Position numbers and translations under genes: made by a program
Notes under the pieces: generated by a model
What the model was told of the DNA's origin: nothing
What the model saw: the letters and a program-made list of their open reading frames with translations, nothing else
Databases searched by the model: none
Assembly (NCBI GenBank): GCA_963664705.1
Contig: OY761556.1
Coordinates: 2,336,001-2,400,000, forward strand
Source: Acidobacteriota bacterium
GTDB lineage: Bacteria; Acidobacteriota; UBA6911
Length of the DNA: 64,000 bases
Reading direction: 5' to 3'
Shown: positions 1 to 64,000 of the stretch, in pieces
Layout: each line of letters begins with the position of its first letter
Position numbering within the stretch: the first letter of the stretch is position 1

Positions 1-83
1 CGAAATATTTGTTCGCCGAGCGCAACTGAATTCCGGAGAGGCATTACGGATATCATTACTTCGGATTCAAGGAGGAATTCCAA

Positions 84-950
84 ATGGGTGCTTTTAGTGC
101 TCTTAACAACGTATCTGGTTTGAATGCACAGAATAACTTAACCACAAACAACGTTAACCTGTCTCGTACATTACAGCGCTTGTCTTCAGGTAAGCGCATC
201 AATTCCGGTGCGGATGATGCCGCCGGGTTGCAGATTGCAGACAGTTTGCGCGCCAACACGTTCGCCTTAAACCAGGCCGTACGTAATGCAAATGACGGCA
301 TTTCGGTATCACAGATTGCTGACGGAGCCCTTCAGGAAATCACCAACCTGCTGACCCGTTCTGTAACACTGGCGGAAGAAGCCGCAACGGAAACCGTGGA
401 CTCCGTAGGCCGCGCATCGTTGAACAATGAGTTCACCCAGATCGAGGCTGAAATTGCCCGTATCGCGGGTCAGGCCAATTTCAACGGCACCAGCATCTTC
501 AATTCCAGTGCTACCACGACACTGAACGGAAGCCTCAGCATTTTCGTCGGTGACATGACCGGGGCGAGTTCCATTTCCGTTACCATCAATTCCATCACCA
601 CATCCAGCAGCACGGTTACCAACCTCGGCGGCGCCAACCTGACCGCGGTGGATCTCACGGGCCAGGATGCGGCAGCAACCTCGCTGACTACCATCAAGAA
701 TGCCCTGAACGGAGTGTCCAACATGCGGGCGAGCATCGGTGCCGGTATGAACAGACTCCAGTCGGCAGTATCCGTGTTGCAGACCATTTCCCAGAACACG
801 CAATCTGCTGAATCAACGATTCGGGATGCAAACTACGCAGAGGAGGTATCGAACCTCACCAAGTTTCAAATCCTGTCACAATCAGGTATGGCCGCTCTAG
901 CGCAAGCGAATTCGAGCAGCCAGAGCATACTCTCCCTGCTCCGCGGATAG
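84..950 (+). CDS. fliC: flagellin (short D0/D1-type, Ser/Thr-rich centre)
   Basis: RLSSGKRINSGADDAAGL N-terminus; IRDANYAEE...ALAQAN...ILSLL C-terminus; SD AAGGAGG. Confidence 0.98.
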   Translation: MGAFSALNNVSGLNAQNNLTTNNVNLSRTLQRLSSGKRINSGADDAAGLQIADSLRANTFALNQAVRNANDGISVSQIADGALQEITNLLTRSVTLAEEAATETVDSVGRASLNNEFTQIEAEIARIAGQANFNGTSIFNSSATTTLNGSLSIFVGDMTGASSISVTINSITTSSSTVTNLGGANLTAVDLTGQDAAATSLTTIKNALNGVSNMRASIGAGMNRLQSAVSVLQTISQNTQSAESTIRDANYAEEVSNLTKFQILSQSGMAALAQANSSSQSILSLLRG

Positions 951-962
951 TATTCAAACCAG

Positions 963-1011
963 AAAAACGGAGGGGCTCGTTAAATGGAGGAACGGGCCCC
1001 TCCCGTTTTTT
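963..1011 (+). terminator. intrinsic terminator after fliC
   Basis: AAAAACGGAGGGGCTCGTT...AACGGGCCCCTCCCGTTTTTT inverted repeat with T-tract. Confidence 0.85.
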
Positions 1012-1104
1012 ACGGCCATCCCTTCATTCCAGACGGCAATATTTCCTAGCGCATCCCTCCTCGGTTTTCGGTTTCGCAATACTATTCCTTCCCCAATATT
1101 TTCT

Positions 1105-1131
1105 TAAGCCCAGATCGCCCCAAGTCGATAG
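1105..1131 (+). promoter_or_regulatory. sigma28 (FliA) promoter upstream of maf
   Basis: TAAG-N15-GTCGATAG vs consensus TAAA-N15-GCCGATAA. Confidence 0.65.
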
Positions 1132-1206
1132 TGAGAGATAGAGTTCGCCTGCAAAGGCTTCTCCATTTGTGTTTTCCGGTTCGTAAAGAACCAAGGGCGG
1201 CGTTGC

Positions 1207-3057
1207 TTGAATCATTTTGATGCGAATATCAGTCTTCTTGAAAAGCGGCAACCGGAACTGGCGCGCCTCTTGCGCGGATTGGAATGCAGGAAGGTAAAGA
1301 TCTTCAATTCAGGCTGCGGCCTGCCAACCGCTTCCTATGAAAATGCGGGATCTGCGGTAGCGCTGCACAGCCGGTATGATCCTATCCGGGAAGCAACGCA
1401 GCGATTGAAAAGTCAATCCTATGCCGGTGCCGATTATTTCATTCTGCTTGGATATGGGCTGGGGTATCTGCTTGACGCCCTGGCCGGCCAGGTCCCTGGC
1501 GATGCCAGTCACTTTTTTATCGTTGAATCTGATCTCGAGATTCTGCGAGCTGCGCTCGAGGCAAGGGATTTATCGGGAATCCTGTCTCTTCCGCAAATTC
1601 ACTTTGCATGGCCGCCCTCCGGACCCGAACTGGCAGAACAATGGCAAAAGTTTTTTAACCCGGTTGAAGCCCAGCAAAGCACATTTCTGACGCACCTCCC
1701 TTCGGTATCCCTGAATTCGGATTTGTTCCGGTCTGCGGCGGAGATCATTCAGAGTCAGACCTTTCAAATATTCACGGATATCAACACCCTGGTCGCCAAG
1801 TCCCAGACATTTCTGGATAACTTTGTGCAAAATCTCTCGAGGGCTGCGAGCGCGCCCGGAATCATCAGCTATGCCGCTCGATTCCCTAAAATGCCTGCGG
1901 TAATTGTGTCCGCAGGACCCTCGCTGGATAAGAACATCCATGAACTGGTAGGCTTCGAGGACAGGGTTCTGATCATTTCGACCGACACTGCCTTGAAACC
2001 GCTGCTGGCGGCCGGCATTGAGCCTCATTTCATTTTGACCGGGGATCCGACTTATGCAAACTATCAGCATCTAAAGGGGGCTCGTTCCAATCAGGCAATT
2101 CTCGTGGCGGAAGCAACCTGCTATCCGGAATCGTTCGCCGAATTTGAAAACAAGACAATAGCCTGCACCTTTGAAAATTCGTCGCTGCGTTCGCTTTCCG
2201 ATCTCCTTGGCAACAAGGGAACTCTTCGCGCCTGGGGCTCCGTCGCGACCATGGCCCTTGATTTCGCCCTTCTGCTTCGCTGCGATCCCGTCATATTTTT
2301 GGGGCAGGACCTGGCACACACCGATGGCAGGATCTATTGTTCGGGAATTCATTTTGAGGAGGAGTGGTTTGCCGGGATTGGTGATCCGGATGCCTGGAAA
2401 ACAAGGATGAACAGCCTCCGGGCGGATCGCCGGACTGTAACCATTGATGATATCCATGGCAATCCCGTTGAATCCACCGACAAATTGACTTCCTATTGGA
2501 ACTGGATCACAAAGGAAATTCGAAACAATCCCAAGGTTCATTTCATCAACGCAACGGAAGGCGGCATCCTTCGGGACAAGGTGGAAATAGCAAGCCTCAA
2601 GGAAGCCCTGTACCGACATGGCACCAGGGATCTCGATCTTCGGCAACAGGTGCGCACCATCTTTGAGGAAGCCAGGGCGAAATCTCTCCTCTATCCTGGG
2701 GTGAACATATCGATCCTTTCGGACGAAATGCTGTCGCTGCAGGGAATCATCCGCTCAGGCTTGCAGCTTTGCACTGATAAAGAGACCTGCCCTGCCCATG
2801 AACTGCATGGCAAGCTCGAGGCCTTCAAGGAATCGATTTACCGCAATTCCCATCTTGCCCCGCTGCTCGATTGCCTTAATCAGATGGGGAATATTACCTT
2901 TCTTCGAAAACAGCGATCTCTCTGCCGCCAAGGCGTTGAGGGGACATCAATTCCCGAGATCAAGTCCTGCTATGCAGACTATTTCAACTCCATCCGGGAA
3001 GCCCTGGCCAAGATCGAGCGTGCCCTGTGGCAGATTGAAGCCAATCTCTGCGCCTGA
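1207..3057 (+). CDS. maf: motility-associated factor (Maf/DUF115) flagellin glycosyltransferase
   Basis: motifs VSAGPSLDKN, GSVATMA, FLGQDLA, INATEGG; directly after flagellin; TTG start. Confidence 0.88.
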   Translation: MNHFDANISLLEKRQPELARLLRGLECRKVKIFNSGCGLPTASYENAGSAVALHSRYDPIREATQRLKSQSYAGADYFILLGYGLGYLLDALAGQVPGDASHFFIVESDLEILRAALEARDLSGILSLPQIHFAWPPSGPELAEQWQKFFNPVEAQQSTFLTHLPSVSLNSDLFRSAAEIIQSQTFQIFTDINTLVAKSQTFLDNFVQNLSRAASAPGIISYAARFPKMPAVIVSAGPSLDKNIHELVGFEDRVLIISTDTALKPLLAAGIEPHFILTGDPTYANYQHLKGARSNQAILVAEATCYPESFAEFENKTIACTFENSSLRSLSDLLGNKGTLRAWGSVATMALDFALLLRCDPVIFLGQDLAHTDGRIYCSGIHFEEEWFAGIGDPDAWKTRMNSLRADRRTVTIDDIHGNPVESTDKLTSYWNWITKEIRNNPKVHFINATEGGILRDKVEIASLKEALYRHGTRDLDLRQQVRTIFEEARAKSLLYPGVNISILSDEMLSLQGIIRSGLQLCTDKETCPAHELHGKLEAFKESIYRNSHLAPLLDCLNQMGNITFLRKQRSLCRQGVEGTSIPEIKSCYADYFNSIREALAKIERALWQIEANLCA

Positions 3058-3252
3058 CCTCGCTGGCTCCGGATCTCCAGCCCGGCGGCCAACAATATAA
3101 AAGCACTATTCCAACAAAGCAGGATTGTCGATAAGGCAATTGTCCCGAGCCTCATTTCAAGCGGGACAGAAGGCCTCGCGTGCCGTTGCACCGTGCCGCC
3201 TTCGGGCAATATCGTCAGGGTCACTCCAAAGTGAAAGGGCGCAACCTAGATC

Positions 3253-5238
3253 ATGGCTACATCATCATCCGTTAATGTCACAAACAGTGTTTTGGACGTT
3301 GGGTCGATTGTAGACAATCTTATTAATTACGAAAGCGCACCTGTCACCAACATGCAGAGTCAGGTGACAAAGCTGCAAAGCAAAGTCACCGCTTACCAGG
3401 CCCTGAATACAAAACTGTCCACGCTGTCCGATAAGTTGAACACAATGCTCTTCGGCAGCACGGCCGCACCTTTTGTTCAGCCATATTCATTTGCGGACAG
3501 ACTGTCGGAAAGTATTTTCTCCAAATGCAACGTGACATCATCCAGCGATGACATTATTTCCGCGACTGCGACCAACGCGACCATCAGCGGGTCGTATGCC
3601 ATCACAGTCACGGATCTGGCCCAGGCACAGGCACAGGCATCATCCGGATTTGCAAGTTCCTCAACAGCCTCGATCGGTACCGGAACGCTCACCATTAAAA
3701 GCGGAACCAAGGATGCCGTAACCATCTCGATCGGGAGCAGCAACAACACGTTGGTTGGCCTTCGGGATGCCATCAATAATGCCAACGCCGGAGTGACCGC
3801 GACGATCGTTAATGATGGATCCGCGACGCCATACCGTCTGCTTCTCCGTGCCAATGACACCGGAACGGCCAATACCTTTACCGTTACCAATAATCTTTCC
3901 GGAGGGCAGGCGCTGAACCTGGCGCAAACGCAGGCCGCGAGTGATGCCGTCTTTTCGGTGAACGGTCTCAGCATCACCAAAAGCAGCAATACTGTCTCGG
4001 ATGTCATCGACGGAGTATCCTTTACTTTAAAACAGAAATCCGCCAGCCCGGTTAATCTCAAAGTCGATAAGGACGTTGACTCCATTGTCAGTGCCCTCAA
4101 GGAATTCGTTACCGCCTACAATGCGGTCAGCAGCTACATCGGCGGACAGTTTGCCTATAACGCGGCCAAAGATACCGCGGGAGTTCTGGCCGGGGACGCC
4201 ACGCTGCGCACAATCCAGTCGAGACTCCAGTCTCCCCTCACACAATCCATAACGAACAAATTCACATCGTTTGGCGTGGCCGGGCGTGTGGGGCTGGAAT
4301 TCAATCGCGATGGCAGTCTCACATTGAATGAATCGGAGCTAAAGGAGGCCCTTGCCGATGACTTCGCCGGTGTGGCGGCACTATTCCTTGGGGATGGTAC
4401 GCCTTCCGGGGGCACGACAACCACGGATTCGCGAGTTAATTTCGACAGCAAGACCGCGGCGACGCAAAATGGGACTTATTCCATACAGGTCGACACTTTG
4501 GCTCAGCAGGCTTCCCTGCTGGGCGCGCAGATGCTCACAACACTGACCAGCGATGAAACGCTTACGATAACCGCTGGATCTGCATCGGCCGTTGTGCCCC
4601 TGCTGCAAAATGACTCGTTCTCAACAGTTCTGTCCAAGGTCAATGCGGCACTCTCGGCGCAAAATATGGCCGTAACCGCCTCCGATGACGGGACCGGGAG
4701 ACTCAAGATAGCAACCAATGATTTCGGCAGCCTATTTGATCTTACCGTTGTATCGAGCGGCAGCGGAGCGGATGGCACAACCGGGTTTGGTTCATCCCCG
4801 GTAACATCCACAGGAGTGGACATCGCCGGAAAGATCAATGGGCACGATGCCATCGGCAGTGGACTTTTCCTCACGGGAGCAGCAGGGCAACCCGAAGAGG
4901 GACTCAGTCTGCGAATTTCACAGACTTCAGTTGGAAATTATGGATCAGCGACGGTTGCCTCGGACACCAAAGGGACTGAAGGCGCCAGCGTGTTGATGAA
5001 TCTCTTTAGTGCCCTGGATGGGCTGACGGATCCCCTCTCCGGCCCGATTCAAAGCGCCACGGATGGTTTGAATCGGAATATCACCGCACTAAAAGACAAT
5101 ATAACCAGCTATCAGGCCCGGCTGGAGATACGAAGAGAGATTTTGACTCAAGCATACAACGAGGCGGATCAGGCATTGCGGCTGATGGCGGTAAAACAAT
5201 CCCAGCTGAGCAGCCAGCTCTCCTCCTTGTCAAGTTAG
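3253..5238 (+). CDS. fliD: filament cap protein, long form
   Basis: LDVGSIVDNL N-terminus, SSNTVSDVIDGVSFTLK, FVTAYN, GVLAGD; precedes fliS. Confidence 0.95.
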   Translation: MATSSSVNVTNSVLDVGSIVDNLINYESAPVTNMQSQVTKLQSKVTAYQALNTKLSTLSDKLNTMLFGSTAAPFVQPYSFADRLSESIFSKCNVTSSSDDIISATATNATISGSYAITVTDLAQAQAQASSGFASSSTASIGTGTLTIKSGTKDAVTISIGSSNNTLVGLRDAINNANAGVTATIVNDGSATPYRLLLRANDTGTANTFTVTNNLSGGQALNLAQTQAASDAVFSVNGLSITKSSNTVSDVIDGVSFTLKQKSASPVNLKVDKDVDSIVSALKEFVTAYNAVSSYIGGQFAYNAAKDTAGVLAGDATLRTIQSRLQSPLTQSITNKFTSFGVAGRVGLEFNRDGSLTLNESELKEALADDFAGVAALFLGDGTPSGGTTTTDSRVNFDSKTAATQNGTYSIQVDTLAQQASLLGAQMLTTLTSDETLTITAGSASAVVPLLQNDSFSTVLSKVNAALSAQNMAVTASDDGTGRLKIATNDFGSLFDLTVVSSGSGADGTTGFGSSPVTSTGVDIAGKINGHDAIGSGLFLTGAAGQPEEGLSLRISQTSVGNYGSATVASDTKGTEGASVLMNLFSALDGLTDPLSGPIQSATDGLNRNITALKDNITSYQARLEIRREILTQAYNEADQALRLMAVKQSQLSSQLSSLSS

Positions 5239-5266
5239 TGTCCTGCGATTTAAGAAGGAGCTTTTG

Positions 5267-5740
5267 ATGTCGGGATATCAGGCCTATGCACACCGGTACA
5301 AGGAAGTAGCAGTAAAAACGGCAAGCCCTCTTCAACTTGTGGTCATGCTTTATGACGCAGCCATCTGCAGCGCCCAGGAAGCGCGCCAACGGATAGAGAG
5401 CAAAGATATCGCCGGCCGGTCAATTTCCATCAATAAGTGCATCACCATCATTACCGAATTGCAGGCCTGCCTGAATTTGAAGGCAGGCGGTGAAATCGCC
5501 AACTCCCTGGATCGTTTGTATGACTATATGAAACGAAGGATCTTCAAGGCCAGTGTCGACCAGTGCTGCGAGCCGCTCCTTGAGGTTGAAAACCTGCTCG
5601 ACAACCTTCGGTCGGCATGGGTAGAGCTGGTCAATCAGGCTCCGGCCACGGCGACCAGCCAGCCGGTGCAGAATCGAAGCTTTATGACTCCTTCAGATCC
5701 AGTACCCAATAAACCCAGACCATTCAGCGTTTCGGCATAA
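5267..5740 (+). CDS. fliS: flagellin chaperone
   Basis: TASPLQLVVMLYD, GEIANSLDRLYDYM. Confidence 0.95.
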   Translation: MSGYQAYAHRYKEVAVKTASPLQLVVMLYDAAICSAQEARQRIESKDIAGRSISINKCITIITELQACLNLKAGGEIANSLDRLYDYMKRRIFKASVDQCCEPLLEVENLLDNLRSAWVELVNQAPATATSQPVQNRSFMTPSDPVPNKPRPFSVSA

Positions 5741-5746
5741 TAAGCC

Positions 5747-6178
5747 ATGGAAAACTTCGAAACCGAATTCAAATCCATTTCCCGGAACTATCGTGAAGTC
5801 GCCGCTATGCTTGTTCATCTTACTGAGACGGATGCGGAACAGTCCTCCAACCTGGCAAAATCTATTTTGGATAACCAGGACTGTTTGGACCGGATTGATA
5901 AGATGCATGCACAGGTAATTCAGATTTCAAGTCGCTGGAAAAAGGATCGCGCTAAGACAGATGCCAAGCGATGGGAGGAGATCGACCGCCTGGCGGACGA
6001 TGCCCTGCAGCAGGCTGTACGTTTGAATCAATTGTGCGCAATCACTGTCGACAAACTTCAATCCGCAAAAGATCAGTGCAGCGCTGAACTGATAGAAATC
6101 GGCAAAGGCGCCCGCTTTGTGAAAAGCGCAATTCCCTCCAGGAACAACTTCCCCAAATTTATCGATTCGATGTGCTGA
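5747..6178 (+). CDS. FliT-like cap chaperone
   Basis: helical 143 aa protein after fliD-fliS, C-terminal PKFID motif; call rests mostly on synteny. Confidence 0.6.
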   Translation: MENFETEFKSISRNYREVAAMLVHLTETDAEQSSNLAKSILDNQDCLDRIDKMHAQVIQISSRWKKDRAKTDAKRWEEIDRLADDALQQAVRLNQLCAITVDKLQSAKDQCSAELIEIGKGARFVKSAIPSRNNFPKFIDSMC

Positions 6179-6245
6179 TGCGCATTGACCGGTTCCCATA
6201 TGGGATTTTTTTGGAGAATATGGAAGGCAGGAGGCAATAAACCGG

Positions 6246-7220
6246 CTATCTGGCGCCGGTAAGCTTGCGGCTGAAGGACTGCCAGGCTTTCGCAAAAGCT
6301 GAAACGGAAAAATCCCTGCCCACGCGAGCGCGAGCCGACTGTCCCATCGTAAAGGCTGATTCAGGGCTGCCCAACAACGATAGCACCCTCTCTCTCAGAT
6401 CTCTGGCATTCTCGGCCACGACCCCTTCACAACCATCGCGCACCGGAGAACTGGGACTCGCCAGCGTGGCAATCGGCATTCCCGTTGCCATCGCCTCGAG
6501 CAACCCCAGATTGTAGCCATCTTCGTAGGGATAAACCGGCGTATACAAATAGACTCGATAGGAACGCATCTGTTCTTTCAAATCGTCCCAACCATTGGTC
6601 ATGCGACTGCCCGCGAGCTCCGGATTGTTGCCAAGAACAAGATTGGGAATGCCCCGGCAAACCTCTTCATATGTTTCCCAGCCCATCATGACACCGCGGC
6701 TTTTCAGATGATTGCAGACTTGCAGGATGCCTGGTGTTTCCCCCTGATATCCCCCATAATCTTCAATATTCACCCCCGGCCGAATGACGATCCCGGGCAG
6801 TCCCCAGTCTTTTCGTTTGAGCTCTGAAATATATACAACGCGCGCTCCATAGGAGCGAAATAGCAAATCCAGTTTCTTCAGGTATTGATCCCGATCAATC
6901 GTGCTGTGATCCTGCAGCATTCGCCCGCTCAACGTTCCATGAACAAGGTATGCCTTCGGAAGGGCCAGGTCTTTTGCGTCCAGCAGGTCATGAATATTGT
7001 GTGCCAGGAACCAATCCCAGGAGCTTTCCCGCAAGGCTTCCTGAATCGAGGAATAGAGCCGTACATTGCCGGGCACTGGCCTTATCTGAGGATTCCAGTG
7101 CTTCGACGTTCCATGCTGAAGTTGAGGAGCAACAATTCCAAAGGTCCACGGAAGAGCAGAGGCCAGAAGGTGAAGATATGGCTGGTGCGAATTGAAGGTT
7201 AGAACACGCAAGGATTCCAT
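6246..7220 (-). CDS. GT-B (family 4-like) glycosyltransferase
   Basis: EDGYNLGLLEAMATGMP (Ex7E motif); start overlaps csrA stop (TGATG). Confidence 0.88.
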   Translation of the reverse strand: MESLRVLTFNSHQPYLHLLASALPWTFGIVAPQLQHGTSKHWNPQIRPVPGNVRLYSSIQEALRESSWDWFLAHNIHDLLDAKDLALPKAYLVHGTLSGRMLQDHSTIDRDQYLKKLDLLFRSYGARVVYISELKRKDWGLPGIVIRPGVNIEDYGGYQGETPGILQVCNHLKSRGVMMGWETYEEVCRGIPNLVLGNNPELAGSRMTNGWDDLKEQMRSYRVYLYTPVYPYEDGYNLGLLEAMATGMPIATLASPSSPVRDGCEGVVAENARDLRERVLSLLGSPESAFTMGQSARARVGRDFSVSAFAKAWQSFSRKLTGAR

Positions 7221-7444
7221 CAACCCAGAAGTTTTTTAAGAATATCCGCCTTGGGTATTTGCGACTGGGAAGCAGCAAGGTTTTCGCGCTTAATGGATTC
7301 GTATACCTCGTGGCGGTGGACCGAGATATGACGCGGTGCGCTGATCCCGACCTTGACTGTGCCACTCCCAATGTTGAGGATCGTGACTTCTATTTCGTTC
7401 CCTATGATCAGGCTTTCATCTTTTTTTCTTGTGAAAACTAGCAT
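7220..7444 (-). CDS. csrA: carbon storage regulator CsrA
   Basis: MLVFTRKKDESLIIG...VKVGISAPRHISVHRHEVY. Confidence 0.97.
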   Translation of the reverse strand: MLVFTRKKDESLIIGNEIEVTILNIGSGTVKVGISAPRHISVHRHEVYESIKRENLAASQSQIPKADILKKLLG

Positions 7445-7492
7445 CCGTGTCACACCTTCGAGGCGTCCAGGGCCCCGCGCTACGGGAACGAA

Positions 7493-7951
7493 TTATGCTC
7501 CCTGTACTTCTGCATCGTTTTGAACGCCGCCGCTCAACAGGGGATGCTTGACCGAATACTTGCTGTCGTGCAATATCACCTGCTTACCAAAACGGTCCTT
7601 TTCATTAATGACCACGGGAGCCATTAAGTTCACTGTGGCGCGCGTCGCATCGTCCGGAATGGTAGCAACGGCATACACGGTTAGATTGGTAGAGTCAGCG
7701 CTGTTGACATCTTCCATATCGGAATCCGCCAGGCGGAACTCGTATGTGGGATCCACGATGAAAGGATTGATGATGAAAAGAGAAATTGGAGGATCATCTA
7801 AGGCTTGAAGGTATTGGAATGGCTTTAACTCTTCCACGTCCAATACGGCAAACCGATGTATCTTCGGGAAGCCGGGCAAACCCTCCTTGAAATGAATGAC
7901 TTTGTCGTCCGGTACTTCCAAATCTCCAAAATTGACCGTATGGATTCGCAT
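7493..7951 (-). CDS. fliW: flagellar assembly factor FliW
   Basis: FKEGLPGF, INPF, TVNLMAPVVIN, KQVIL; adjacent to csrA. Confidence 0.95.
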   Translation of the reverse strand: MRIHTVNFGDLEVPDDKVIHFKEGLPGFPKIHRFAVLDVEELKPFQYLQALDDPPISLFIINPFIVDPTYEFRLADSDMEDVNSADSTNLTVYAVATIPDDATRATVNLMAPVVINEKDRFGKQVILHDSKYSVKHPLLSGGVQNDAEVQGA

Positions 7952-8066
7952 TGTGCCTCAATCTAAAGCACGGATCATAGCCTCATTTTCCTGCGGCCCT
8001 GATCCGTGGGCAATATAGTCATCAATCGCCAAAATGCCGCTGCAACCGGCGGTCATTTTAGCCTTT

Positions 8067-8945
8067 TTAACCCAGAATGTCGAACAAGTTGCGTTGCGAT
8101 AAAATCGAGCTGCCGGCAGACAGCGCGGCATTCAGCGTCGTCTTTACCTGGCCGAGCTGCACCACGGCCTCTGTCATATCTGCATCTTCAATTTGACTTC
8201 TCCTGGCCTTCAGGTTCGTCTCCTGTTCCGACAGCCGCGTCTGAACGCTCTCAACCGTGCTCATGCTTGTGCCGATCTTCCCCCTGGCCAGCCCCAATTC
8301 CGCGTATGCCGATTGGAATTTTGTAAGCTCTGTCGCGATCGCGGAGGTGTCATTGGAATCGACCGCTGTCAGGAGTGAGCCGATAACGGTAAAAATAGCC
8401 GTGAAGGCTTCGGAGCCGGGGATGCCCGCCTGCACCTCTGTTCCCTCTTCAACCTGAACTTTGTTTTCATCACTGTCCCCGACATAGCTTACCGTATCGC
8501 CGGCGATTTTAAACGGAGCGGAATCGGAACTGGAACCGGCAAAAATGAATCGCCCCTTAATTTCGCTGTTTGCAAGAGACAGGACTTGGTCACGCAAAGA
8601 CCGGATTTCCATCGCAAGCGTGGCCCTTCCCTCATCGCCCAGGACTTCCGAAGAGGCCTGGCTCCCCTTGCTATATACGGAGGTAAGGAGACTGTTGACT
8701 TCGTTAAGGGCGGAATCGGCGGTTCCCAGGAAGTAGGAGACGGTCTGCGCGCTGGACTGGAACTGGTCAATATCCGCAGCGATATCGGTGAGCGAGAGGA
8801 GATCCGCGCTGGCAGACGGCGAATCGCTCAACTGCGTCAACAGTTTTCCACTGGAGATCTGACGGTTGAGCATGTTGTAGGTTTCGTTCAGATTGCCAAG
8901 ATCCGAAGTAAAGCCCCGATAAATCTCTGATTGTGTGATTCGCAT
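8067..8945 (-). CDS. flgL: hook-filament junction HAP3
   Basis: MRITQ, ISSGK, GRFIFAG, IEDADM. Confidence 0.95.
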   Translation of the reverse strand: MRITQSEIYRGFTSDLGNLNETYNMLNRQISSGKLLTQLSDSPSASADLLSLTDIAADIDQFQSSAQTVSYFLGTADSALNEVNSLLTSVYSKGSQASSEVLGDEGRATLAMEIRSLRDQVLSLANSEIKGRFIFAGSSSDSAPFKIAGDTVSYVGDSDENKVQVEEGTEVQAGIPGSEAFTAIFTVIGSLLTAVDSNDTSAIATELTKFQSAYAELGLARGKIGTSMSTVESVQTRLSEQETNLKARRSQIEDADMTEAVVQLGQVKTTLNAALSAGSSILSQRNLFDILG

Positions 8946-8954
8946 AGTCTTGAC

Positions 8955-10322
8955 CTATCCCAAAAGTTGCAGGATTTCGTCGCTGAGCGCCGACAATATG
9001 GTTGCATACCGGGCGCTCGCCTGATATGCCTTCTGATACTTGATGATGTTGATCGCTTCTTCATCCAGGTTTACACCCGCAAAAGAACTCCGCTGACTTT
9101 GCAACTGGTCCAATACGTTGTTTTGCGTCGTAACACTGTCGCTCGCAGTTTTCTCGTCCGTTCCGATGCGGGAAATCAGTGTCGCATAGTACTCGTTTAT
9201 GCTGGCCGCACCGAGCAGCTTTTCATCGATAATGGAGGCCAGCAGCTTGGCATTCTCGTTGTTGCCAACGCCCGTTCCTGAGGCCGCCGCGGCGACATCT
9301 CTCGGGTCTGTGATCGCTACACTCATGGTCCTGGCCGCACTCGTTGAGGAACCGCCCGCTAGCGGAACGAAAAAATTGCCGCCATCATCTCCATCGAGGT
9401 CGCTTCCTTCAGCGTGCTGTTCATTCACACGCGTGATGATTGTAGCCGCAAGATCATCCAAGGCAGAGAGATATCCGGAAATCTTGTTATCTCTCAGATC
9501 CAGGAGTCCACCCAGTTTCCCCGATTTCATCGAGTCGGTAACTTCGACGCCGTCCAGAAAGAGCCCCTGAAAAGCACCGCTGCCGGACGGAGATATTCCC
9601 AGAGAATGGCTCTGATCCGCGCATACGAGAATTCCGCCATTTGAGGTCGTCACGGTAATAGCGCCCGATTCGTTTTCAAAATAGGTCAGATCCGCAAGAC
9701 TCGACAATTGTTCGATCAATCCCTGTCTCGAATCCCGAAGCGTAAATTCATTCTCTGAATGCTGCGCCTGGGCAGTACTGATCTTGGCATTCAGGTCCGC
9801 GATTTGTGCGGTAATGGCATTGATATCGGTTACGGTATCTCCCACCATGCGATCCTGGGAGGTCTGAACCGCCTGGATGGTATTGTAGAGTCGCCGGAAT
9901 TCTCCGCTCAAAATTTCTGCCGAAGAGATGACCTTCATTCGGAGCGCTGTATCTTCCGGCGAACTGCTCAAGGCGCTAAAGCTGTTGAAGAAATCGGATA
10001 TTGCCTTCTGCAACCCGTTGCCGCTCCCCTGCAGGATGGCATCAATCTGCTGCAGCGCATTCGCCTCAACACTGGACTTCCCCAGCGCTTGCTGCTCCTG
10101 ACTGACGCTATAATCGATATAGCTGTTCCGGATGGCCCGTAACGTTACCCCCTGGATCCCCGACCGTACCCACTCATCCTGATTGGCGGTATACTCAATG
10201 TCCTGGCGTGTGTAATTCTGATTATTCGCGTTGGCAACATTCTTCTGGGTGATGGACAGACCGAACTGCTGCAGGGCAAGACCCTGTTGAACGGAATCAA
10301 GACTGCTCAGAATTGAAGACAT
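8955..10322 (-). CDS. flgK: hook-filament junction HAP1
   Basis: NVANANNQNYTRQ, GKLGGLL, GVNLDEEA..YQKAYQASA. Confidence 0.96.
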   Translation of the reverse strand: MSSILSSLDSVQQGLALQQFGLSITQKNVANANNQNYTRQDIEYTANQDEWVRSGIQGVTLRAIRNSYIDYSVSQEQQALGKSSVEANALQQIDAILQGSGNGLQKAISDFFNSFSALSSSPEDTALRMKVISSAEILSGEFRRLYNTIQAVQTSQDRMVGDTVTDINAITAQIADLNAKISTAQAQHSENEFTLRDSRQGLIEQLSSLADLTYFENESGAITVTTSNGGILVCADQSHSLGISPSGSGAFQGLFLDGVEVTDSMKSGKLGGLLDLRDNKISGYLSALDDLAATIITRVNEQHAEGSDLDGDDGGNFFVPLAGGSSTSAARTMSVAITDPRDVAAAASGTGVGNNENAKLLASIIDEKLLGAASINEYYATLISRIGTDEKTASDSVTTQNNVLDQLQSQRSSFAGVNLDEEAINIIKYQKAYQASARYATILSALSDEILQLLG

Positions 10323-10403
10323 AGTGATTATCCCAGCCGGTCAACGCGTTTGGTGTCGCGCAATAACATCATTACCAGCGACTAGGCAAAACAAATCCGG
10401 TGA

Positions 10404-10895
10404 TCAGGCCTGCCGGGAAAAAGTAGGTTGCACGGAAGGAATTTCCGCGAACAATCCGTTAGGCCGGTATGCGCCGGAAGCGTTGGAAAAAACCGCCAAA
10501 AGCCCTCTGGAATAGTGGAGGGAATGATCGATGAGTTTCCGGTTGCACTGGGTAATGGATCTCAGTTGTCTGACGAGGTGCCGGAACAGATCTGCTTGAG
10601 ACCTGATTTCCGGAGCAAGCGAGGGGTCCACTCTGTCGGCGAGTTTCCTAAGAGTAAATTCCTCTCGTGAAATCCGGAAAACATCCGCAAAGTGACTGCA
10701 GAGACGCGCCATTTCAATCTCCAGGCTGCGGAGCCTGGCACAGAGCGCATCCTCGACTTTGTTGCTTTCCAGAATGGCTTCAACACTGCCCTTTATCAAC
10801 AAGGCAGTCTTCTGCCGGGCATGCTCAACGAGATCGCGGTACAGTGTGATTTCCTCGCGAACAACTCCCAGGAGATCCGAGACCTGGTCGGCCAT
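10404..10895 (-). CDS. flgN: FlgK/FlgL chaperone
   Basis: helical protein between flgM and flgK; N..LI..SL..Y pattern. Confidence 0.8.
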   Translation of the reverse strand: MADQVSDLLGVVREEITLYRDLVEHARQKTALLIKGSVEAILESNKVEDALCARLRSLEIEMARLCSHFADVFRISREEFTLRKLADRVDPSLAPEIRSQADLFRHLVRQLRSITQCNRKLIDHSLHYSRGLLAVFSNASGAYRPNGLFAEIPSVQPTFSRQA

Positions 10896-10898
10896 TAT

Positions 10899-11111
10899 TC
10901 AGATCCTGAGATCGATGTGCATAGAGGATATGGAGTCATCGGTCTTTTGGGATGTATCGGATGGCGAACTGTCGACGTCTTCCTTTTTTTCGGATTGCGG
11001 TTTGGCAGTCTTCGGCTTTCGGGGTTGATCACCCCCCAGCCGCTCCTCGCGCCCAATCCTCTCCAGGAACGGTGAAACGACAAGATTCAAGAGACCAAAG
11101 TCATTTGACAT
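10899..11111 (-). CDS. small hypothetical protein between flgM and flgN
   Basis: SD AGGTGGAG, fills the intergenic gap, ends HIDLRI 3 nt before flgN start; start uncertain (11111/11117/11123). Confidence 0.6.
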   Translation of the reverse strand: MSNDFGLLNLVVSPFLERIGREERLGGDQPRKPKTAKPQSEKKEDVDSSPSDTSQKTDDSISSMHIDLRI

Positions 11112-11132
11112 GGCCATCTCCACCTAGTCGAA

Positions 11133-11438
11133 CTAACCAATCTCGTCGATCAGGTTGCCTCCGATAATTTTTTCGGCGATTTGTTCCGCCTTGACATTGT
11201 AAGTGCCGCTCTCGATCTGGCTGCGAACCTGATTTACCCGATCTTCCCGAACATCCGGTGTGGACCGAATCATGTCCTCGATACGCGAGTATTCGAGACC
11301 CCGAGTCGACAGTTCAATTCTGTCCGAATCAGAACTCGTTTGTCCGCGTTTCTGAACACTCTCAGACTTCTGCGCAGAGTCGAGCCGCTGCACGCTCTTG
11401 TTCAAGCCTATCAAAGGGGTATTGCCGTTAATCTCCAT
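11133..11438 (-). CDS. flgM: anti-sigma28 factor
   Basis: DRIELS, PDVREDRV...IESGTYNV..EQIAEKII. Confidence 0.95.
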   Translation of the reverse strand: MEINGNTPLIGLNKSVQRLDSAQKSESVQKRGQTSSDSDRIELSTRGLEYSRIEDMIRSTPDVREDRVNQVRSQIESGTYNVKAEQIAEKIIGGNLIDEIG

Positions 11439-11469
11439 ATCTATCCTCGAGAGATTACTCCTGAGTTGC

Positions 11470-11497
11470 TTATCGTCCCTTCGATAATAGCACTTTA
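11470..11497 (-). promoter_or_regulatory. sigma28 promoter for flgM operon
   Basis: minus strand TAAA-N16-GACGATAA. Confidence 0.75.
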
Positions 11498-11519
11498 GCC
11501 TATATTACGGATTGTGGCT

Positions 11520-12410
11520 CTAGCCGCCTATTTTCAAGCGGCCCGGGCTCTGTTGTCCGTAAGGATTCGTTTGAGAATTCAACACCGCAAGGGGATCAAC
11601 CGGTGTTCCCATACGAATCACTTCAAAATGAAGATGAGGACCGGTGCTGCGTCCTGTATTACCAACAGTGCCCAGGTTTGTCTCTGAATTGACGACATCC
11701 CCGGCCTTAACACTAATCGTGCCCAGATGCCCGTAACGCGTTTGAACTCCATCCGCGTGCTGCACCAGGACAGTATTGCCATATCCGCTCATGTATCCGG
11801 CGGAAACTACAGTCCCGGGCAATGCCGATACCACCCTCATCCCCTCGGGAGCCGCCAGATCCAATCCCTTGTGGAATCGAGCCTGGTGGGAGATCGGATC
11901 CTTCCGCATTCCGAATGCGGAGCTTATGTGCGCATGCACCGGAAGCTGCAGATCCGAAATATCCTCCCCCTCACACAGCGGGCTCGGTTGTTCCGTAGTT
12001 GCGGGAGCCTTGGTTCCAGAACCTGCCTCGGTTTCCTTGGTTTGACCGGGCTCCGACACTTTGGCCGATTCCCTTTCAGAGAGGCTTTTATATATGAGGT
12101 CCGAAATACCGAGAGCACCCCGCCGAGACATGCTCAGCGATATTTCCTGATCAAAAAGATCCGTATAGATAGATTTCCCAAAACCGCCTTCGAACAGGCC
12201 GGACTCTTCAACCGTTTCACGCATCACCTTCAACAGCTGCGACAGAAAGATGGCTTCAAACTCCTGAGAGACCTTCTTCAGTTCATTCGAGTTCTTCGGC
12301 CCGGTCGAATTCTGGACCGCGCGAACCTTTTCCTCCAGATGCGTGCCGTTGGATGTCAGGATATCCGTCGGAACCTGGGTCAGTGGAGTTAAGGTTAGTG
12401 AATTCTGCAC
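11520..12410 (-). CDS. flgJ: FlgJ: rod-binding domain fused to M23 peptidase
   Basis: LKKVSQEFEAIFLSQLLKVMR plus HKGLD, YGHL, TGPHLHFE. Confidence 0.9.
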   Translation of the reverse strand: MQNSLTLTPLTQVPTDILTSNGTHLEEKVRAVQNSTGPKNSNELKKVSQEFEAIFLSQLLKVMRETVEESGLFEGGFGKSIYTDLFDQEISLSMSRRGALGISDLIYKSLSERESAKVSEPGQTKETEAGSGTKAPATTEQPSPLCEGEDISDLQLPVHAHISSAFGMRKDPISHQARFHKGLDLAAPEGMRVVSALPGTVVSAGYMSGYGNTVLVQHADGVQTRYGHLGTISVKAGDVVNSETNLGTVGNTGRSTGPHLHFEVIRMGTPVDPLAVLNSQTNPYGQQSPGRLKIGG

Positions 12411-12441
12411 GATCGTCTCGAATCAGTCGGTTTAAACAGGG

Positions 12442-13551
12442 TTAAATAACTTCCAACTCAGCCTGCAATGCACCCTGCGCTTTGATTGCCTGCAAAATTG
12501 CGATCACATCTCTGGGAGTCGCCCCGATGGAATTCAGCGCCCGGACAACTTCCTCTACGCTCGCCCCTTCACGCAAAGTGACGGCCTGTCCCTTCTCTTC
12601 CTTTACCGTAACACTCTCTTTCGGTACAACCGCGGTCTGGCCAGTGGACGAAAACGGCGATGGCTGGGATACCTCCAAAATCGTTCCCACCTGGAGCGAA
12701 AGTCCCCCGTGAATGATGGAGACCTCGGCAATCCGGACATCCTTCCCCAGAACAACCGTGCCGGTCTTTTCATTGACCACAACCCGCGCCGGAGAGTCGA
12801 CATCCATGGTTGCGTTCTCCACAACCGACAGGAATTCAATAACACGATTGCTGTAGCTGGCAGGCACATTGAACGCAATAGTGCGGGCATCGACCGGGTT
12901 GGCGACGCCGGCCTCTGACGCCTGGTTGATCGCACGGGCGGCCCTGAGCGCGGTGGTAAAATCGCTTCGATTCAACACGAGGTTGAACTTTGATTTCCCC
13001 ACAATATCCAAATTCAAATCAGACTCCACCAGCCCGCCATTCGGAATTCGTCCAACGGTGGGATGGTTCAACTGGACTCGACTATTCGCTCCTCCACCTG
13101 AATATCCGCCAATGGTTACCTCGCCCTGTGCCGCAACATAAACCTGTCCATTGGCCGCTTTCAGGGGGGTCCGGATCAGAACTCCGCCCTGCAGACTCTG
13201 CGCATCTCCCATGGAGCTTACGGTAACGTCGATATGGTTCCCCTGTCGGGCAAAGGGGGGCAAAACCGCCGTTACCATTACGGCAGCGATGTTCTTTACT
13301 CTTATCTTGTCCGCGGAAATAGTAATGCCGCTGCGCTGGAGCATATTGGCAAGCGCCTGCGTCGAGAATACTGTCTGGCTGCGATCGCCGGTACCGTTCA
13401 GCCCCACAATGAGCCCAAGTCCATTCAGCTGGTTATCGCGGACTCCTTCAATGCTCGCAACATCCTTGATGCGGCTTGCGGCCGATATGGATATTGGGCA
13501 TAGCCCCACCAGCACAATCGTCATGAAAAAATATGGCAGCTTCCGGAACAT
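12442..13551 (-). CDS. flgI: P-ring protein
   Basis: RIKDVASIEGVRDNQL.G.GLIVGLNGTGD, GALQAELEVI. Confidence 0.97.
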   Translation of the reverse strand: MFRKLPYFFMTIVLVGLCPISISAASRIKDVASIEGVRDNQLNGLGLIVGLNGTGDRSQTVFSTQALANMLQRSGITISADKIRVKNIAAVMVTAVLPPFARQGNHIDVTVSSMGDAQSLQGGVLIRTPLKAANGQVYVAAQGEVTIGGYSGGGANSRVQLNHPTVGRIPNGGLVESDLNLDIVGKSKFNLVLNRSDFTTALRAARAINQASEAGVANPVDARTIAFNVPASYSNRVIEFLSVVENATMDVDSPARVVVNEKTGTVVLGKDVRIAEVSIIHGGLSLQVGTILEVSQPSPFSSTGQTAVVPKESVTVKEEKGQAVTLREGASVEEVVRALNSIGATPRDVIAILQAIKAQGALQAELEVI

Positions 13552-13564
13552 GCGTCCTCTTTAG

Positions 13565-14269
13565 CTAAAATGGCAAAATTCCTGTGAGTATCTTGTATAG
13601 CCAGCCGGGATTGGTGGACTGACTTACAACGCCACGTCCCTGCACTCGAACCGACATCTGGGCAATGGACGAGGAAAGCACCGTATTGCCGGAGCTGACA
13701 TCTTCCGGGCGCACAACGCCGGTAAGATATACACTCTGGTTTTCATTATTGACGCGAATTTCCCGCATCCCCTCCACAACAAGGTATCCGTTTGGAAGGA
13801 CGTCGATGACCCTTCCGGTCAGAGTGGTTTCCAATGTAGTGGCACGCGTCGTGGAGCCTTTCCCTTCAAAGCTTGAGCTGGCTTTCCCGTTTGCCAGGTT
13901 GGGCAGTTCCTTAATTTTCCGCTCGAGCCCGAAAAGACTATCCATGCCTGCCGTGAGCGCCGTATCCCGCGAATTCTTTGCGTCCGCACTGGCCAACGCC
14001 TGCGTTGACTCGGAGACCACAATCGTCACCATGTCGTCGACAAAGCGGGCTTTGGGATCACGAAACAGATCTGAATTGGGTCCGTTCACCCAAAGTGATC
14101 CTTCCGCCGTCTTGGATTCAGCCCTTGTCTTGTGAGCACTCTCCACATAGGACCGCAGTTCCGTGGGATCCTTCACCTGGGCTTTGGTGGAAATGCAGCC
14201 TGCCGAACAGGCCGAAACCAGGATGAGCCCAACAATACTCAGAATCGAGTCCCTCATGCGATTATCCAC
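13565..14269 (-). CDS. flgH: L-ring lipoprotein
   Basis: lipobox-like SAGC, GSLW, VLPNGYL, GVVRPED, ends LPF. Confidence 0.96.
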   Translation of the reverse strand: MDNRMRDSILSIVGLILVSACSAGCISTKAQVKDPTELRSYVESAHKTRAESKTAEGSLWVNGPNSDLFRDPKARFVDDMVTIVVSESTQALASADAKNSRDTALTAGMDSLFGLERKIKELPNLANGKASSSFEGKGSTTRATTLETTLTGRVIDVLPNGYLVVEGMREIRVNNENQSVYLTGVVRPEDVSSGNTVLSSSIAQMSVRVQGRGVVSQSTNPGWLYKILTGILPF

Positions 14270-14271
14270 TC

Positions 14272-15240
14272 CTATTGGATCTTCACCGACCCTGGACCAA
14301 CGACCTTCGCTTTCAAAGCGGTCGAGAACTCCAGATTGCGAACGACTATGGTTTGACCAAGCTTTCCGTCCTGCTCGGCTTTGGCGGAGGCAACCAACAC
14401 GATGCCGTTTCTTTCGAGACGAAGCTGTACCGTCTCGCCATGCCGCACAAGAAATGGGTCCGTAAAAGCTTCACGCGTGAACAGATCTCCCGGAGAAAAC
14501 CCTCGGCGCGAGACTTTCCCGATCAGTTCATCTGACTGTCGGATATAGGCATTGCGAAAATCCGCAATATCGACGATCGACTCCGCTATATCCTCGGAAG
14601 TGATTGCTATGTTGTAAGGAATTTTCCTGGCTGCAGTAAGAACCCTGGCACGAATGGAAATATCGACATTGATCCAGAAGGAGCGCTGCACTTTTTCTTC
14701 CTGGATAGCCTCGAAATTTACCAACAGCCTGTTTCTGCCGACCGCGGTTGTCCCCGGCCCAAGCCGCAGTTGCGTATCGCCGGGCGGCAGTTCAATTTCG
14801 TTCAGATTGCCGATGGCCCGGATCTCAATCTCGGCTTCTTTCCAAAGAGTCGTTGCGGTGATATAGCCCTTCAGTGCGCCCGCAATGTCATCCGGCCGGA
14901 GGTGCTTTCCCTGCCGTCTGATTTGAACCGCCGGAGCCCCCTCGAAAGACAGCCCGCCACGGACCAAGGAATTCGGGATTTTGGCGTAAATCTGCTGGCG
15001 GCTCCATTCGGAAATCTTGCCGAATTCAGGGGACGGTCCCAGCTCAACACGGCCCAAACGTCCTGCCGCGTCCGAATCAAGTCCATGAATATCTGCGATA
15101 TCGCCCAGACATATGACATCTGAGCCGACGGCAACATCCTGCTTCAGCGCAACCACCAGCGCGTGCGCGGCATTCAATGCCGGAGCAAACAGAATGATCA
15201 AAGCCAATACCGGCAAAACGAAACGTACTGCATGAAGCAA
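14272..15240 (-). CDS. flgA: P-ring assembly chaperone FlgA
   Basis: SAF-like domain, LVRHGETV, AEQDGKLGQTIVVRN; TTG at 15240 with SD GAGGGGAG gives a clean signal peptide (frame stays open to 15510). Confidence 0.88.
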   Translation of the reverse strand: MLHAVRFVLPVLALIILFAPALNAAHALVVALKQDVAVGSDVICLGDIADIHGLDSDAAGRLGRVELGPSPEFGKISEWSRQQIYAKIPNSLVRGGLSFEGAPAVQIRRQGKHLRPDDIAGALKGYITATTLWKEAEIEIRAIGNLNEIELPPGDTQLRLGPGTTAVGRNRLLVNFEAIQEEKVQRSFWINVDISIRARVLTAARKIPYNIAITSEDIAESIVDIADFRNAYIRQSDELIGKVSRRGFSPGDLFTREAFTDPFLVRHGETVQLRLERNGIVLVASAKAEQDGKLGQTIVVRNLEFSTALKAKVVGPGSVKIQ

Positions 15241-15470
15241 GTTGCGAACACTCCCCTCACCCAACCCGATGCGGACAATACTGCGTGGCGAACAAGACAA
15301 GCCCGGAAGTATGCAAATTTGAAAGGGTGCATTCTCCCGGCGAATGAAGAAAGGGGTAAAGCGGAAACCGTTCACACCGGCTATATCTCGAGGAAAAGCC
15401 GATGCGTTCGGAAACGCAAAAGGGATTGGGCAAAGGGTGAGGAGAGAATTCGAAACTTGCCTCATAATAC
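15225..15470 (-). ncRNA. structured RNA element between flgG and flgA
   Basis: 31-nt arms 15435-15465 and 15232-15262 pair at 29/31 positions (3 G-U on the mRNA strand); internal hairpins; 4x CCCUUU. Confidence 0.65.
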
Positions 15471-15472
15471 TC

Positions 15473-16261
15473 TTACCGAACAACGTTATTTGCCTGGGTA
15501 AACATTTCATCCGCGGTGCGGATTACCTTGGAGTTGGCTTCATAAGCCCGCTGGCTAATGATCATATTCACCATCTCCTCGACGACACTGACATTGGATT
15601 GCTCTACATATCCCTGGAGCAAGGTCCCCAGTCCGGTTTCTCCTGCAGTGCCGGTAACGGCATCACCGGAGGACTGAGTGGGAACAAAGAGGCTTTTGCC
15701 GATGTTTTCCAGCCCCGCCGGATTCTGAAATAGCGCCAACTCGATTTTTCCTACCTGCTGGGGTTGGGATTGACCGGACTGCTTTATCGATACGGACCCG
15801 TCGGATCCGATCGTGATTCCGGTCTGATCCTGCGGAATGGTGATTTGCGGTTCGAGCAGATCCCCTTCTGATGTCACAATGTTTCCATCGCGATTCAGGT
15901 GAAAGTTGCCATTCCTGGTATAGGCAATTTGCCCGTTGCTCTGGCGAACCTGGAAAAATCCTTGCCCCTGGATTACGAGATCCAGCGGATTTCCGGTCGA
16001 GGCAAAATCGCCCTGAGTAAAGATAATGTCCGTTGCAACCGCCTTGGTACCGAGTCCGACCTGCAACCCGACCGGGATATCGGTCGTTGCGGTATTGGCC
16101 GCACCCGCCTGTCGAATATTCTGGTAAAGCAAATCCTGAAACTGAGCTTTGCGCTGTTTGTATCCGCTTGTGTTGATGTTTGCGAGATTGTGCGCAATGG
16201 TATCGATATTCAGCTGCTGCGCTTCCATTCCGGTTGCAGCCGTACTCAGTGCTCTTAACAT
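15473..16261 (-). CDS. flgG: distal rod protein
   Basis: AHNLANINTSGYK, FQDLLYQ, EQSNVSVVEEMV; 262 aa. Confidence 0.97.
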   Translation of the reverse strand: MLRALSTAATGMEAQQLNIDTIAHNLANINTSGYKQRKAQFQDLLYQNIRQAGAANTATTDIPVGLQVGLGTKAVATDIIFTQGDFASTGNPLDLVIQGQGFFQVRQSNGQIAYTRNGNFHLNRDGNIVTSEGDLLEPQITIPQDQTGITIGSDGSVSIKQSGQSQPQQVGKIELALFQNPAGLENIGKSLFVPTQSSGDAVTGTAGETGLGTLLQGYVEQSNVSVVEEMVNMIISQRAYEANSKVIRTADEMFTQANNVVR

Positions 16262-16270
16262 ACGGTCTCC

Positions 16271-17008
16271 CTATTTGCCCAGTTTCTCAATGGCTTTTGA
16301 ATTGATGTCATTCATCAGAAGACTCATGCTCTTCTGGATAGACTCGAATTGCCTCATGATCTCCACCATACGAACCAAGGATGAGACAGGATTGACGTTA
16401 GAAGTTTCCAGGTATCCGGATTTGACGGTTGCAGTGGATGGGCGCTCCGAAGCCTGGTCGCCCTTTACACGAAAGAGGGAGTTCCCTTCCTTTTCCAGTG
16501 TCGACAATTTGTCAAATGTGACAATTTTCAGACGATCCACTCTTGAGTTTTCAAGCAGGACCTCACCATCCGAGTTAATTTGAATCTTGCCGGGGCCCAG
16601 AGTAATGGGCTTGCCGGTGACTCCAAGCACTGGGCTGCCATCTGTGGTGGTAAGGACGGATTTTGCATTCAAATGCAGGCTTCCATTTCGCGTATAGCGA
16701 ACCCCCTGCGGCGCGTTCACTGCAAGAAAGCCATTGCCCTCCAGGGCAACATCCAGATCGCGATTCGTAAACGTAAATGAACTGCCGGCAGTATTTAGGG
16801 ATTTCCCAATCTGCACGGGTCGATTGATGGCCGATTCAAGCGTGGCGGCCTTGCCGGTTTGGTCCAGTGATTCCTCAAGCACAGAGATGAAGGTATTCTC
16901 CTCCTTGAACCCGGTCGTATTTGCGTTCGCCAGGTTGTTGGCGAGTACGTCCAGAGCCTCTGACTGAGCTTTGAGTCCTGTATACGCTGTATAAAGTCCG
17001 CTGTTCAC
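16271..17008 (-). CDS. flgF: proximal rod protein
   Basis: ANNLANANTTGFK, YTRNG, LETSNVNPV; GTG start with SD GAGG. Confidence 0.93.
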   Translation of the reverse strand: MNSGLYTAYTGLKAQSEALDVLANNLANANTTGFKEENTFISVLEESLDQTGKAATLESAINRPVQIGKSLNTAGSSFTFTNRDLDVALEGNGFLAVNAPQGVRYTRNGSLHLNAKSVLTTTDGSPVLGVTGKPITLGPGKIQINSDGEVLLENSRVDRLKIVTFDKLSTLEKEGNSLFRVKGDQASERPSTATVKSGYLETSNVNPVSSLVRMVEIMRQFESIQKSMSLLMNDINSKAIEKLGK

Positions 17009-17063
17009 TGGTTGATTCCTCTTGTTAATTAGCGCTCGCAGCCATTCCCAAGCACTCAATACC

Positions 17064-17080
17064 TAGCAACTTCCGTGCCA
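17064..17080 (-). promoter_or_regulatory. sigma54 promoter of flgF operon
   Basis: TGGCACGGAAGTTGCTA. Confidence 0.9.
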
Positions 17081-17201
17081 CATTTTCCTATTTGCTATAT
17101 CCTGCATTTTCAAACATTTCCCGGCATTCATCCTGTCCGCTCTCTCTGCCAGTGTCATACAAATGGCAAATCTTGCCCAGTCGGCTGGGAAAGGATTGCG
17201 T

Positions 17202-18086
17202 TTAGCTGCCGCTCTCGTACCCAACGGCCATTGGGTCGTATTTGGTCGATTCCTGGCTATGGGCGACCGGGTGTGCAAACCGGAAGAAGTGGTGATGGGA
17301 TTCCGAAGGAAAATCCAGCCTCACCCAAATGAAATCCTGCACCAGTTCAGCCTGAATATCGAAAGCGCGGAGATTGATGGCCGTTGAGATAATCTCATTC
17401 CCGATTTCAACCAGCTCGCTGAGCGTATCAAAGGTCGGCACACTGGATAGGTCCAGATCTTCCGGCTCGTACCATTGCTCCAGGAGTCGATTGATGGCAG
17501 ATTGATCTCCGATGTATGTAACGATGCCCTTGCGGACCATGCGGCGAATGGCTTCCTGTGCATTGAAGTTGACCGGTGCCGAAACCGCAACTCGAAGCGA
17601 GGTCATTGAATCGTCAAAGCCCACCGGAACGAGCCCGGAGCATTTGGCCACCTTTCCAGGGATCATGCGCACAGCATCGTTTTTTGCCGCTGCGTTCTGC
17701 AGATTGATCAGGGGCAATCCGAATTGCTTGGCAAGCGCGGTTGTGATCTGATGTTCTTCGACAAAACCCAATCGAAGAAGCCACTCGCCGATGCGACCTT
17801 CTTTTCTTTCCGTCTGAAGTTGGATCGCCTGATCCAGTTGCTCTCGCGTAACAAAAGCGGTTTGCATCAGAATCGTCCCCAGTTTCGGCCTGGGAAAGGT
17901 GCGCATATTCCCGTGCTGCAATCTCCGCCACTTTTCTATCAGTTCAGTCTCACAATGAGCACGCAGGCACGCATCGCTGCAAAAGTCCTTGCCTTCATAT
18001 CTGGGAGGACGGCGACGATTGAGAAACAGGCTGAAATCGGATCGGATTTTTGCGCAATCTTTTCGATAACACTGATATTTAGACAT
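17202..18086 (-). CDS. stand-alone MshEN / PilB-N-domain protein with N-terminal Cys cluster, no ATPase
   Basis: tandem motifs KLGTILMQTAFVTREQLDQAIQLQ and RIGEWLLRLGFVEEHQITTALAKQ; CxxxxC...FCSDAC; no Walker A. Confidence 0.8.
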   Translation of the reverse strand: MSKYQCYRKDCAKIRSDFSLFLNRRRPPRYEGKDFCSDACLRAHCETELIEKWRRLQHGNMRTFPRPKLGTILMQTAFVTREQLDQAIQLQTERKEGRIGEWLLRLGFVEEHQITTALAKQFGLPLINLQNAAAKNDAVRMIPGKVAKCSGLVPVGFDDSMTSLRVAVSAPVNFNAQEAIRRMVRKGIVTYIGDQSAINRLLEQWYEPEDLDLSSVPTFDTLSELVEIGNEIISTAINLRAFDIQAELVQDFIWVRLDFPSESHHHFFRFAHPVAHSQESTKYDPMAVGYESGS

Positions 18087-18495
18087 ATTGTTTCACCTGC
18101 ATCTTGCCGGCGGAATAGCCTTCCCCGCCCGTGTATTTACTGAGGTTCAGGATCAGCTCAGCCTCTCCCACGGGAGCTTTGAGACGTTTCACGATATCTT
18201 CCAGAGGGACACCCTGGCGCGAAAGCGCCAATACCTGGTGCCGACGCTCCAGCGGAAGATTGGAATCATGCGAGGGGATGCTTAATTCCATAATCCGTTC
18301 TTCCATTTCTTCGAGGCGGCCGGAGGATTTCTTGTGCGACTGCATTTGTATCTCCGCCAGTTGGCTCACTGCGTCCGAAGCGCGCCGCAGTTCCTGTTCG
18401 AGGGTTTGAATTCGCTGAAGCATTTTTCTCATCGCGCTCCAGCAAAACCAGATACAACCGGCAACCGCGACAAAAACCAGGAAGGTATTTAGCAT
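18079..18495 (-). CDS. bitopic DUF2802/FipA-like membrane protein
   Basis: N-terminal TM, coiled coil, C-terminal LSRQG...GEAELILNL. Confidence 0.65.
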   Translation of the reverse strand: MLNTFLVFVAVAGCIWFCWSAMRKMLQRIQTLEQELRRASDAVSQLAEIQMQSHKKSSGRLEEMEERIMELSIPSHDSNLPLERRHQVLALSRQGVPLEDIVKRLKAPVGEAELILNLSKYTGGEGYSAGKMQVKQYV

Positions 18496-18524
18496 TCCGC
18501 TCTCCTCTGCAGACGCAGGCCAGG

Positions 18525-19388
18525 CTAACGATTCAGATTCGATGAGGCCTGGATTGCCGTCTCAATCTCCATTGCAAGTTCAACCAACACCGGCTCACCA
18601 AGTTTCAGGAACTCGGCCGATGTCTCCTTCTCCAGAACCAGTTTCTCATCTTTTGAGAAACCGACACCCAGCAGGGTCATGAACAAATCGGCCAGGTTGA
18701 TGATGCAAGCCAACTGCTTGTAGGTAGGGGCCGAGAGCGGATCATGATGAAAGCCGACAGCTTCTGCCAGTTGCGGTGGAAAATTCCATTTCCGGGCTAA
18801 TAGAGCGCCTACATGCGCATGGGAGAACCCAAACGATGTGAGCTCGAGATCATTGAAACTGCCATGTTTTCCATACACGGCGCTGATGATTTCGGTATAG
18901 CGGTCACGCAGGTTCTGCAATAAAACGGGCTTGCCGATATCGTGCATCAGGCCGCAAATCAAGGCTTCCTCCATGTCCTGGCCTCTGACTCTCCGCGCGA
19001 TCGCACGTGCAGCCAGGGCAGTTCCCCAGGAATGTTCAGCCATCAGCTTTGCACCCAGATCCTTGGCGGTCTGAAAGACCGACTCTACAGAGGCTGCCAT
19101 CAGGACGGATTTCACCGCATCCATTCCCAGGACGGTTATCGCATGGGAGACCGTGGATACTTCACTTCTCAGGGCATACATGGCCGAATTGACAATCCTC
19201 AGCATCTTGGCCGACAGAGCCTCATCCTTTGAAATCAATAACTGTAGTCTGTAAACCGAAGCATCCGGGTCCATCGCCAGCTCGAGTGCCCTCATGACGG
19301 TGGTCGGCATGGGAGGCAGGTCTGTCACTTTTGCGACAAGAGCATTGAGATTCAGTATTGGTTGAGGGTTGTTTTGAACAGTTGCCAT
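18525..19388 (-). CDS. HDOD domain protein
   Basis: LPPMP, D..LSAKMLRIVNSA, GLMHDIGK, HAHVGALLARKWNFP. Confidence 0.93.
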   Translation of the reverse strand: MATVQNNPQPILNLNALVAKVTDLPPMPTTVMRALELAMDPDASVYRLQLLISKDEALSAKMLRIVNSAMYALRSEVSTVSHAITVLGMDAVKSVLMAASVESVFQTAKDLGAKLMAEHSWGTALAARAIARRVRGQDMEEALICGLMHDIGKPVLLQNLRDRYTEIISAVYGKHGSFNDLELTSFGFSHAHVGALLARKWNFPPQLAEAVGFHHDPLSAPTYKQLACIINLADLFMTLLGVGFSKDEKLVLEKETSAEFLKLGEPVLVELAMEIETAIQASSNLNR

Positions 19389-19450
19389 AGCCTGCTTTCC
19401 AGTCGGTTCAGGCGCGACCTGCGGATCCAGGGCGCGCGGTTCATCGATAT

Positions 19451-19759
19451 TTATCCAAGTGACCGAATGCGATCTGCGGTGCTTTCAACTTCAAGAATGC
19501 GCACGCCATAATTGCCTTCCACCATGACAACCTCCCCTTTGGCGATGGGCTTGCGGTTGACGATGATGGTCACTGGATCATTAACAGCCTTATCCAGCTC
19601 TATGACGGACCCTGCCCCGAGCTTCAAAATGTCACGCAGCTGCATTTCGGTGTTGCCAAAAGAAACAGCCACCGGCAACTCCACATCCAGCAACAGATCG
19701 ATGTTCCAGTTGCCTCCATTTTTCTGTGCCACCGATCCTTGTTCCCCCATATCTGTCAC
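19451..19759 (-). CDS. fliN: C-ring SPOA protein FliN (copy 1)
   Basis: LLDVEL, GSVIELDK, GEVVMVEGNYGVRI. Confidence 0.93.
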   Translation of the reverse strand: MTDMGEQGSVAQKNGGNWNIDLLLDVELPVAVSFGNTEMQLRDILKLGAGSVIELDKAVNDPVTIIVNRKPIAKGEVVMVEGNYGVRILEVESTADRIRSLG

Positions 19760-19777
19760 GCGAAACCTCCCTGCTCG

Positions 19778-20749
19778 TTAGGCAGTAATTCTGTTGGATA
19801 TTTCGAAAGCTCTTTTACCGCGCCGCTGCACAATCTTGCCGGCAAACTTGGCGATTCCGCCAACACACAGCAGTACCGGATCCCCAATTCGCTCATTGAG
19901 TTCAATGACATCGCCCACCGAAACCGTGAGCAGGTCGCTCATGGTCAGTTTCGAACTCCGGATTTCGCTTCCCAGTGGAAGCGCCACCGGCTTCATCAGC
20001 TCGGAAATCACGCCGGCCACGCTGCCTATTGCCTTTTGCCTTGGCGCATTCCACTGCTGATCGAATTTATTGCGCAGCATTTTGAGGATTCGGGATGGAA
20101 TACATATATTCATCATTCCCGAGTTCTCTCCCGATTTCACCTCGAGGTGCACAACAATCACCGCTTCGGCCGGAGATACGATCTGGAACATTTGGGACTT
20201 GGTGCCCTTCCCTTCGAGATAGAATTCCAGTTCTATGACCGGATGCCATGCCTCGCCCAAATCTCTCATCACAAGCTTGAGCACACCTTCGATGACGTTC
20301 AGTTCTATTTCCGTCAGATTACGGTTTTCGGTAAACGGCCGCCCGGGACCGCCCAGGATCATGTCGATCAGGGGCAGCACCAATGACGGATTCATCTCCA
20401 GCGCAATATTTCCATCCAGCGGACGCATTCCCAGACTCGCAAACAGCGTCGGATCGGAGAGCGACTTGATGAATGAGGAATAGGAAACCTGTTCAAGCGA
20501 GGAGATGCTGACATCTACGAAAGCCCGAAGGTATGCGGAGAGGGACGATGCGAAGTTGCGCCCGAAATGTTCGTGCAACAGGTGAATCGACCGCATCTGG
20601 TCCTGCGAAATCCTATCGGCACTATGGAAGTCGTAATTGGTCACCTTGCGTTCAGGCGGCTTTTCCGCCTGTTCGCCCAGGCTCAAGTCTTCCGTCGACA
20701 TTGCGGAAAACAGAGCATTAATTTCGTCCTGCGATAAAACTTTATCCAT
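19778..20749 (-). CDS. fliM: C-ring protein FliM
   Basis: LSQDEINALF, YDF, LGGPG, LTEIE, C-terminal SPOA. Confidence 0.96.
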   Translation of the reverse strand: MDKVLSQDEINALFSAMSTEDLSLGEQAEKPPERKVTNYDFHSADRISQDQMRSIHLLHEHFGRNFASSLSAYLRAFVDVSISSLEQVSYSSFIKSLSDPTLFASLGMRPLDGNIALEMNPSLVLPLIDMILGGPGRPFTENRNLTEIELNVIEGVLKLVMRDLGEAWHPVIELEFYLEGKGTKSQMFQIVSPAEAVIVVHLEVKSGENSGMMNICIPSRILKMLRNKFDQQWNAPRQKAIGSVAGVISELMKPVALPLGSEIRSSKLTMSDLLTVSVGDVIELNERIGDPVLLCVGGIAKFAGKIVQRRGKRAFEISNRITA

Positions 20750-20767
20750 ATGCGAGCCCTTGTTGGC

Positions 20768-21538
20768 CTAATCCTGTCCGTTTACCTTCCTTAGCTTGGT
20801 CCGAAGCCGCAGCATTGCCTTGGTATGGAGCTGCGACACTCTTGATTCATTGACTCCGAGGACTTTTCCGATTTCCTTCATTGTCAATTCGTCAAAATAA
20901 TAAAGGGACACGACAAGACGTTCTTTTTTGGGCAAGGTATCGATCGCGGTGCTCAGAATCGCCTGGATCTCAGTCTTGTGAAAAACAAAAAACGGATCCA
21001 TCTGCGGCGCATCCGGTACATACTTCACCAGCGGCTCGCTGTTCTTCTCGTCATCCTGAGAGGATAGCTCCTGGAAGCTGCCGAGATTCAATCCCTTGAT
21101 TTGATCTACAAGTTCATAGAACTCTTCAAGTGAGATCTCCATTTCATCGCAGACTTCCTTATCCGTGGCGGGACGGCCCAGGCGCTGCTCGAGCTCCCGA
21201 TACACGCGTTCCAGGTCTTTGCTTTTCTTTCTCAGGGAGCGCGGCGCCCAGTCGAGATTGCGAAGGCTGTCAAGAATGGCACCCTTGATGCGCAGCTCGG
21301 CATAGGTCTTGAATTTCACGCCTCGGTTCGGATCGAATTTCTCGATAGCGTCCAATAAACCGAGAATTCCCGCGCTTACGAGATCATTCAGCTCGACATG
21401 CGATGGCAGTTTGGCGGAGATCCGCTGCGCGATGTATTTGATCTGCGGCAGATGCTCCAGAATAAGTTCGTCCCTTTCGGGATTGGCTGGGATAGGCGGT
21501 GCATACATTTTTTGTTGGCTCGACAATTCCTGCATCAT
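20768..21538 (-). CDS. fliA: flagellar sigma28 factor
   Basis: FKTYAELRIKGAILDSLRNLDWAPRS, ESRVSQLH; ATG 21538 preferred by SD GAGGA. Confidence 0.96.
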   Translation of the reverse strand: MMQELSSQQKMYAPPIPANPERDELILEHLPQIKYIAQRISAKLPSHVELNDLVSAGILGLLDAIEKFDPNRGVKFKTYAELRIKGAILDSLRNLDWAPRSLRKKSKDLERVYRELEQRLGRPATDKEVCDEMEISLEEFYELVDQIKGLNLGSFQELSSQDDEKNSEPLVKYVPDAPQMDPFFVFHKTEIQAILSTAIDTLPKKERLVVSLYYFDELTMKEIGKVLGVNESRVSQLHTKAMLRLRTKLRKVNGQD

Positions 21539-21835
21539 CGTATTCCTCTTGAACAGAGCCACCGTAACGGCCGGCTCCTAGGCTATTCAATTGGCTGTCA
21601 AAGTCTCCCTAAAGAGGATCAGAAGACTTGATGTCCATTCGAGATAATGGCAATGATTCTTGGCTATCGGGAGAGCATCCTTCCTGCTTGGAACGGGATC
21701 TCTCCGTTGGAGGTTGGCAGCGAGTCGGAGTGTATCGGCGACGGCCCGCATCGTATACAACTTCTGTACTGATCGCACCAGGATCCCTCCGAATCTCAAC
21801 TCGCGTGTTTCACTCGATCCTGAATGCGCGTTCAC

Positions 21836-22744
21836 TTAATTCACCCAGTCGTTTAGAAGTTTTTCCCACACCAGGCCATCGACAGCGGTTCCGGCACCTT
21901 CCTGCTGAGCCACTCTCCGCGCGAGCTCTCGAAAGCAACGGCTCGCCGGTGCGCTCGGAAACCGGTGGGTCACGAGCATCTGGCTCCGAACTGCCTGAGT
22001 GACGTGGGGATCTCTTTCGATATGGCCGAGATATTCTATTTCCCTGCTGAGAAATCGCTTGACCACGGAATTGATCTGGCAGAATACCTCGTGCGCATCC
22101 TCGGCTTGATCGACCGAGTTGATGAGCACCTGGACATGCTTGTCGTGATCTTCAGCCAGGATGATCTTGATAACGGCATAGGCATCGACAATGGCTGTCG
22201 GCTCCGGAGCGCTGACCACGATGACTTCCTGCGCTGAAAGGAGAAAGTGGATCACATTTCGTGAAATGCCTGCGGCGGTATCGATAATGAAATAGTCTGT
22301 ATCGGAATCCAGATTCGTAAAGCTCTCTACCAGGTGATTGCGCTGAGCCAGCGTCAATTCCGACATCCTCTGCAATCCGGAACTGGCTGGAATGATCTGT
22401 ATGCCTTTGGGGCCCTGAACCATGATCTCCGTCAGCGTCTTGTTGCCAAACAGCACATGCCCGAGGTGATACCGCGGAGTCAGCCCAAGAAGAACATCCA
22501 GGTTGGCCAGCCCGAAATCCGCATCCAGGACGACAACCTTCTTGCCCAGCTCCGACAGACTGACCGACAGATTGGCCACAACATTGGTCTTTCCAACCCC
22601 GCCTTTCCCACTCGTCACGGCAAGAATCTTCGGGCCTTTGCTCCTTGCCTTGAGCAATGCTCCTTTTGTATCCGACATACCCATGGAACGGGATTTTGTC
22701 TGCTGATTGCCTGCGGTACCGCGAAGCTGATAGGGAGGCGTCAT
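21836..22744 (-). CDS. flhG: MinD-like FlhG/FleN
   Basis: SGKGGVGKT, DADFGLAN, PEPTAIVDAYA. Confidence 0.95.
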   Translation of the reverse strand: MTPPYQLRGTAGNQQTKSRSMGMSDTKGALLKARSKGPKILAVTSGKGGVGKTNVVANLSVSLSELGKKVVVLDADFGLANLDVLLGLTPRYHLGHVLFGNKTLTEIMVQGPKGIQIIPASSGLQRMSELTLAQRNHLVESFTNLDSDTDYFIIDTAAGISRNVIHFLLSAQEVIVVSAPEPTAIVDAYAVIKIILAEDHDKHVQVLINSVDQAEDAHEVFCQINSVVKRFLSREIEYLGHIERDPHVTQAVRSQMLVTHRFPSAPASRCFRELARRVAQQEGAGTAVDGLVWEKLLNDWVN

Positions 22745-22747
22745 AAT

Positions 22748-24001
22748 CTATTCCTTTATTGCGCTCATGTTTGGGTTCAAAACAATGTCGATGATCCGGT
22801 CTTTCGGAACTGCATGAAGGTCGTCAGGTACCCTCTGGCCATTGCTGTAGTAAGAGAACGATTTCTGCGTCCGAATCAACTCATGCAAAATCGGGCCCGG
22901 AGTGGAGGTTTCATCGAGCTTGGTAAACAACAGATGATCCGGATGGCACATTTCGAAACGGTCGATCATTTCCCTCATATCCGACTGCTTGGTTGCCGCA
23001 CTTAAAACAAGATGCCTCTCGATAAATTCGGATTCGCTGAGGTAGGAAGCCAAGCTGCGCATCTGCTCCAGATCTCGTGGTCCGTGCCCTGCGGTATCGA
23101 TCAGGATGTAGTCCCGCTGGGAGTTTTCGCTGATAGCCTGCGGCAACTGGGATACCTGGTCCACAAAACGGAATGGAATTCCCATCAGACCGGCATAGGA
23201 GCGCAGCTGCTCAACGGCGCCAATCCGATATCCATCTGTTGTCATAAGAAGCACCCTTTTCTTCTGCTGCAATGCGAGACGTGCGGCAAGTTTGGCAATC
23301 GATGTCGTTTTTCCGACACCCGTCGGTCCAAGAAAGGTAACCACCTTCTTGGCCGGCATGCCGTTTAACGTTGAAGGATCGGCTAATAAGGCCTGTGCGG
23401 CCTGTGTTACCGATTTGACCAACGCCGTGCGGCTCCGTCGCTGCCCTGCCGTCAGGCAGTTCATAGCTGTCTTGAGCAATTCGCATGCCAAAGAAGCGTC
23501 AATGCCGCAATTAATTAATTCCTGATAAAGAGAAGCCGGGATGCGCCCCTTGACAGGCAGTTCAGACTCGGAGGAAACCGGCTTTTGTATCGGAGGTTCT
23601 ATCCGGGCAACCGCGATCCTTTTTTTTGCTTTTGCCGTTTTGGCCTTTGTTGCCGCCTGGTTTCGGATCTGCGCAGGAGAATATGTCTGTGGCTCTGCTT
23701 CTTCGGCCTGGGCTTCGCATCTCAATTGTCCCGGAATCACCAACGGCGGAATGATCAGTTCGTCAGGATCTCTCTCGAGCGACGCTGCCGCATTTCCAAT
23801 TTCATGACTGGGAGCAAATACATCGATCCCATCGCTATCATCGATGGCAGCTACGACTTCGAATCCGGACGAAGTCCCCCAAACTCCGGAACGTCGCGGG
23901 ATTTCTTTGGTGGACAGGAGCAGAGCATCGGGACCCAGGTGGGCTTTGACCTGCCGCAGTGCTTCTGCCATTGTTTTGGTATAGAACGTCTTGATCCGCA
24001 T
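22748..24001 (-). CDS. flhF: SRP-type GTPase FlhF
   Basis: GPTGVGKTT, DTAG, TKLDE, NGQRVPDDL. Confidence 0.96.
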   Translation of the reverse strand: MRIKTFYTKTMAEALRQVKAHLGPDALLLSTKEIPRRSGVWGTSSGFEVVAAIDDSDGIDVFAPSHEIGNAAASLERDPDELIIPPLVIPGQLRCEAQAEEAEPQTYSPAQIRNQAATKAKTAKAKKRIAVARIEPPIQKPVSSESELPVKGRIPASLYQELINCGIDASLACELLKTAMNCLTAGQRRSRTALVKSVTQAAQALLADPSTLNGMPAKKVVTFLGPTGVGKTTSIAKLAARLALQQKKRVLLMTTDGYRIGAVEQLRSYAGLMGIPFRFVDQVSQLPQAISENSQRDYILIDTAGHGPRDLEQMRSLASYLSESEFIERHLVLSAATKQSDMREMIDRFEMCHPDHLLFTKLDETSTPGPILHELIRTQKSFSYYSNGQRVPDDLHAVPKDRIIDIVLNPNMSAIKE

Positions 24002-24002
24002 T

Positions 24003-26087
24003 CTAAATCACCATTCCAAGAGAAAGGACCCGAATGCTCGGGGGAATTTCGCTGTGCGAAAGAATCGCAACATTCGGTAGAAATCGTTCCAGTAATTGGC
24101 GTACGTGTGAACGAACGGTCGGAGAACAAAGCACGACCGGGTTCCCGCTGCTCCCCGCAGTATCGAGAACGCGACGGAAACGCGCCATGATGTCCTTGGC
24201 CTGACGCGGTTCCAATGCAAGGTAGGAACCCTGGTCGGAATGCACCACGCCATCCGCAAGGTTCTTTTCCAGATCCGGACTGATCGTGAATACAGGCAGA
24301 TCGCCGTCTTCCGTCTGGTAGGGTTTGCAGATGGAACGGCCAAGAGATTGACGGCAATACTCCGTCAAGGCAGTGACATTCTTCGTATAAGTACCGTAAT
24401 CAGCCAGTGTTTCCAAAATTGTGACGGCATCGCGGATGCTGACCCGTTCCTTGAGCAGATTCTGGAATACTTTTTGAACCTCTCCCACCGAGAGAACTTT
24501 CGGAACCAGCTCTTCAACAACCTTTGGATGAGTCTTCGACACGGTATCCAGAAGGTTCTTGGCTTCCTGTCGGCCGAGCAGCTCATGCGCCTGTGATTTG
24601 ATGATTTCGGTCAGATGCGTTGCCAGCACCGTTGCGGGATCCACCAGCGTGTATCCGGCAAGCTGTGCCCGCTCACGATCCTGCGACTTGATCCAGCGAG
24701 CTTGCAGCCCGAACGCCGGCTCAACCGTGGCCATCCCTGGAACCTCTTCGCGGGCCGTTCCCGGATTGATTGCCAGCAGATGATCCTGAATCAGTTCTCC
24801 GCGGGCAATCTGAACGCCTTTGAGCAGAATCGCATATTGCCGGGGATTCAACTGAAGGTTGTCGGTAATGTGTACCGGCGGAACAACCAGCCCCATTTCA
24901 AGCGCAATCTGCCTGCGAATGGATTTGATTCTATCGAGGAAATCTCCGCCCTGGCTCGCATCAACGTACCGGATCAAGCCGTAACCCATCTCGATTCCAA
25001 GCAGATCCACCTTGAGTAGCCCTTCGATCTTGTCTTTGGGCTTCTCGGCCTCCGCCTTTTCCAGTTTTGCCTTCTCCAGAGCAGCCGTTTCATCGATCCG
25101 GGCATTCCGTCTCCGATAGGCCAACACCGCCGTCGCGCAGCCCAGGACGAAAAATGGAACAAAGGGCAGGCCTGGCACGAGACTGAAGAAAAACAGGAAG
25201 CCCGAGCCAATCGCGATCGGTATGTGATTGGTAAACAACTGCCGGACAACATCCTCTCCGAGATTGGACTCCGAGGCCGCCCGGGTTGTGATGATACCGC
25301 CGGCAACCGAGATCAGCAGCGAAGGGATAGCAGTCACAAGACCGTCACCAATCGTCAAAATCGTGAACCGCTGGGCTGCCTCCGTTAACTCCATACCGTT
25401 CTGAAGAACACCGATCAGGAACCCGCCGATAATGTTGATCGTCATGATGATCATGCTGGCAACAGCATCGCGGGCCGTAAAACGAATCGCGCCGTCCATA
25501 GCTCCGTAAAACTCGGCTTCTTTGGAAATCTGCTCCCGGCGCGCTCTCGCTTCCGTTTCGTTGATGATTCCGGCGTTCATGTCCGCATCGATCGCCATCT
25601 GCTTGCCTGGCATGGCGTCCAAGGTGAAGCGGGCGGACACTTCCGAAATACGGATGGAGCCGTGGTTGATGACCATGTATTGAATGGCTATGAGGACGAG
25701 AAATACGACAATACCGACAAAATAATTGCCTCCGACCACAAACTGCCCGAAGGACTGGATGACCTTCCCTGCCGCATCTTCGCCTTCAGCCCCGTTTAAG
25801 AGAATCAAACGGGTTGAGGCAACGTTCAACGCCAGGCGGAACAGGGTGATGATGAGGAGAAGTGATGGAAATACTGAAAAATGTACAGGTTGCAGTATGT
25901 ACATTGAGACCAGCATGACAATAATCGACAGCGTGAAATTCAAGCTGATCAGGAGATCCATGACGATGGTGGGCATAGGCAGCACCATGACGATCAGGAT
26001 TCCCATCACTCCCACGGGGATAACTAAATGAAGCTTACCGAGGATATTTGAAAGGTTTGGAATTGCGGTATCTTCTGCAACACTCAT
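24003..26087 (-). CDS. flhA: export apparatus FlhA
   Basis: ARFTLDAMPGKQMAIDAD, FYGAMDGA. Confidence 0.98.
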   Translation of the reverse strand: MSVAEDTAIPNLSNILGKLHLVIPVGVMGILIVMVLPMPTIVMDLLISLNFTLSIIVMLVSMYILQPVHFSVFPSLLLIITLFRLALNVASTRLILLNGAEGEDAAGKVIQSFGQFVVGGNYFVGIVVFLVLIAIQYMVINHGSIRISEVSARFTLDAMPGKQMAIDADMNAGIINETEARARREQISKEAEFYGAMDGAIRFTARDAVASMIIMTINIIGGFLIGVLQNGMELTEAAQRFTILTIGDGLVTAIPSLLISVAGGIITTRAASESNLGEDVVRQLFTNHIPIAIGSGFLFFFSLVPGLPFVPFFVLGCATAVLAYRRRNARIDETAALEKAKLEKAEAEKPKDKIEGLLKVDLLGIEMGYGLIRYVDASQGGDFLDRIKSIRRQIALEMGLVVPPVHITDNLQLNPRQYAILLKGVQIARGELIQDHLLAINPGTAREEVPGMATVEPAFGLQARWIKSQDRERAQLAGYTLVDPATVLATHLTEIIKSQAHELLGRQEAKNLLDTVSKTHPKVVEELVPKVLSVGEVQKVFQNLLKERVSIRDAVTILETLADYGTYTKNVTALTEYCRQSLGRSICKPYQTEDGDLPVFTISPDLEKNLADGVVHSDQGSYLALEPRQAKDIMARFRRVLDTAGSSGNPVVLCSPTVRSHVRQLLERFLPNVAILSHSEIPPSIRVLSLGMVI

Positions 26088-26140
26088 TTCTTTTTCCGGA
26101 TCCCCTAAAAGTTCTTTTCTGTCGCTCGGGCATAGGAAAA

Positions 26141-26156
26141 TGCAAATCGCGTACCA
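26141..26156 (-). promoter_or_regulatory. sigma54 promoter of flhA operon
   Basis: TGGTACGCGATTTGCA. Confidence 0.85.
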
Positions 26157-26212
26157 CTTTTCAAAATAGACTGTAGAGAATAGGAAATATGGCCGAAAAG
26201 AATGGGTTTGGG

Positions 26213-27283
26213 TTACCGGAGGAAGGCGTTCTTTGCCTTGTAAACATAAGCAAGGATTTCAGCTACGGCTTTATACAGGCTGGCGGGAATATATTCGCCG
26301 ATTTTGACCGATTTATACAAAGTACGGGCCAGCGGCCGGTTTTCCACCATGGGAATACCATGGTCTTGTGCCAACTCCTTAATTTTGAGCGCCAAAAATC
26401 CGACACCTTTGGCGACTACCTTGGGAGCCTCCATGGCATCCATTTTGTAAGAGAGGGCGATGGCATAGTGGGTGGGGTTTGTGATAACGACATCCGCTTT
26501 CGGAACGTCTGACATCATGCGCTTGCGGGACATCTCGCGCTGAATTCTGCGGATTCGACTTTTGGTGGTCGGGTCCCCTTCCGTCTCCTTGAATTCTTCT
26601 TTTACTTCCTGCTTCGTCATCTTCAGCCCTTCGGTAAAGCGATACCGTTGGAAGAAGTAATCCGCTATGGCGACGACAACAAGCAGGACAGCGACGCGTA
26701 TAAAAATCTCATAGCTGATCGTTGTGGTCCAATGAAACAGCTTCCGGACATCCATCAAGACCAGTTGAGGATACAGGGACAGGTGCTTGGCTATTACCTG
26801 GTAGCAGATCACGGAGACCGCGGAAAGCATGATCAGGCTTTTGGCCAGTTCCACCGATCCGTTTTTGGAAAAAATCTTCTTCACCCCGTTCTTGGGGTTT
26901 AGCTTTTCAAAGTGAAACCCCAACGGCTCGGTTGTAAACAGGAATCCTCCCTGAAGAAGGTTGGATGTGAGGGAGAAAACCAATACTGCGAGGAGAATCG
27001 GCACCAGGACCATCGCAACTCGGAGCGAAATGCCGTTCAGGAGGCCGCTCAGGTAAGTGATCGAAGGATCCGCAGGAACGTGGAAGTTAAAGCTGTGCAG
27101 CATCTCATTTTGGAGTGTTTTGAGGAAGGTCTGTCCGAAATAGGTCAAGACCAGGAGACCGCACAGAAGGACAGCGGCGGCAGAGACCTCCCGGCTGCGC
27201 GCAACCTGCCCTTTCTCACGGGCTTTCTCAAGGCGCCGCCTAGTAGGTTGTTCTGACTTGTTGTCGGTACTGCCGCTCATCAA
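26213..27283 (-). CDS. flhB: export switch FlhB
   Basis: KSEQPT, NPTH autocleavage site, AVAEILAYV. Confidence 0.97.
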   Translation of the reverse strand: MMSGSTDNKSEQPTRRRLEKAREKGQVARSREVSAAAVLLCGLLVLTYFGQTFLKTLQNEMLHSFNFHVPADPSITYLSGLLNGISLRVAMVLVPILLAVLVFSLTSNLLQGGFLFTTEPLGFHFEKLNPKNGVKKIFSKNGSVELAKSLIMLSAVSVICYQVIAKHLSLYPQLVLMDVRKLFHWTTTISYEIFIRVAVLLVVVAIADYFFQRYRFTEGLKMTKQEVKEEFKETEGDPTTKSRIRRIQREMSRKRMMSDVPKADVVITNPTHYAIALSYKMDAMEAPKVVAKGVGFLALKIKELAQDHGIPMVENRPLARTLYKSVKIGEYIPASLYKAVAEILAYVYKAKNAFLR

Positions 27284-28087
27284 TTACCCCTGTACAGCGC
27301 GCACGAGCGAAAACAATGTCCCGTGCAGCGCGGAGTAAACTCCTTCCAGGTATCTTGGAAGAAAGTAGAATGAGAAGCTCAGGCACCCAAACCCGATGAG
27401 GGTCTTCAGCGGCATCCCCACAATCAGTATGTTGATTTGCGGAGCTGCGCGCCCAACCACTCCCATGACAACATCCGTGATCACTGACACGGCAATGACA
27501 GGACCGGCAATCCGAATGCCGATAACGAGAAGCTCGCCGGTGAGTCGAATAATAAACTCCATCAGGGATGCGTGAAGATGGGCACCGCCAACGGGCAACA
27601 GGGTAAAGCTCTGATTGACAGCAAGCAGAAACCAGTGATGCCCATTGATCAAAAGAAAAAACAGGAGGCCCAGATAATTCTGCAAAAAGGAAAAAACCGA
27701 CGACTCCACCTGGGTCTGCGGATCGATGACATTAATCAAAGAAAAGCCCAGCTGAAAGGAAACAACCTGCCCGGCAAACTGAAACCCCGCAAAAACACAC
27801 ATGGCTGCAAATCCAAGGAGAACTCCAAACAATATTTCGCCGGGAAACAGCGTCACCATATTGCCGAGATCCATTTCAGCGGGAATCGATCGGAGTGGCA
27901 GCGATGGGGCCAAAACAAAACTGGCAACAAGCGTAAAAGCAATGCGAACGGAGGCGGGGATTGTCTGACTGCTGAAGAGCGGGGCCAGAATCATGATCCC
28001 TGAAATGCGCAGAAGCACAATCAGAAAACGAACGATTTCGGCATCAGAAAAAAGGATAGGAGCCATTCTTAGGAACTCGCATTCCAA
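27284..28087 (-). CDS. fliR: export gate FliR
   Basis: hydrophobic, AGQ..FQLGF, RAAPQINIL..G.P.K. Confidence 0.95.
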   Translation of the reverse strand: MECEFLRMAPILFSDAEIVRFLIVLLRISGIMILAPLFSSQTIPASVRIAFTLVASFVLAPSLPLRSIPAEMDLGNMVTLFPGEILFGVLLGFAAMCVFAGFQFAGQVVSFQLGFSLINVIDPQTQVESSVFSFLQNYLGLLFFLLINGHHWFLLAVNQSFTLLPVGGAHLHASLMEFIIRLTGELLVIGIRIAGPVIAVSVITDVVMGVVGRAAPQINILIVGMPLKTLIGFGCLSFSFYFLPRYLEGVYSALHGTLFSLVRAVQG

Positions 28088-28099
28088 AAACGGGATGCA

Positions 28100-28369
28100 T
28101 CAACGAGCAAATCGCTCCAAATGTCCATACAGCTGTGTTGTAAACGACAGCAGGGTGCTCAGCATCCAAGGCAAAACGAAAAGGAATGTCACAAACACGG
28201 CAATGACCCTGGGAACAAAAGATAAGGTCATATCCTGGATTGAGGTTACCACCTGAAAAATGCTTACCAGAACACCAACCACAAGAGAAACCACCAACAG
28301 CGGCCCACTCACCATCAGTGTTATTTGAAGCGTATCCTTGGCAAGTTTGAGTACCATTTCCGGGGTCAT
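28100..28369 (-). CDS. fliQ: export gate FliQ
   Basis: FQVVTSIQDMTLSFVPR. Confidence 0.96.
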   Translation of the reverse strand: MTPEMVLKLAKDTLQITLMVSGPLLVVSLVVGVLVSIFQVVTSIQDMTLSFVPRVIAVFVTFLFVLPWMLSTLLSFTTQLYGHLERFAR

Positions 28370-28415
28370 TAAAAATTCTCCATATGCCTATGGCCCGGGT
28401 AAAATCCGGGCTTCC

Positions 28416-29186
28416 TCAATAGAAACTCCGTACCAGGGAACCTATGATCAGGTTCCATCCATCCACCATCACAAACAGAAGAATCTTGAAAGGAGTGGAT
28501 ACAAGGGCCGGCGGGAGTTGCATCATCCCCATCGAAAGCAAGACGGAAGCAACCACCATGTCTATGACGAGAAATGGAATAAACAGCACGAAGCCGATAT
28601 TAAAGGCTGTTTTGAGCTCCGAAATCATAAAACTCGGGATCACGACCCGCATCGGCAATTCCTGCGCATTCTTGGGTTTTGGCATTTTGGCGATGCTCAT
28701 GAACAATGCCAGGTCTTTTTCGCGCGTATAGCGCAGCATGAATTGACGCAGAGGCACACTGGCCTGATCCAGCGCCTGCATTTCCGTGATTTTCCCATTC
28801 AGCATGGGTTGCAGCGCCTCCTGATTCATTCGATCTGCAACCGGTTGCATGATGAAATAGGTAAGGAACAGGGACAGACCGATGAGCACCTGGTTTGGAG
28901 GCATGGTCTGCGTCCCAAGAGCCTGCCGCAGGAAATGGGATACAATGATCAGTCGAGTAAAAGAAGTAACGGAAACAAGAATCGCGGGGATTACCGACAG
29001 GATTGTCAGCAGAACGAGAATCTGCATTGGCGTTGTAAGCCCGCCTTTGCTTGCTCCCCCGCCAATCCTGAGTTCCACGCCGGAAAAGTCTGCGCCAAAA
29101 GCCGTCTGAGCTGATAATAGGGTCATACCCAGAATGGCCAGGAGCAGAATCTTCACTGCAAATCGATGGGACTTCTTCATATTCAT
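28416..29186 (-). CDS. fliP: export gate FliP
   Basis: TSFTR, PPNQV, ISELKTAF, MGMMQLPP, LFVMVDGW. Confidence 0.97.
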   Translation of the reverse strand: MNMKKSHRFAVKILLLAILGMTLLSAQTAFGADFSGVELRIGGGASKGGLTTPMQILVLLTILSVIPAILVSVTSFTRLIIVSHFLRQALGTQTMPPNQVLIGLSLFLTYFIMQPVADRMNQEALQPMLNGKITEMQALDQASVPLRQFMLRYTREKDLALFMSIAKMPKPKNAQELPMRVVIPSFMISELKTAFNIGFVLFIPFLVIDMVVASVLLSMGMMQLPPALVSTPFKILLFVMVDGWNLIIGSLVRSFY

Positions 29187-29208
29187 TGCCGGTTACCCGC
29201 GATCAAAG

Positions 29209-29832
29209 CTATGACCGTTCCAGAGCTTCACGCAATTGGCGCATCTTCACCCGAAGATCATCGGGCAATGGATGAGCTGCCTGCTGAATAGAATGGCGAT
29301 TTTTTTCCACCTCAAACAGGTTGCGGAACGGCGCTCCGGCTCCCTTCTTGGAGGTGCCTTTGGAAGGCGCAGGCATTTCTTCCGGTTCCGATAGTAAGGA
29401 CACCGGGTCCGGCAGCATGGCCAGCAGGTTGATCTGATGAGGCGTGTTGCCGACGAGGTATCGACTATTCCCTACTTCAACCAGGGAAATGGATCGCCGA
29501 TCCCCCATTCCCAGCGTTTCGATTATTTTCAGATTTCTCTGAGAGGCCGGTTTATTGAAGTACCGCGGTGCGAACCTTTTGACGCCAAAGAAAGCGCCGA
29601 GCATCAGGAAGACCACCAGGCCCATTCCGCCGATTGTTCTCATGATCGGGAACTGCATGTCTGCTACTTTGGTATCCGGGATCGTCGATACCGGGGAGGG
29701 ATCCGGCACAGGCACGGTGGCTTCTGCGACAGCCTTGGTTTCCGGCGCAGGCGAGGAAGGGGTGGCGGCCTGCACACAGACAGGTAATGCCAACAGCATA
29801 CATATCACAAGGTTTCGCAAATGTACTTTCAC
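29209..29832 (-). CDS. fliO: FliO/FliZ export-gate chaperone
   Basis: signal peptide plus TM, LKIIETLGMG.RRSISLVEVG..YLVG; upstream of fliP. Confidence 0.85.
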   Translation of the reverse strand: MKVHLRNLVICMLLALPVCVQAATPSSPAPETKAVAEATVPVPDPSPVSTIPDTKVADMQFPIMRTIGGMGLVVFLMLGAFFGVKRFAPRYFNKPASQRNLKIIETLGMGDRRSISLVEVGNSRYLVGNTPHQINLLAMLPDPVSLLSEPEEMPAPSKGTSKKGAGAPFRNLFEVEKNRHSIQQAAHPLPDDLRVKMRQLREALERS

Positions 29833-29842
29833 AATAATCCTC

Positions 29843-30130
29843 CTATCTCCCGGTATAAAAATCGGTCAATCGAATTCCGGTAGAACCTTCAAGCTTGATC
29901 ACCTCGCCCGAGGCAACCAGCGTCCCATTCATCAGTATGTCCACGTTTTCACCCGCCGATTTTTCCATTTCTATCAGCGAGCTTGGCTCGAGTTGCAAAA
30001 TATCGCGAACCCTCATGGATCGAGTGCCAAGCTGGATGGATATCCTTATGGGCACGTCTCCAAAAAACTGCATTTCCTCAAACGCGCTTCGTCCTGAACT
30101 TTTATCGACTTCACTGGGACTGTCTGACAT
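29843..30130 (-). CDS. fliN: SPOA protein FliN (copy 2)
   Basis: DVPIRISIQLG, AGENVDILMNG..ASGEV. Confidence 0.88.
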   Translation of the reverse strand: MSDSPSEVDKSSGRSAFEEMQFFGDVPIRISIQLGTRSMRVRDILQLEPSSLIEMEKSAGENVDILMNGTLVASGEVIKLEGSTGIRLTDFYTGR

Positions 30131-30147
30131 ACACCAACCTCGGATCT

Positions 30148-30678
30148 CTAGAGTTGAACAACGAAATCGACGATGTACACTTCCAGAACTTTTGTTTCCG
30201 GAGAAATGGTGTTAATTTTGGTTCGAATTTCATTTCTGAGCAGTTCCTTTCCTTCCGGACTCAGCACCTGCTCGGCCTTTTTCGAAGTCAATAAAGAGAT
30301 TATGGTGTCCCGTATTGCGGGGATGGCGGCCCCCTTTTTCATTTCCTCATTCGGTTCTTTTGCCAGACCGAGTTGAAACGTTGCCTTTACAAAGCGGACC
30401 TCGTCCGTATCCGCAAGATTCAGCAGGAAAGGATCGAGAGCAATCGTCGCTTTCACCTCTTCTTTTTCGGGCGCCGGTTTCGCCTTGCTTTCCGCCTTCG
30501 CTCCCCTGGCGTGAAACACCACATAGGCGGCAGCTCCGCCTCCCAAAACCAGAACTAACAGCCCGATCAGCATAAAGAGCTTCTTTTTCGATTTAGCCGG
30601 GGCTTCTTCGCCGGTTTTGTTTTCAACGATAGGCTTATCCATCTTTTTGGTTTCCGATTTCGCAGCAGCATCAGCCAT
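30148..30678 (-). CDS. fliL: basal-body associated FliL
   Basis: KKK plus TM, PFLLNL, IRDTII.LL, EGKE.LR.EI, DFVVQ. Confidence 0.95.
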   Translation of the reverse strand: MADAAAKSETKKMDKPIVENKTGEEAPAKSKKKLFMLIGLLVLVLGGGAAAYVVFHARGAKAESKAKPAPEKEEVKATIALDPFLLNLADTDEVRFVKATFQLGLAKEPNEEMKKGAAIPAIRDTIISLLTSKKAEQVLSPEGKELLRNEIRTKINTISPETKVLEVYIVDFVVQL

Positions 30679-30719
30679 TGATCAGTTCCTCCATGCACAG
30701 ATCACTCGGGATACTGCAA

Positions 30720-30735
30720 TGCAACTCATATGCCA
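30720..30735 (-). promoter_or_regulatory. sigma54 promoter of fliL-flhB operon
   Basis: TGGCATATGAGTTGCA. Confidence 0.85.
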
Positions 30736-30974
30736 GTAAGTGGATTTTGCTGGATTGAAGACGGGAATACTTTCGATGATTGGAGTACGGCCTGTGAACG
30801 AGGGCGACGGGGAGCCGCCCCAACTTATAACTTTATGTATTTAAACAGTTTGGTCTGAGAGTCACAAATGACGGCACCTGGAGACACATTGAGTATTGCG
30901 ATAGCACGGTCGCGTCAGCGCTCTCAATCAGAATAGGAACTGAAGGTTTCAGTGCGGTTTGATCGTCATTGGTG

Positions 30975-32177
30975 TCAAACATGCTCGATCGATTGACAAA
31001 TTTCTGACTCCTCAGTCAAGAGTCTGCCTTCATCGGCGAAGCATGCCTGGTTTTTCCCGTTGCGCTTGGCCTCGTACATAGCCTCATCGGCGCAGGAGAT
31101 GATCTGCCGTGGTTCCAGCAGATTGAAGGTAGAACAGCAGGAAACTCCGATGCTGATGGTCCGATGAACGTGGCCGTCCGGAATGAGAAACGGATACGCC
31201 ATAAAGGCGGCCCGGAGATTCTCCGCGACTCTCGCGGCGCCGGCTGAGTTTGTCCGCGGCAAAAGAACCGTAAACTCCTCGCCTCCATAACGAGCGACGA
31301 AATCGGTCACCCGAAGCGACCGTCGAAGAAGGGAGCCCGCCTGACGCAGGACTTCATCCCCAGTCTGATGTCCGTGAATATCGTTGATCTGTTTGAAATC
31401 ATCAATATCGATCATCAGACAGCTCAATACCTCTCCATAGCGGCGAACCCGGGCCACTTCCATTTCAAGCTGTTCAAACAGCCTGCGTTTGTTAAAAAGC
31501 CCCGTGGATTCGTCAGTATGGGCCAATTCCTGAAGTTTGAGATTCAGCTGCGTCAGCCGCATCTCATGATCCCGGAGCCGGGCGTTGGCGGTCGCCAGCT
31601 CCTGGCGCGTGAGCACGTTATCCAATGATGACGAAAGATGGGCCGCCACCAGCAGTCCCAGGTGGTACTCAAGCTTATCAAAACGGTTTGAATGATTGGA
31701 TACCAACTCCAGGCAGCCAAGCGTCCTCCTCATTGCGGTAAATGGAAGTATCATCACCGAACGAGGGAGCGTCGCCTCGGCCGCGCCGGAAAACCTGCGA
31801 ATTTTCCTCGACGCCTGAGTATCCGGAACCCACAATGGCGCTGCGGACCGGATAACCGCTCCGGTAAGGCCACTGCTTAGCGGGATCAGCTCCTCACTTT
31901 TGGGAATACGCGGGCCGGCGAGGCGAATACGCCGATATTTGGATCCATCGACAATGCAGAGTCGTATGGGATCATCCGGGAAATAAGCTTGAAAATAGGT
32001 TGCCAGTGCGCCTCGAAGGCTCTCAACGTCCCTGGCCGAGTTCATGGAACCGGACAGCTCATTAACGGCAAGCAGGCGTCGATACAATTCCACCGCCTGC
32101 TCATGCAGCGGAACGGTTTGCCGGAGAAGATCCAGAAGCCCTCGACTGTGAATAATCGGCGTTGCTGCGACGGCCAT
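30975..32177 (-). CDS. GAF-GGDEF diguanylate cyclase
   Basis: DESTGLFN, DIDDFKQIND.HGH..GD, RVTD I-site then RYGGEEF; SD AAAGGGG. Confidence 0.93.
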   Translation of the reverse strand: MAVAATPIIHSRGLLDLLRQTVPLHEQAVELYRRLLAVNELSGSMNSARDVESLRGALATYFQAYFPDDPIRLCIVDGSKYRRIRLAGPRIPKSEELIPLSSGLTGAVIRSAAPLWVPDTQASRKIRRFSGAAEATLPRSVMILPFTAMRRTLGCLELVSNHSNRFDKLEYHLGLLVAAHLSSSLDNVLTRQELATANARLRDHEMRLTQLNLKLQELAHTDESTGLFNKRRLFEQLEMEVARVRRYGEVLSCLMIDIDDFKQINDIHGHQTGDEVLRQAGSLLRRSLRVTDFVARYGGEEFTVLLPRTNSAGAARVAENLRAAFMAYPFLIPDGHVHRTISIGVSCCSTFNLLEPRQIISCADEAMYEAKRNGKNQACFADEGRLLTEESEICQSIEHV

Positions 32178-32245
32178 AAATTCCCCTTTGATCTTTAGTC
32201 AAATCATGATCCGGGCCCTATTCGGCACCCGGTACGCTACCTCAA

Positions 32246-33496
32246 TTATCGAATGAGGTTCACAGATTCCTGATACAGGTCGTTGGTTGTGGTGATGATT
32301 TTGGAACTTGCCTGGTACGCTTTCTGGGCCGTAATCAGGTTGATGAACTCCTGAGCCATATCCACATTGGACTTTTCCAGTGCTGAGCCGACAAGAGTTC
32401 CACGTCCCCCGGTTCCGGCCATGCCTATCGAGGGCTCGCCTGAACTGGTAAACGCAACAAAAGTGCTTCCTGAATATTTCGCGAGACCATCAACATTGGG
32501 GAAATTGGCCAACGCCAGTTGAGCTAACTTAATCGTCTGGCCTCCTTCCGTTGTACCGACGATTAAGCCATCACTTTCAATGCGGATATCTGCCATCGAA
32601 CTGGCACCGTATCCATTTTGCACGGTTGATGACACCGCCGATGAGGCACCGTAGTTCGTAATCAGACCTTTCCCCAGCTTATCAGTCAGATTGAACGTGA
32701 TGGCCATGTCCGCTGCTCCGCTGGCAAGTCCGGCGATATCAATTGTCGGAGCTGTCGCAGGCGGAACCACATTTCCGATGGTGTCGAAATTCAGATCGCC
32801 ACTCCCTACCTCAGTCGGAGGGCTGCCTGCAGTGCCGCCGAGATCTTCCGCTGGAATCGTTGCCGACCAGCTCCATACCGTTGGAGAGCTTCGGGTGAAT
32901 GTCAGCTTAATCGCATGCGTCAATCCTATAGAGTCGAAGACATTGAGCGAGGTTGAAAACTCTCCGCCTGTTGGGACACCGGCATCCAGATTTGCAAGGA
33001 TGCTTATCTCACTGGTAGCACCCGCCGGAACAACCTCACCTTTCTTAATGACGATGGAGGAAACGGTTGAACTCGTATCGACAACTCCAGCGACAATGGG
33101 ATACCCGAGCACTTTGAATCCATCACTACTCAAAAAGTTGCCTTCTTTATCCAATTGGAAAGCTCCGTTCCGGGTAAATCCCATCCCGCCGCCCTCGGTT
33201 TCAACAATAAAGAAGCCGTTTCCATTGATTGCAGCATCGGTGGAGACGCCTGTGGAGGTCGGGGTTCCCTGAGTGTTCGAACGCGTAATGCCACCGAGTG
33301 AACTGCCAAGTCCCATTGAAATTGGATTACCCGCCGAATCTGTTCCGGACTGACCGGCAAGCAATTCCTTAAAAGAAGCCTTGCTTGACTTGAATGCAGT
33401 GGTGTTCATATTGGCCAGGTTGTCGCCAATTACGTTAATGGCAGTACTGTTACTGTTGATTCCCGTCAGTGCTGTGTAAAAGGATGTTAAAGGCAT
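32246..33496 (-). CDS. flgE: hook protein
   Basis: VIGDNLANMNT.AFK, FTRNG.F, LEKSNVDMAQEF. Confidence 0.96.
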   Translation of the reverse strand: MPLTSFYTALTGINSNSTAINVIGDNLANMNTTAFKSSKASFKELLAGQSGTDSAGNPISMGLGSSLGGITRSNTQGTPTSTGVSTDAAINGNGFFIVETEGGGMGFTRNGAFQLDKEGNFLSSDGFKVLGYPIVAGVVDTSSTVSSIVIKKGEVVPAGATSEISILANLDAGVPTGGEFSTSLNVFDSIGLTHAIKLTFTRSSPTVWSWSATIPAEDLGGTAGSPPTEVGSGDLNFDTIGNVVPPATAPTIDIAGLASGAADMAITFNLTDKLGKGLITNYGASSAVSSTVQNGYGASSMADIRIESDGLIVGTTEGGQTIKLAQLALANFPNVDGLAKYSGSTFVAFTSSGEPSIGMAGTGGRGTLVGSALEKSNVDMAQEFINLITAQKAYQASSKIITTTNDLYQESVNLIR

Positions 33497-33554
33497 GTTG
33501 TTTTCTCCTCATCCGGATGACCCGGAATCGATATGGCGTCTAGAGGTCGAATAA

Positions 33555-33860
33555 TTATGAAAACAGGGTTTTGTTGGTGCTATCGGTGGTTGTGGTCGGT
33601 GTGGACGTTTCAGTATCACCAGCCATTTTGGTAACAGCAGAGTTGATGGAAATCAGCTGTTCCAAGGAACTAAAAGTAGCTAGTTGCGCAACAAATGCCT
33701 GGTTATCCATGGGATTTGTTGGATCCTGATTTTGAAGCTGCGCAACGAAAAGCTTGAGAAACCCGGTCTTGCTTACCATTGCGTCCGTACCTGTTGCAGA
33801 TACGCTCATATCGGTGTTTGTATTTGCGCTTGTTGACCCCACCCCATTAACGCTGCTCAT
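33555..33860 (-). CDS. flgD: hook cap FlgD (N-terminal domain only)
   Basis: FLKLFVAQLQNQDPTNPMD..FVAQLATFSSLEQ; 101 aa. Confidence 0.92.
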   Translation of the reverse strand: MSSVNGVGSTSANTNTDMSVSATGTDAMVSKTGFLKLFVAQLQNQDPTNPMDNQAFVAQLATFSSLEQLISINSAVTKMAGDTETSTPTTTTDSTNKTLFS

Positions 33861-33917
33861 TTTTAAGCCTCTCTTTATCTAGATTCCAGTACAACCCTGC
33901 AACGCCGCAAATCGTCT

Positions 33918-33933
33918 TGCACGAAGCGTGCCA
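33918..33933 (-). promoter_or_regulatory. sigma54 promoter of flgD-flgE(-DGC)
   Basis: TGGCACGCTTCGTGCA. Confidence 0.8.
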
Positions 33934-34046
33934 ATTGCCGGCTGCAGCGGCAGAACCGAACAATTCATTGGGAAACAATCATTTATCAAGCTTCCTATTC
34001 TTTTCTTCCATGCGTTGGAGCTAAGCAATAATTGCCTATGGGCAAA

Positions 34047-35507
34047 TTATGCGACGGTATAGAACCGAGCATTCGGATTCATCATAGCCATTGTCACGGC
34101 ATCCAAACCGGGTTCCTCCGATTCCAGAGAACCGGGGTTTTCGGTCGAACGACCATTCCTTCTCTCCTGGCTTCCCGAACCCGGATATCCAGATTGTGCG
34201 GTGTGCCCCGCGAAAGACTCGGAGCCGCCATTATCCTGGACAGTCACCTGGATTCGATCGATCTTCAACCCCTGATCCTGAATGCTCTGTTGCAGGAGGT
34301 GCAGATTCGATTCAAGATAGTTTTTCACGGTGCTGGATTCCGCGACAATACGGGCAATAACTCCGCCCGATGCGTTTTCAGCCCGTATTTCAAGATGTCC
34401 AAGGTTTTCCGGATGTAACTGAACGCGGATCTCCCCTCTTCCGTCCCGCACCAGGACCTGCATCCGGTCTGCAAGCTGGAGCATGAACTCAGACGATTGC
34501 GGTGAAGCGGTCTGGGCGCGAGGAGCTGCAGGAACGAGCCTGGGGTCATTGACCGTGATGGAAGCCGGAGTCGCAACCATGTTCGGCACATTGTGCCCCG
34601 CTGACGCGCTGGATTCCGATCTCACAACCACCGGAGTTGTCTCTGATCGATTTGGTGGAAATTGCCGTGGAGTACTGGATTCACTCTGAGCATCCTGTCT
34701 CGCCGCATGGGAGTCGTTGCTGACAGCTTTCTCGAGTGCCATGCGCATTGCGTTTTCCATTTTCCCGGAGGTAGCAGCCTTATCACTCGTTACCGGTTTG
34801 ACGGCATCTTCGGAAGATTGGACTATGTCCGCGGCATTGGCGGCAGGACTCAATTCCGTTTGCCGGGTCTCATTTCGGGGAATCTCATTCCCCGCCTGCT
34901 TTGTTTCATCGCTCTTTTGCCCAGTATCTACCGCATCCCGATTGAACAGCTGCTTAATGCCAGTTGCTTTTGTTTCCACCGCCTTTAGTGTCTCGGCGAC
35001 GGGCGCGCGGTCCACTGGCAGTGCGGCATTTGAATTCGTGATTTGCTGTACCAACAGATCTTCCTTATTCTCACTTTGCTCCATCTCCTTTGCATTGAAG
35101 ATAACGCCTGGCTCCGTTGTTTCGGGCGGAACGATCGGAGCTTGCATCGTGCCAAACGTTTTTTCAGATGGATCAACGCAGCCTTCAGGCACTGCCGTTT
35201 TGGCTTCGCCTGCGATTGGGAAATCTGCAGGAGGCATAGAAGCAGAACGTTCCTGGGGAGCAGGGATCAGCGACGCACCCATCATCATGGTCAGAGGGTC
35301 CGTTTCCGCTTTGGCAGAGTCTTTATCCTGCGGGGCTTCCTCGCGATCCGACTCAGAAGGAGCGCGATTGTTCATCAGCGCGTCCATGTGGGCAAGAAAT
35401 CCACCCTTTTCAGTATCTTCGGAGCGCTCTGAAGGAGTTGCCGGCATCTCAGCACCGGCCGGTGGAGCAGCAGTAAAATTGACTTGTATCACGGGATCTC
35501 TCCTCAT
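34047..35507 (-). CDS. fliK: hook-length control protein
   Basis: low-complexity N-region, C-terminal LHPENLG.LEI...LQQSI..QGL. Confidence 0.9.
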   Translation of the reverse strand: MRRDPVIQVNFTAAPPAGAEMPATPSERSEDTEKGGFLAHMDALMNNRAPSESDREEAPQDKDSAKAETDPLTMMMGASLIPAPQERSASMPPADFPIAGEAKTAVPEGCVDPSEKTFGTMQAPIVPPETTEPGVIFNAKEMEQSENKEDLLVQQITNSNAALPVDRAPVAETLKAVETKATGIKQLFNRDAVDTGQKSDETKQAGNEIPRNETRQTELSPAANAADIVQSSEDAVKPVTSDKAATSGKMENAMRMALEKAVSNDSHAARQDAQSESSTPRQFPPNRSETTPVVVRSESSASAGHNVPNMVATPASITVNDPRLVPAAPRAQTASPQSSEFMLQLADRMQVLVRDGRGEIRVQLHPENLGHLEIRAENASGGVIARIVAESSTVKNYLESNLHLLQQSIQDQGLKIDRIQVTVQDNGGSESFAGHTAQSGYPGSGSQERRNGRSTENPGSLESEEPGLDAVTMAMMNPNARFYTVA

Positions 35508-36011
35508 TTAGGATTGCAGTTTCGTTAGCGCTCGCGGTTTGGCAATTTCGATATCCCTCTGATATTCGGGTTCCCTTCCCGCAAATCGTGTGACGACGAG
35601 TTCATCGATGTCCTTCTGTTCCTGCTTTTCCATCTCCGTAATGAACTCTTTTTCCCTTTTTGTTTTCAGCGATGAAAGAACCTTCTTCTTTTTGCTGGCT
35701 TCGATGACGACCTTCTTCTGCGCTTGAACTTCGGCTTCAATCTGGGCCAGTCGTTTTTCGCTTTCACCGATCTCGTGGGTAAGCCGGTTCATATACAGAT
35801 GAAACAGATTCAGTTCCATCGGCTCCATAATCTGCTGCCGCATGCCTGCCAGCTCATTCATGGTCTCGCGAAATTTCGCACTTAAGTCCTCACGATGACG
35901 CAGCTCTTCCTGATGTTTATAGTTCAGCCGGAACAGGGCATCGCGTTCGCGCTGTTCTATGTCTTCTCTATGCCGAAGCAGTGTTTCGAGACTGAATTTG
36001 AATTTTGGCAA
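35508..36011 (-). CDS. fliJ: export chaperone escort
   Basis: KFKFSLETLL, EQKDIDE; follows fliI. Confidence 0.92.
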   Translation of the reverse strand: MPKFKFSLETLLRHREDIEQRERDALFRLNYKHQEELRHREDLSAKFRETMNELAGMRQQIMEPMELNLFHLYMNRLTHEIGESEKRLAQIEAEVQAQKKVVIEASKKKKVLSSLKTKREKEFITEMEKQEQKDIDELVVTRFAGREPEYQRDIEIAKPRALTKLQS

Positions 36012-36015
36012 GGAA

Positions 36016-37344
36016 TCAATCCTTTGTTATTTCCTCAACTCCGGAAAAGGCGCTTTGCAGACTCACGCGCTCATCGCTTCCCTGGATCAAAAACGCATTG
36101 ACCGCATCGATCTTTGCCAATGCCTGGTCGATCTTGGGATTGCTTCCTTTGATGTATGCGCCGATATTGAGCATATCCTCTGCTTTCCGGTACGTGGCCA
36201 GCCATTCCCTGATCTTGCCTGCCTTCTGCAGATAGGGTTGCGGGACAAGGTCTGAAATCAGTCGGCTGACGCTGGAGAGAACATCGATACACGGATAGTG
36301 GTTCCGCCACGCCAGTTCCCGGCTTAATACCACGTGTCCGTCCAGCAGGCCGCGAACAGCATCCGCAACCGGCTCATTCATGTCATCGCCTTCAACGAGC
36401 ACTGTGTAAAAGCCGGTAATGCTTCCGCCGGACATGAAGTTTCCGGCCCGCTCGAACAACCGTGGAAGCAGGGAGAAAACCGATGGGGTATATCCCTTTG
36501 TTGAAGGCGGTTCTCCCGCGGCCAGGCCTACTTCGCGCTGGGCCATGGCAAACCTTGTAACCGAGTCCATTACAAGCAGGACATCCTTCCCCATATCTCT
36601 AAAATATTCTGCGATGGTTGTGGCCACAAGAGCGGCACGAATCCGCAGCAATGGAGGCTGATCAGATGTAGAAACAACCACAACCGATCTTTTCAGGCCC
36701 TCTTCGCCCAAGTCCTTTTCAATAAAGCCACGCACCTCACGACCGCGTTCACCAATCAGGCTGATGACGTTAACATCCGCGGATGTATACCGCGCCATCA
36801 TGCCGAGAAGAGTGCTCTTGCCCACGCCGCTGCCGCCGAAAATGCCAATGCGCTGGCCCTTTCCGGTAGTCAGGAGACCGTCAATGGTCCGAATCCCGGT
36901 ACCGAGCGTTTCTTCGATGTTTTTGCGGGCAAGCGGGTTTGTTTCCGCAGCATTGATCGGATACTCATCGGAGGCTTCTATGGGACCCAGATCATCAATT
37001 GGCTGGCCCAAGGCATCCACGACTCTGCCCAAAAGCGAAGGCCCCACCGGAATGCACGCAGTTTTTCTACGGCAGACCACCCTGTCACCAAGCTTTACGC
37101 CATGGACCTTGTAGAGCGGCATCGAAATAACATAATTATCCCGAAAACCGACCACCTCGGCGGGAATGCTCACACCATTGTTGTCGTTGCCAACGATCTC
37201 GCACAACTCGCCGACGGAAACAGGCGGTCCCAGAGACTCTACTGTCAGCCCCACAGCCCGCTTCACCGTCCCGACGGTTTTGATCGGATCCAGTTCGCGG
37301 AGCCGTTGAAAGTAATTGCCCAGATTTAGTTGCGGAGTAGCCAT
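36016..37344 (-). CDS. fliI: export ATPase
   Basis: GGSGVGKST, IGERGREV, MDSVTRFA. Confidence 0.98.
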   Translation of the reverse strand: MATPQLNLGNYFQRLRELDPIKTVGTVKRAVGLTVESLGPPVSVGELCEIVGNDNNGVSIPAEVVGFRDNYVISMPLYKVHGVKLGDRVVCRRKTACIPVGPSLLGRVVDALGQPIDDLGPIEASDEYPINAAETNPLARKNIEETLGTGIRTIDGLLTTGKGQRIGIFGGSGVGKSTLLGMMARYTSADVNVISLIGERGREVRGFIEKDLGEEGLKRSVVVVSTSDQPPLLRIRAALVATTIAEYFRDMGKDVLLVMDSVTRFAMAQREVGLAAGEPPSTKGYTPSVFSLLPRLFERAGNFMSGGSITGFYTVLVEGDDMNEPVADAVRGLLDGHVVLSRELAWRNHYPCIDVLSSVSRLISDLVPQPYLQKAGKIREWLATYRKAEDMLNIGAYIKGSNPKIDQALAKIDAVNAFLIQGSDERVSLQSAFSGVEEITKD

Positions 37345-37345
37345 G

Positions 37346-38029
37346 CTATTTCACACCGTTAAAGAAAACCTGCTCTACTTCCCTGAACTTTTCCTCGATT
37401 CGCGCATCGATGTCTCCGCAATCCGTCTGAATAAGACATCCGCCACGTTCAATCGATTTGTCTGCCTGCAGGGAGATGTCGCGGCCTTCGATCTGGGACA
37501 ACTCTGAGCGCTGGGCGATCAGATAATTGTAATCCACGGGATTCAGGTGTACCGTCACGGCAGACTTCTCGGCGACGTGACTCAACGCGACACGAACAAG
37601 CGTCTGGATGATCTCGTTGTCAATCTGGACTTCTCTGTAAACGATCTTCTTGGCAACCTCGATCGACAGTTTCACGACCTCGCGTTCGACTTGCGCATGA
37701 AGAAATGTCCGGAGTTTCTCAAGTTCCAGAATGGAATCGCTGTACCGCCTCATTACCGCTTCCATTTTTTGTTCGGCGATTTCCAGGCCGGCCTTTTCTC
37801 CATGGATAAACCCATTTTCGTAGGCGGTTTTTTCGAGCTGGGCCAGATCTACAGCAGGAGTCATCGGCTCAATCGCCACAGGTTCGGCAACTGGTGCGGC
37901 CTGGGCGGTTGCTTCAGGCATCGACAGCTCCTGGAACTCCGGCATCTGTTCAACCGCATCCTGCGTAAACCGAAACTGTCGAACAGTAGTAGAGCGGGTC
38001 GAACCGGCCTTGATTATCTTGAGTGTCAT
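37346..38029 (-). CDS. fliH: FliH
   Basis: AYENGFIHGEKAG GxxxG repeats, GGCLIQT.CG.IDA. Confidence 0.93.
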   Translation of the reverse strand: MTLKIIKAGSTRSTTVRQFRFTQDAVEQMPEFQELSMPEATAQAAPVAEPVAIEPMTPAVDLAQLEKTAYENGFIHGEKAGLEIAEQKMEAVMRRYSDSILELEKLRTFLHAQVEREVVKLSIEVAKKIVYREVQIDNEIIQTLVRVALSHVAEKSAVTVHLNPVDYNYLIAQRSELSQIEGRDISLQADKSIERGGCLIQTDCGDIDARIEEKFREVEQVFFNGVK

Positions 38030-38035
38030 AGGTCT

Positions 38036-38066
38036 ATTGACGATTACCGATTGACGATTGACGATT
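38036..38066. repeat. tandem heptamer (ATTGACG)x4
   Basis: ATTGACG ATTACCG ATTGACG ATTGACG ATT between fliG and fliH. Confidence 0.85.
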
Positions 38067-38097
38067 TGTTTCCATACTCAAAACCACATATTTCAGG

Positions 38098-39111
38098 TTA
38101 GCTGATATATTCATCACCGGTACCGCCCTTAAGGCTGATCACACCGCTTTCATCGAGTTTGCGCACGACGCTGACAATCTGCTGCTGTGATGTTTCGACA
38201 TCCCGGACTTTGATTGGCCCCAGAACGTCCATGTCTTCGCGCATCATTTCAACCGCCCTGGCGGACATATTCCGGAAGAACTGATTCCGCAGTTCCTCAC
38301 TGGTTCCCTTCAGCGCGATGGTGAGGGCTTTTTTATCCACACGCTGCAATATTTCTCGCATTCCGGCGTCGTCGATGAGGAGCACATCATCAAACACAAA
38401 CATCAGGTTTCGAATGCTCAGCGCCAGTGCAGGATTTTCGCCTTCTACTTTTTCGAGAATCGCTGCGGCAGCCTTTGTTTCCATCCGGTTGATCAACTCT
38501 GCCACGGCTCGGATGCCACCATAGGATTCGCGGCTGAAATCGCCGAGAGATCGCAGTTTTTGTTCCAGGATCGAGGTGATCTTGCTGATGACATCGGGAG
38601 AAATCTGCTCAAGATTGGCCATGCGCATCACAACATCCGCTCGAAGCGCCGACGGCAATGAACTCAACAGGGCAGCGGCCTGCGACGAATTCAGATGCGC
38701 CAGGACCAGCGCAATGGTTTGTGGCTGTTCCGACTGGATGAATTTTGACAATTGTACAGGATCGGCTTTCTGCAGATTGTCAAAACCCACCAAAGTGTTC
38801 TGCATCGAGATATTCAGGTAATCCAGCAGTTTTTTGGAGGATTCGGCGCCGAAGGCTTTCACCAGCAATTTCTTCGCAAAATCAGGGCCTCCCCTGGCCA
38901 GGAAAGCCTGCGCAAGAGACAGCCGGTAGAAATCCTCGAGAACTGATTCCGCGATCTCGGGTGTAATTTCCCCAAGACGAGATATTTCTTTGCTGACTTC
39001 CTGAATCTCATCCTCCTGCATGTAGCGGAAAATCCCGGCACTGGATTCATCCCCGAGCAAGACCATGAGAATTGCTGCTTTGCGAGCACCTGTCATTTGA
39101 GCTTGTGCCAC
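38098..39111 (-). CDS. fliG: rotor protein
   Basis: KAAILM, EQPQTIA, MFVFDD, NMSARA..MREDM. Confidence 0.97.
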   Translation of the reverse strand: MAQAQMTGARKAAILMVLLGDESSAGIFRYMQEDEIQEVSKEISRLGEITPEIAESVLEDFYRLSLAQAFLARGGPDFAKKLLVKAFGAESSKKLLDYLNISMQNTLVGFDNLQKADPVQLSKFIQSEQPQTIALVLAHLNSSQAAALLSSLPSALRADVVMRMANLEQISPDVISKITSILEQKLRSLGDFSRESYGGIRAVAELINRMETKAAAAILEKVEGENPALALSIRNLMFVFDDVLLIDDAGMREILQRVDKKALTIALKGTSEELRNQFFRNMSARAVEMMREDMDVLGPIKVRDVETSQQQIVSVVRKLDESGVISLKGGTGDEYIS

Positions 39112-39114
39112 GGT

Positions 39115-40872
39115 CTATGCCTTTTCCTTTAATAGAGAGCGGATAAGCTGAGACAGCATTTCGGGATCCTTTTTCGCTTTCTCGGTAAGTTTCTTCTTGA
39201 TAACCGCATATTTGCGTCCGCCGCTTTCGACCATATTGGCTTCCCGGATCAGTTCCTGTTCGATCTGCTCATCCGTGGCCGCCTGCAAGGCCGTCATTTC
39301 CTCAACATTGGATTCCGCAGCGGGAAGGCTGCCGGCATCGGCGGACCCGGCTGGAAGTTCGTCCAGTTGCCTTTCTCCCGGCAGTGCCAGGGTTGCAGCT
39401 TCACCAATCAGATGCGGCGCTGCAGTTTCCCCAGTGCGGAGAGCCGCTACCGACATAGCCTCAAAAACCTTCTTGTGAACCGGACGGAAGAGGAAAAGAT
39501 ATGCCAGGACAAAAAGCAGGAGAAACGAGCCATACTTCAGAGCCAGCATTCCATAGGGCTGCGATTGAAATCGGATATACCATGGTGATGTCGGCTGCTG
39601 CTCCTCCGGCATGGAGTCGGAATAAAAAGGAACATTTTCGATCGTGACAACATCGCCGCGCTGCTGGTTGAAGCCCACAGCCGCAAGAACCAGTTGCCGA
39701 TACGCTTCAATATCCTGCGGCGTACGTGCTTCCGATTTGGAAGTGACTTTTCCATCCTTTGATTTGCTGTAGACGGTCTTGTGATCAAGGATCACGGCAA
39801 CGGACAATCTTCGGACCGTTCCCTTCGGCTGAACAACGTGGCGAACGAGTTTGTTGACTTCGTAGTTGGTCGTCTCGCTCTGGCGTTCATTCGAAGCTGC
39901 CGAGCTTGCGGTAGCTGGCGGATTGGCAGTCCCTATATTCGACTGCGTACCGGGAACACCGGAAGGAACCGCGGACCCACCTGAACGCTCCTGGCTTTTC
40001 TGCTGACTCATTATTATCTGCGGATTCGGATTGTAGGTCTCTTCCATTTGTTCTGTTGAATTGATATCCAGGTCGATCGATGCATTGGCATGGACCTTCC
40101 CTTTGCCGACAAGGGGCTCCAGAATCGAAATGACTTTCCCGGACATTTCCTTCTCGTACTGCTCCCGGAGACTGGATTCCATCTCGGCTCGCGCTCCATC
40201 GCCTGATTCCACGGACTGTGAAAGGAGGCGGCCTTCGTCATCCACGATGGACACATTGTTTCGATGCAGCCCGGGAACCGCTCCCGCCACAACTCCCTTG
40301 ATTCCGGCAACTCCGGTCTTTGTCAGTTCCGCTCCGCGCCTGAGGCTCACGACCACGCTTGCCTTGGCATCTTCCTTCTTTTCATCAAATATCGAGTCTT
40401 TCGGAAGTACGATGTGGACTCGAGCCTGGGAGATTTCCGCGAGATTCGAGATCGTGCGCGCCAGTTCTCCTTCGAGGGCCCGCTGAAGATTCACCTGCTC
40501 GGTGAAGTCGGTCATTCCAAACTGGTTTTTGTCAAATATCTCGTAGCCTACCCGTCCGCTGCGCACGGAGCCGCCAATCTCGAGCTTCAAATTTTCAATT
40601 TCTGTTTTGGGAGCCGCAACCAGAATGGAATTCCCTTGAACCCGATATGCTTTCTTCTGCTCCTTTAATTTCTGGACCACAGCTTGCGCATCTTCCGGGT
40701 TGAGATCCGACCAAACAGGCTCGTACTCTACGCGATTCATGAAATATACGATTGAACCAACTAGCGCCAATCCGAGGACCCCGGAGATAATGATGGTAAG
40801 CCGCTGCGGCCATAGCAGGCGGTTCCACATTTCCATGAGCTGATTCACGAAGGTTGGGCGATTGCCGGACAT
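39115..40872 (-). CDS. fliF: MS-ring protein
   Basis: GYEIFD..FGMTDF, RALEGELARTI, ARVHIVLP, ASVVV. Confidence 0.97.
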   Translation of the reverse strand: MSGNRPTFVNQLMEMWNRLLWPQRLTIIISGVLGLALVGSIVYFMNRVEYEPVWSDLNPEDAQAVVQKLKEQKKAYRVQGNSILVAAPKTEIENLKLEIGGSVRSGRVGYEIFDKNQFGMTDFTEQVNLQRALEGELARTISNLAEISQARVHIVLPKDSIFDEKKEDAKASVVVSLRRGAELTKTGVAGIKGVVAGAVPGLHRNNVSIVDDEGRLLSQSVESGDGARAEMESSLREQYEKEMSGKVISILEPLVGKGKVHANASIDLDINSTEQMEETYNPNPQIIMSQQKSQERSGGSAVPSGVPGTQSNIGTANPPATASSAASNERQSETTNYEVNKLVRHVVQPKGTVRRLSVAVILDHKTVYSKSKDGKVTSKSEARTPQDIEAYRQLVLAAVGFNQQRGDVVTIENVPFYSDSMPEEQQPTSPWYIRFQSQPYGMLALKYGSFLLLFVLAYLFLFRPVHKKVFEAMSVAALRTGETAAPHLIGEAATLALPGERQLDELPAGSADAGSLPAAESNVEEMTALQAATDEQIEQELIREANMVESGGRKYAVIKKKLTEKAKKDPEMLSQLIRSLLKEKA

Positions 40873-40923
40873 TCTGGAAGCTCCAAACTAATATCGACCC
40901 GCACAGAACGGGTCTGTCTATGG

Positions 40924-41226
40924 TTAAACCTGCATCCGCATGATTTCCTGATACGCCTGTACGATCTTGTTTCGAACCTGCATCATCATCTGAAAGGAGA
41001 GATCCGCCTTTTGCATGGCAATGACAGTCGTGTGCAGATCCTTCGACTCTCCCGTCATCAGCTTCTGTATCTGCTGATCCGATTGCTTCTGAACTTCATT
41101 CACGGTCGAGATGGCATCTTTCAGCATTTCACCGAAACCTGAGCTATTCCCGCCTTCACTCCTGGGGAGCTTCATTTCGGGCATTTGCAGCTTGGGATTA
41201 AGTGGACCAATGATGATCTGTTCCAT
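40924..41226 (-). CDS. fliE: FliE
   Basis: KADLSFQMMMQVRNKIVQAYQEIMRMQV. Confidence 0.97.
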   Translation of the reverse strand: MEQIIIGPLNPKLQMPEMKLPRSEGGNSSGFGEMLKDAISTVNEVQKQSDQQIQKLMTGESKDLHTTVIAMQKADLSFQMMMQVRNKIVQAYQEIMRMQV

Positions 41227-41236
41227 TGACTTACCT

Positions 41237-41662
41237 CTACCTGAGTATCTCTAGTGTCTTCTGTTGCATTTCTTTGGCCATGTTTACGGCCTGAAGGTTT
41301 GCCTCGTACGACCGCGTGGCCGACATCACGTTGACCATTTCTTCCATGGGGTTGATGTTCGGATACAAAACGTTGCCGTCCTTGTCGGCATGCTCGTGGC
41401 CGGGCTCATGCTTTTTAATGGGATCGCTTTTGTCGATCGTGACATTTGTTATCTCGACACCCTGGACCGCCGCATCCAACGCATCGCCGAAGGAGGCCTG
41501 CGGCGTTGTCGCGGTGAACACAACATCCTTCCGTCTATACGGATCGACTCCGGCAGGTCTGGTTGTCTGGGCGTTCACGAGGTTGCCGACCAGCACTTCC
41601 AATCTCCGACGCTGTGCAGTCAACCCCGAGGCTCCCACTTCAATAGCGGTCATCAGACTCAT
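41237..41662 (-). CDS. flgC: rod protein
   Basis: SGLTAQR, PYRRK, ATRSYEAN. Confidence 0.97.
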   Translation of the reverse strand: MSLMTAIEVGASGLTAQRRRLEVLVGNLVNAQTTRPAGVDPYRRKDVVFTATTPQASFGDALDAAVQGVEITNVTIDKSDPIKKHEPGHEHADKDGNVLYPNINPMEEMVNVMSATRSYEANLQAVNMAKEMQQKTLEILR

Positions 41663-42072
41663 TATGCCCTCCCTTCGTTGATGCTGCTGGCGATGGTCCT
41701 CAGCTTTCCCCGCACAATCTGCGACATCAGGGAATAGCCAAAGGATGTTTCGCTGAGCTTCAGCATTTCCGAATCCAGGTCCACATTGTTTTTGTCATTA
41801 CGAGATGTAAGCCCCTGCACCTCAAAGACCTGTGCTTGGCGAGGCACGGGGATCATGCTGGCTCTGTGTTCCGGGCGCGTTGCCCGCAGATCTGTGGAAT
41901 CCTCCAAAAGCAGTTCCTGCATGGTTGCATGAAAGGTAATGTCTTTTGTCTTGTACCCGGGAGTGTCAATATTTGCCAGATTGGAGGCGACAATTTGTTG
42001 ACGCTGGGAAAGGCGGCTCATGTACGCAGTCGCCGCATCTAGCGTCTGGTTCTGGATAAAGTCGACTTTCAT
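41662..42072 (-). CDS. flgB: rod protein
   Basis: ASNLANIDTPGYK, NNVDLDSEM; ATG 42072 with SD GGAGG. Confidence 0.96.
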   Translation of the reverse strand: MKVDFIQNQTLDAATAYMSRLSQRQQIVASNLANIDTPGYKTKDITFHATMQELLLEDSTDLRATRPEHRASMIPVPRQAQVFEVQGLTSRNDKNNVDLDSEMLKLSETSFGYSLMSQIVRGKLRTIASSINEGRA

Positions 42073-42115
42073 TCGATTTCCTCCGTTCGCCCCATTACAT
42101 CGGGCACACTCATTA

Positions 42116-42131
42116 AGCAAAAGACATGCCA
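42116..42131 (-). promoter_or_regulatory. sigma54 promoter of flgB-fliK operon
   Basis: TGGCATGTCTTTTGCT. Confidence 0.85.
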
Positions 42132-42249
42132 AAAACCAAACTTGATCGCATTTCCCTTAATTTCGTGCTGAATCCAGAATCCAGGCGCCTTCCCGGCAAT
42201 CCTTTTTTTTTTGAAGAAAGAAGTCTATTAGCCACGACTAGACCAGAAC

Positions 42250-43623
42250 CTAAGCTGAAAGTGCATGGGGCTGGGCAGTTTTTGCCTGCCTGTCCTGGAG
42301 TCCAAACTCGTTCAGTTTGTTTCGCAAGGTTCGAAGACTGATTCCCAGGCACCTGGCAGCCTGTGTTCGATTCCCACCCATATCCTCAAGCGTTCGACAA
42401 ATGAGCTGCCGTTCCATTTCCCGCATGGTCACTCCTGCCGAGAGCCCTATCTCCGACGGTTTAGCCGGCGGCTCACAGGTAGAACTGTCCGATATGGGCA
42501 GGAGCAAATCCTGGACTTGGATAATGGATCCGGCACAAAGGGTAGCCGCTCGCTGAATGGTATTCTCCAGCTCTCTGACATTGCCTGGCCAGCAATGCCG
42601 GATCAGCTTATTCAGCCCTTCTCTGCTGATCGCGATTCCGTTCTCGCTTCGATTCCTGCCATAGCGCTTGCAGAACAGATCCACGAGAAGCGGAATATCC
42701 TCCGGCCGTTCCCGCAAAGGAGGAATTGTCAGACGGACAACATTGAGGCGGTAGTATAGGTCTTCGCGGAATGCCCCCGCTTGCACCTGCTGACGGAGAT
42801 CCCGGTTGGTGGTCGCAATGACGCGGACATCGATTTCGACCGGGTCTTTGCCGCCAATGCGATCGACCTCCCTTTCCTGCAGCACGCGCAGGAGCTTTGC
42901 CTGCAGAATCGGCGCCATTTCGCTGATTTCATCCAGAAGCAAGGTCCCATGGTGGGCCAGCTCGAACTTACCAGGTTTGGACATGTTAGCGCCGGTAAAG
43001 GCGCCTTTTTCAAAACCAAACAGCTCGCTTTCGAGCAGACTCTCCGGAAGTGCAGCGCAGTTGACCGCAATGAAGGAATTGGACGATCTCGGGCTTTTTG
43101 AATGGACCATCCGCGCCAGCAATTCCTTGCCGGTCCCGCTCTCAGCTTCAATCAAAATGGTTGCATCGCTTGCGGCAGCCTGCTTCGCCTGCTGCAGCGT
43201 TCGCGAAAATGCCGGGTCCTGGGTGATAATTGTCCTGGACGCCCGCTCATTCTTTTTGCTGGCCGCATTCAGTGTCCTGCGGACAACCGACTCAAGGGAC
43301 TCTGCGGAAAACGGTTTCAACAGATAATCGGAGGCACCGTCCCGCATGGCATCCACAGCGTTCTGAATTGTTCCGTATGCCGTGAGAAGTATCACAGGAG
43401 TCTGTGGAGCCATGTTTTTAACCCTGCGAAGCAGATCGATACCACTTATCTCCGGCATACGCATGTCGGTAATCACAAGCTGGTAGTATTTTTCTTTCAG
43501 CTTGGTCAGCGCCTCCATTCCGCTCCCTGCGGTGGTGACACTGTAGCCGCTGCGACGCAGCGTTTCGTGAATCGCAATGAGCATCTGCGGTTCATCATCG
43601 ACAACCAGCAATTCCTCTTCCAT
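42250..43623 (-). CDS. sigma54 response regulator (FleR/FlrC/FlgR-like)
   Basis: REC + ESGTGKE + GAFTGA + Fis HTH (ISLRTLRNKL). Confidence 0.93.
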   Translation of the reverse strand: MEEELLVVDDEPQMLIAIHETLRRSGYSVTTAGSGMEALTKLKEKYYQLVITDMRMPEISGIDLLRRVKNMAPQTPVILLTAYGTIQNAVDAMRDGASDYLLKPFSAESLESVVRRTLNAASKKNERASRTIITQDPAFSRTLQQAKQAAASDATILIEAESGTGKELLARMVHSKSPRSSNSFIAVNCAALPESLLESELFGFEKGAFTGANMSKPGKFELAHHGTLLLDEISEMAPILQAKLLRVLQEREVDRIGGKDPVEIDVRVIATTNRDLRQQVQAGAFREDLYYRLNVVRLTIPPLRERPEDIPLLVDLFCKRYGRNRSENGIAISREGLNKLIRHCWPGNVRELENTIQRAATLCAGSIIQVQDLLLPISDSSTCEPPAKPSEIGLSAGVTMREMERQLICRTLEDMGGNRTQAARCLGISLRTLRNKLNEFGLQDRQAKTAQPHALSA

Positions 43624-43626
43624 GCC

Positions 43627-44916
43627 CTATTCCTTTGCCGTTTCATCACCAAATGTGATGGTAAAGGTCGTACCCTGATTGACTCCGCTCGAGACACGGA
43701 TCGTCCCGGCATGCTTCTGGACAATCTGGTGAACCACCGAGAGTCCCAGTCCTGTTCCGTTTTTGTTCGTCGTGAAAAATGGGTCGAAGATCCGGCTCAG
43801 GTTTTCCGCCGGAATGCCGATTCCCGTATCCCGGATCTGCAGTTCCAGAGCACTGCGCCCTTCCGGGGATTTTGCAGGAACATTCCTCGTTGCAATCGTC
43901 AGGGCTCCCTGGGAAGGCATCGCCTTCATCGCATTGAAAATGAGATTGAGCATCAGCTGCTTCAATAGTTCATGATCTCCGGATATCACGGCATGGTCCG
44001 CCGACAGGTTTGTTTCCACCCTGACCTGGCGCTGCTGCATGATGGCTTCGGTAAATTTCAATATTTCCTGAATCACTTCGTGAACGTTGATGTCCGACAG
44101 AAACGGCAGCCCGGGATTCGCGAACTGAAGCATGTTTGACACGATCGTATTCAGCGAACGGATGCCAATTCGTATGTTCTCCGCCCAGCGTTTCATGTCT
44201 CCGGAGAGATCCTTGACGAGAAGCGAAGCGAAGAGCTCAATGCTGCCAAGCGGATTCCGGATCTCATGAGCCAGTTCAACCGCCATTTCACCCATTGCGG
44301 ACAGGCGTTCCACACGTTTTCCCTGTTCCTGCAGCGCCTTCATTTCGGTAACATCGCGCAGAATGTGAAGCGTTCCAAGCTTCGCCCCGTCTTCGTCGGT
44401 CAACGGAGTGCCGGATGTCGCCAGCGTCCGCTCAACGCCTGCCTGAATAAAGGGCACCTCCACCTCCGCACCGTGCGCGCCGGTCTCAATGGAATCGGCA
44501 AGGTACCTGCGCATTTCCGGCTTGAGAAATGGCCGGGAGCGCCGGGCCGATGGTTTGCGGCCATTCTGCTCAAGCAGCTGCAATGCCATTGGATTGCAAA
44601 GCTGCGGCTGTCCCTTCACATCAAGAACCAGAACCCCACATGGAAGTCGCTCCAGAATGGTTCGCAAGTAGCTTTGGGCTGCTTGCTTCTCCTTCAGACT
44701 GGTCTCCAGTTCCGCATTTTTGGCCGCCAGCTCCTCGCTCAGCTTTTGAGCGTGCGCCTGCAACTGAATGAAGGCTGTCTCCAGCGAGCTGGAGGCATTG
44801 GTGAACATTTCAAAAGCCTGCAGCAGCAGTTTCGTCTCGCCCGGTTCCATTGCCTGACAGGCATGGAGGGCCTCCGCTTCAATGTTTCCGGCTATGCTTG
44901 TAATTTCCGTCGCCAT
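43627..44916 (-). CDS. soluble PAS histidine kinase (FleS/FlrB/FlgS-like)
   Basis: LLQAFEMF...LE N-helix, LAHEIRNPL, FDPFFTT, GTGLGL; no TM. Confidence 0.92.
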   Translation of the reverse strand: MATEITSIAGNIEAEALHACQAMEPGETKLLLQAFEMFTNASSSLETAFIQLQAHAQKLSEELAAKNAELETSLKEKQAAQSYLRTILERLPCGVLVLDVKGQPQLCNPMALQLLEQNGRKPSARRSRPFLKPEMRRYLADSIETGAHGAEVEVPFIQAGVERTLATSGTPLTDEDGAKLGTLHILRDVTEMKALQEQGKRVERLSAMGEMAVELAHEIRNPLGSIELFASLLVKDLSGDMKRWAENIRIGIRSLNTIVSNMLQFANPGLPFLSDINVHEVIQEILKFTEAIMQQRQVRVETNLSADHAVISGDHELLKQLMLNLIFNAMKAMPSQGALTIATRNVPAKSPEGRSALELQIRDTGIGIPAENLSRIFDPFFTTNKNGTGLGLSVVHQIVQKHAGTIRVSSGVNQGTTFTITFGDETAKE

Positions 44917-44983
44917 TCAAACTCTCCAGGAATTATTGATTCCCCGCAGTTCTGCACTCGAGGGAATCCCAGACAAGTCCATA

Positions 44984-44999
44984 GGCAATCCCCGTGCCA
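44984..44999 (-). promoter_or_regulatory. sigma54 promoter of kinase-regulator pair
   Basis: TGGCACGGGGATTGCC; IHF-like TATATTATTGATT at 45029-45041. Confidence 0.85.
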
Positions 45000-45112
45000 T
45001 TGGCGGCAGGAAGTTCTGTTTTTTGCGCTATATTATTGATTTATAAATAGATATTCAGGCTTTGGTTTACGTACGACCGGGGAAGACGATTGGAGCCCAA
45101 TGGGCTTAGAGA

Positions 45113-45126
45113 GTCAATTTGTTGAC
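45113..45126. promoter_or_regulatory. FleQ-box-like enhancer
   Basis: palindrome GTCAATTTGTTGAC about 115 bp upstream of the sigma54 site. Confidence 0.6.
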
Positions 45127-45192
45127 GTTGATCGAATGGCGGCGTTGACGCCTATCAGGACTGTCCGGAAGAGAACTTCTGCAAACAAGGAA

Positions 45193-45798
45193 TCAGAAAT
45201 CCGATGCCGGCGAGTAGTTCACCGCACCCGGAGAAGGAGATCCACTCCTGCGGGCGTGAAGGCTCAAAAGCTGATCCAGTTTGCCGGTCGCTTCCTTGAG
45301 CTGTCTCTTGATTTCTTCGTAGGATCGCACTATTTCCGAGCGCTCAGACTGAACGCGATTGATCTGCTGGTAAAGTTCCTGCAGCCGCAGCGAAAGGCGT
45401 GCATTCTCTTTCGACAACGTGATTCGCTCGATCATGTTGCGGATTAAAACTCCGATCTCATTGAGCGAAAAAGGTTTAGCGATATAGTTGTAGGCCCCCA
45501 GGCGAATGGATTCTATTGCCGTATCCATGGAGGCATACCCCGTGATAATCGTAACTAGCGACTCCGAACTTCGCGCGTGAGCCGCGCGCAAAACATCCAT
45601 TCCGCTCCCGCCCGGTATTTTGAGATCTGCCAGCACCAAATCATAGGGAATGGCTTCGTTTCTCAGCATAGCCTGTGCTTCACTGGCGCTGGTTGCAGAT
45701 CGGACGATAACGCCCATCTTCGATATGTATTCGGTAAGAGCTGCCCCCAAATCTACATCGTCATCGACGATGAGTACGCTGATATCGGTCGTTGCCAT
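45193..45798 (-). CDS. receiver domain + coiled-coil protein, no output domain
   Basis: IVDDD, LADLKIPG, ITGY, AKPF, then heptad helix. Confidence 0.85.
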   Translation of the reverse strand: MATTDISVLIVDDDVDLGAALTEYISKMGVIVRSATSASEAQAMLRNEAIPYDLVLADLKIPGGSGMDVLRAAHARSSESLVTIITGYASMDTAIESIRLGAYNYIAKPFSLNEIGVLIRNMIERITLSKENARLSLRLQELYQQINRVQSERSEIVRSYEEIKRQLKEATGKLDQLLSLHARRSGSPSPGAVNYSPASDF

Positions 45799-45905
45799 GT
45801 AGCACCATATCGGCATGGATAAGATTCGGAATAGCTCTCCTTTCGGATAAACATGATTCTTTTGAGAACATTGTGACCATAGTCACGAAATAACACGTAT
45901 TTTTG

Positions 45906-45935
45906 TTGACAAATGTGAATTATGTGAGATATATA
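45906..45935 (+). promoter_or_regulatory. sigma70-type promoter of FleQ-like regulator
   Basis: TTGACA-N18-TATATA in AT-rich divergent spacer. Confidence 0.5.
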
Positions 45936-45999
45936 AAATACATCAACAAGCTGAATTCTATTACAAGCGCAGTGAACTCATTCCTTGGGAATAGGGACT

Positions 46000-47412
46000 A
46001 TGGAACAAAAACAGGACATCAGGATCCTCGTGGTAGATGATGAAGACTATATGCGCGAAGTCGTCCGGGAGGCTCTTGAAAACGCTGGTTTCCATGTGGA
46101 CGAGGCGGCGGATGGCAAGATTGCCGTTTCCATGCTTCGCAAATTCCCTTATAACGTCATCATTACCGACCTGCGACTTCCGGGACTGACCGGGGAAACG
46201 ATTCTTGAGGAAGCTCTTGCCCTGTTCCCGGAAACGATCGTTATTCTGATGACCGGCTATGGAAACATCCAGTCGGCTGTGGAAGCGATCCGAAAAGGGG
46301 CCTATGACTATCTGCCCAAACCCTTCCAGCTCGATGAACTGGTAATGCGGGTTGAAAAGGGCCTGCAGGAGCATCAACTGAAATCCGAAAACCGTATGCT
46401 CCGAGGAGAATTGCAGGACAAATACCGCTTTTCCAATCTGGTGGGCAACAGCTCCGCCATGCAGAATATTTATCGGCTGGTCGGCCAGATTGCGCAGAAG
46501 AACAGCACCGTCCTGATTGAAGGAGAAACAGGCACCGGCAAGGAACTCATTGCCCGCGCCATTCACTACAACGGGCCGAGAAAAGACCAGCCGCTGGTAT
46601 CGGTGAACTGCGGGGCTATTCCGGGAAACCTCCTGGAAGATGAACTGTTCGGCCATGTCAAAGGGGCATTCACCAACGCGCATCAGCACAGAATCGGCAG
46701 GTTTGAGCAGGCAAATCACGGCACGCTGTTCCTGGATGAAGTATCGACCATGCCGATGGATTTGCAGGTGAAGCTGCTCCGTGTTCTACAGGAACGGGAG
46801 TTCGAACGGGTCGGCAGCACGACTACCGTTAAGGTGGACGTTCGGATTGTGGCGGCCACAAACGGAAACCTGCTCGAGGCGGTGGAAAAAGGGGAGTTCC
46901 GCGGCGATCTGTATTATCGGCTGAATGTCATCCCCATTCGCGTCCCGCCAATGAGGCAGCGGCGTGACGATGTCCCCCTGCTGGTCGCACATTTCACCAA
47001 GAAATACTGTATGGACCAAAAGGTACCGCTCAAGAGAGTCTCGCATGAAGCCATCAAGTACCTCATGGCGTATGAATGGCCCGGAAATGTACGACAGCTG
47101 GAAAACGCCGTTGAAATGGCGGTCGCTCTTTCAGGCGACCGGGATCTGCTGGATCTGGAGGATTTTCCGGTGGTCGCCCATCAGTCTGCCGCAGCCGCCG
47201 TTCTCCAATCCATCGAAATTCCGGACGACGGAATCAACTTCAATACCATGGTTTCAGACCTGGAAAAGCGCCTCATTCTCCAAAGTCTGGAGACGGCCGG
47301 CGGCAACAAGAAGAAAGCCGCTTCCCTTCTCCACCTGAAGCGAACCACCTTTGTCGAAAAACTCCGTCGAATGGGGATAGATTCCTCCGCGGATGACATG
47401 ATGGATATGTAA
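46000..47412 (+). CDS. sigma54 enhancer-binding protein, FleQ/FlrA-like master regulator with intact REC
   Basis: GETGTGKE, GAFTNA, HTH KRTTFVEKLR resembling FleQ RTTLVEK. Confidence 0.88.
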   Translation: MEQKQDIRILVVDDEDYMREVVREALENAGFHVDEAADGKIAVSMLRKFPYNVIITDLRLPGLTGETILEEALALFPETIVILMTGYGNIQSAVEAIRKGAYDYLPKPFQLDELVMRVEKGLQEHQLKSENRMLRGELQDKYRFSNLVGNSSAMQNIYRLVGQIAQKNSTVLIEGETGTGKELIARAIHYNGPRKDQPLVSVNCGAIPGNLLEDELFGHVKGAFTNAHQHRIGRFEQANHGTLFLDEVSTMPMDLQVKLLRVLQEREFERVGSTTTVKVDVRIVAATNGNLLEAVEKGEFRGDLYYRLNVIPIRVPPMRQRRDDVPLLVAHFTKKYCMDQKVPLKRVSHEAIKYLMAYEWPGNVRQLENAVEMAVALSGDRDLLDLEDFPVVAHQSAAAAVLQSIEIPDDGINFNTMVSDLEKRLILQSLETAGGNKKKAASLLHLKRTTFVEKLRRMGIDSSADDMMDM

Positions 47413-47646
47413 AATCGGCCCGCAATCGTGTCCGCAAATCGGCGGATTGCGCGATCCGATCCTCTCGTCCCGTTCACAGCTGCATTTACAGGCTGCGGCT
47501 CGCGCCGGAAAGCAATCCCGGATTCTACGGGTTTACCCCGCTCTCCATTCGGCCCGCCCAAAAGCCTGCATAATGCTCCCAACCAACGAATTCAGTTGTC
47601 CGGCCTTCGCCAATCTGCGAAAATCGGCCGTTTCAAGGAGGTAACC

Positions 47647-49032
47647 TTGTCCAGGAAAAAGCTGTGGGGTGGACGCTTTGCATCAGAGGAAGACCCGCTT
47701 TTCGCGGAGTTTAACGATTCCCTTCCATTCGACCAGGTTTTGCTGGAAGCAGACATCGTGGGAAGCCTTGCCTATGCCAGAGCCCTCGAGCGTGCCGGTG
47801 TTTTTACACGCAAAGAGAGATCAGCGGTAGAAAGAGGATTGAAACAGATCCTTGAAGAACACAAACAGGATCCAAAGGCCGTTGCCTCCAGCCAGGCAGA
47901 AGACGTTCATAGCTATGTCGAGGAAGCTCTCGGCAAAAAAGTGGGAGCGCTTGCCCTGAAACTGCATACCGGGCGAAGCCGCAATGACCAGGTAGCCACG
48001 GACCTCCGGCTCTATCTGAAACAGAAGGAAAATAACCTAGAGAGACAGATTAATGATTTATTGGAAACTATCGCTAATAAAGCAATAATAAACGATTCGA
48101 TAATCATGCCTGGGTATACGCATCTACAGCGGGCTCAACCGGTTCTCTTTGCCCATTTTCTACTGGCTTACGCAGAGATGTTCCTGCGGGACCGGCAAAG
48201 GCTGCGGGATGCGGCCGCGCGCACGAATATCTGTCCGCTGGGATCGGGAGCGCTGTCTGGAACCGTTTATTCCATTGATCGGGATGCCCTGGCGAAGGAT
48301 CTGGGTTTTGCCGCGGCCTCTCAGAATTCGATGGATGGGGTAGCGGACCGCGATTTCGTTCTCGATTTTCATTTCTTTGCCAGTACCCTCCTGATGCACC
48401 TGAGCAGGCTGGCCGAAGATCTGATTCTTTACAATTCCTCGGAATTCGGATTTGTTCAAATGGATGACAGCGTTTCTTCCGGCAGCAGTCTCATGCCTCA
48501 GAAGAAAAACCCGGATGCTCTGGAACTCATTCGGGGAAAGACGGGGCGCGTTTACGGCAACATGGTTTCCCTGCTTACCATCCTGAAGGGCCTGCCGATG
48601 ACCTACAACAAGGATCTGCAGGAAGACAAGGAATCTCTTTTCGATTCAGTCCGAGCCGTCGAGCAATCCGTGCGGATGATGCAGCGGATCATTGAGACGA
48701 TGCGAATCCAGCCGGAGCGCATGCTGGAATCGACAAAAAAGGGGTATTTGAATGCCACCGAACTCGCGGACTACCTGGTGGCCAAGGGGATGCCATTCCG
48801 CGAAGCACATCACCTGATCGGCCGCATTGTGATGCGCGCATCGGAGATCGGCGTTGCTTTGGAAGATATGCCGGTTCGCGAGTACCAGACCTTCACACCG
48901 CTCTTCAATGAGGATCTCTATGACTGCCTAAGTCTTAAGGGCATTGTCGCCCGAAGGAAAGAGCGCGGGGGGACGTCACCGGCGAGCGTGCGGGAATCGG
49001 TTCGGCTGTTGAGAAAGCGTATCCTGACTTAA
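47647..49032 (+). CDS. argH: argininosuccinate lyase
   Basis: KLWGGRF, HTGRSRNDQ, GSSLMPQKKNPD; TTG start after AAGGAGG. Confidence 0.97.
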   Translation: MSRKKLWGGRFASEEDPLFAEFNDSLPFDQVLLEADIVGSLAYARALERAGVFTRKERSAVERGLKQILEEHKQDPKAVASSQAEDVHSYVEEALGKKVGALALKLHTGRSRNDQVATDLRLYLKQKENNLERQINDLLETIANKAIINDSIIMPGYTHLQRAQPVLFAHFLLAYAEMFLRDRQRLRDAAARTNICPLGSGALSGTVYSIDRDALAKDLGFAAASQNSMDGVADRDFVLDFHFFASTLLMHLSRLAEDLILYNSSEFGFVQMDDSVSSGSSLMPQKKNPDALELIRGKTGRVYGNMVSLLTILKGLPMTYNKDLQEDKESLFDSVRAVEQSVRMMQRIIETMRIQPERMLESTKKGYLNATELADYLVAKGMPFREAHHLIGRIVMRASEIGVALEDMPVREYQTFTPLFNEDLYDCLSLKGIVARRKERGGTSPASVRESVRLLRKRILT

Positions 49033-49070
49033 CCGGGAGCCTCCCGGCTCCTGTCTCAGTTCTTGTATTA

Positions 49071-50999
49071 TCAATCTTCCAGATAGGTGTAGCTGTCGAG
49101 CGCATTCTGATACGACTCGGTAAAGGCTTCCCTATCTTCCGCGCTGATTTTTGACTGGGCTTCCGCATTTTGACCGATGCGGCGAAAGCTCTCCACGAGT
49201 TCCTGCGGCGAATATCCCACCGAGGCCAGAACCTGTCCCAGTGATTCGCCTCGAATCACTCTATCGATGTGCGGACGGCCGGCATCATCGACCAGAAAAT
49301 GGGCTTCGTTCGCCGAGCCAAGCAGGTTATGGTTCATTCCCAGCGATTCCTGATATGCACCCACGAGGAAAATGGCCAGGTAGTAAGGATCGGAATTCAC
49401 GCCATGCAGTTCAAGCGCCTGCTTAACATCCCGCAGGTCGACAAATTTATCAATCTGCCCATCGGAATCGCAGGTTATGTCGCAAAGCGTGCCCCGTTCG
49501 GTCGGTTCTTCTGTCAGCCTGGTTATGGGAATGATGGGGAAAAGCTGATCAAGCGCCCAACTATCCGGAGTCGACTGAAAAACAGAGAAATTGCAGATAT
49601 ATTTGCTTGCCAGGATATTTTCCAGGTCAATGAATTCCTCGGGGCGCTCCTTCATGGATCGGGAAAATTTGATGGCCTTGCGGCAAATCTCCCAGAAGAG
49701 CCACTCTCCGTGCGCTCGGTTCTGCAGATTCAGATAGCCGAGATTAAACAGGGACTGTAATTCCTCCCGGTGTTGCAGCGCATCGTGGTAATACTCGCGG
49801 AAATTCTTCGGATTGACATCCTTATACATATCCATCATTTCCCGAACAACTTCGGAGTCGACCTTCGAGGGGTCAATTTCCGATCCGCCTAGCCCGGGAT
49901 TCAGGGTACGGATGACATTGGTGATGCAGACCGCGTGGTGCGCAGCCAGGGCTCGTCCGCTTTCAGTCACAATTGTTGGAGGCGGCACATTTTCGGACTG
50001 GCAGATTTCATTGATGGTGTAGACGATGTCGTTGGCAAATTCCTGCATGCTGTAATTGACGCTGCAATCCGAAGCCGTCCGGCTCCCATCGTAATCGACG
50101 CCGAGGCCGCCGCCGACATTCAAAAACTCCGTCGGAAATCCCATCTTGTGCACTTTGGCGTAGACTCTGGCCGCCTCTTTGATGGCATTCTTGACGCGGC
50201 GGATATCGGTAATCTGCGAACCGATGTGAAAGTGGAGCATCTTGATCTGCCGTGTCACTTCCTGATCCGCGGCCAGTTTCAGAAGATCCAACAACTGAAT
50301 GGTATTGATGCCGAACTTTGAGGTCTCGCCGCCGGACTCCTCCCACTTCCCTGCCCCGCGGGAAAAAACACGTACGCGCACACCGAGCGAGGGATGAATG
50401 TTGAGGGCGGTCGATACCTCCGCAATTTTCTTAAGGTCCGAAACCTCCTCCATCACAATAATGGGGTTCTTCCCAATCTTTGTGGAAAGCATGGCCCATT
50501 CAAGAAACCGCCGGTCTTTGACGCCATTGCAGATCAGCAACGCATTCGGGTGGATGGGGAGCGTGAGTGCCGCGGCCAATTCGGCTTTGGTCCCTACTTC
50601 CAGACCATATTCGTAACGGTGTCCCGCTGCCAGGAGACGTTCAACGACGCTGCGTTTCTGGTTCACCTTCATCGGGTATACACCCCGATGACGCGCGCCG
50701 TAGTTGTATTCGGCAATGGAATTTCGGAAAGCCTCGTGCAGTTCCTTTATCTGGGTATCGAGAATCTGCGGGAAGCGCAGAAGAAAAGGGGGCTTGACAC
50801 GACGCTGCAACAGCGTCTGCACGAGAGAAATGACTTCGACTCCCATGAGGGGGTTGCGCGTCGGGTGAACCGTGAGGCAACCCTGTTCGCTGACTCCAAA
50901 GTATCCCCCACCCCAATTATCTACGCCGTAAATGCGATTCGGGATTTCGCTGGGTGACAGGCGAAGGCTTTGCGTAAATTCCTTCATCGGTTCGGACAC
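49071..50999 (-). CDS. speA: biosynthetic arginine decarboxylase
   Basis: VYPMKVNQ (PLP Lys), HFHIGSQ, VGGGLGVDY, DITCDSDG. Confidence 0.96.
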   Translation of the reverse strand: MSEPMKEFTQSLRLSPSEIPNRIYGVDNWGGGYFGVSEQGCLTVHPTRNPLMGVEVISLVQTLLQRRVKPPFLLRFPQILDTQIKELHEAFRNSIAEYNYGARHRGVYPMKVNQKRSVVERLLAAGHRYEYGLEVGTKAELAAALTLPIHPNALLICNGVKDRRFLEWAMLSTKIGKNPIIVMEEVSDLKKIAEVSTALNIHPSLGVRVRVFSRGAGKWEESGGETSKFGINTIQLLDLLKLAADQEVTRQIKMLHFHIGSQITDIRRVKNAIKEAARVYAKVHKMGFPTEFLNVGGGLGVDYDGSRTASDCSVNYSMQEFANDIVYTINEICQSENVPPPTIVTESGRALAAHHAVCITNVIRTLNPGLGGSEIDPSKVDSEVVREMMDMYKDVNPKNFREYYHDALQHREELQSLFNLGYLNLQNRAHGEWLFWEICRKAIKFSRSMKERPEEFIDLENILASKYICNFSVFQSTPDSWALDQLFPIIPITRLTEEPTERGTLCDITCDSDGQIDKFVDLRDVKQALELHGVNSDPYYLAIFLVGAYQESLGMNHNLLGSANEAHFLVDDAGRPHIDRVIRGESLGQVLASVGYSPQELVESFRRIGQNAEAQSKISAEDREAFTESYQNALDSYTYLED

Positions 51000-51021
51000 C
51001 TCTCAGCATGGGCAGAATATC

Positions 51022-51050
51022 AAATTACCAGACACGAATTTTCAAGGCAA
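51022..51050 (-). promoter_or_regulatory. sigma70 promoter of speA
   Basis: TTGCCT-N17-TAATTT with TG extension. Confidence 0.55.
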
Positions 51051-51081
51051 TAATGGATTCGCTCTGATCGCACCGTGCCGA

Positions 51082-51648
51082 TCAGGATTTGACGCGCTCC
51101 ATGTACTTGCCTTCGCTCGTGTCGACCCTGATCAATTCCCCTTCATTGACGAAGGGAGGCACCTGAATCACAAGCCCGGTTTCAAGCGTCGCAGGCTTGT
51201 TCACGTTGCTGACCGTGGCGCCGCGGAGCGCCGGCTCTGTGGAAACGACCCGCAATTCAACCGAGGCAGGCATATCAACTCCGATCGGCTTTCCCTCGTA
51301 CATTTCGATCTGCAGTTTGATATTCGGCATCATGAAGGGAATGGCATCTTCGAGAAGATCCGAGGGCAGATGAAACTGTTCAAAGGACTCGGTGTTCATA
51401 AAATAGTAATCCGAGCCATCGGAATAAAGGTATTCCACTTCGTGTGTTTCAAGATAGGCCTGGTCCACTCGATCTTCTGAACGGAACCGGTGTTCAATAA
51501 TCGACCCCGATTTCACCGACTTCAGCTTGGTTTGAACCATGCCGCGCCAGTTGCCTGGCGTGATGTGCTGAAATGAGAACACACGATACAGTTCGTTGTT
51601 CAGTTTGATAGTCATGCCACGCTTAATTTGAGTCGCCGCGATCATCAT
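51082..51648 (-). CDS. efp: elongation factor P
   Basis: KPATLETG..IQVPPF, loop HITPGNWRG. Confidence 0.97.
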   Translation of the reverse strand: MMIAATQIKRGMTIKLNNELYRVFSFQHITPGNWRGMVQTKLKSVKSGSIIEHRFRSEDRVDQAYLETHEVEYLYSDGSDYYFMNTESFEQFHLPSDLLEDAIPFMMPNIKLQIEMYEGKPIGVDMPASVELRVVSTEPALRGATVSNVNKPATLETGLVIQVPPFVNEGELIRVDTSEGKYMERVKS

Positions 51649-51674
51649 GCTGAAAACCCCATTTTGAATGCGTC

Positions 51675-51703
51675 ATATTACTCGAACCCCGTCCCGCTTA
51701 CAA
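51675..51703 (-). promoter_or_regulatory. sigma70 promoter of efp
   Basis: TTGTAA-N17-TAATAT. Confidence 0.6.
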
Positions 51704-51715
51704 GACCGGCAGGGT

Positions 51716-52381
51716 TCATTTGACCAATTTTTCCGATTCACCGGTGGCAATCTCATCCGACGTCCGCCTGCGTTGCCTCATGGCCTCGATAACCGCCGGC
51801 AGCAGTGACAGCACAACGATTACGGCAATAACGATATGGATATGTTTATCAACGTCCGGGATTGTTGAGCCCAGAAAATAGCCCAGCAATGTCATGCTCC
51901 AGACCCAGAGAAAGCCGCCAAAGATATCATAGGAAAGGAAGCGCCGATAGTCCATACGCCCGATTCCGGCAACGGGAGAAGCAAAGGTTCGAATGATCGG
52001 GACAAACCGGGCCAGAACCACGGTCTTTCCGCCATACCTGGAATAAAAATCGTGCGCCCTTTCCAAATGCTTCTTCTTGAACAACAGAGAGTCATTTCTT
52101 TTGTACAGAGCCGCACCCGCCCTGCGCCCGATCCAATAGCCCAGCTGATCTCCGGCAACGGCGCAAAGCCAGACCAGAGACAGCAGCCAACCCAGGTGCA
52201 GATGCCCGGCGGCGGCAAAGACTCCCGCGGTGACCAGGAGCGAATCCCCAGGAAGAAAGAAGCCGACGAAAAGCCCTGTTTCGACAAACACAATGCCGCA
52301 TACCAGCAGCATCCCGCCCCACTGGATCAGCCCCTTGATATCCGTCAGGAGATGGTAAGCATTGTTCAGCAACTCGAGCAT
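51716..52381 (-). CDS. dedA: DedA family membrane protein
   Basis: ETGLFVGFFLPGDSLL, ARFVPIIRTF. Confidence 0.95.
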   Translation of the reverse strand: MLELLNNAYHLLTDIKGLIQWGGMLLVCGIVFVETGLFVGFFLPGDSLLVTAGVFAAAGHLHLGWLLSLVWLCAVAGDQLGYWIGRRAGAALYKRNDSLLFKKKHLERAHDFYSRYGGKTVVLARFVPIIRTFASPVAGIGRMDYRRFLSYDIFGGFLWVWSMTLLGYFLGSTIPDVDKHIHIVIAVIVVLSLLPAVIEAMRQRRRTSDEIATGESEKLVK

Positions 52382-52731
52382 TCAGGACTCCTTTATCGCC
52401 GGGTTCCGCGAGATTAACCGACTGATCGAGCCAGACCGAAAGGTTATCGAAGTATCATCCATCGGCTCACAAGCATCGATACATGCGTCCCGGGTTTACA
52501 CACCCCGGATCCTTCTTATCGGCGCGTTCGGTCACCGTCGATTCCAATAAATGGAAGATCTGGAGCTTCTCTTGGACGGGAGGAATTCGAACCAATGGAG
52601 ACTGCCTGCAGTCCCCATTGGTTATATCAGCAAAAGCAACGGGTCTGGCGGAAAAGTCGTTTGGGGAGTTCCGGCACAAAACAAACGGCAATTCCTGCAT
52701 TTGGAGCCCCGCAAATCCAGACAAGGCGGGA

Positions 52732-53289
52732 TCAGATCTCGAGAATCTCAGCTTCCTTTTTCTTCTGCAGATCTTCGATTTTCGTGATATGCGCGTTGGT
52801 CATGTCCTGCACCTTCTTCAGCGCATCCTTCTCTTCGTCCTCGGAGATCTTCTTGTCCTTCAGATAAGCCTTTAATTGGTCGTTCGTGTCATGCCTGACC
52901 TGGCGGACGGCCACCTTATGCTGCTCGCTGATGTGTCCCACAGATTTTGCCAGCTGTTTGCGCCTGTCCTGCGTAAGCGGAGGGATGGGCAAACGTATAA
53001 CCTTTCCGTCATTGGTTGGATTCAACCCCAGATCGGAGGTCAGGATGGCTTTTTCGATGGCAGAAATAGTGGACGGGTCCCAGGGTTGGATGACGATTAC
53101 CGTTGGATCCGGCGCGGCCAGCGAAGCCATCTGATTCAGCGGAGTCGGAGTCCCATAATAATTCGCCTGAACGTGATCGAGGATGCTGACCGAGGCACGG
53201 CCGGTACGGATTGTCGCCAGATTCTGCTGCATATCACTTACACACTTTTCCATGCCTTTTTTGGTCGCATCCAACAACTGTCGGATCAT
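52732..53289 (-). CDS. frr: ribosome recycling factor
   Basis: IRTGRAS, LGLNPTNDG, PPLTQDRRK. Confidence 0.98.
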   Translation of the reverse strand: MIRQLLDATKKGMEKCVSDMQQNLATIRTGRASVSILDHVQANYYGTPTPLNQMASLAAPDPTVIVIQPWDPSTISAIEKAILTSDLGLNPTNDGKVIRLPIPPLTQDRRKQLAKSVGHISEQHKVAVRQVRHDTNDQLKAYLKDKKISEDEEKDALKKVQDMTNAHITKIEDLQKKKEAEILEI

Positions 53290-53306
53290 GATTCGTGCCT
53301 CCTTGT

Positions 53307-54041
53307 CTATGCGTGTATGACGGAACCCAACTTCGACCCCAGCACTACATCCTTTATGTTGCCACGTCGCAGAAGGTTGAAAATAATGATAGGCAGTTTG
53401 TTTTCCATGCAGAGCGTTATTGCGGTGGTATCCATGACTCGCAGGTCCTTTTCCAGGACCTCCCGATAGGTGATCGTTTCAAACATCTTGGCAGAAGGGT
53501 TCAGCATCGGATCGGAATCATACAAGCCATCGACCTTGGTGGCTTTCAGTATGGCTTCAGCCCCAATTTCCATGGCACGCAAAGCTGCGGCGGTATCGGT
53601 GGAAAAGTATGGATTGCCGGTCCCGGCGCCAAAAATGACAACGCGGCCCTTCTCGAGGTGACGGATTGCCCTTCTGCGGATGAAGGGTTCGGCCACCTCT
53701 TTCATTTCAATCGCCGATTGGACGCGTGTGTGCACGCCCAGTTTCTCCAGGGCGTTCTGCAACGCAAGGGCATTGATGACCGTGGCGAGCATGCCCATGT
53801 AATCGCCGCTGACCCTGTCCATTCCGGCAGCGCTGACGGAAATACCGCGAACGATATTCCCCCCCCCTACAGTCGCAGCGACCTGGACTCCAATCGCGTG
53901 CAGTTCGGCAATTTCCTCCGCTATACGGGCTGCCATTGCCGGATCTACGCCGAAACGCTGCCCACCCATCAGGGCTTCACCGCTCAATTTGAGCAGCACG
54001 CGCTGGAACCGAGGTTTTACTTCCGGGCGATTCTCTTCCAT
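53307..54041 (-). CDS. pyrH: uridylate kinase
   Basis: [19 protein letters not shown]. Confidence 0.98.
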
Positions 54042-54107
54042 CGGCCTCCTCCCGAGAGTACGGTGAAGGATTGATGATTCAGAACTACAGTATGCGCGTT
54101 GGCAACG

Positions 54108-54698
54108 CTATTCGCCCAGCTTGTAGCGAACAAACCGGCGAACCTGGATATTCTCGCCGATTTTTTGGATATGAGCCACGATGAGGGCGCCAACTGTTGT
54201 GCTGGCATCCTTTACAAATGGCTGTTCCAGAAGACAGGCTTCAGTGTAGTACTTGGACATCCGGCCTTCAACAATTTTGTCCAGCACGTTCTCGGGCTTT
54301 CCAGTCGCCCTGGCCTGTTCTTTATAGATTTCGCGCTCGCTGGCCAGCACATCTTCCGTTACATCTTCCTTGCGGATGAAGCGCGGATCGCTCGCAGCTA
54401 TATGCATGGCAATGTCGTGTACCAATACCTGGAAATCCGGATTTCTGGCTACAAAGTCCGATTCGCAATTCACTTCGACCATAACGCCGATTTTGCCATT
54501 GTGGATATAGGATCCAATCAATCCATCCTTTGTTTCACGACCTGACTTTTTGGCCGCAGATGCCAGACCACGTTTACGAAGGACCGTGACCGCAGCATCA
54601 ATGTCACCATTGGCTTCCTGAAGCGCTGCCTTGCACTCCATCATACCGACGCCGGTTTTCTCTCTGAGTTCCTTTACCATTTGCGGGGTAATGGCCAT
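54108..54698 (-). CDS. tsf: elongation factor Ts (short form)
   Basis: VKELREKTG.GMMECK, EVNCESDFVA. Confidence 0.98.
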   Translation of the reverse strand: MAITPQMVKELREKTGVGMMECKAALQEANGDIDAAVTVLRKRGLASAAKKSGRETKDGLIGSYIHNGKIGVMVEVNCESDFVARNPDFQVLVHDIAMHIAASDPRFIRKEDVTEDVLASEREIYKEQARATGKPENVLDKIVEGRMSKYYTEACLLEQPFVKDASTTVGALIVAHIQKIGENIQVRRFVRYKLGE

Positions 54699-54772
54699 AA
54701 CATGCCTCCTAAAATTCTGTTCTCCGCATGCAGACTCGTGCGCGTGTTAGCCGCACATCGGTCCAAAATACT

Positions 54773-54801
54773 CCGAAACCCCGGGTTATCCGGGGTTTCG
54801 G
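54773..54801 (-). terminator. strong hairpin between rpsB and tsf (attenuator-like)
   Basis: CCGAAACCCCGG-N5-CCGGGGTTTCGG perfect 12-bp stem. Confidence 0.6.
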
Positions 54802-54839
54802 TAATTGTAGGGTGGAAAAGTTTGAAGCGAGACGACGCT

Positions 54840-55865
54840 TTAGCTGCCGGATTGTTCGTCAGCCGGCTCTCCTCCCGGTGCAGGCGCGCTCGCAGCCTCA
54901 TCCACAGGAGCAGAGGAAGATTCCGCCGCCTCAGGCTTTCTAGGTGGCTTGGCCTTCCGTTGCAGCGTTTTGCGAACAGTGGTTTTGGGCCTGGAAGCAT
55001 CCGCAGATGCGCCTTCGACCGGAGCGACGGTTTCGGCCGGTTCTTTGCCCTCGGCCGCTTTTCGTGCTTCAGCGGCATTGGCAGCCGCTTTGGCAGCGGC
55101 TTCACGCGCCGCCGCAGCCTGCTGAGCCTGGACCTGTCGTTGCTTTTCCATCTGCTCGGCTTGTTCTTTCTGCTGAGCTTCGAAAACAGCCTTTCCTTCC
55201 AGGTAAGCCTGCGAAATCGTATCAGTAATCAGTCGAATGGCGCGAAGAGCGTCATCATTTCCCGGAATGATGTAATCAATCTCATCGGGATCACAATTCG
55301 TATCGGCAACACCAATCACCGGGATACCCAGCTTGACGGCCTCTTTGATGGCAATCGTCTCAAGCCTTGTGTCAATGACAAAAAGGGCATCCGGCAATCC
55401 ATTCATTTCCTTGATACCGGACAGGTTCTTCTCGAGCTTTTTGCGTTCGCGCTCGTAGCGGGCAACCTCTTTTTTGGAGAAGAGGTCATACTGTCCATTG
55501 GCTCGCATTGATTCGAGTTCACGAAACCGCTTGAGGCTCTTCTGAATGGTGACGAAGTTCGTAAGCAGCCCACCCAGCCAGCGCTGGTTCACATAAAACA
55601 TCTGCGTGCGCTGAGCCGCTTCCTGGATCGCGTCCTGAGCCTGCCGCTTTGTCCCCAGAAACAGAATCGTCTTCCCCTGGGCACCCATTTCATACATAAA
55701 CTGAATTGCATTTTTGAAAAGCCGCAGGCTCTTCTGCAAATCAATAATGTATATTCCGTTTCTTTGTCCGAAAATATATTCCTTCATTTTCGGATTCCAG
55801 CGTTTGGTCTGATGGCCGAAATGAACACCGGCCTCCAGCAATTGCTTCATGGTTATCGAAACCAA
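54840..55865 (-). CDS. rpsB: 30S protein S2 with Ala/Glu/Lys-rich tail
   Basis: [17 protein letters not shown]. Confidence 0.98.
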
Positions 55866-55882
55866 ATAGAACCTCCTCAGGT

Positions 55883-56275
55883 TTATCGCTTTGAGAATTG
55901 GAATCTCTTGCGAGCTCCCTTTTGACCATATTTCTTTCGTTCTTTAATGCGGGAGTCTCGGCTGAGCAGCCCTGCTCTCTTCAACCTGGGACGCAGTTCC
56001 GTATTGAACTGCAGGAGTGCATTCGCTATCCCAAGACGGATGGCCCCGGCCTGACCGGAGGTGCCGCCGCCATTCACGATAGCGCGGATGTCAAACTTGC
56101 CCAAGTTGTCAGTAACCGCCAACGGATAGCGGATGACAGTGCGCTGGGTTTCGTTCTTAAAGTACTCGGTCAAATCCCGCTTATTCACAATCACCTGGCC
56201 CGCGCCAGGCAATAAACGCACACGAGCCGTAGAACTTTTTCTTTTTCCCGTTCCGTAGTATTCGACGATTGCCAT
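55883..56275 (-). CDS. rpsI: 30S protein S9
   Basis: [19 protein letters not shown]. Confidence 0.98.
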
Positions 56276-56329
56276 TCAACTCCTTAGCTTGACACAGAGT
56301 GCAAAGATCATTCGGTTTTAAAGAATGTG

Positions 56330-56761
56330 CTACAGGGCCAACGGTTCCGGCCGCTGAGCTTGGTGCGGATGCTGGGAGCCCTGATACACCTTCAATTTCT
56401 TTCTCATGGCTCTGCCCAGCTTTGTTTTCGGAAGCATTCCAATTACCGCTTCCCGCACCAGTTTCCCTGGATCCTTTGAAAGCAGAACTCCTGCCGTTGT
56501 TTCCTTCAACCCCCCGGGGTAACCCGTATGGTGACGATATTTTTTATCCGTCAATTTCTTGCCGGTAAGCTTCACTTTGCCAGCATTTATAATGATGACA
56601 TGATCACCGGTGTCAAGAAAGGGGGTATAAATCGGCTTGTCCTTGCCCGTTATAAGGCGTGCCGCTCGGGTAGCAAGTCTCCCCAAGATTTGCCCCTCAG
56701 CGTCAATAACGTGCCAATTCTTCTGAATATCCTTCTCACGGGGGATAAAACTCTTCATCAC
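56330..56761 (-). CDS. rplM: 50S protein L13
   Basis: WHVIDA..LGRLA, HTGYPGG. Confidence 0.98.
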   Translation of the reverse strand: MMKSFIPREKDIQKNWHVIDAEGQILGRLATRAARLITGKDKPIYTPFLDTGDHVIIINAGKVKLTGKKLTDKKYRHHTGYPGGLKETTAGVLLSKDPGKLVREAVIGMLPKTKLGRAMRKKLKVYQGSQHPHQAQRPEPLAL

Positions 56762-56799
56762 TTTCTCCCTCAGTTAACTACTAAGCAGAACAATCCTTT

Positions 56800-56828
56800 A
56801 GGCTATCCAAGACGTGCGGATGTGTCAA
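56800..56828 (-). promoter_or_regulatory. sigma70 promoter of rplM operon
   Basis: TTGACA-N17-TAGCCT. Confidence 0.8.
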
Positions 56829-57485
56829 GAAAGAATTGAGAAAATGAATACAAAACTTCCCTTCCGGAGCATTTGGAAGCCTGATTTTCCTCCACCCCGG
56901 CACGGTCGAACCTTCAGGAATCGCCTATGATACACGAAATTACAGAAAAACGGTAGTGGTTGTTGCAGCATCCGCAGGAATATTTCCGATCCGGCTGCCT
57001 TCGGGGATCTCCCCCGCCGCTCGCAAAAAAAATGGAAATTCAACCCCACTTTATTCAAATGATCGCACGCACCCCATTTTCCGTTCCTGAAACTAATCGA
57101 CCATGTTGCTCGGGGAATTTGAGAAATTACCGCTTTTTAAGATTGCCAGGCAAATTCCACAAATATCCGGAGCGTTTTTCTGAAATAAACCGTCTCCCTA
57201 CGAAACACTCCTATTAAAGGATGCGTTCACCCCAACCTTCCTTTCTTTACATGTCAACCAGCATGGAAATACCGCTATGTGCCCGGAAACCTTCGTATTC
57301 GTGATCTTTGTCACCAGTTCATTTGAGAAAAAACGCAACAGGTTGGAGGGTCGGAACGATAAGACTAGCAGGAAGATTGCTCCGGCGGGGCAATTCCTGA
57401 GGAAAACTATGAAGCTCACAAGAAACATTGTCAGGCATTCTCCTCAAAGCCCTTCGCACAAAATTCCATTGCGCGGCACACAATT

Positions 57486-58547
57486 ATGATAAGTGTCCTA
57501 AATAGAAATAAGCAGGCAGTTGCACTAGATATTGGCTCCAGCGCGGTGAAGTCCGCAGAACTCCGCCCGATTCGCGGAGGGGGCTTCGAACTGGTCAGCC
57601 TCGGCATGGAAGAACTTTCGCCCGATTGCGTTGTGGACGGCGTGATCATATCCAAATTACCTGTCTCCGACGCCATCAGCCGAATCTTCGACCAGCAAGG
57701 CATCAAGAATAACCGGATCAACACTTCAATCTCCGGGCATTCTGTCATCGTCAAAAAGATCGCACTTCCGGTCCAATCCGACGAAGACCTGGCCGAATCC
57801 ATTCGCTGGGAAGCGGAACAATACATTCCCTTCGATATTGCCGATGTAAATCTCGACTACCAGGTGCTGGGCGAAAATGCAGGCACCGGGAACCTCGACA
57901 TTCTGCTTGTGGCCGTAAAGAAGGACAAGATTACGGACTACACCAGCGTCATCAAAATGGCTGGAAAAACTCCAGTCCTCGTGGATGTCGATGCATTTGC
58001 ATTGCAGAATGCATACGAGGCCAACTATCAGCCCTCAAGCAGAAACACTGTCGCACTCCTGGACATCGGAGCCTCCACAATGACCATTAATATTGTGTGC
58101 GGCACCGATTTTCTTTTCACCCGGGATGTGAGCGTCGGCGGACATCAGTATACGGAATTCATCCAGAAGGAATTCAACCTGAATTATGCCCAAGCCCAGA
58201 GCTTGAAGCACGGCGAACCGGTGGAAAACATCGATCCGGCCGAAGCTCAACATGTCATCGAATCGGTGACCGAGATCATCTGTATGGAAATACAGAAGAC
58301 CTATGATTTCTTCAAAACCACGACGACGGTGGACCACATCGATCGCATGATCGTCAGTGGCGGGGCGGCGCATACTCCGGGACTCATCGAAGCGCTGACA
58401 AAGAAATTCGAAATCCCGGCGGAAAAATTCGATTCCTTCAAAAAAATCAAATTCGATCCGAAACGATTCCCAGCCTCAATGATCGCCGACCGCGCACCCG
58501 ATTTTGCGATCGCGATCGGTTTGGCACTTCGGAGTGCCGAGGAATAG
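57486..58547 (+). CDS. pilM: type IV pilus assembly PilM
   Basis: LDIGSSAVK, WEAEQYIPF, AIGLALR. Confidence 0.96.
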   Translation: MISVLNRNKQAVALDIGSSAVKSAELRPIRGGGFELVSLGMEELSPDCVVDGVIISKLPVSDAISRIFDQQGIKNNRINTSISGHSVIVKKIALPVQSDEDLAESIRWEAEQYIPFDIADVNLDYQVLGENAGTGNLDILLVAVKKDKITDYTSVIKMAGKTPVLVDVDAFALQNAYEANYQPSSRNTVALLDIGASTMTINIVCGTDFLFTRDVSVGGHQYTEFIQKEFNLNYAQAQSLKHGEPVENIDPAEAQHVIESVTEIICMEIQKTYDFFKTTTTVDHIDRMIVSGGAAHTPGLIEALTKKFEIPAEKFDSFKKIKFDPKRFPASMIADRAPDFAIAIGLALRSAEE

Positions 58548-58554
58548 AGCGGCT

Positions 58555-59118
58555 ATGATCAAAGTCAACCTGCTGAAAGATCAAGCTACCCGCACGCGAA
58601 AGAGTCTTGCAGGACCTAACGTGTCACGGGTAGGGTTGATATTCCTTGCGATTGCTGTGCTGGCTGTGGGCGTGATGGGCGCCTGGACATATTACATCGG
58701 CCAGCAGATCCAGACAGGAAAGGCACGGCGCGAGACCCTCCGGCGTGAGGAAGCGCGGCTGCAAGCCCTGAAAAAAGAGATCGCCCAGTTTGAAAAGCTC
58801 AAGCAATCACGCCAGAGCCGAATTGACGTTATTGAAAAGCTCAAGGCAAATCAGACCGGGCCAGTGCTTCTGCTGAACAAAATCATTCAAAGTATCCCGC
58901 GCGACGGAGCTCTCTGGCTTACCTCTCTGTCGCAAAAAACAGACACTGTCAAAATCGTCGGATTCACCCAACATCCGGGAGTAATTCCGGACTTTATGAG
59001 CAATCTTATGACCAGCGGGATTTTTCAAAGCGTCGATCTGGAGCTGATCGAAAACCAGAAAGACGCCTCCAAATTCTCGCTCATATGCATCGGCGGAAAG
59101 AAACCGCAGGCGGAGTAA
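58555..59118 (+). CDS. pilN: PilN
   Basis: IKVNLL motif, TM, coiled coil, WLTSL. Confidence 0.92.
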   Translation: MIKVNLLKDQATRTRKSLAGPNVSRVGLIFLAIAVLAVGVMGAWTYYIGQQIQTGKARRETLRREEARLQALKKEIAQFEKLKQSRQSRIDVIEKLKANQTGPVLLLNKIIQSIPRDGALWLTSLSQKTDTVKIVGFTQHPGVIPDFMSNLMTSGIFQSVDLELIENQKDASKFSLICIGGKKPQAE

Positions 59119-59122
59119 CGGA

Positions 59123-59767
59123 ATGGCCATTAAAGACTATCGTTTCGAAAACCTGCCCCGCTCGATTCAGATCGCCGTTGTTACGGTGCTCGTCCTTTGT
59201 ATAGCGGTTGCATATTACGTGTATTACCTCAAGGACAACATCGCACAGCGTGACGCGATCCAGGCTGACATCGCAAAATTGGAGGTTTCGGTAGCTCAAG
59301 GCACGGCAATTGAAGGCCGGCTTCGTCGTTTCAGACAGGAGCTGGCGCAACTTGAAGAACGGCTCGCCGTTCTTCAAAACATATTGCCCGCCGAGAAGGA
59401 AACTCCAATCGTGCTGAGAAGCGTGCAGCAGATGGCAGCATCGAGCAATCTCACAATCAATAGATTCGCACCGCAGCCTGTTATCCCCCGTGCCTTCTAT
59501 TCGGACTGGCCGATTCAGATCGAGGTGGAAGGAAGCTATGACGGCCTCGGCACCTTCTTCGAAAAGGTCAGTCAGGCAACAAGGATCATAAACGTGGATT
59601 CCATCTCAATCACAGGCATGGGTAAAGATCAGACTGCCGGGCACTCTCTCAACGCCAGCTACACGGCAACCACCTTCGTCTATAAAGAAGACAATGAGGC
59701 TTCCAGCCAGAAGCCGGAGCCGCAGCAGCCGAAGTCTAAAGGAAAGAGAGGAGGGACAAAACGTTGA
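59123..59767 (+). CDS. pilO: PilO
   Basis: TM, LP..KETP, GSY..LG.FF..V...RIINV. Confidence 0.92.
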   Translation: MAIKDYRFENLPRSIQIAVVTVLVLCIAVAYYVYYLKDNIAQRDAIQADIAKLEVSVAQGTAIEGRLRRFRQELAQLEERLAVLQNILPAEKETPIVLRSVQQMAASSNLTINRFAPQPVIPRAFYSDWPIQIEVEGSYDGLGTFFEKVSQATRIINVDSISITGMGKDQTAGHSLNASYTATTFVYKEDNEASSQKPEPQQPKSKGKRGGTKR

Positions 59768-60309
59768 TTGCCATATCTTCACTAAAGACCTTCGCTCTCA
59801 GGATACCAAATCACCGTTGTCTCAAGCCGGCTATTGCGGCACACCTTCTTGTTGCAGCAATTACCCTTTGCCCGCTGGTTGCACAGGAAGCAAAGCCTGC
59901 ATTGGCCAGTGCGGCACAGAAGCCTAAAGCGGTGGAATCGCCCTTGAAAGTCAGCGGAGTCCACTATGTCTCCGGAAACCGTCGCGATCCATTCCTGCAC
60001 CCGGCGCCGGTCAAAATAACGGTCAAGCCTGAGGACGAAGAAGTGTCTCGGGGCGTCCCACCGCCCGGCATCGCAGGCACCTTCATTGAACAGGCTGTTC
60101 TGCAAGGAACTTCCGTCCGGGACGACAGGAAAATGGCTATCGTTCGCGGTGCAGACACGCGTGCCTATTTTCTCAAAGAAGGGGACCGGCTGTTCGACGG
60201 ATATCTGAAAACAATCGGAAATGATTCCATAACTCTAGTTCGCGAAACAAAGATGCGATCAGGGAAAACTATAACCCAGGAAGTGACTAAGCGGCTAAGG
60301 ACACCATAG
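59764..60309 (+). CDS. pilP: PilP-like protein
   Basis: RRDPF motif, between pilO and pilQ. Confidence 0.8.
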   Translation: MIAISSLKTFALRIPNHRCLKPAIAAHLLVAAITLCPLVAQEAKPALASAAQKPKAVESPLKVSGVHYVSGNRRDPFLHPAPVKITVKPEDEEVSRGVPPPGIAGTFIEQAVLQGTSVRDDRKMAIVRGADTRAYFLKEGDRLFDGYLKTIGNDSITLVRETKMRSGKTITQEVTKRLRTP

Positions 60310-60310
60310 G

Positions 60311-62734
60311 ATGGCTGGTATGAAAATTCGATTTGCCAGAATAGGAAATCTTAAATCGATTGGTAGGAAGGGGGCCGCATTGGGAGCCCTTCTCTTTCTC
60401 CTGGCATTCGCTGCTTCTGCAAATATTCTTGCTGAAGAAACGCCGAACAGCACCAGGATAGCGCAACCACAATCCAATCCCGCATCGCTTCCCAAAGGCT
60501 CAACAGCAGGGAATGCAGCGAAAGAGGCTTCGGGGACGAAACCCTCCGAAACTCCCTCCGGGGCACTTACGGATCTGACGGTTACGCCTGAGGACGGTAA
60601 AGTCATCGTCACCGTCGCGACTGACAGGCTGATCACGCCGCAGGAGTTTCTTGTGGAAAATCCGGCCCGTCTCGTGCTCGATTTCCCCAATGCCCGGAAT
60701 AAGGTTACGTTTTCCCAATTACCGGTCAACGCCGGCTCGGTAAAGCGAATTCGGGTGCAGCAGTATCAGACAGCTCCTTCGCTCATCGCGCGTGTTGTGC
60801 TGGATCTTGAAGACGGATTCGGAACACACGAGGTGAATGCAGGAAAGGATTCGGTACGCCTTGTATTTTATAAGGGAAAGCCCAAGACGACTGCTCCTGC
60901 CCCTGCATCCGCAGCAGCGCCGACCGCAAAGCCGGCCGATCCCGTGAAGGCAAAGCCCGCGGTCACACCGGAACAGCCAGCAAGGAATTCCTTGATTCCG
61001 ACGGCATCCGCTGCCACCGTGGAAAAAGCCTCGACCAAGCCCTCAACCTTGCCGGCAAGCGATTCCAAACCGAAACAGACCGAGGCTAAGACTTCCCCAT
61101 TGGCGGTAACACCCGCCGCGGCTGCGGAGCCGGCTCCGGTACGGGTCGCTCCCGTGCGCGTCGAAGCGACAAAAACCGCAACTGTCAGGGAATCCAAACC
61201 TGTAGCCGCGGTCCCGGCGGTCTCGACACCAAGGCCGGCCGCAACGGCGACAGAGCAGAAAACAGCATCACCAAAAGCTGAGTTGACCCAGATGGCTGCC
61301 GTTGCAGGCCCCAGACCGGCAGCAGCACAGCCTCCTGCAGTGACACCATTGGTTGCCTCTCTGACGCCTGCCGCTATAGCCCGGCCAACAGCAGCTCCGT
61401 TTGGCAACTCTCGTTTTTCAGGGCAGCCCCTAACCCTGGATCTGATCGATATCCCCCTGGTCGATTTCTTCCGTTTGATGTCGGAGGAGGGCGGTATCAA
61501 CATCATCATGGATCCGGAGATCAAGGGCCGCGTTTCGATCAAAGTGGTCAAAGTGCCGTGGGACCAGATCTTCGACGCCGTGCTGACCAACAACTCTCTC
61601 GACAAACAGGTCGATGGAACGGTCGTGCGAATTGCCCGAAAGGCCACCCTGCAGGAAGAGGCCAAGCAGCAGGAATCCCTGAAAAAGGCAAACCTCCTCG
61701 CAGCGGATCTGGAAACACGCATCCGGCATCTGAACTATGCCAAGGCTAATTCGCTCATCAAAGCCCTGGAAGATCAGAAAACTGTACGCGGAACCATCGT
61801 GCTGGAAGAGCGCACCAATTCGTTGATTCTGACCGATCTCCCCAGCGCCATTACCCACATTATGGGACTGATCGATGCGCTGGATGTACCGCAACCGCAA
61901 GTGGAAATCGAAGCCCGCATTGTGTCCGCGACGCGCGATTTCGCCCGGGATATCGGAGTTCAGTTCGGTTTTGTGCAGGGTAACCTGCAGCGCGTTACCG
62001 TTGGCGGACCCAATACTTTTGGCACCATCGGCGGAACGCGGCCGAGTGCTACGCCCAGTTCCACCTATGCCGCCGGAAGCAGCACGGGCCGAGGCGCCTC
62101 GAATGACACGGCTTCCGAATCTGGTGCCGTCAGCACCGGAGCCACCGGAAACAATAAGGGCAATTACAACGTAAACCTTCCCTCGAGCTTGCCATACGGC
62201 GGACTCGGAATTTCGATAGGAAATATCTTCGATACATTCCTGCTGGATGCCGCCATTACGGCCGGCGAAAGCAAGGGTTTGGCAAAGCTGATCTCTCAGC
62301 CGAAGGTAACTGCGCAAAACAACAACCCGGCGGTTGTAACCCAGGGGTTGCGATTCCCGGTCCAGGTTGTTGCCAACAACACAATCGCGGTTCAGTTCCA
62401 GAATGCATCCTTGACCTTGACGGTGACGCCGCAGATCACATCCGAGGGCAATATTGTTCTGGATCTGAAGATCGAAAATAACACGCCTGATTTCGGAAAA
62501 CAGGTCAACGGCATTCCATCGATACGGACCAGCGAATCGACGACCAGGGTTCTGGTCAGCGACGGTGGCACCACTGTAATCGGCGGGATTCTGCTTGATG
62601 ACGAAGCCACAACGCAACAGAAGGTTCCCGGCCTGGGCGATCTGCCGCTTGTCGGGCATCTCTTCCGAAGAGACTCGGTATCCCGCAGCACTCAGGAAGT
62701 CCTGTTCTTCGTCACTCCGCGCGTGCTTAAGTAG
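60311..62734 (+). CDS. pilQ: secretin PilQ (AMIN + Pro/Ala linker + secretin)
   Basis: NPARLVLDF, VPWDQ, QVEIEARIV, KVPGLGDLPL.G.LF, FVTPRV. Confidence 0.96.
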   Translation: MAGMKIRFARIGNLKSIGRKGAALGALLFLLAFAASANILAEETPNSTRIAQPQSNPASLPKGSTAGNAAKEASGTKPSETPSGALTDLTVTPEDGKVIVTVATDRLITPQEFLVENPARLVLDFPNARNKVTFSQLPVNAGSVKRIRVQQYQTAPSLIARVVLDLEDGFGTHEVNAGKDSVRLVFYKGKPKTTAPAPASAAAPTAKPADPVKAKPAVTPEQPARNSLIPTASAATVEKASTKPSTLPASDSKPKQTEAKTSPLAVTPAAAAEPAPVRVAPVRVEATKTATVRESKPVAAVPAVSTPRPAATATEQKTASPKAELTQMAAVAGPRPAAAQPPAVTPLVASLTPAAIARPTAAPFGNSRFSGQPLTLDLIDIPLVDFFRLMSEEGGINIIMDPEIKGRVSIKVVKVPWDQIFDAVLTNNSLDKQVDGTVVRIARKATLQEEAKQQESLKKANLLAADLETRIRHLNYAKANSLIKALEDQKTVRGTIVLEERTNSLILTDLPSAITHIMGLIDALDVPQPQVEIEARIVSATRDFARDIGVQFGFVQGNLQRVTVGGPNTFGTIGGTRPSATPSSTYAAGSSTGRGASNDTASESGAVSTGATGNNKGNYNVNLPSSLPYGGLGISIGNIFDTFLLDAAITAGESKGLAKLISQPKVTAQNNNPAVVTQGLRFPVQVVANNTIAVQFQNASLTLTVTPQITSEGNIVLDLKIENNTPDFGKQVNGIPSIRTSESTTRVLVSDGGTTVIGGILLDDEATTQQKVPGLGDLPLVGHLFRRDSVSRSTQEVLFFVTPRVLK

Positions 62735-62742
62735 AAAATACC

Positions 62743-62780
62743 AGGGACAGGATGCAGGCCTTTGCATCCTGTCCCTTTTT
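62743..62780 (+). terminator. intrinsic terminator after pilQ
   Basis: AGGGACAGGATGCA-GGCCTT-TGCATCCTGTCCCT TTTT. Confidence 0.9.
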
Positions 62781-62821
62781 CCTCTCCACTTCCCTCCCAA
62801 TCCCCTTCGTTTTCTAGCATT

Positions 62822-62850
62822 TTGACAACCCCTACCAATGATGCTAACAT
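62822..62850 (+). promoter_or_regulatory. sigma70 promoter of accBC
   Basis: TTGACA-N17-TAACAT with TG extension. Confidence 0.8.
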
Positions 62851-62966
62851 CCTTCCCCTTGCGTATGCCGATTTGTTCCGGCGACTGATTTACTCGGCTT
62901 TCGAGAGACATGAACACGTTATTTCATGATCCCGGGTCGAGATGGAATCGAGATAAGGATGCACGC

Positions 62967-63449
62967 ATGAATATCAAGGAAGTAAAGGATCTCATCCACG
63001 AAGTTCTCCAAAGCGATATCAGCGAATTCGAACTGGAAAACACGGGCACCAGGATACGATTGAAGCGAGGATTCTCCAGAGAAGCGTCGCTTTCATTCAC
63101 CTCTACACGATCCGGCTCGGACATTCCCACCGTCACCGCTTCCAGCGATGCACGGCCCGCACCCATCACGCACACGGAAAGCCCGGAGGATTCCGGAGAC
63201 AGCGCTCTGCACATCATTACATCTCCTATCGTGGGCACGGTATACTGCTCGTCGGCTCCAGGAAGCGATCCTTTTGTCAAGCTGGGCGATCAGGTGAAGG
63301 AAAATACGGTTCTCTGCATCGTAGAAGCCATGAAGCTGATGAATGAAATCCCCTCCGACGTTGCGGGGGAGATTGTGCGCGTCTATATCGAGAATGGTAC
63401 CCCGGTTGAGTTCGGGCAAAAGCTCTTTGCAATCCGTCCCTCCAGATAA
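62967..63449 (+). CDS. accB: biotin carboxyl carrier protein
   Basis: SPIVG, EAMKLMNE. Confidence 0.96.
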   Translation: MNIKEVKDLIHEVLQSDISEFELENTGTRIRLKRGFSREASLSFTSTRSGSDIPTVTASSDARPAPITHTESPEDSGDSALHIITSPIVGTVYCSSAPGSDPFVKLGDQVKENTVLCIVEAMKLMNEIPSDVAGEIVRVYIENGTPVEFGQKLFAIRPSR

Positions 63450-63464
63450 GGCTGGTTCGCAGCG

Positions 63465-64000
63465 ATGTTCCGAAAAATCCTGATAGCAAACAGAGGCGAA
63501 ATTGCACTGCGCATCATTTGCGCCTGCAAGGAACTTGGTATCTCGACAGTTGCCGTCTACTCTCAACCCGATCAGCATTCGCTTCATGTTCGTTTCGCGG
63601 ATGAAGCCGTATGCATCGGGCCCGCTTCAAGCAGCGACAGCTATCTGAATATTCCCGCTGTCATCAGTGCCGCGGAGATCACCAACGCCGACGCCATCCA
63701 CCCTGGATATGGATTCCTTGCGGAAAGCGCCTACTTTGCGGAAGTGTGCGAAGCCTGCGGCATTACTTTCATCGGCCCATCGCCCGAAGTGATACGAATG
63801 ATGGGAGATAAGGACGCTGCCCGGAAGGCAATGAAAGAGGCTGGACTGCCGGTCGTCCCCGGAACCGACAAAATCCAGGGAGCTTCTCCCGAGATACTCG
63901 CGATTGCCCGCAAAATCGGTTTCCCCGTTATTGTAAAAGCAGCGGCGGGGGGCGGCGGCAAGGGAATGCGCATTGTAAATTCCGAAGAGGAGCTGGCGGG
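63465..64000 (+). CDS. accC: biotin carboxylase (truncated by window end)
   Basis: read by hand: [40 protein letters not shown]. Confidence 0.96.

Follow-up and report, generated by a model that had tools for sequence, protein, structure and literature searches.

A structured RNA at the flgG-flgA junction

The stretch of Acidobacteriota DNA analyzed here (the window) is 64,000 nucleotides long and carries a large flagellar gene cluster, within which a structured RNA is flanked by flgG and flgA [Table 1]. Two DNA contig sets, both from one sample that is possibly the window's own source, span the region without joints. The -24/-12 motif lying 5′ of flgF matches the sigma-54-type consensus. Between fliN and flgF (17202-19388) lie genes for an MshEN-type c-di-GMP-binding protein, a 138-residue coiled-coil protein and an HD-domain protein, and the short flgM leader (11440-11470), strongly conserved family-wide, could form a 5-bp hairpin just 5′ of the flgM Shine-Dalgarno (SD) sequence.

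Table 1 Features of the flagellar locus, in window coordinates
Feature	Position	Strand	Remarks
Whole structured RNA, ~234 nt	15232..15465	-	P1, two internal hairpins and three C/U-rich linkers; codons 1-78 of the long flgA frame
P1, 5′ arm	15435..15465	-	First bases are the in-frame flgA ATG (15465-15463), 7 nt past the flgG stop
P1, 3′ arm	15232..15262	-	Near-invariant G-rich octamer (15258-15251) and UUG (15240-15238)
P2, long irregular hairpin	15361..15417	-	Variable sequence, conserved structure; two-sided changes in 17/19 pairs
P3, hairpin	15303..15340	-	Two-sided changes in 12/13 pairs
J1, linker	15418..15434	-	C/U-rich (C+U 72%, 34 sequences)
J2, linker	15341..15360	-	C/U-rich (76%); likeness to the 16S rRNA 3′ tail of the same genome
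J3, linker	15263..15302	-	Two conserved short C-rich repeats
flgA	14272..15465	-	397 codons if started at the upstream ATG; comprises an extension of ~75 residues, a predicted signal peptide and the FlgA chaperone domain
flgG, distal rod protein	15473..16261	-	
Sigma-54-type -24/-12 motif, 5′ of flgF	17066..17080	-	Consensus match
fliA (sigma-28)	20768..21562	-	Name from sequence and context
flgM	11133..11497	-	Own sigma-28-type promoter

The RNA fold is conserved and covaries

Recounting the closing helix P1 (arms 15465-15435 and 15262-15232, minus strand) returned the 29 pairs out of 31 reported in an earlier note on this DNA, namely 26 Watson-Crick and three G-U pairs. Its inner extension is likewise present, but as 4 bp following a 3x1 internal loop rather than as the 5 bp following a 2-nt bulge that had been described, and the enclosed UGCGUU/AACGCA hairpin listed in the same note proved to be species-specific and to overlap the conserved long hairpin P2. 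The 261-nt region folded with a z-score of -6.1 on the mRNA strand versus -3.2 on the opposite strand, and none of 200 shuffles equaled it. Over 42 aligned rows, one of them a duplicate, G-U combinations in P1 outnumbered A-C combinations by 129 to 30, which identifies the mRNA strand as the folded one; with the better fold of that strand, this bears out the proposal that selection acts on RNA.

In keeping with what had been expected of relatives, all three helices covary across the family, with two-sided changes in 13 of the 30 pairs of P1 [see Table 1 for P2 and P3]. In the plain MAFFT alignment, 78.6% of cells were paired versus 38-49% for slid controls, and none of 500 shuffles reached the observed score, the shuffle control being one that ignores kinship among sequences that are not independent, and the tested structure having been drawn from these same sequences. 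The z-scores of P2 and P3 fell below -2 in 27 and 23 of the 34 sequences, respectively. The core of P1 is nearly invariant in sequence, suggesting that something reads it. The unpaired linkers are G-poor, and the CCCUUUC motifs found in the RNA, conceivably slippery sites, are not kept in one clade. An alternative helix between J2 and the 3′ arm of P1, as a riboswitch or two-state leader might form, showed no cross-clade covariation: the pairing is possible in one clade (-20 kcal/mol), but in the other clade foreign arms are better partners than the native one.

A single-copy, family-specific and undescribed RNA

Blastn, approximate matching, a covariance model and nhmmer all found a single copy of the element in the 6.9-Mb genome, which disposes of the dispersed copies that a miniature transposable element (MITE) would have left. 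As predicted, no Rfam 15 family matched the element at E-values up to 10 in the stretches searched; the only hit in this locus (E 7.8) lies on the opposite strand and is chance-level, and a search of 17 loci returned three weak hits, none on the element. The flg-Rhizobiales and Acido-1 motifs, reportedly candidate RNAs that occur close to flagellar genes or in members of the Acidobacteria, would be covered by this negative result insofar as they are Rfam 15 families. Identity with 6S RNA was rejected, there being no RF00013 match and a canonical 6S RNA elsewhere in 50 of the 51 family genomes, as was likeness to a family of pyrimidine-rich palindromic repeats, which is absent from this genome. 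The element is not described in the literature that we found, in which motif tables in supplements could still hold it. The RNA is thus a real, undescribed family.

The element is present in all family genomes with a flgG match (36 of 51), and a covariance model built from 34 sequences detected one strong locus in 41 of the 51. Beyond the family, this model, which may miss distant forms, yielded weak partial matches alone (E 0.003 or worse) in 86 other genomes of the class and none in 149 other genomes of the phylum, G034 being used solely as one of these background genomes. A pattern scan of metagenomes (1/64 parts) recovered two true copies among 115 loci, and viral contigs gave no match to a 22-base arm pattern. 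At four of five loci from outside the family, flgA starts close behind flgG; the fifth (locus L018, genome G025) has some 1.1 kb of unrelated DNA between the flgG stop and flgA, including a small ORF that looks to be of the DUF433 type. The tree of the RNA broadly follows that of fliA. Judged from these comparisons, the element is an insertion specific to the family and inherited vertically.

The RNA lies in frame with flgA

The earlier note had placed the structure in the spacer between flgG and flgA. It is not intergenic: an ATG in the flgA reading frame opens its 5′ arm, which makes the region coding. This ATG was found in all 36 flagellated genomes of the family (34/34 aligned and the remaining two), at 192-213 nt and always a multiple of three from the G-rich octamer in the 34 aligned sequences, and all ten gap runs in the leader alignment are multiples of three as well. 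Along a spanning tree of the observed sequences (1873 differences), no in-frame stop arose versus 41.5 ± 6.2 expected by random placement; the other two frames collected 33 and 49. The leader nonetheless shows dN/dS of 1.10 with dS of 0.21, versus 0.22 and 1.17 for the FlgA C-terminus (13 close pairs). A conserved leader peptide was rejected on account of this ratio near one. A frame that is kept while its codons evolve at dN/dS ~1.1 points to selection on the RNA itself, with ribosomes likely reading through it. The 3′ arm of P1, read in the flgA frame, encodes the arginines that come before the hydrophobic stretch in the signal peptide predicted for FlgA. Comparative evidence thus puts the RNA within a translated frame, and it likely sits parked ahead of the signal peptide.

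The UUG in the 3′ arm, taken in the earlier note together with its SD for the start of flgA, is doubtful in this role. It is kept in 32 of 36 genomes and lost in four, two of which have an in-frame ATG just past the octamer, and it is also gone in a metagenome copy (L135). A basic n-region is the usual feature of Sec signals; lysine or arginine before the hydrophobic stretch is missing from 23 of 34 UUG-started forms, compared to none of 34 long forms and one of 34 FlgI sequences, so that a start in the 3′ arm was found neither fully conserved nor generally followed by a normal signal peptide.

The distance from the flgG stop to the upstream ATG is 5-12 nt in 35 of 36 genomes; G013 has a 122-nt gap, without a new ATG comparable to that of L135. 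In L135, a 147-nt insertion moved the helix away, both old starts are changed, and a new in-frame ATG lies 11 nt past the flgG stop and 147 nt 5′ of the helix, the RNA itself being intact. From this rearrangement, the flgA start is tied to the flgG stop and not to the helix. The new start in the insertion (L135:522-680) lengthens FlgA by 49 more residues.

The RNA is retained where flgA has been lost

Five of the 15 family genomes without a flgG match (G023, G006, G064, G057 and G019), representing at least three lineages, harbor the RNA as an orphan. Searches of these genomes (completeness 71, 98, 95, 100 and 87%) found no FlhA, flagellin, FlgA or CsrA. The orphan RNA is an island bounded at its own helix and located by fliA, with flgA sequence stopping at the 3′ arm; in three of the five the flgA frame is already interrupted within the RNA, and in the other two it ends with the RNA or soon after. 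The P1 core remains paired at 21-22 of 23 positions. Selection is clearest between the sisters G006 and G064, the one species pair that provides the strongest test: their RNAs differ at 9 of 233 positions (~4%; 12/236 with slightly wider ends) versus ~20% both in the flanking spacers (69/353; P ~1e-8) and at four-fold sites (89/425; P ~2e-10).

The RNA is absent at eight other aflagellate fliA loci (G043 and G055 lying outside the locus-level comparison) and is therefore dispensable and not a strict companion of FliA. Some relaxation has also occurred, since orphan branches in the RNA tree are longer than those of their sisters (0.21 in G023, 0.31 in G057 and 0.46 in G019), and P3 is paired at only 6-7 of 13 positions in two orphans, versus a mean of 0.69 in flagellated genomes. 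Even so, an RNA kept in relatives that have no flagella likely has a job of its own, and we regard the five genomes as a good comparative case for a function that would be independent of the host gene flgA.

In four of the five orphans, fliA and the RNA share a strand, with fliA upstream. In the fifth, G057, two opposite-strand ORFs separate fliA from the RNA (L069:1104-3586 in the orientation of the element), one of which (690 aa) opens with an N-terminal motif resembling that of FliM. At loci L067, L068 and L069, a G+C-rich hairpin that has no U tail lies within ~15 nt 3′ of the orphan RNA.

Promoters, FliA and candidate partners

A sigma-54-type motif, by consensus match, precedes flgF in 32 of the 35 flagellated loci parsed (G009 being outside the set). 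G057 retains such a motif 177 nt upstream of its orphan RNA; the other four orphans are without one and would thus need read-through from the fliA operon. Searches for an internal sigma-28 promoter led to its rejection (best score at most 8.2 in 40 loci versus 29 for the flgM promoter), and no sigma-28 promoter-like sequence was apparent in the RNA by eye. Few sigma-28-like promoters scored well in G000. An RNase III gene was present in five of five genomes tested; directly downstream of it in G000 (C1:5254689-5255052), the C-terminal portion of the RNase III model gave two additional short matches.

FliA was detected in 50 of the 51 genomes of the family, for the most part with 76-94% identity; at least 13 of these have no flgG match. 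fliA is often accompanied by flhG and flgM and is frameshifted in G063 and G059. As FliA is kept nearly everywhere, the adjacency of the RNA and fliA may just reflect the survival of both.

Two types of target were rejected. The 9-bp match between the P2 loop and the flgM leader ranks 422nd among 5256 start regions in G000, with a mean z of -0.12 over 33 genomes, and a CsrB/RsmZ-type sponge for CsrA is at odds with the G-poor linkers and with the failure to find CsrA in any of the five orphan genomes. No conserved pairing target of the linkers emerged among 13 genes of the cluster; outside the cluster, the search covered G000 with rough gene calls and a score free of accessibility terms. Matches to the Hfq family were weak only (best E 2.5e-7; G000 and four orphan genomes), and a canonical Hfq may be missing.

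A candidate trans-acting RNA of the FliA circuit

Of the two uses that the earlier note had offered for the helix, that of an RNase III stem releasing a small RNA fits the data best, with cleavage being predicted. Given the sigma-54-type motif and the presence of RNase III, the simplest way to obtain such an RNA would be its release from the operon transcript. The promoter 5′ of flgF would transcribe the RNA, ribosomes re-initiating past the flgG stop would traverse it, and the 75 added residues would go off with the signal peptide, making this a cost-free spot to park an RNA. RNase III would cut the ~30-bp helix, or other nucleases would trim the transcript to the helix, so that each transcript would give either FlgA or the RNA, and the free RNA would connect the sigma-54 tier with the sigma-28 tier.

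That an RNA cut in this manner from the rod operon transcript exerts its effect in trans, within the FliA (sigma-28) circuit, is, in our estimate, an even chance. The FliA circuit was favored because FliA is found in nearly every family genome and, among flagellar regulators, is the one remaining next to the RNA; the link between the two is thus one of co-retention only. As to how the RNA would act, binding to a protein, FliA or FliA-polymerase in the first place, is our tentative suggestion, and base-pairing to targets outside the cluster appears unlikely. A more specific version, in which the RNA would be a 6S-like decoy or anti-sigma RNA for FliA or FliA-polymerase, made from the sigma-54 rod operon, hidden in the expendable front of a signal peptide and able to replace FlgM, stems from the two genomes with the clearest selection, G006 and G064, both of which have FliA and the RNA and no FlgM match; we consider it a long shot.

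Among known RNAs, the closest precedent that we found is FlmE (CJnc230) of Campylobacter jejuni, an 88-98-nt RNA encoded downstream of the flgE coding sequence that pairs with the flgM ribosome-binding site, is released by RNase III from an RpoN-dependent flagellar transcript behind a rod/hook gene, and links the middle and late tiers (PMC11187230). The RNA studied here similarly lies behind a rod/hook gene in a flagellar transcript that is predicted, by its consensus motif, to be RpoN-dependent, and would share with FlmE both the release by RNase III and the connection between tiers. Unlike FlmE as there reported, it is ~230 nt long and translated in frame within flgA, and it has no conserved flgM pairing and is conserved where flgM was not found, so that the flgM target does not carry over. 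By analogy, it would work most like FlmE or like the CDS-internal sRNA described in PMC13501541. The latter also overlaps an mRNA and is produced by processing, as would be the case here; in contrast to it, the present RNA is a lineage-specific insert with codons free of protein-level selection, lies ahead of a predicted signal peptide, showed no sigma-28 promoter directly upstream, and outlives its host gene.

In size range, in the long closing helix joining its ends, in its open centre and in its long apical hairpin, the RNA further resembles 6S RNA (RF00013) and Ms1 RNA (PMC9130861). It differs from both in an extra hairpin and ~100 nt on the 3′ side, and polymerase binding is here a candidate role.

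Alternative readings

The best-surviving alternative, which we nevertheless think rather unlikely, is that the RNA is a site acting in cis, either the point at which RNase III divides the operon into flgFG and flgAHIJ or a Rho-loading site at C-rich linkers that translation normally shields, and that after flagellar loss it was kept as an end-of-operon signal for flhG-fliA. The length of the helix, the C-rich, G-poor linkers, a frame kept only while flgA exists and the position of the RNA downstream of fliA on the same strand in four of five orphans would all suit such a site. Yet processing or termination should not demand 96% identity over 233 nt or the conservation of P2 and P3, and in G057 the RNA is cut off from fliA by opposite-strand ORFs and keeps a promoter motif of its own.

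A second possibility concerns the upstream ATG, which the helix might lock in cis so that access to the start ends once the 3′ arm has been transcribed, or is reserved for ribosomes coming off flgG, limiting the FlgA made per transcript. Positions +4 to +15 are predicted to be 92% paired, the SD ahead of the ATG is weak and variable, the ATG lies close behind the flgG stop in nearly all genomes, and the MS2 maturation-gene leader offers a precedent in that a long-distance helix closes several hairpins over an initiation region (PMC4615214). That leader, as described there, is untranslated and pairs 5′ of its start, unlike the present structure, which is 3′ of the ATG, in frame, and persists without the gene. 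Moreover, selection in genomes without flgA would go unexplained, the start of L135 has moved 147 nt upstream of an intact RNA, and the ATG itself is predicted to be mostly unpaired in 9 of 34 sequences. The lock is thus decidedly unlikely as the function of the RNA, although the predicted pairing of +4 to +15 implies that the helix probably lowers FlgA output whatever its other roles; such damping of initiation is a predicted side effect.

The other use proposed in the earlier note was a rod-to-P-ring checkpoint, whereby ribosomes ending flgG would melt the 5′ arm and free GAGGGGAG and the UUG for initiation of flgA. The octamer is indeed nearly invariant, without two-sided changes and SD-like throughout, and the UUG is kept in most genomes or replaced, in two, by an ATG just past the octamer. 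This reading leaves the frame constraint 5′ of the UUG unexplained, however, and is contradicted by the many UUG-started forms that lack a basic residue before the hydrophobic stretch, as well as by the octamer being predicted to remain mostly paired even with the 5′ arm blocked or forced open. The conserved start is the upstream ATG, not the UUG, and the RNA is conserved where flgG and flgA have been deleted. Since selection persists without flgA, the checkpoint is not the main function, and we view it as very improbable. The trans, cis-site, lock and checkpoint readings are not mutually exclusive.

That the element has no function and is left over from a mobile element bounded by terminal inverted repeats, which its appearance as a family-specific insertion would allow, can hardly be credited in view of its single locus in 41 of 51 genomes, the agreement of its tree with that of fliA and its strand-biased G-U pairs, and of purifying selection, which contradicts the lack of function and not a mobile origin.

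Turning back to the preferred reading of an RNA released from the rod operon transcript, action on FliA would, if true, connect flagellar tiers through an RNA, of which no example from this phylum turned up in the literature found, and could explain why sigma-28 is retained in non-flagellated members. Independently of its partner, this undescribed family comes with a natural experiment in which the host gene was deleted and the RNA stayed. It hides in the probably cleaved N-terminal part of a secreted protein; the reading frame is the sole constraint there, and intergenic screens would miss or misread such a place. More such RNAs could surface from long N-terminal extensions that combine dN/dS near 1, low dS and covariation.

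As a separate observation on repeats, a GTAG-tagged REP-like palindrome recurs ~100 times in G000, in many cases as inverted pairs and in clusters, and the intergenic regions carry several further families of short tandem repeats.
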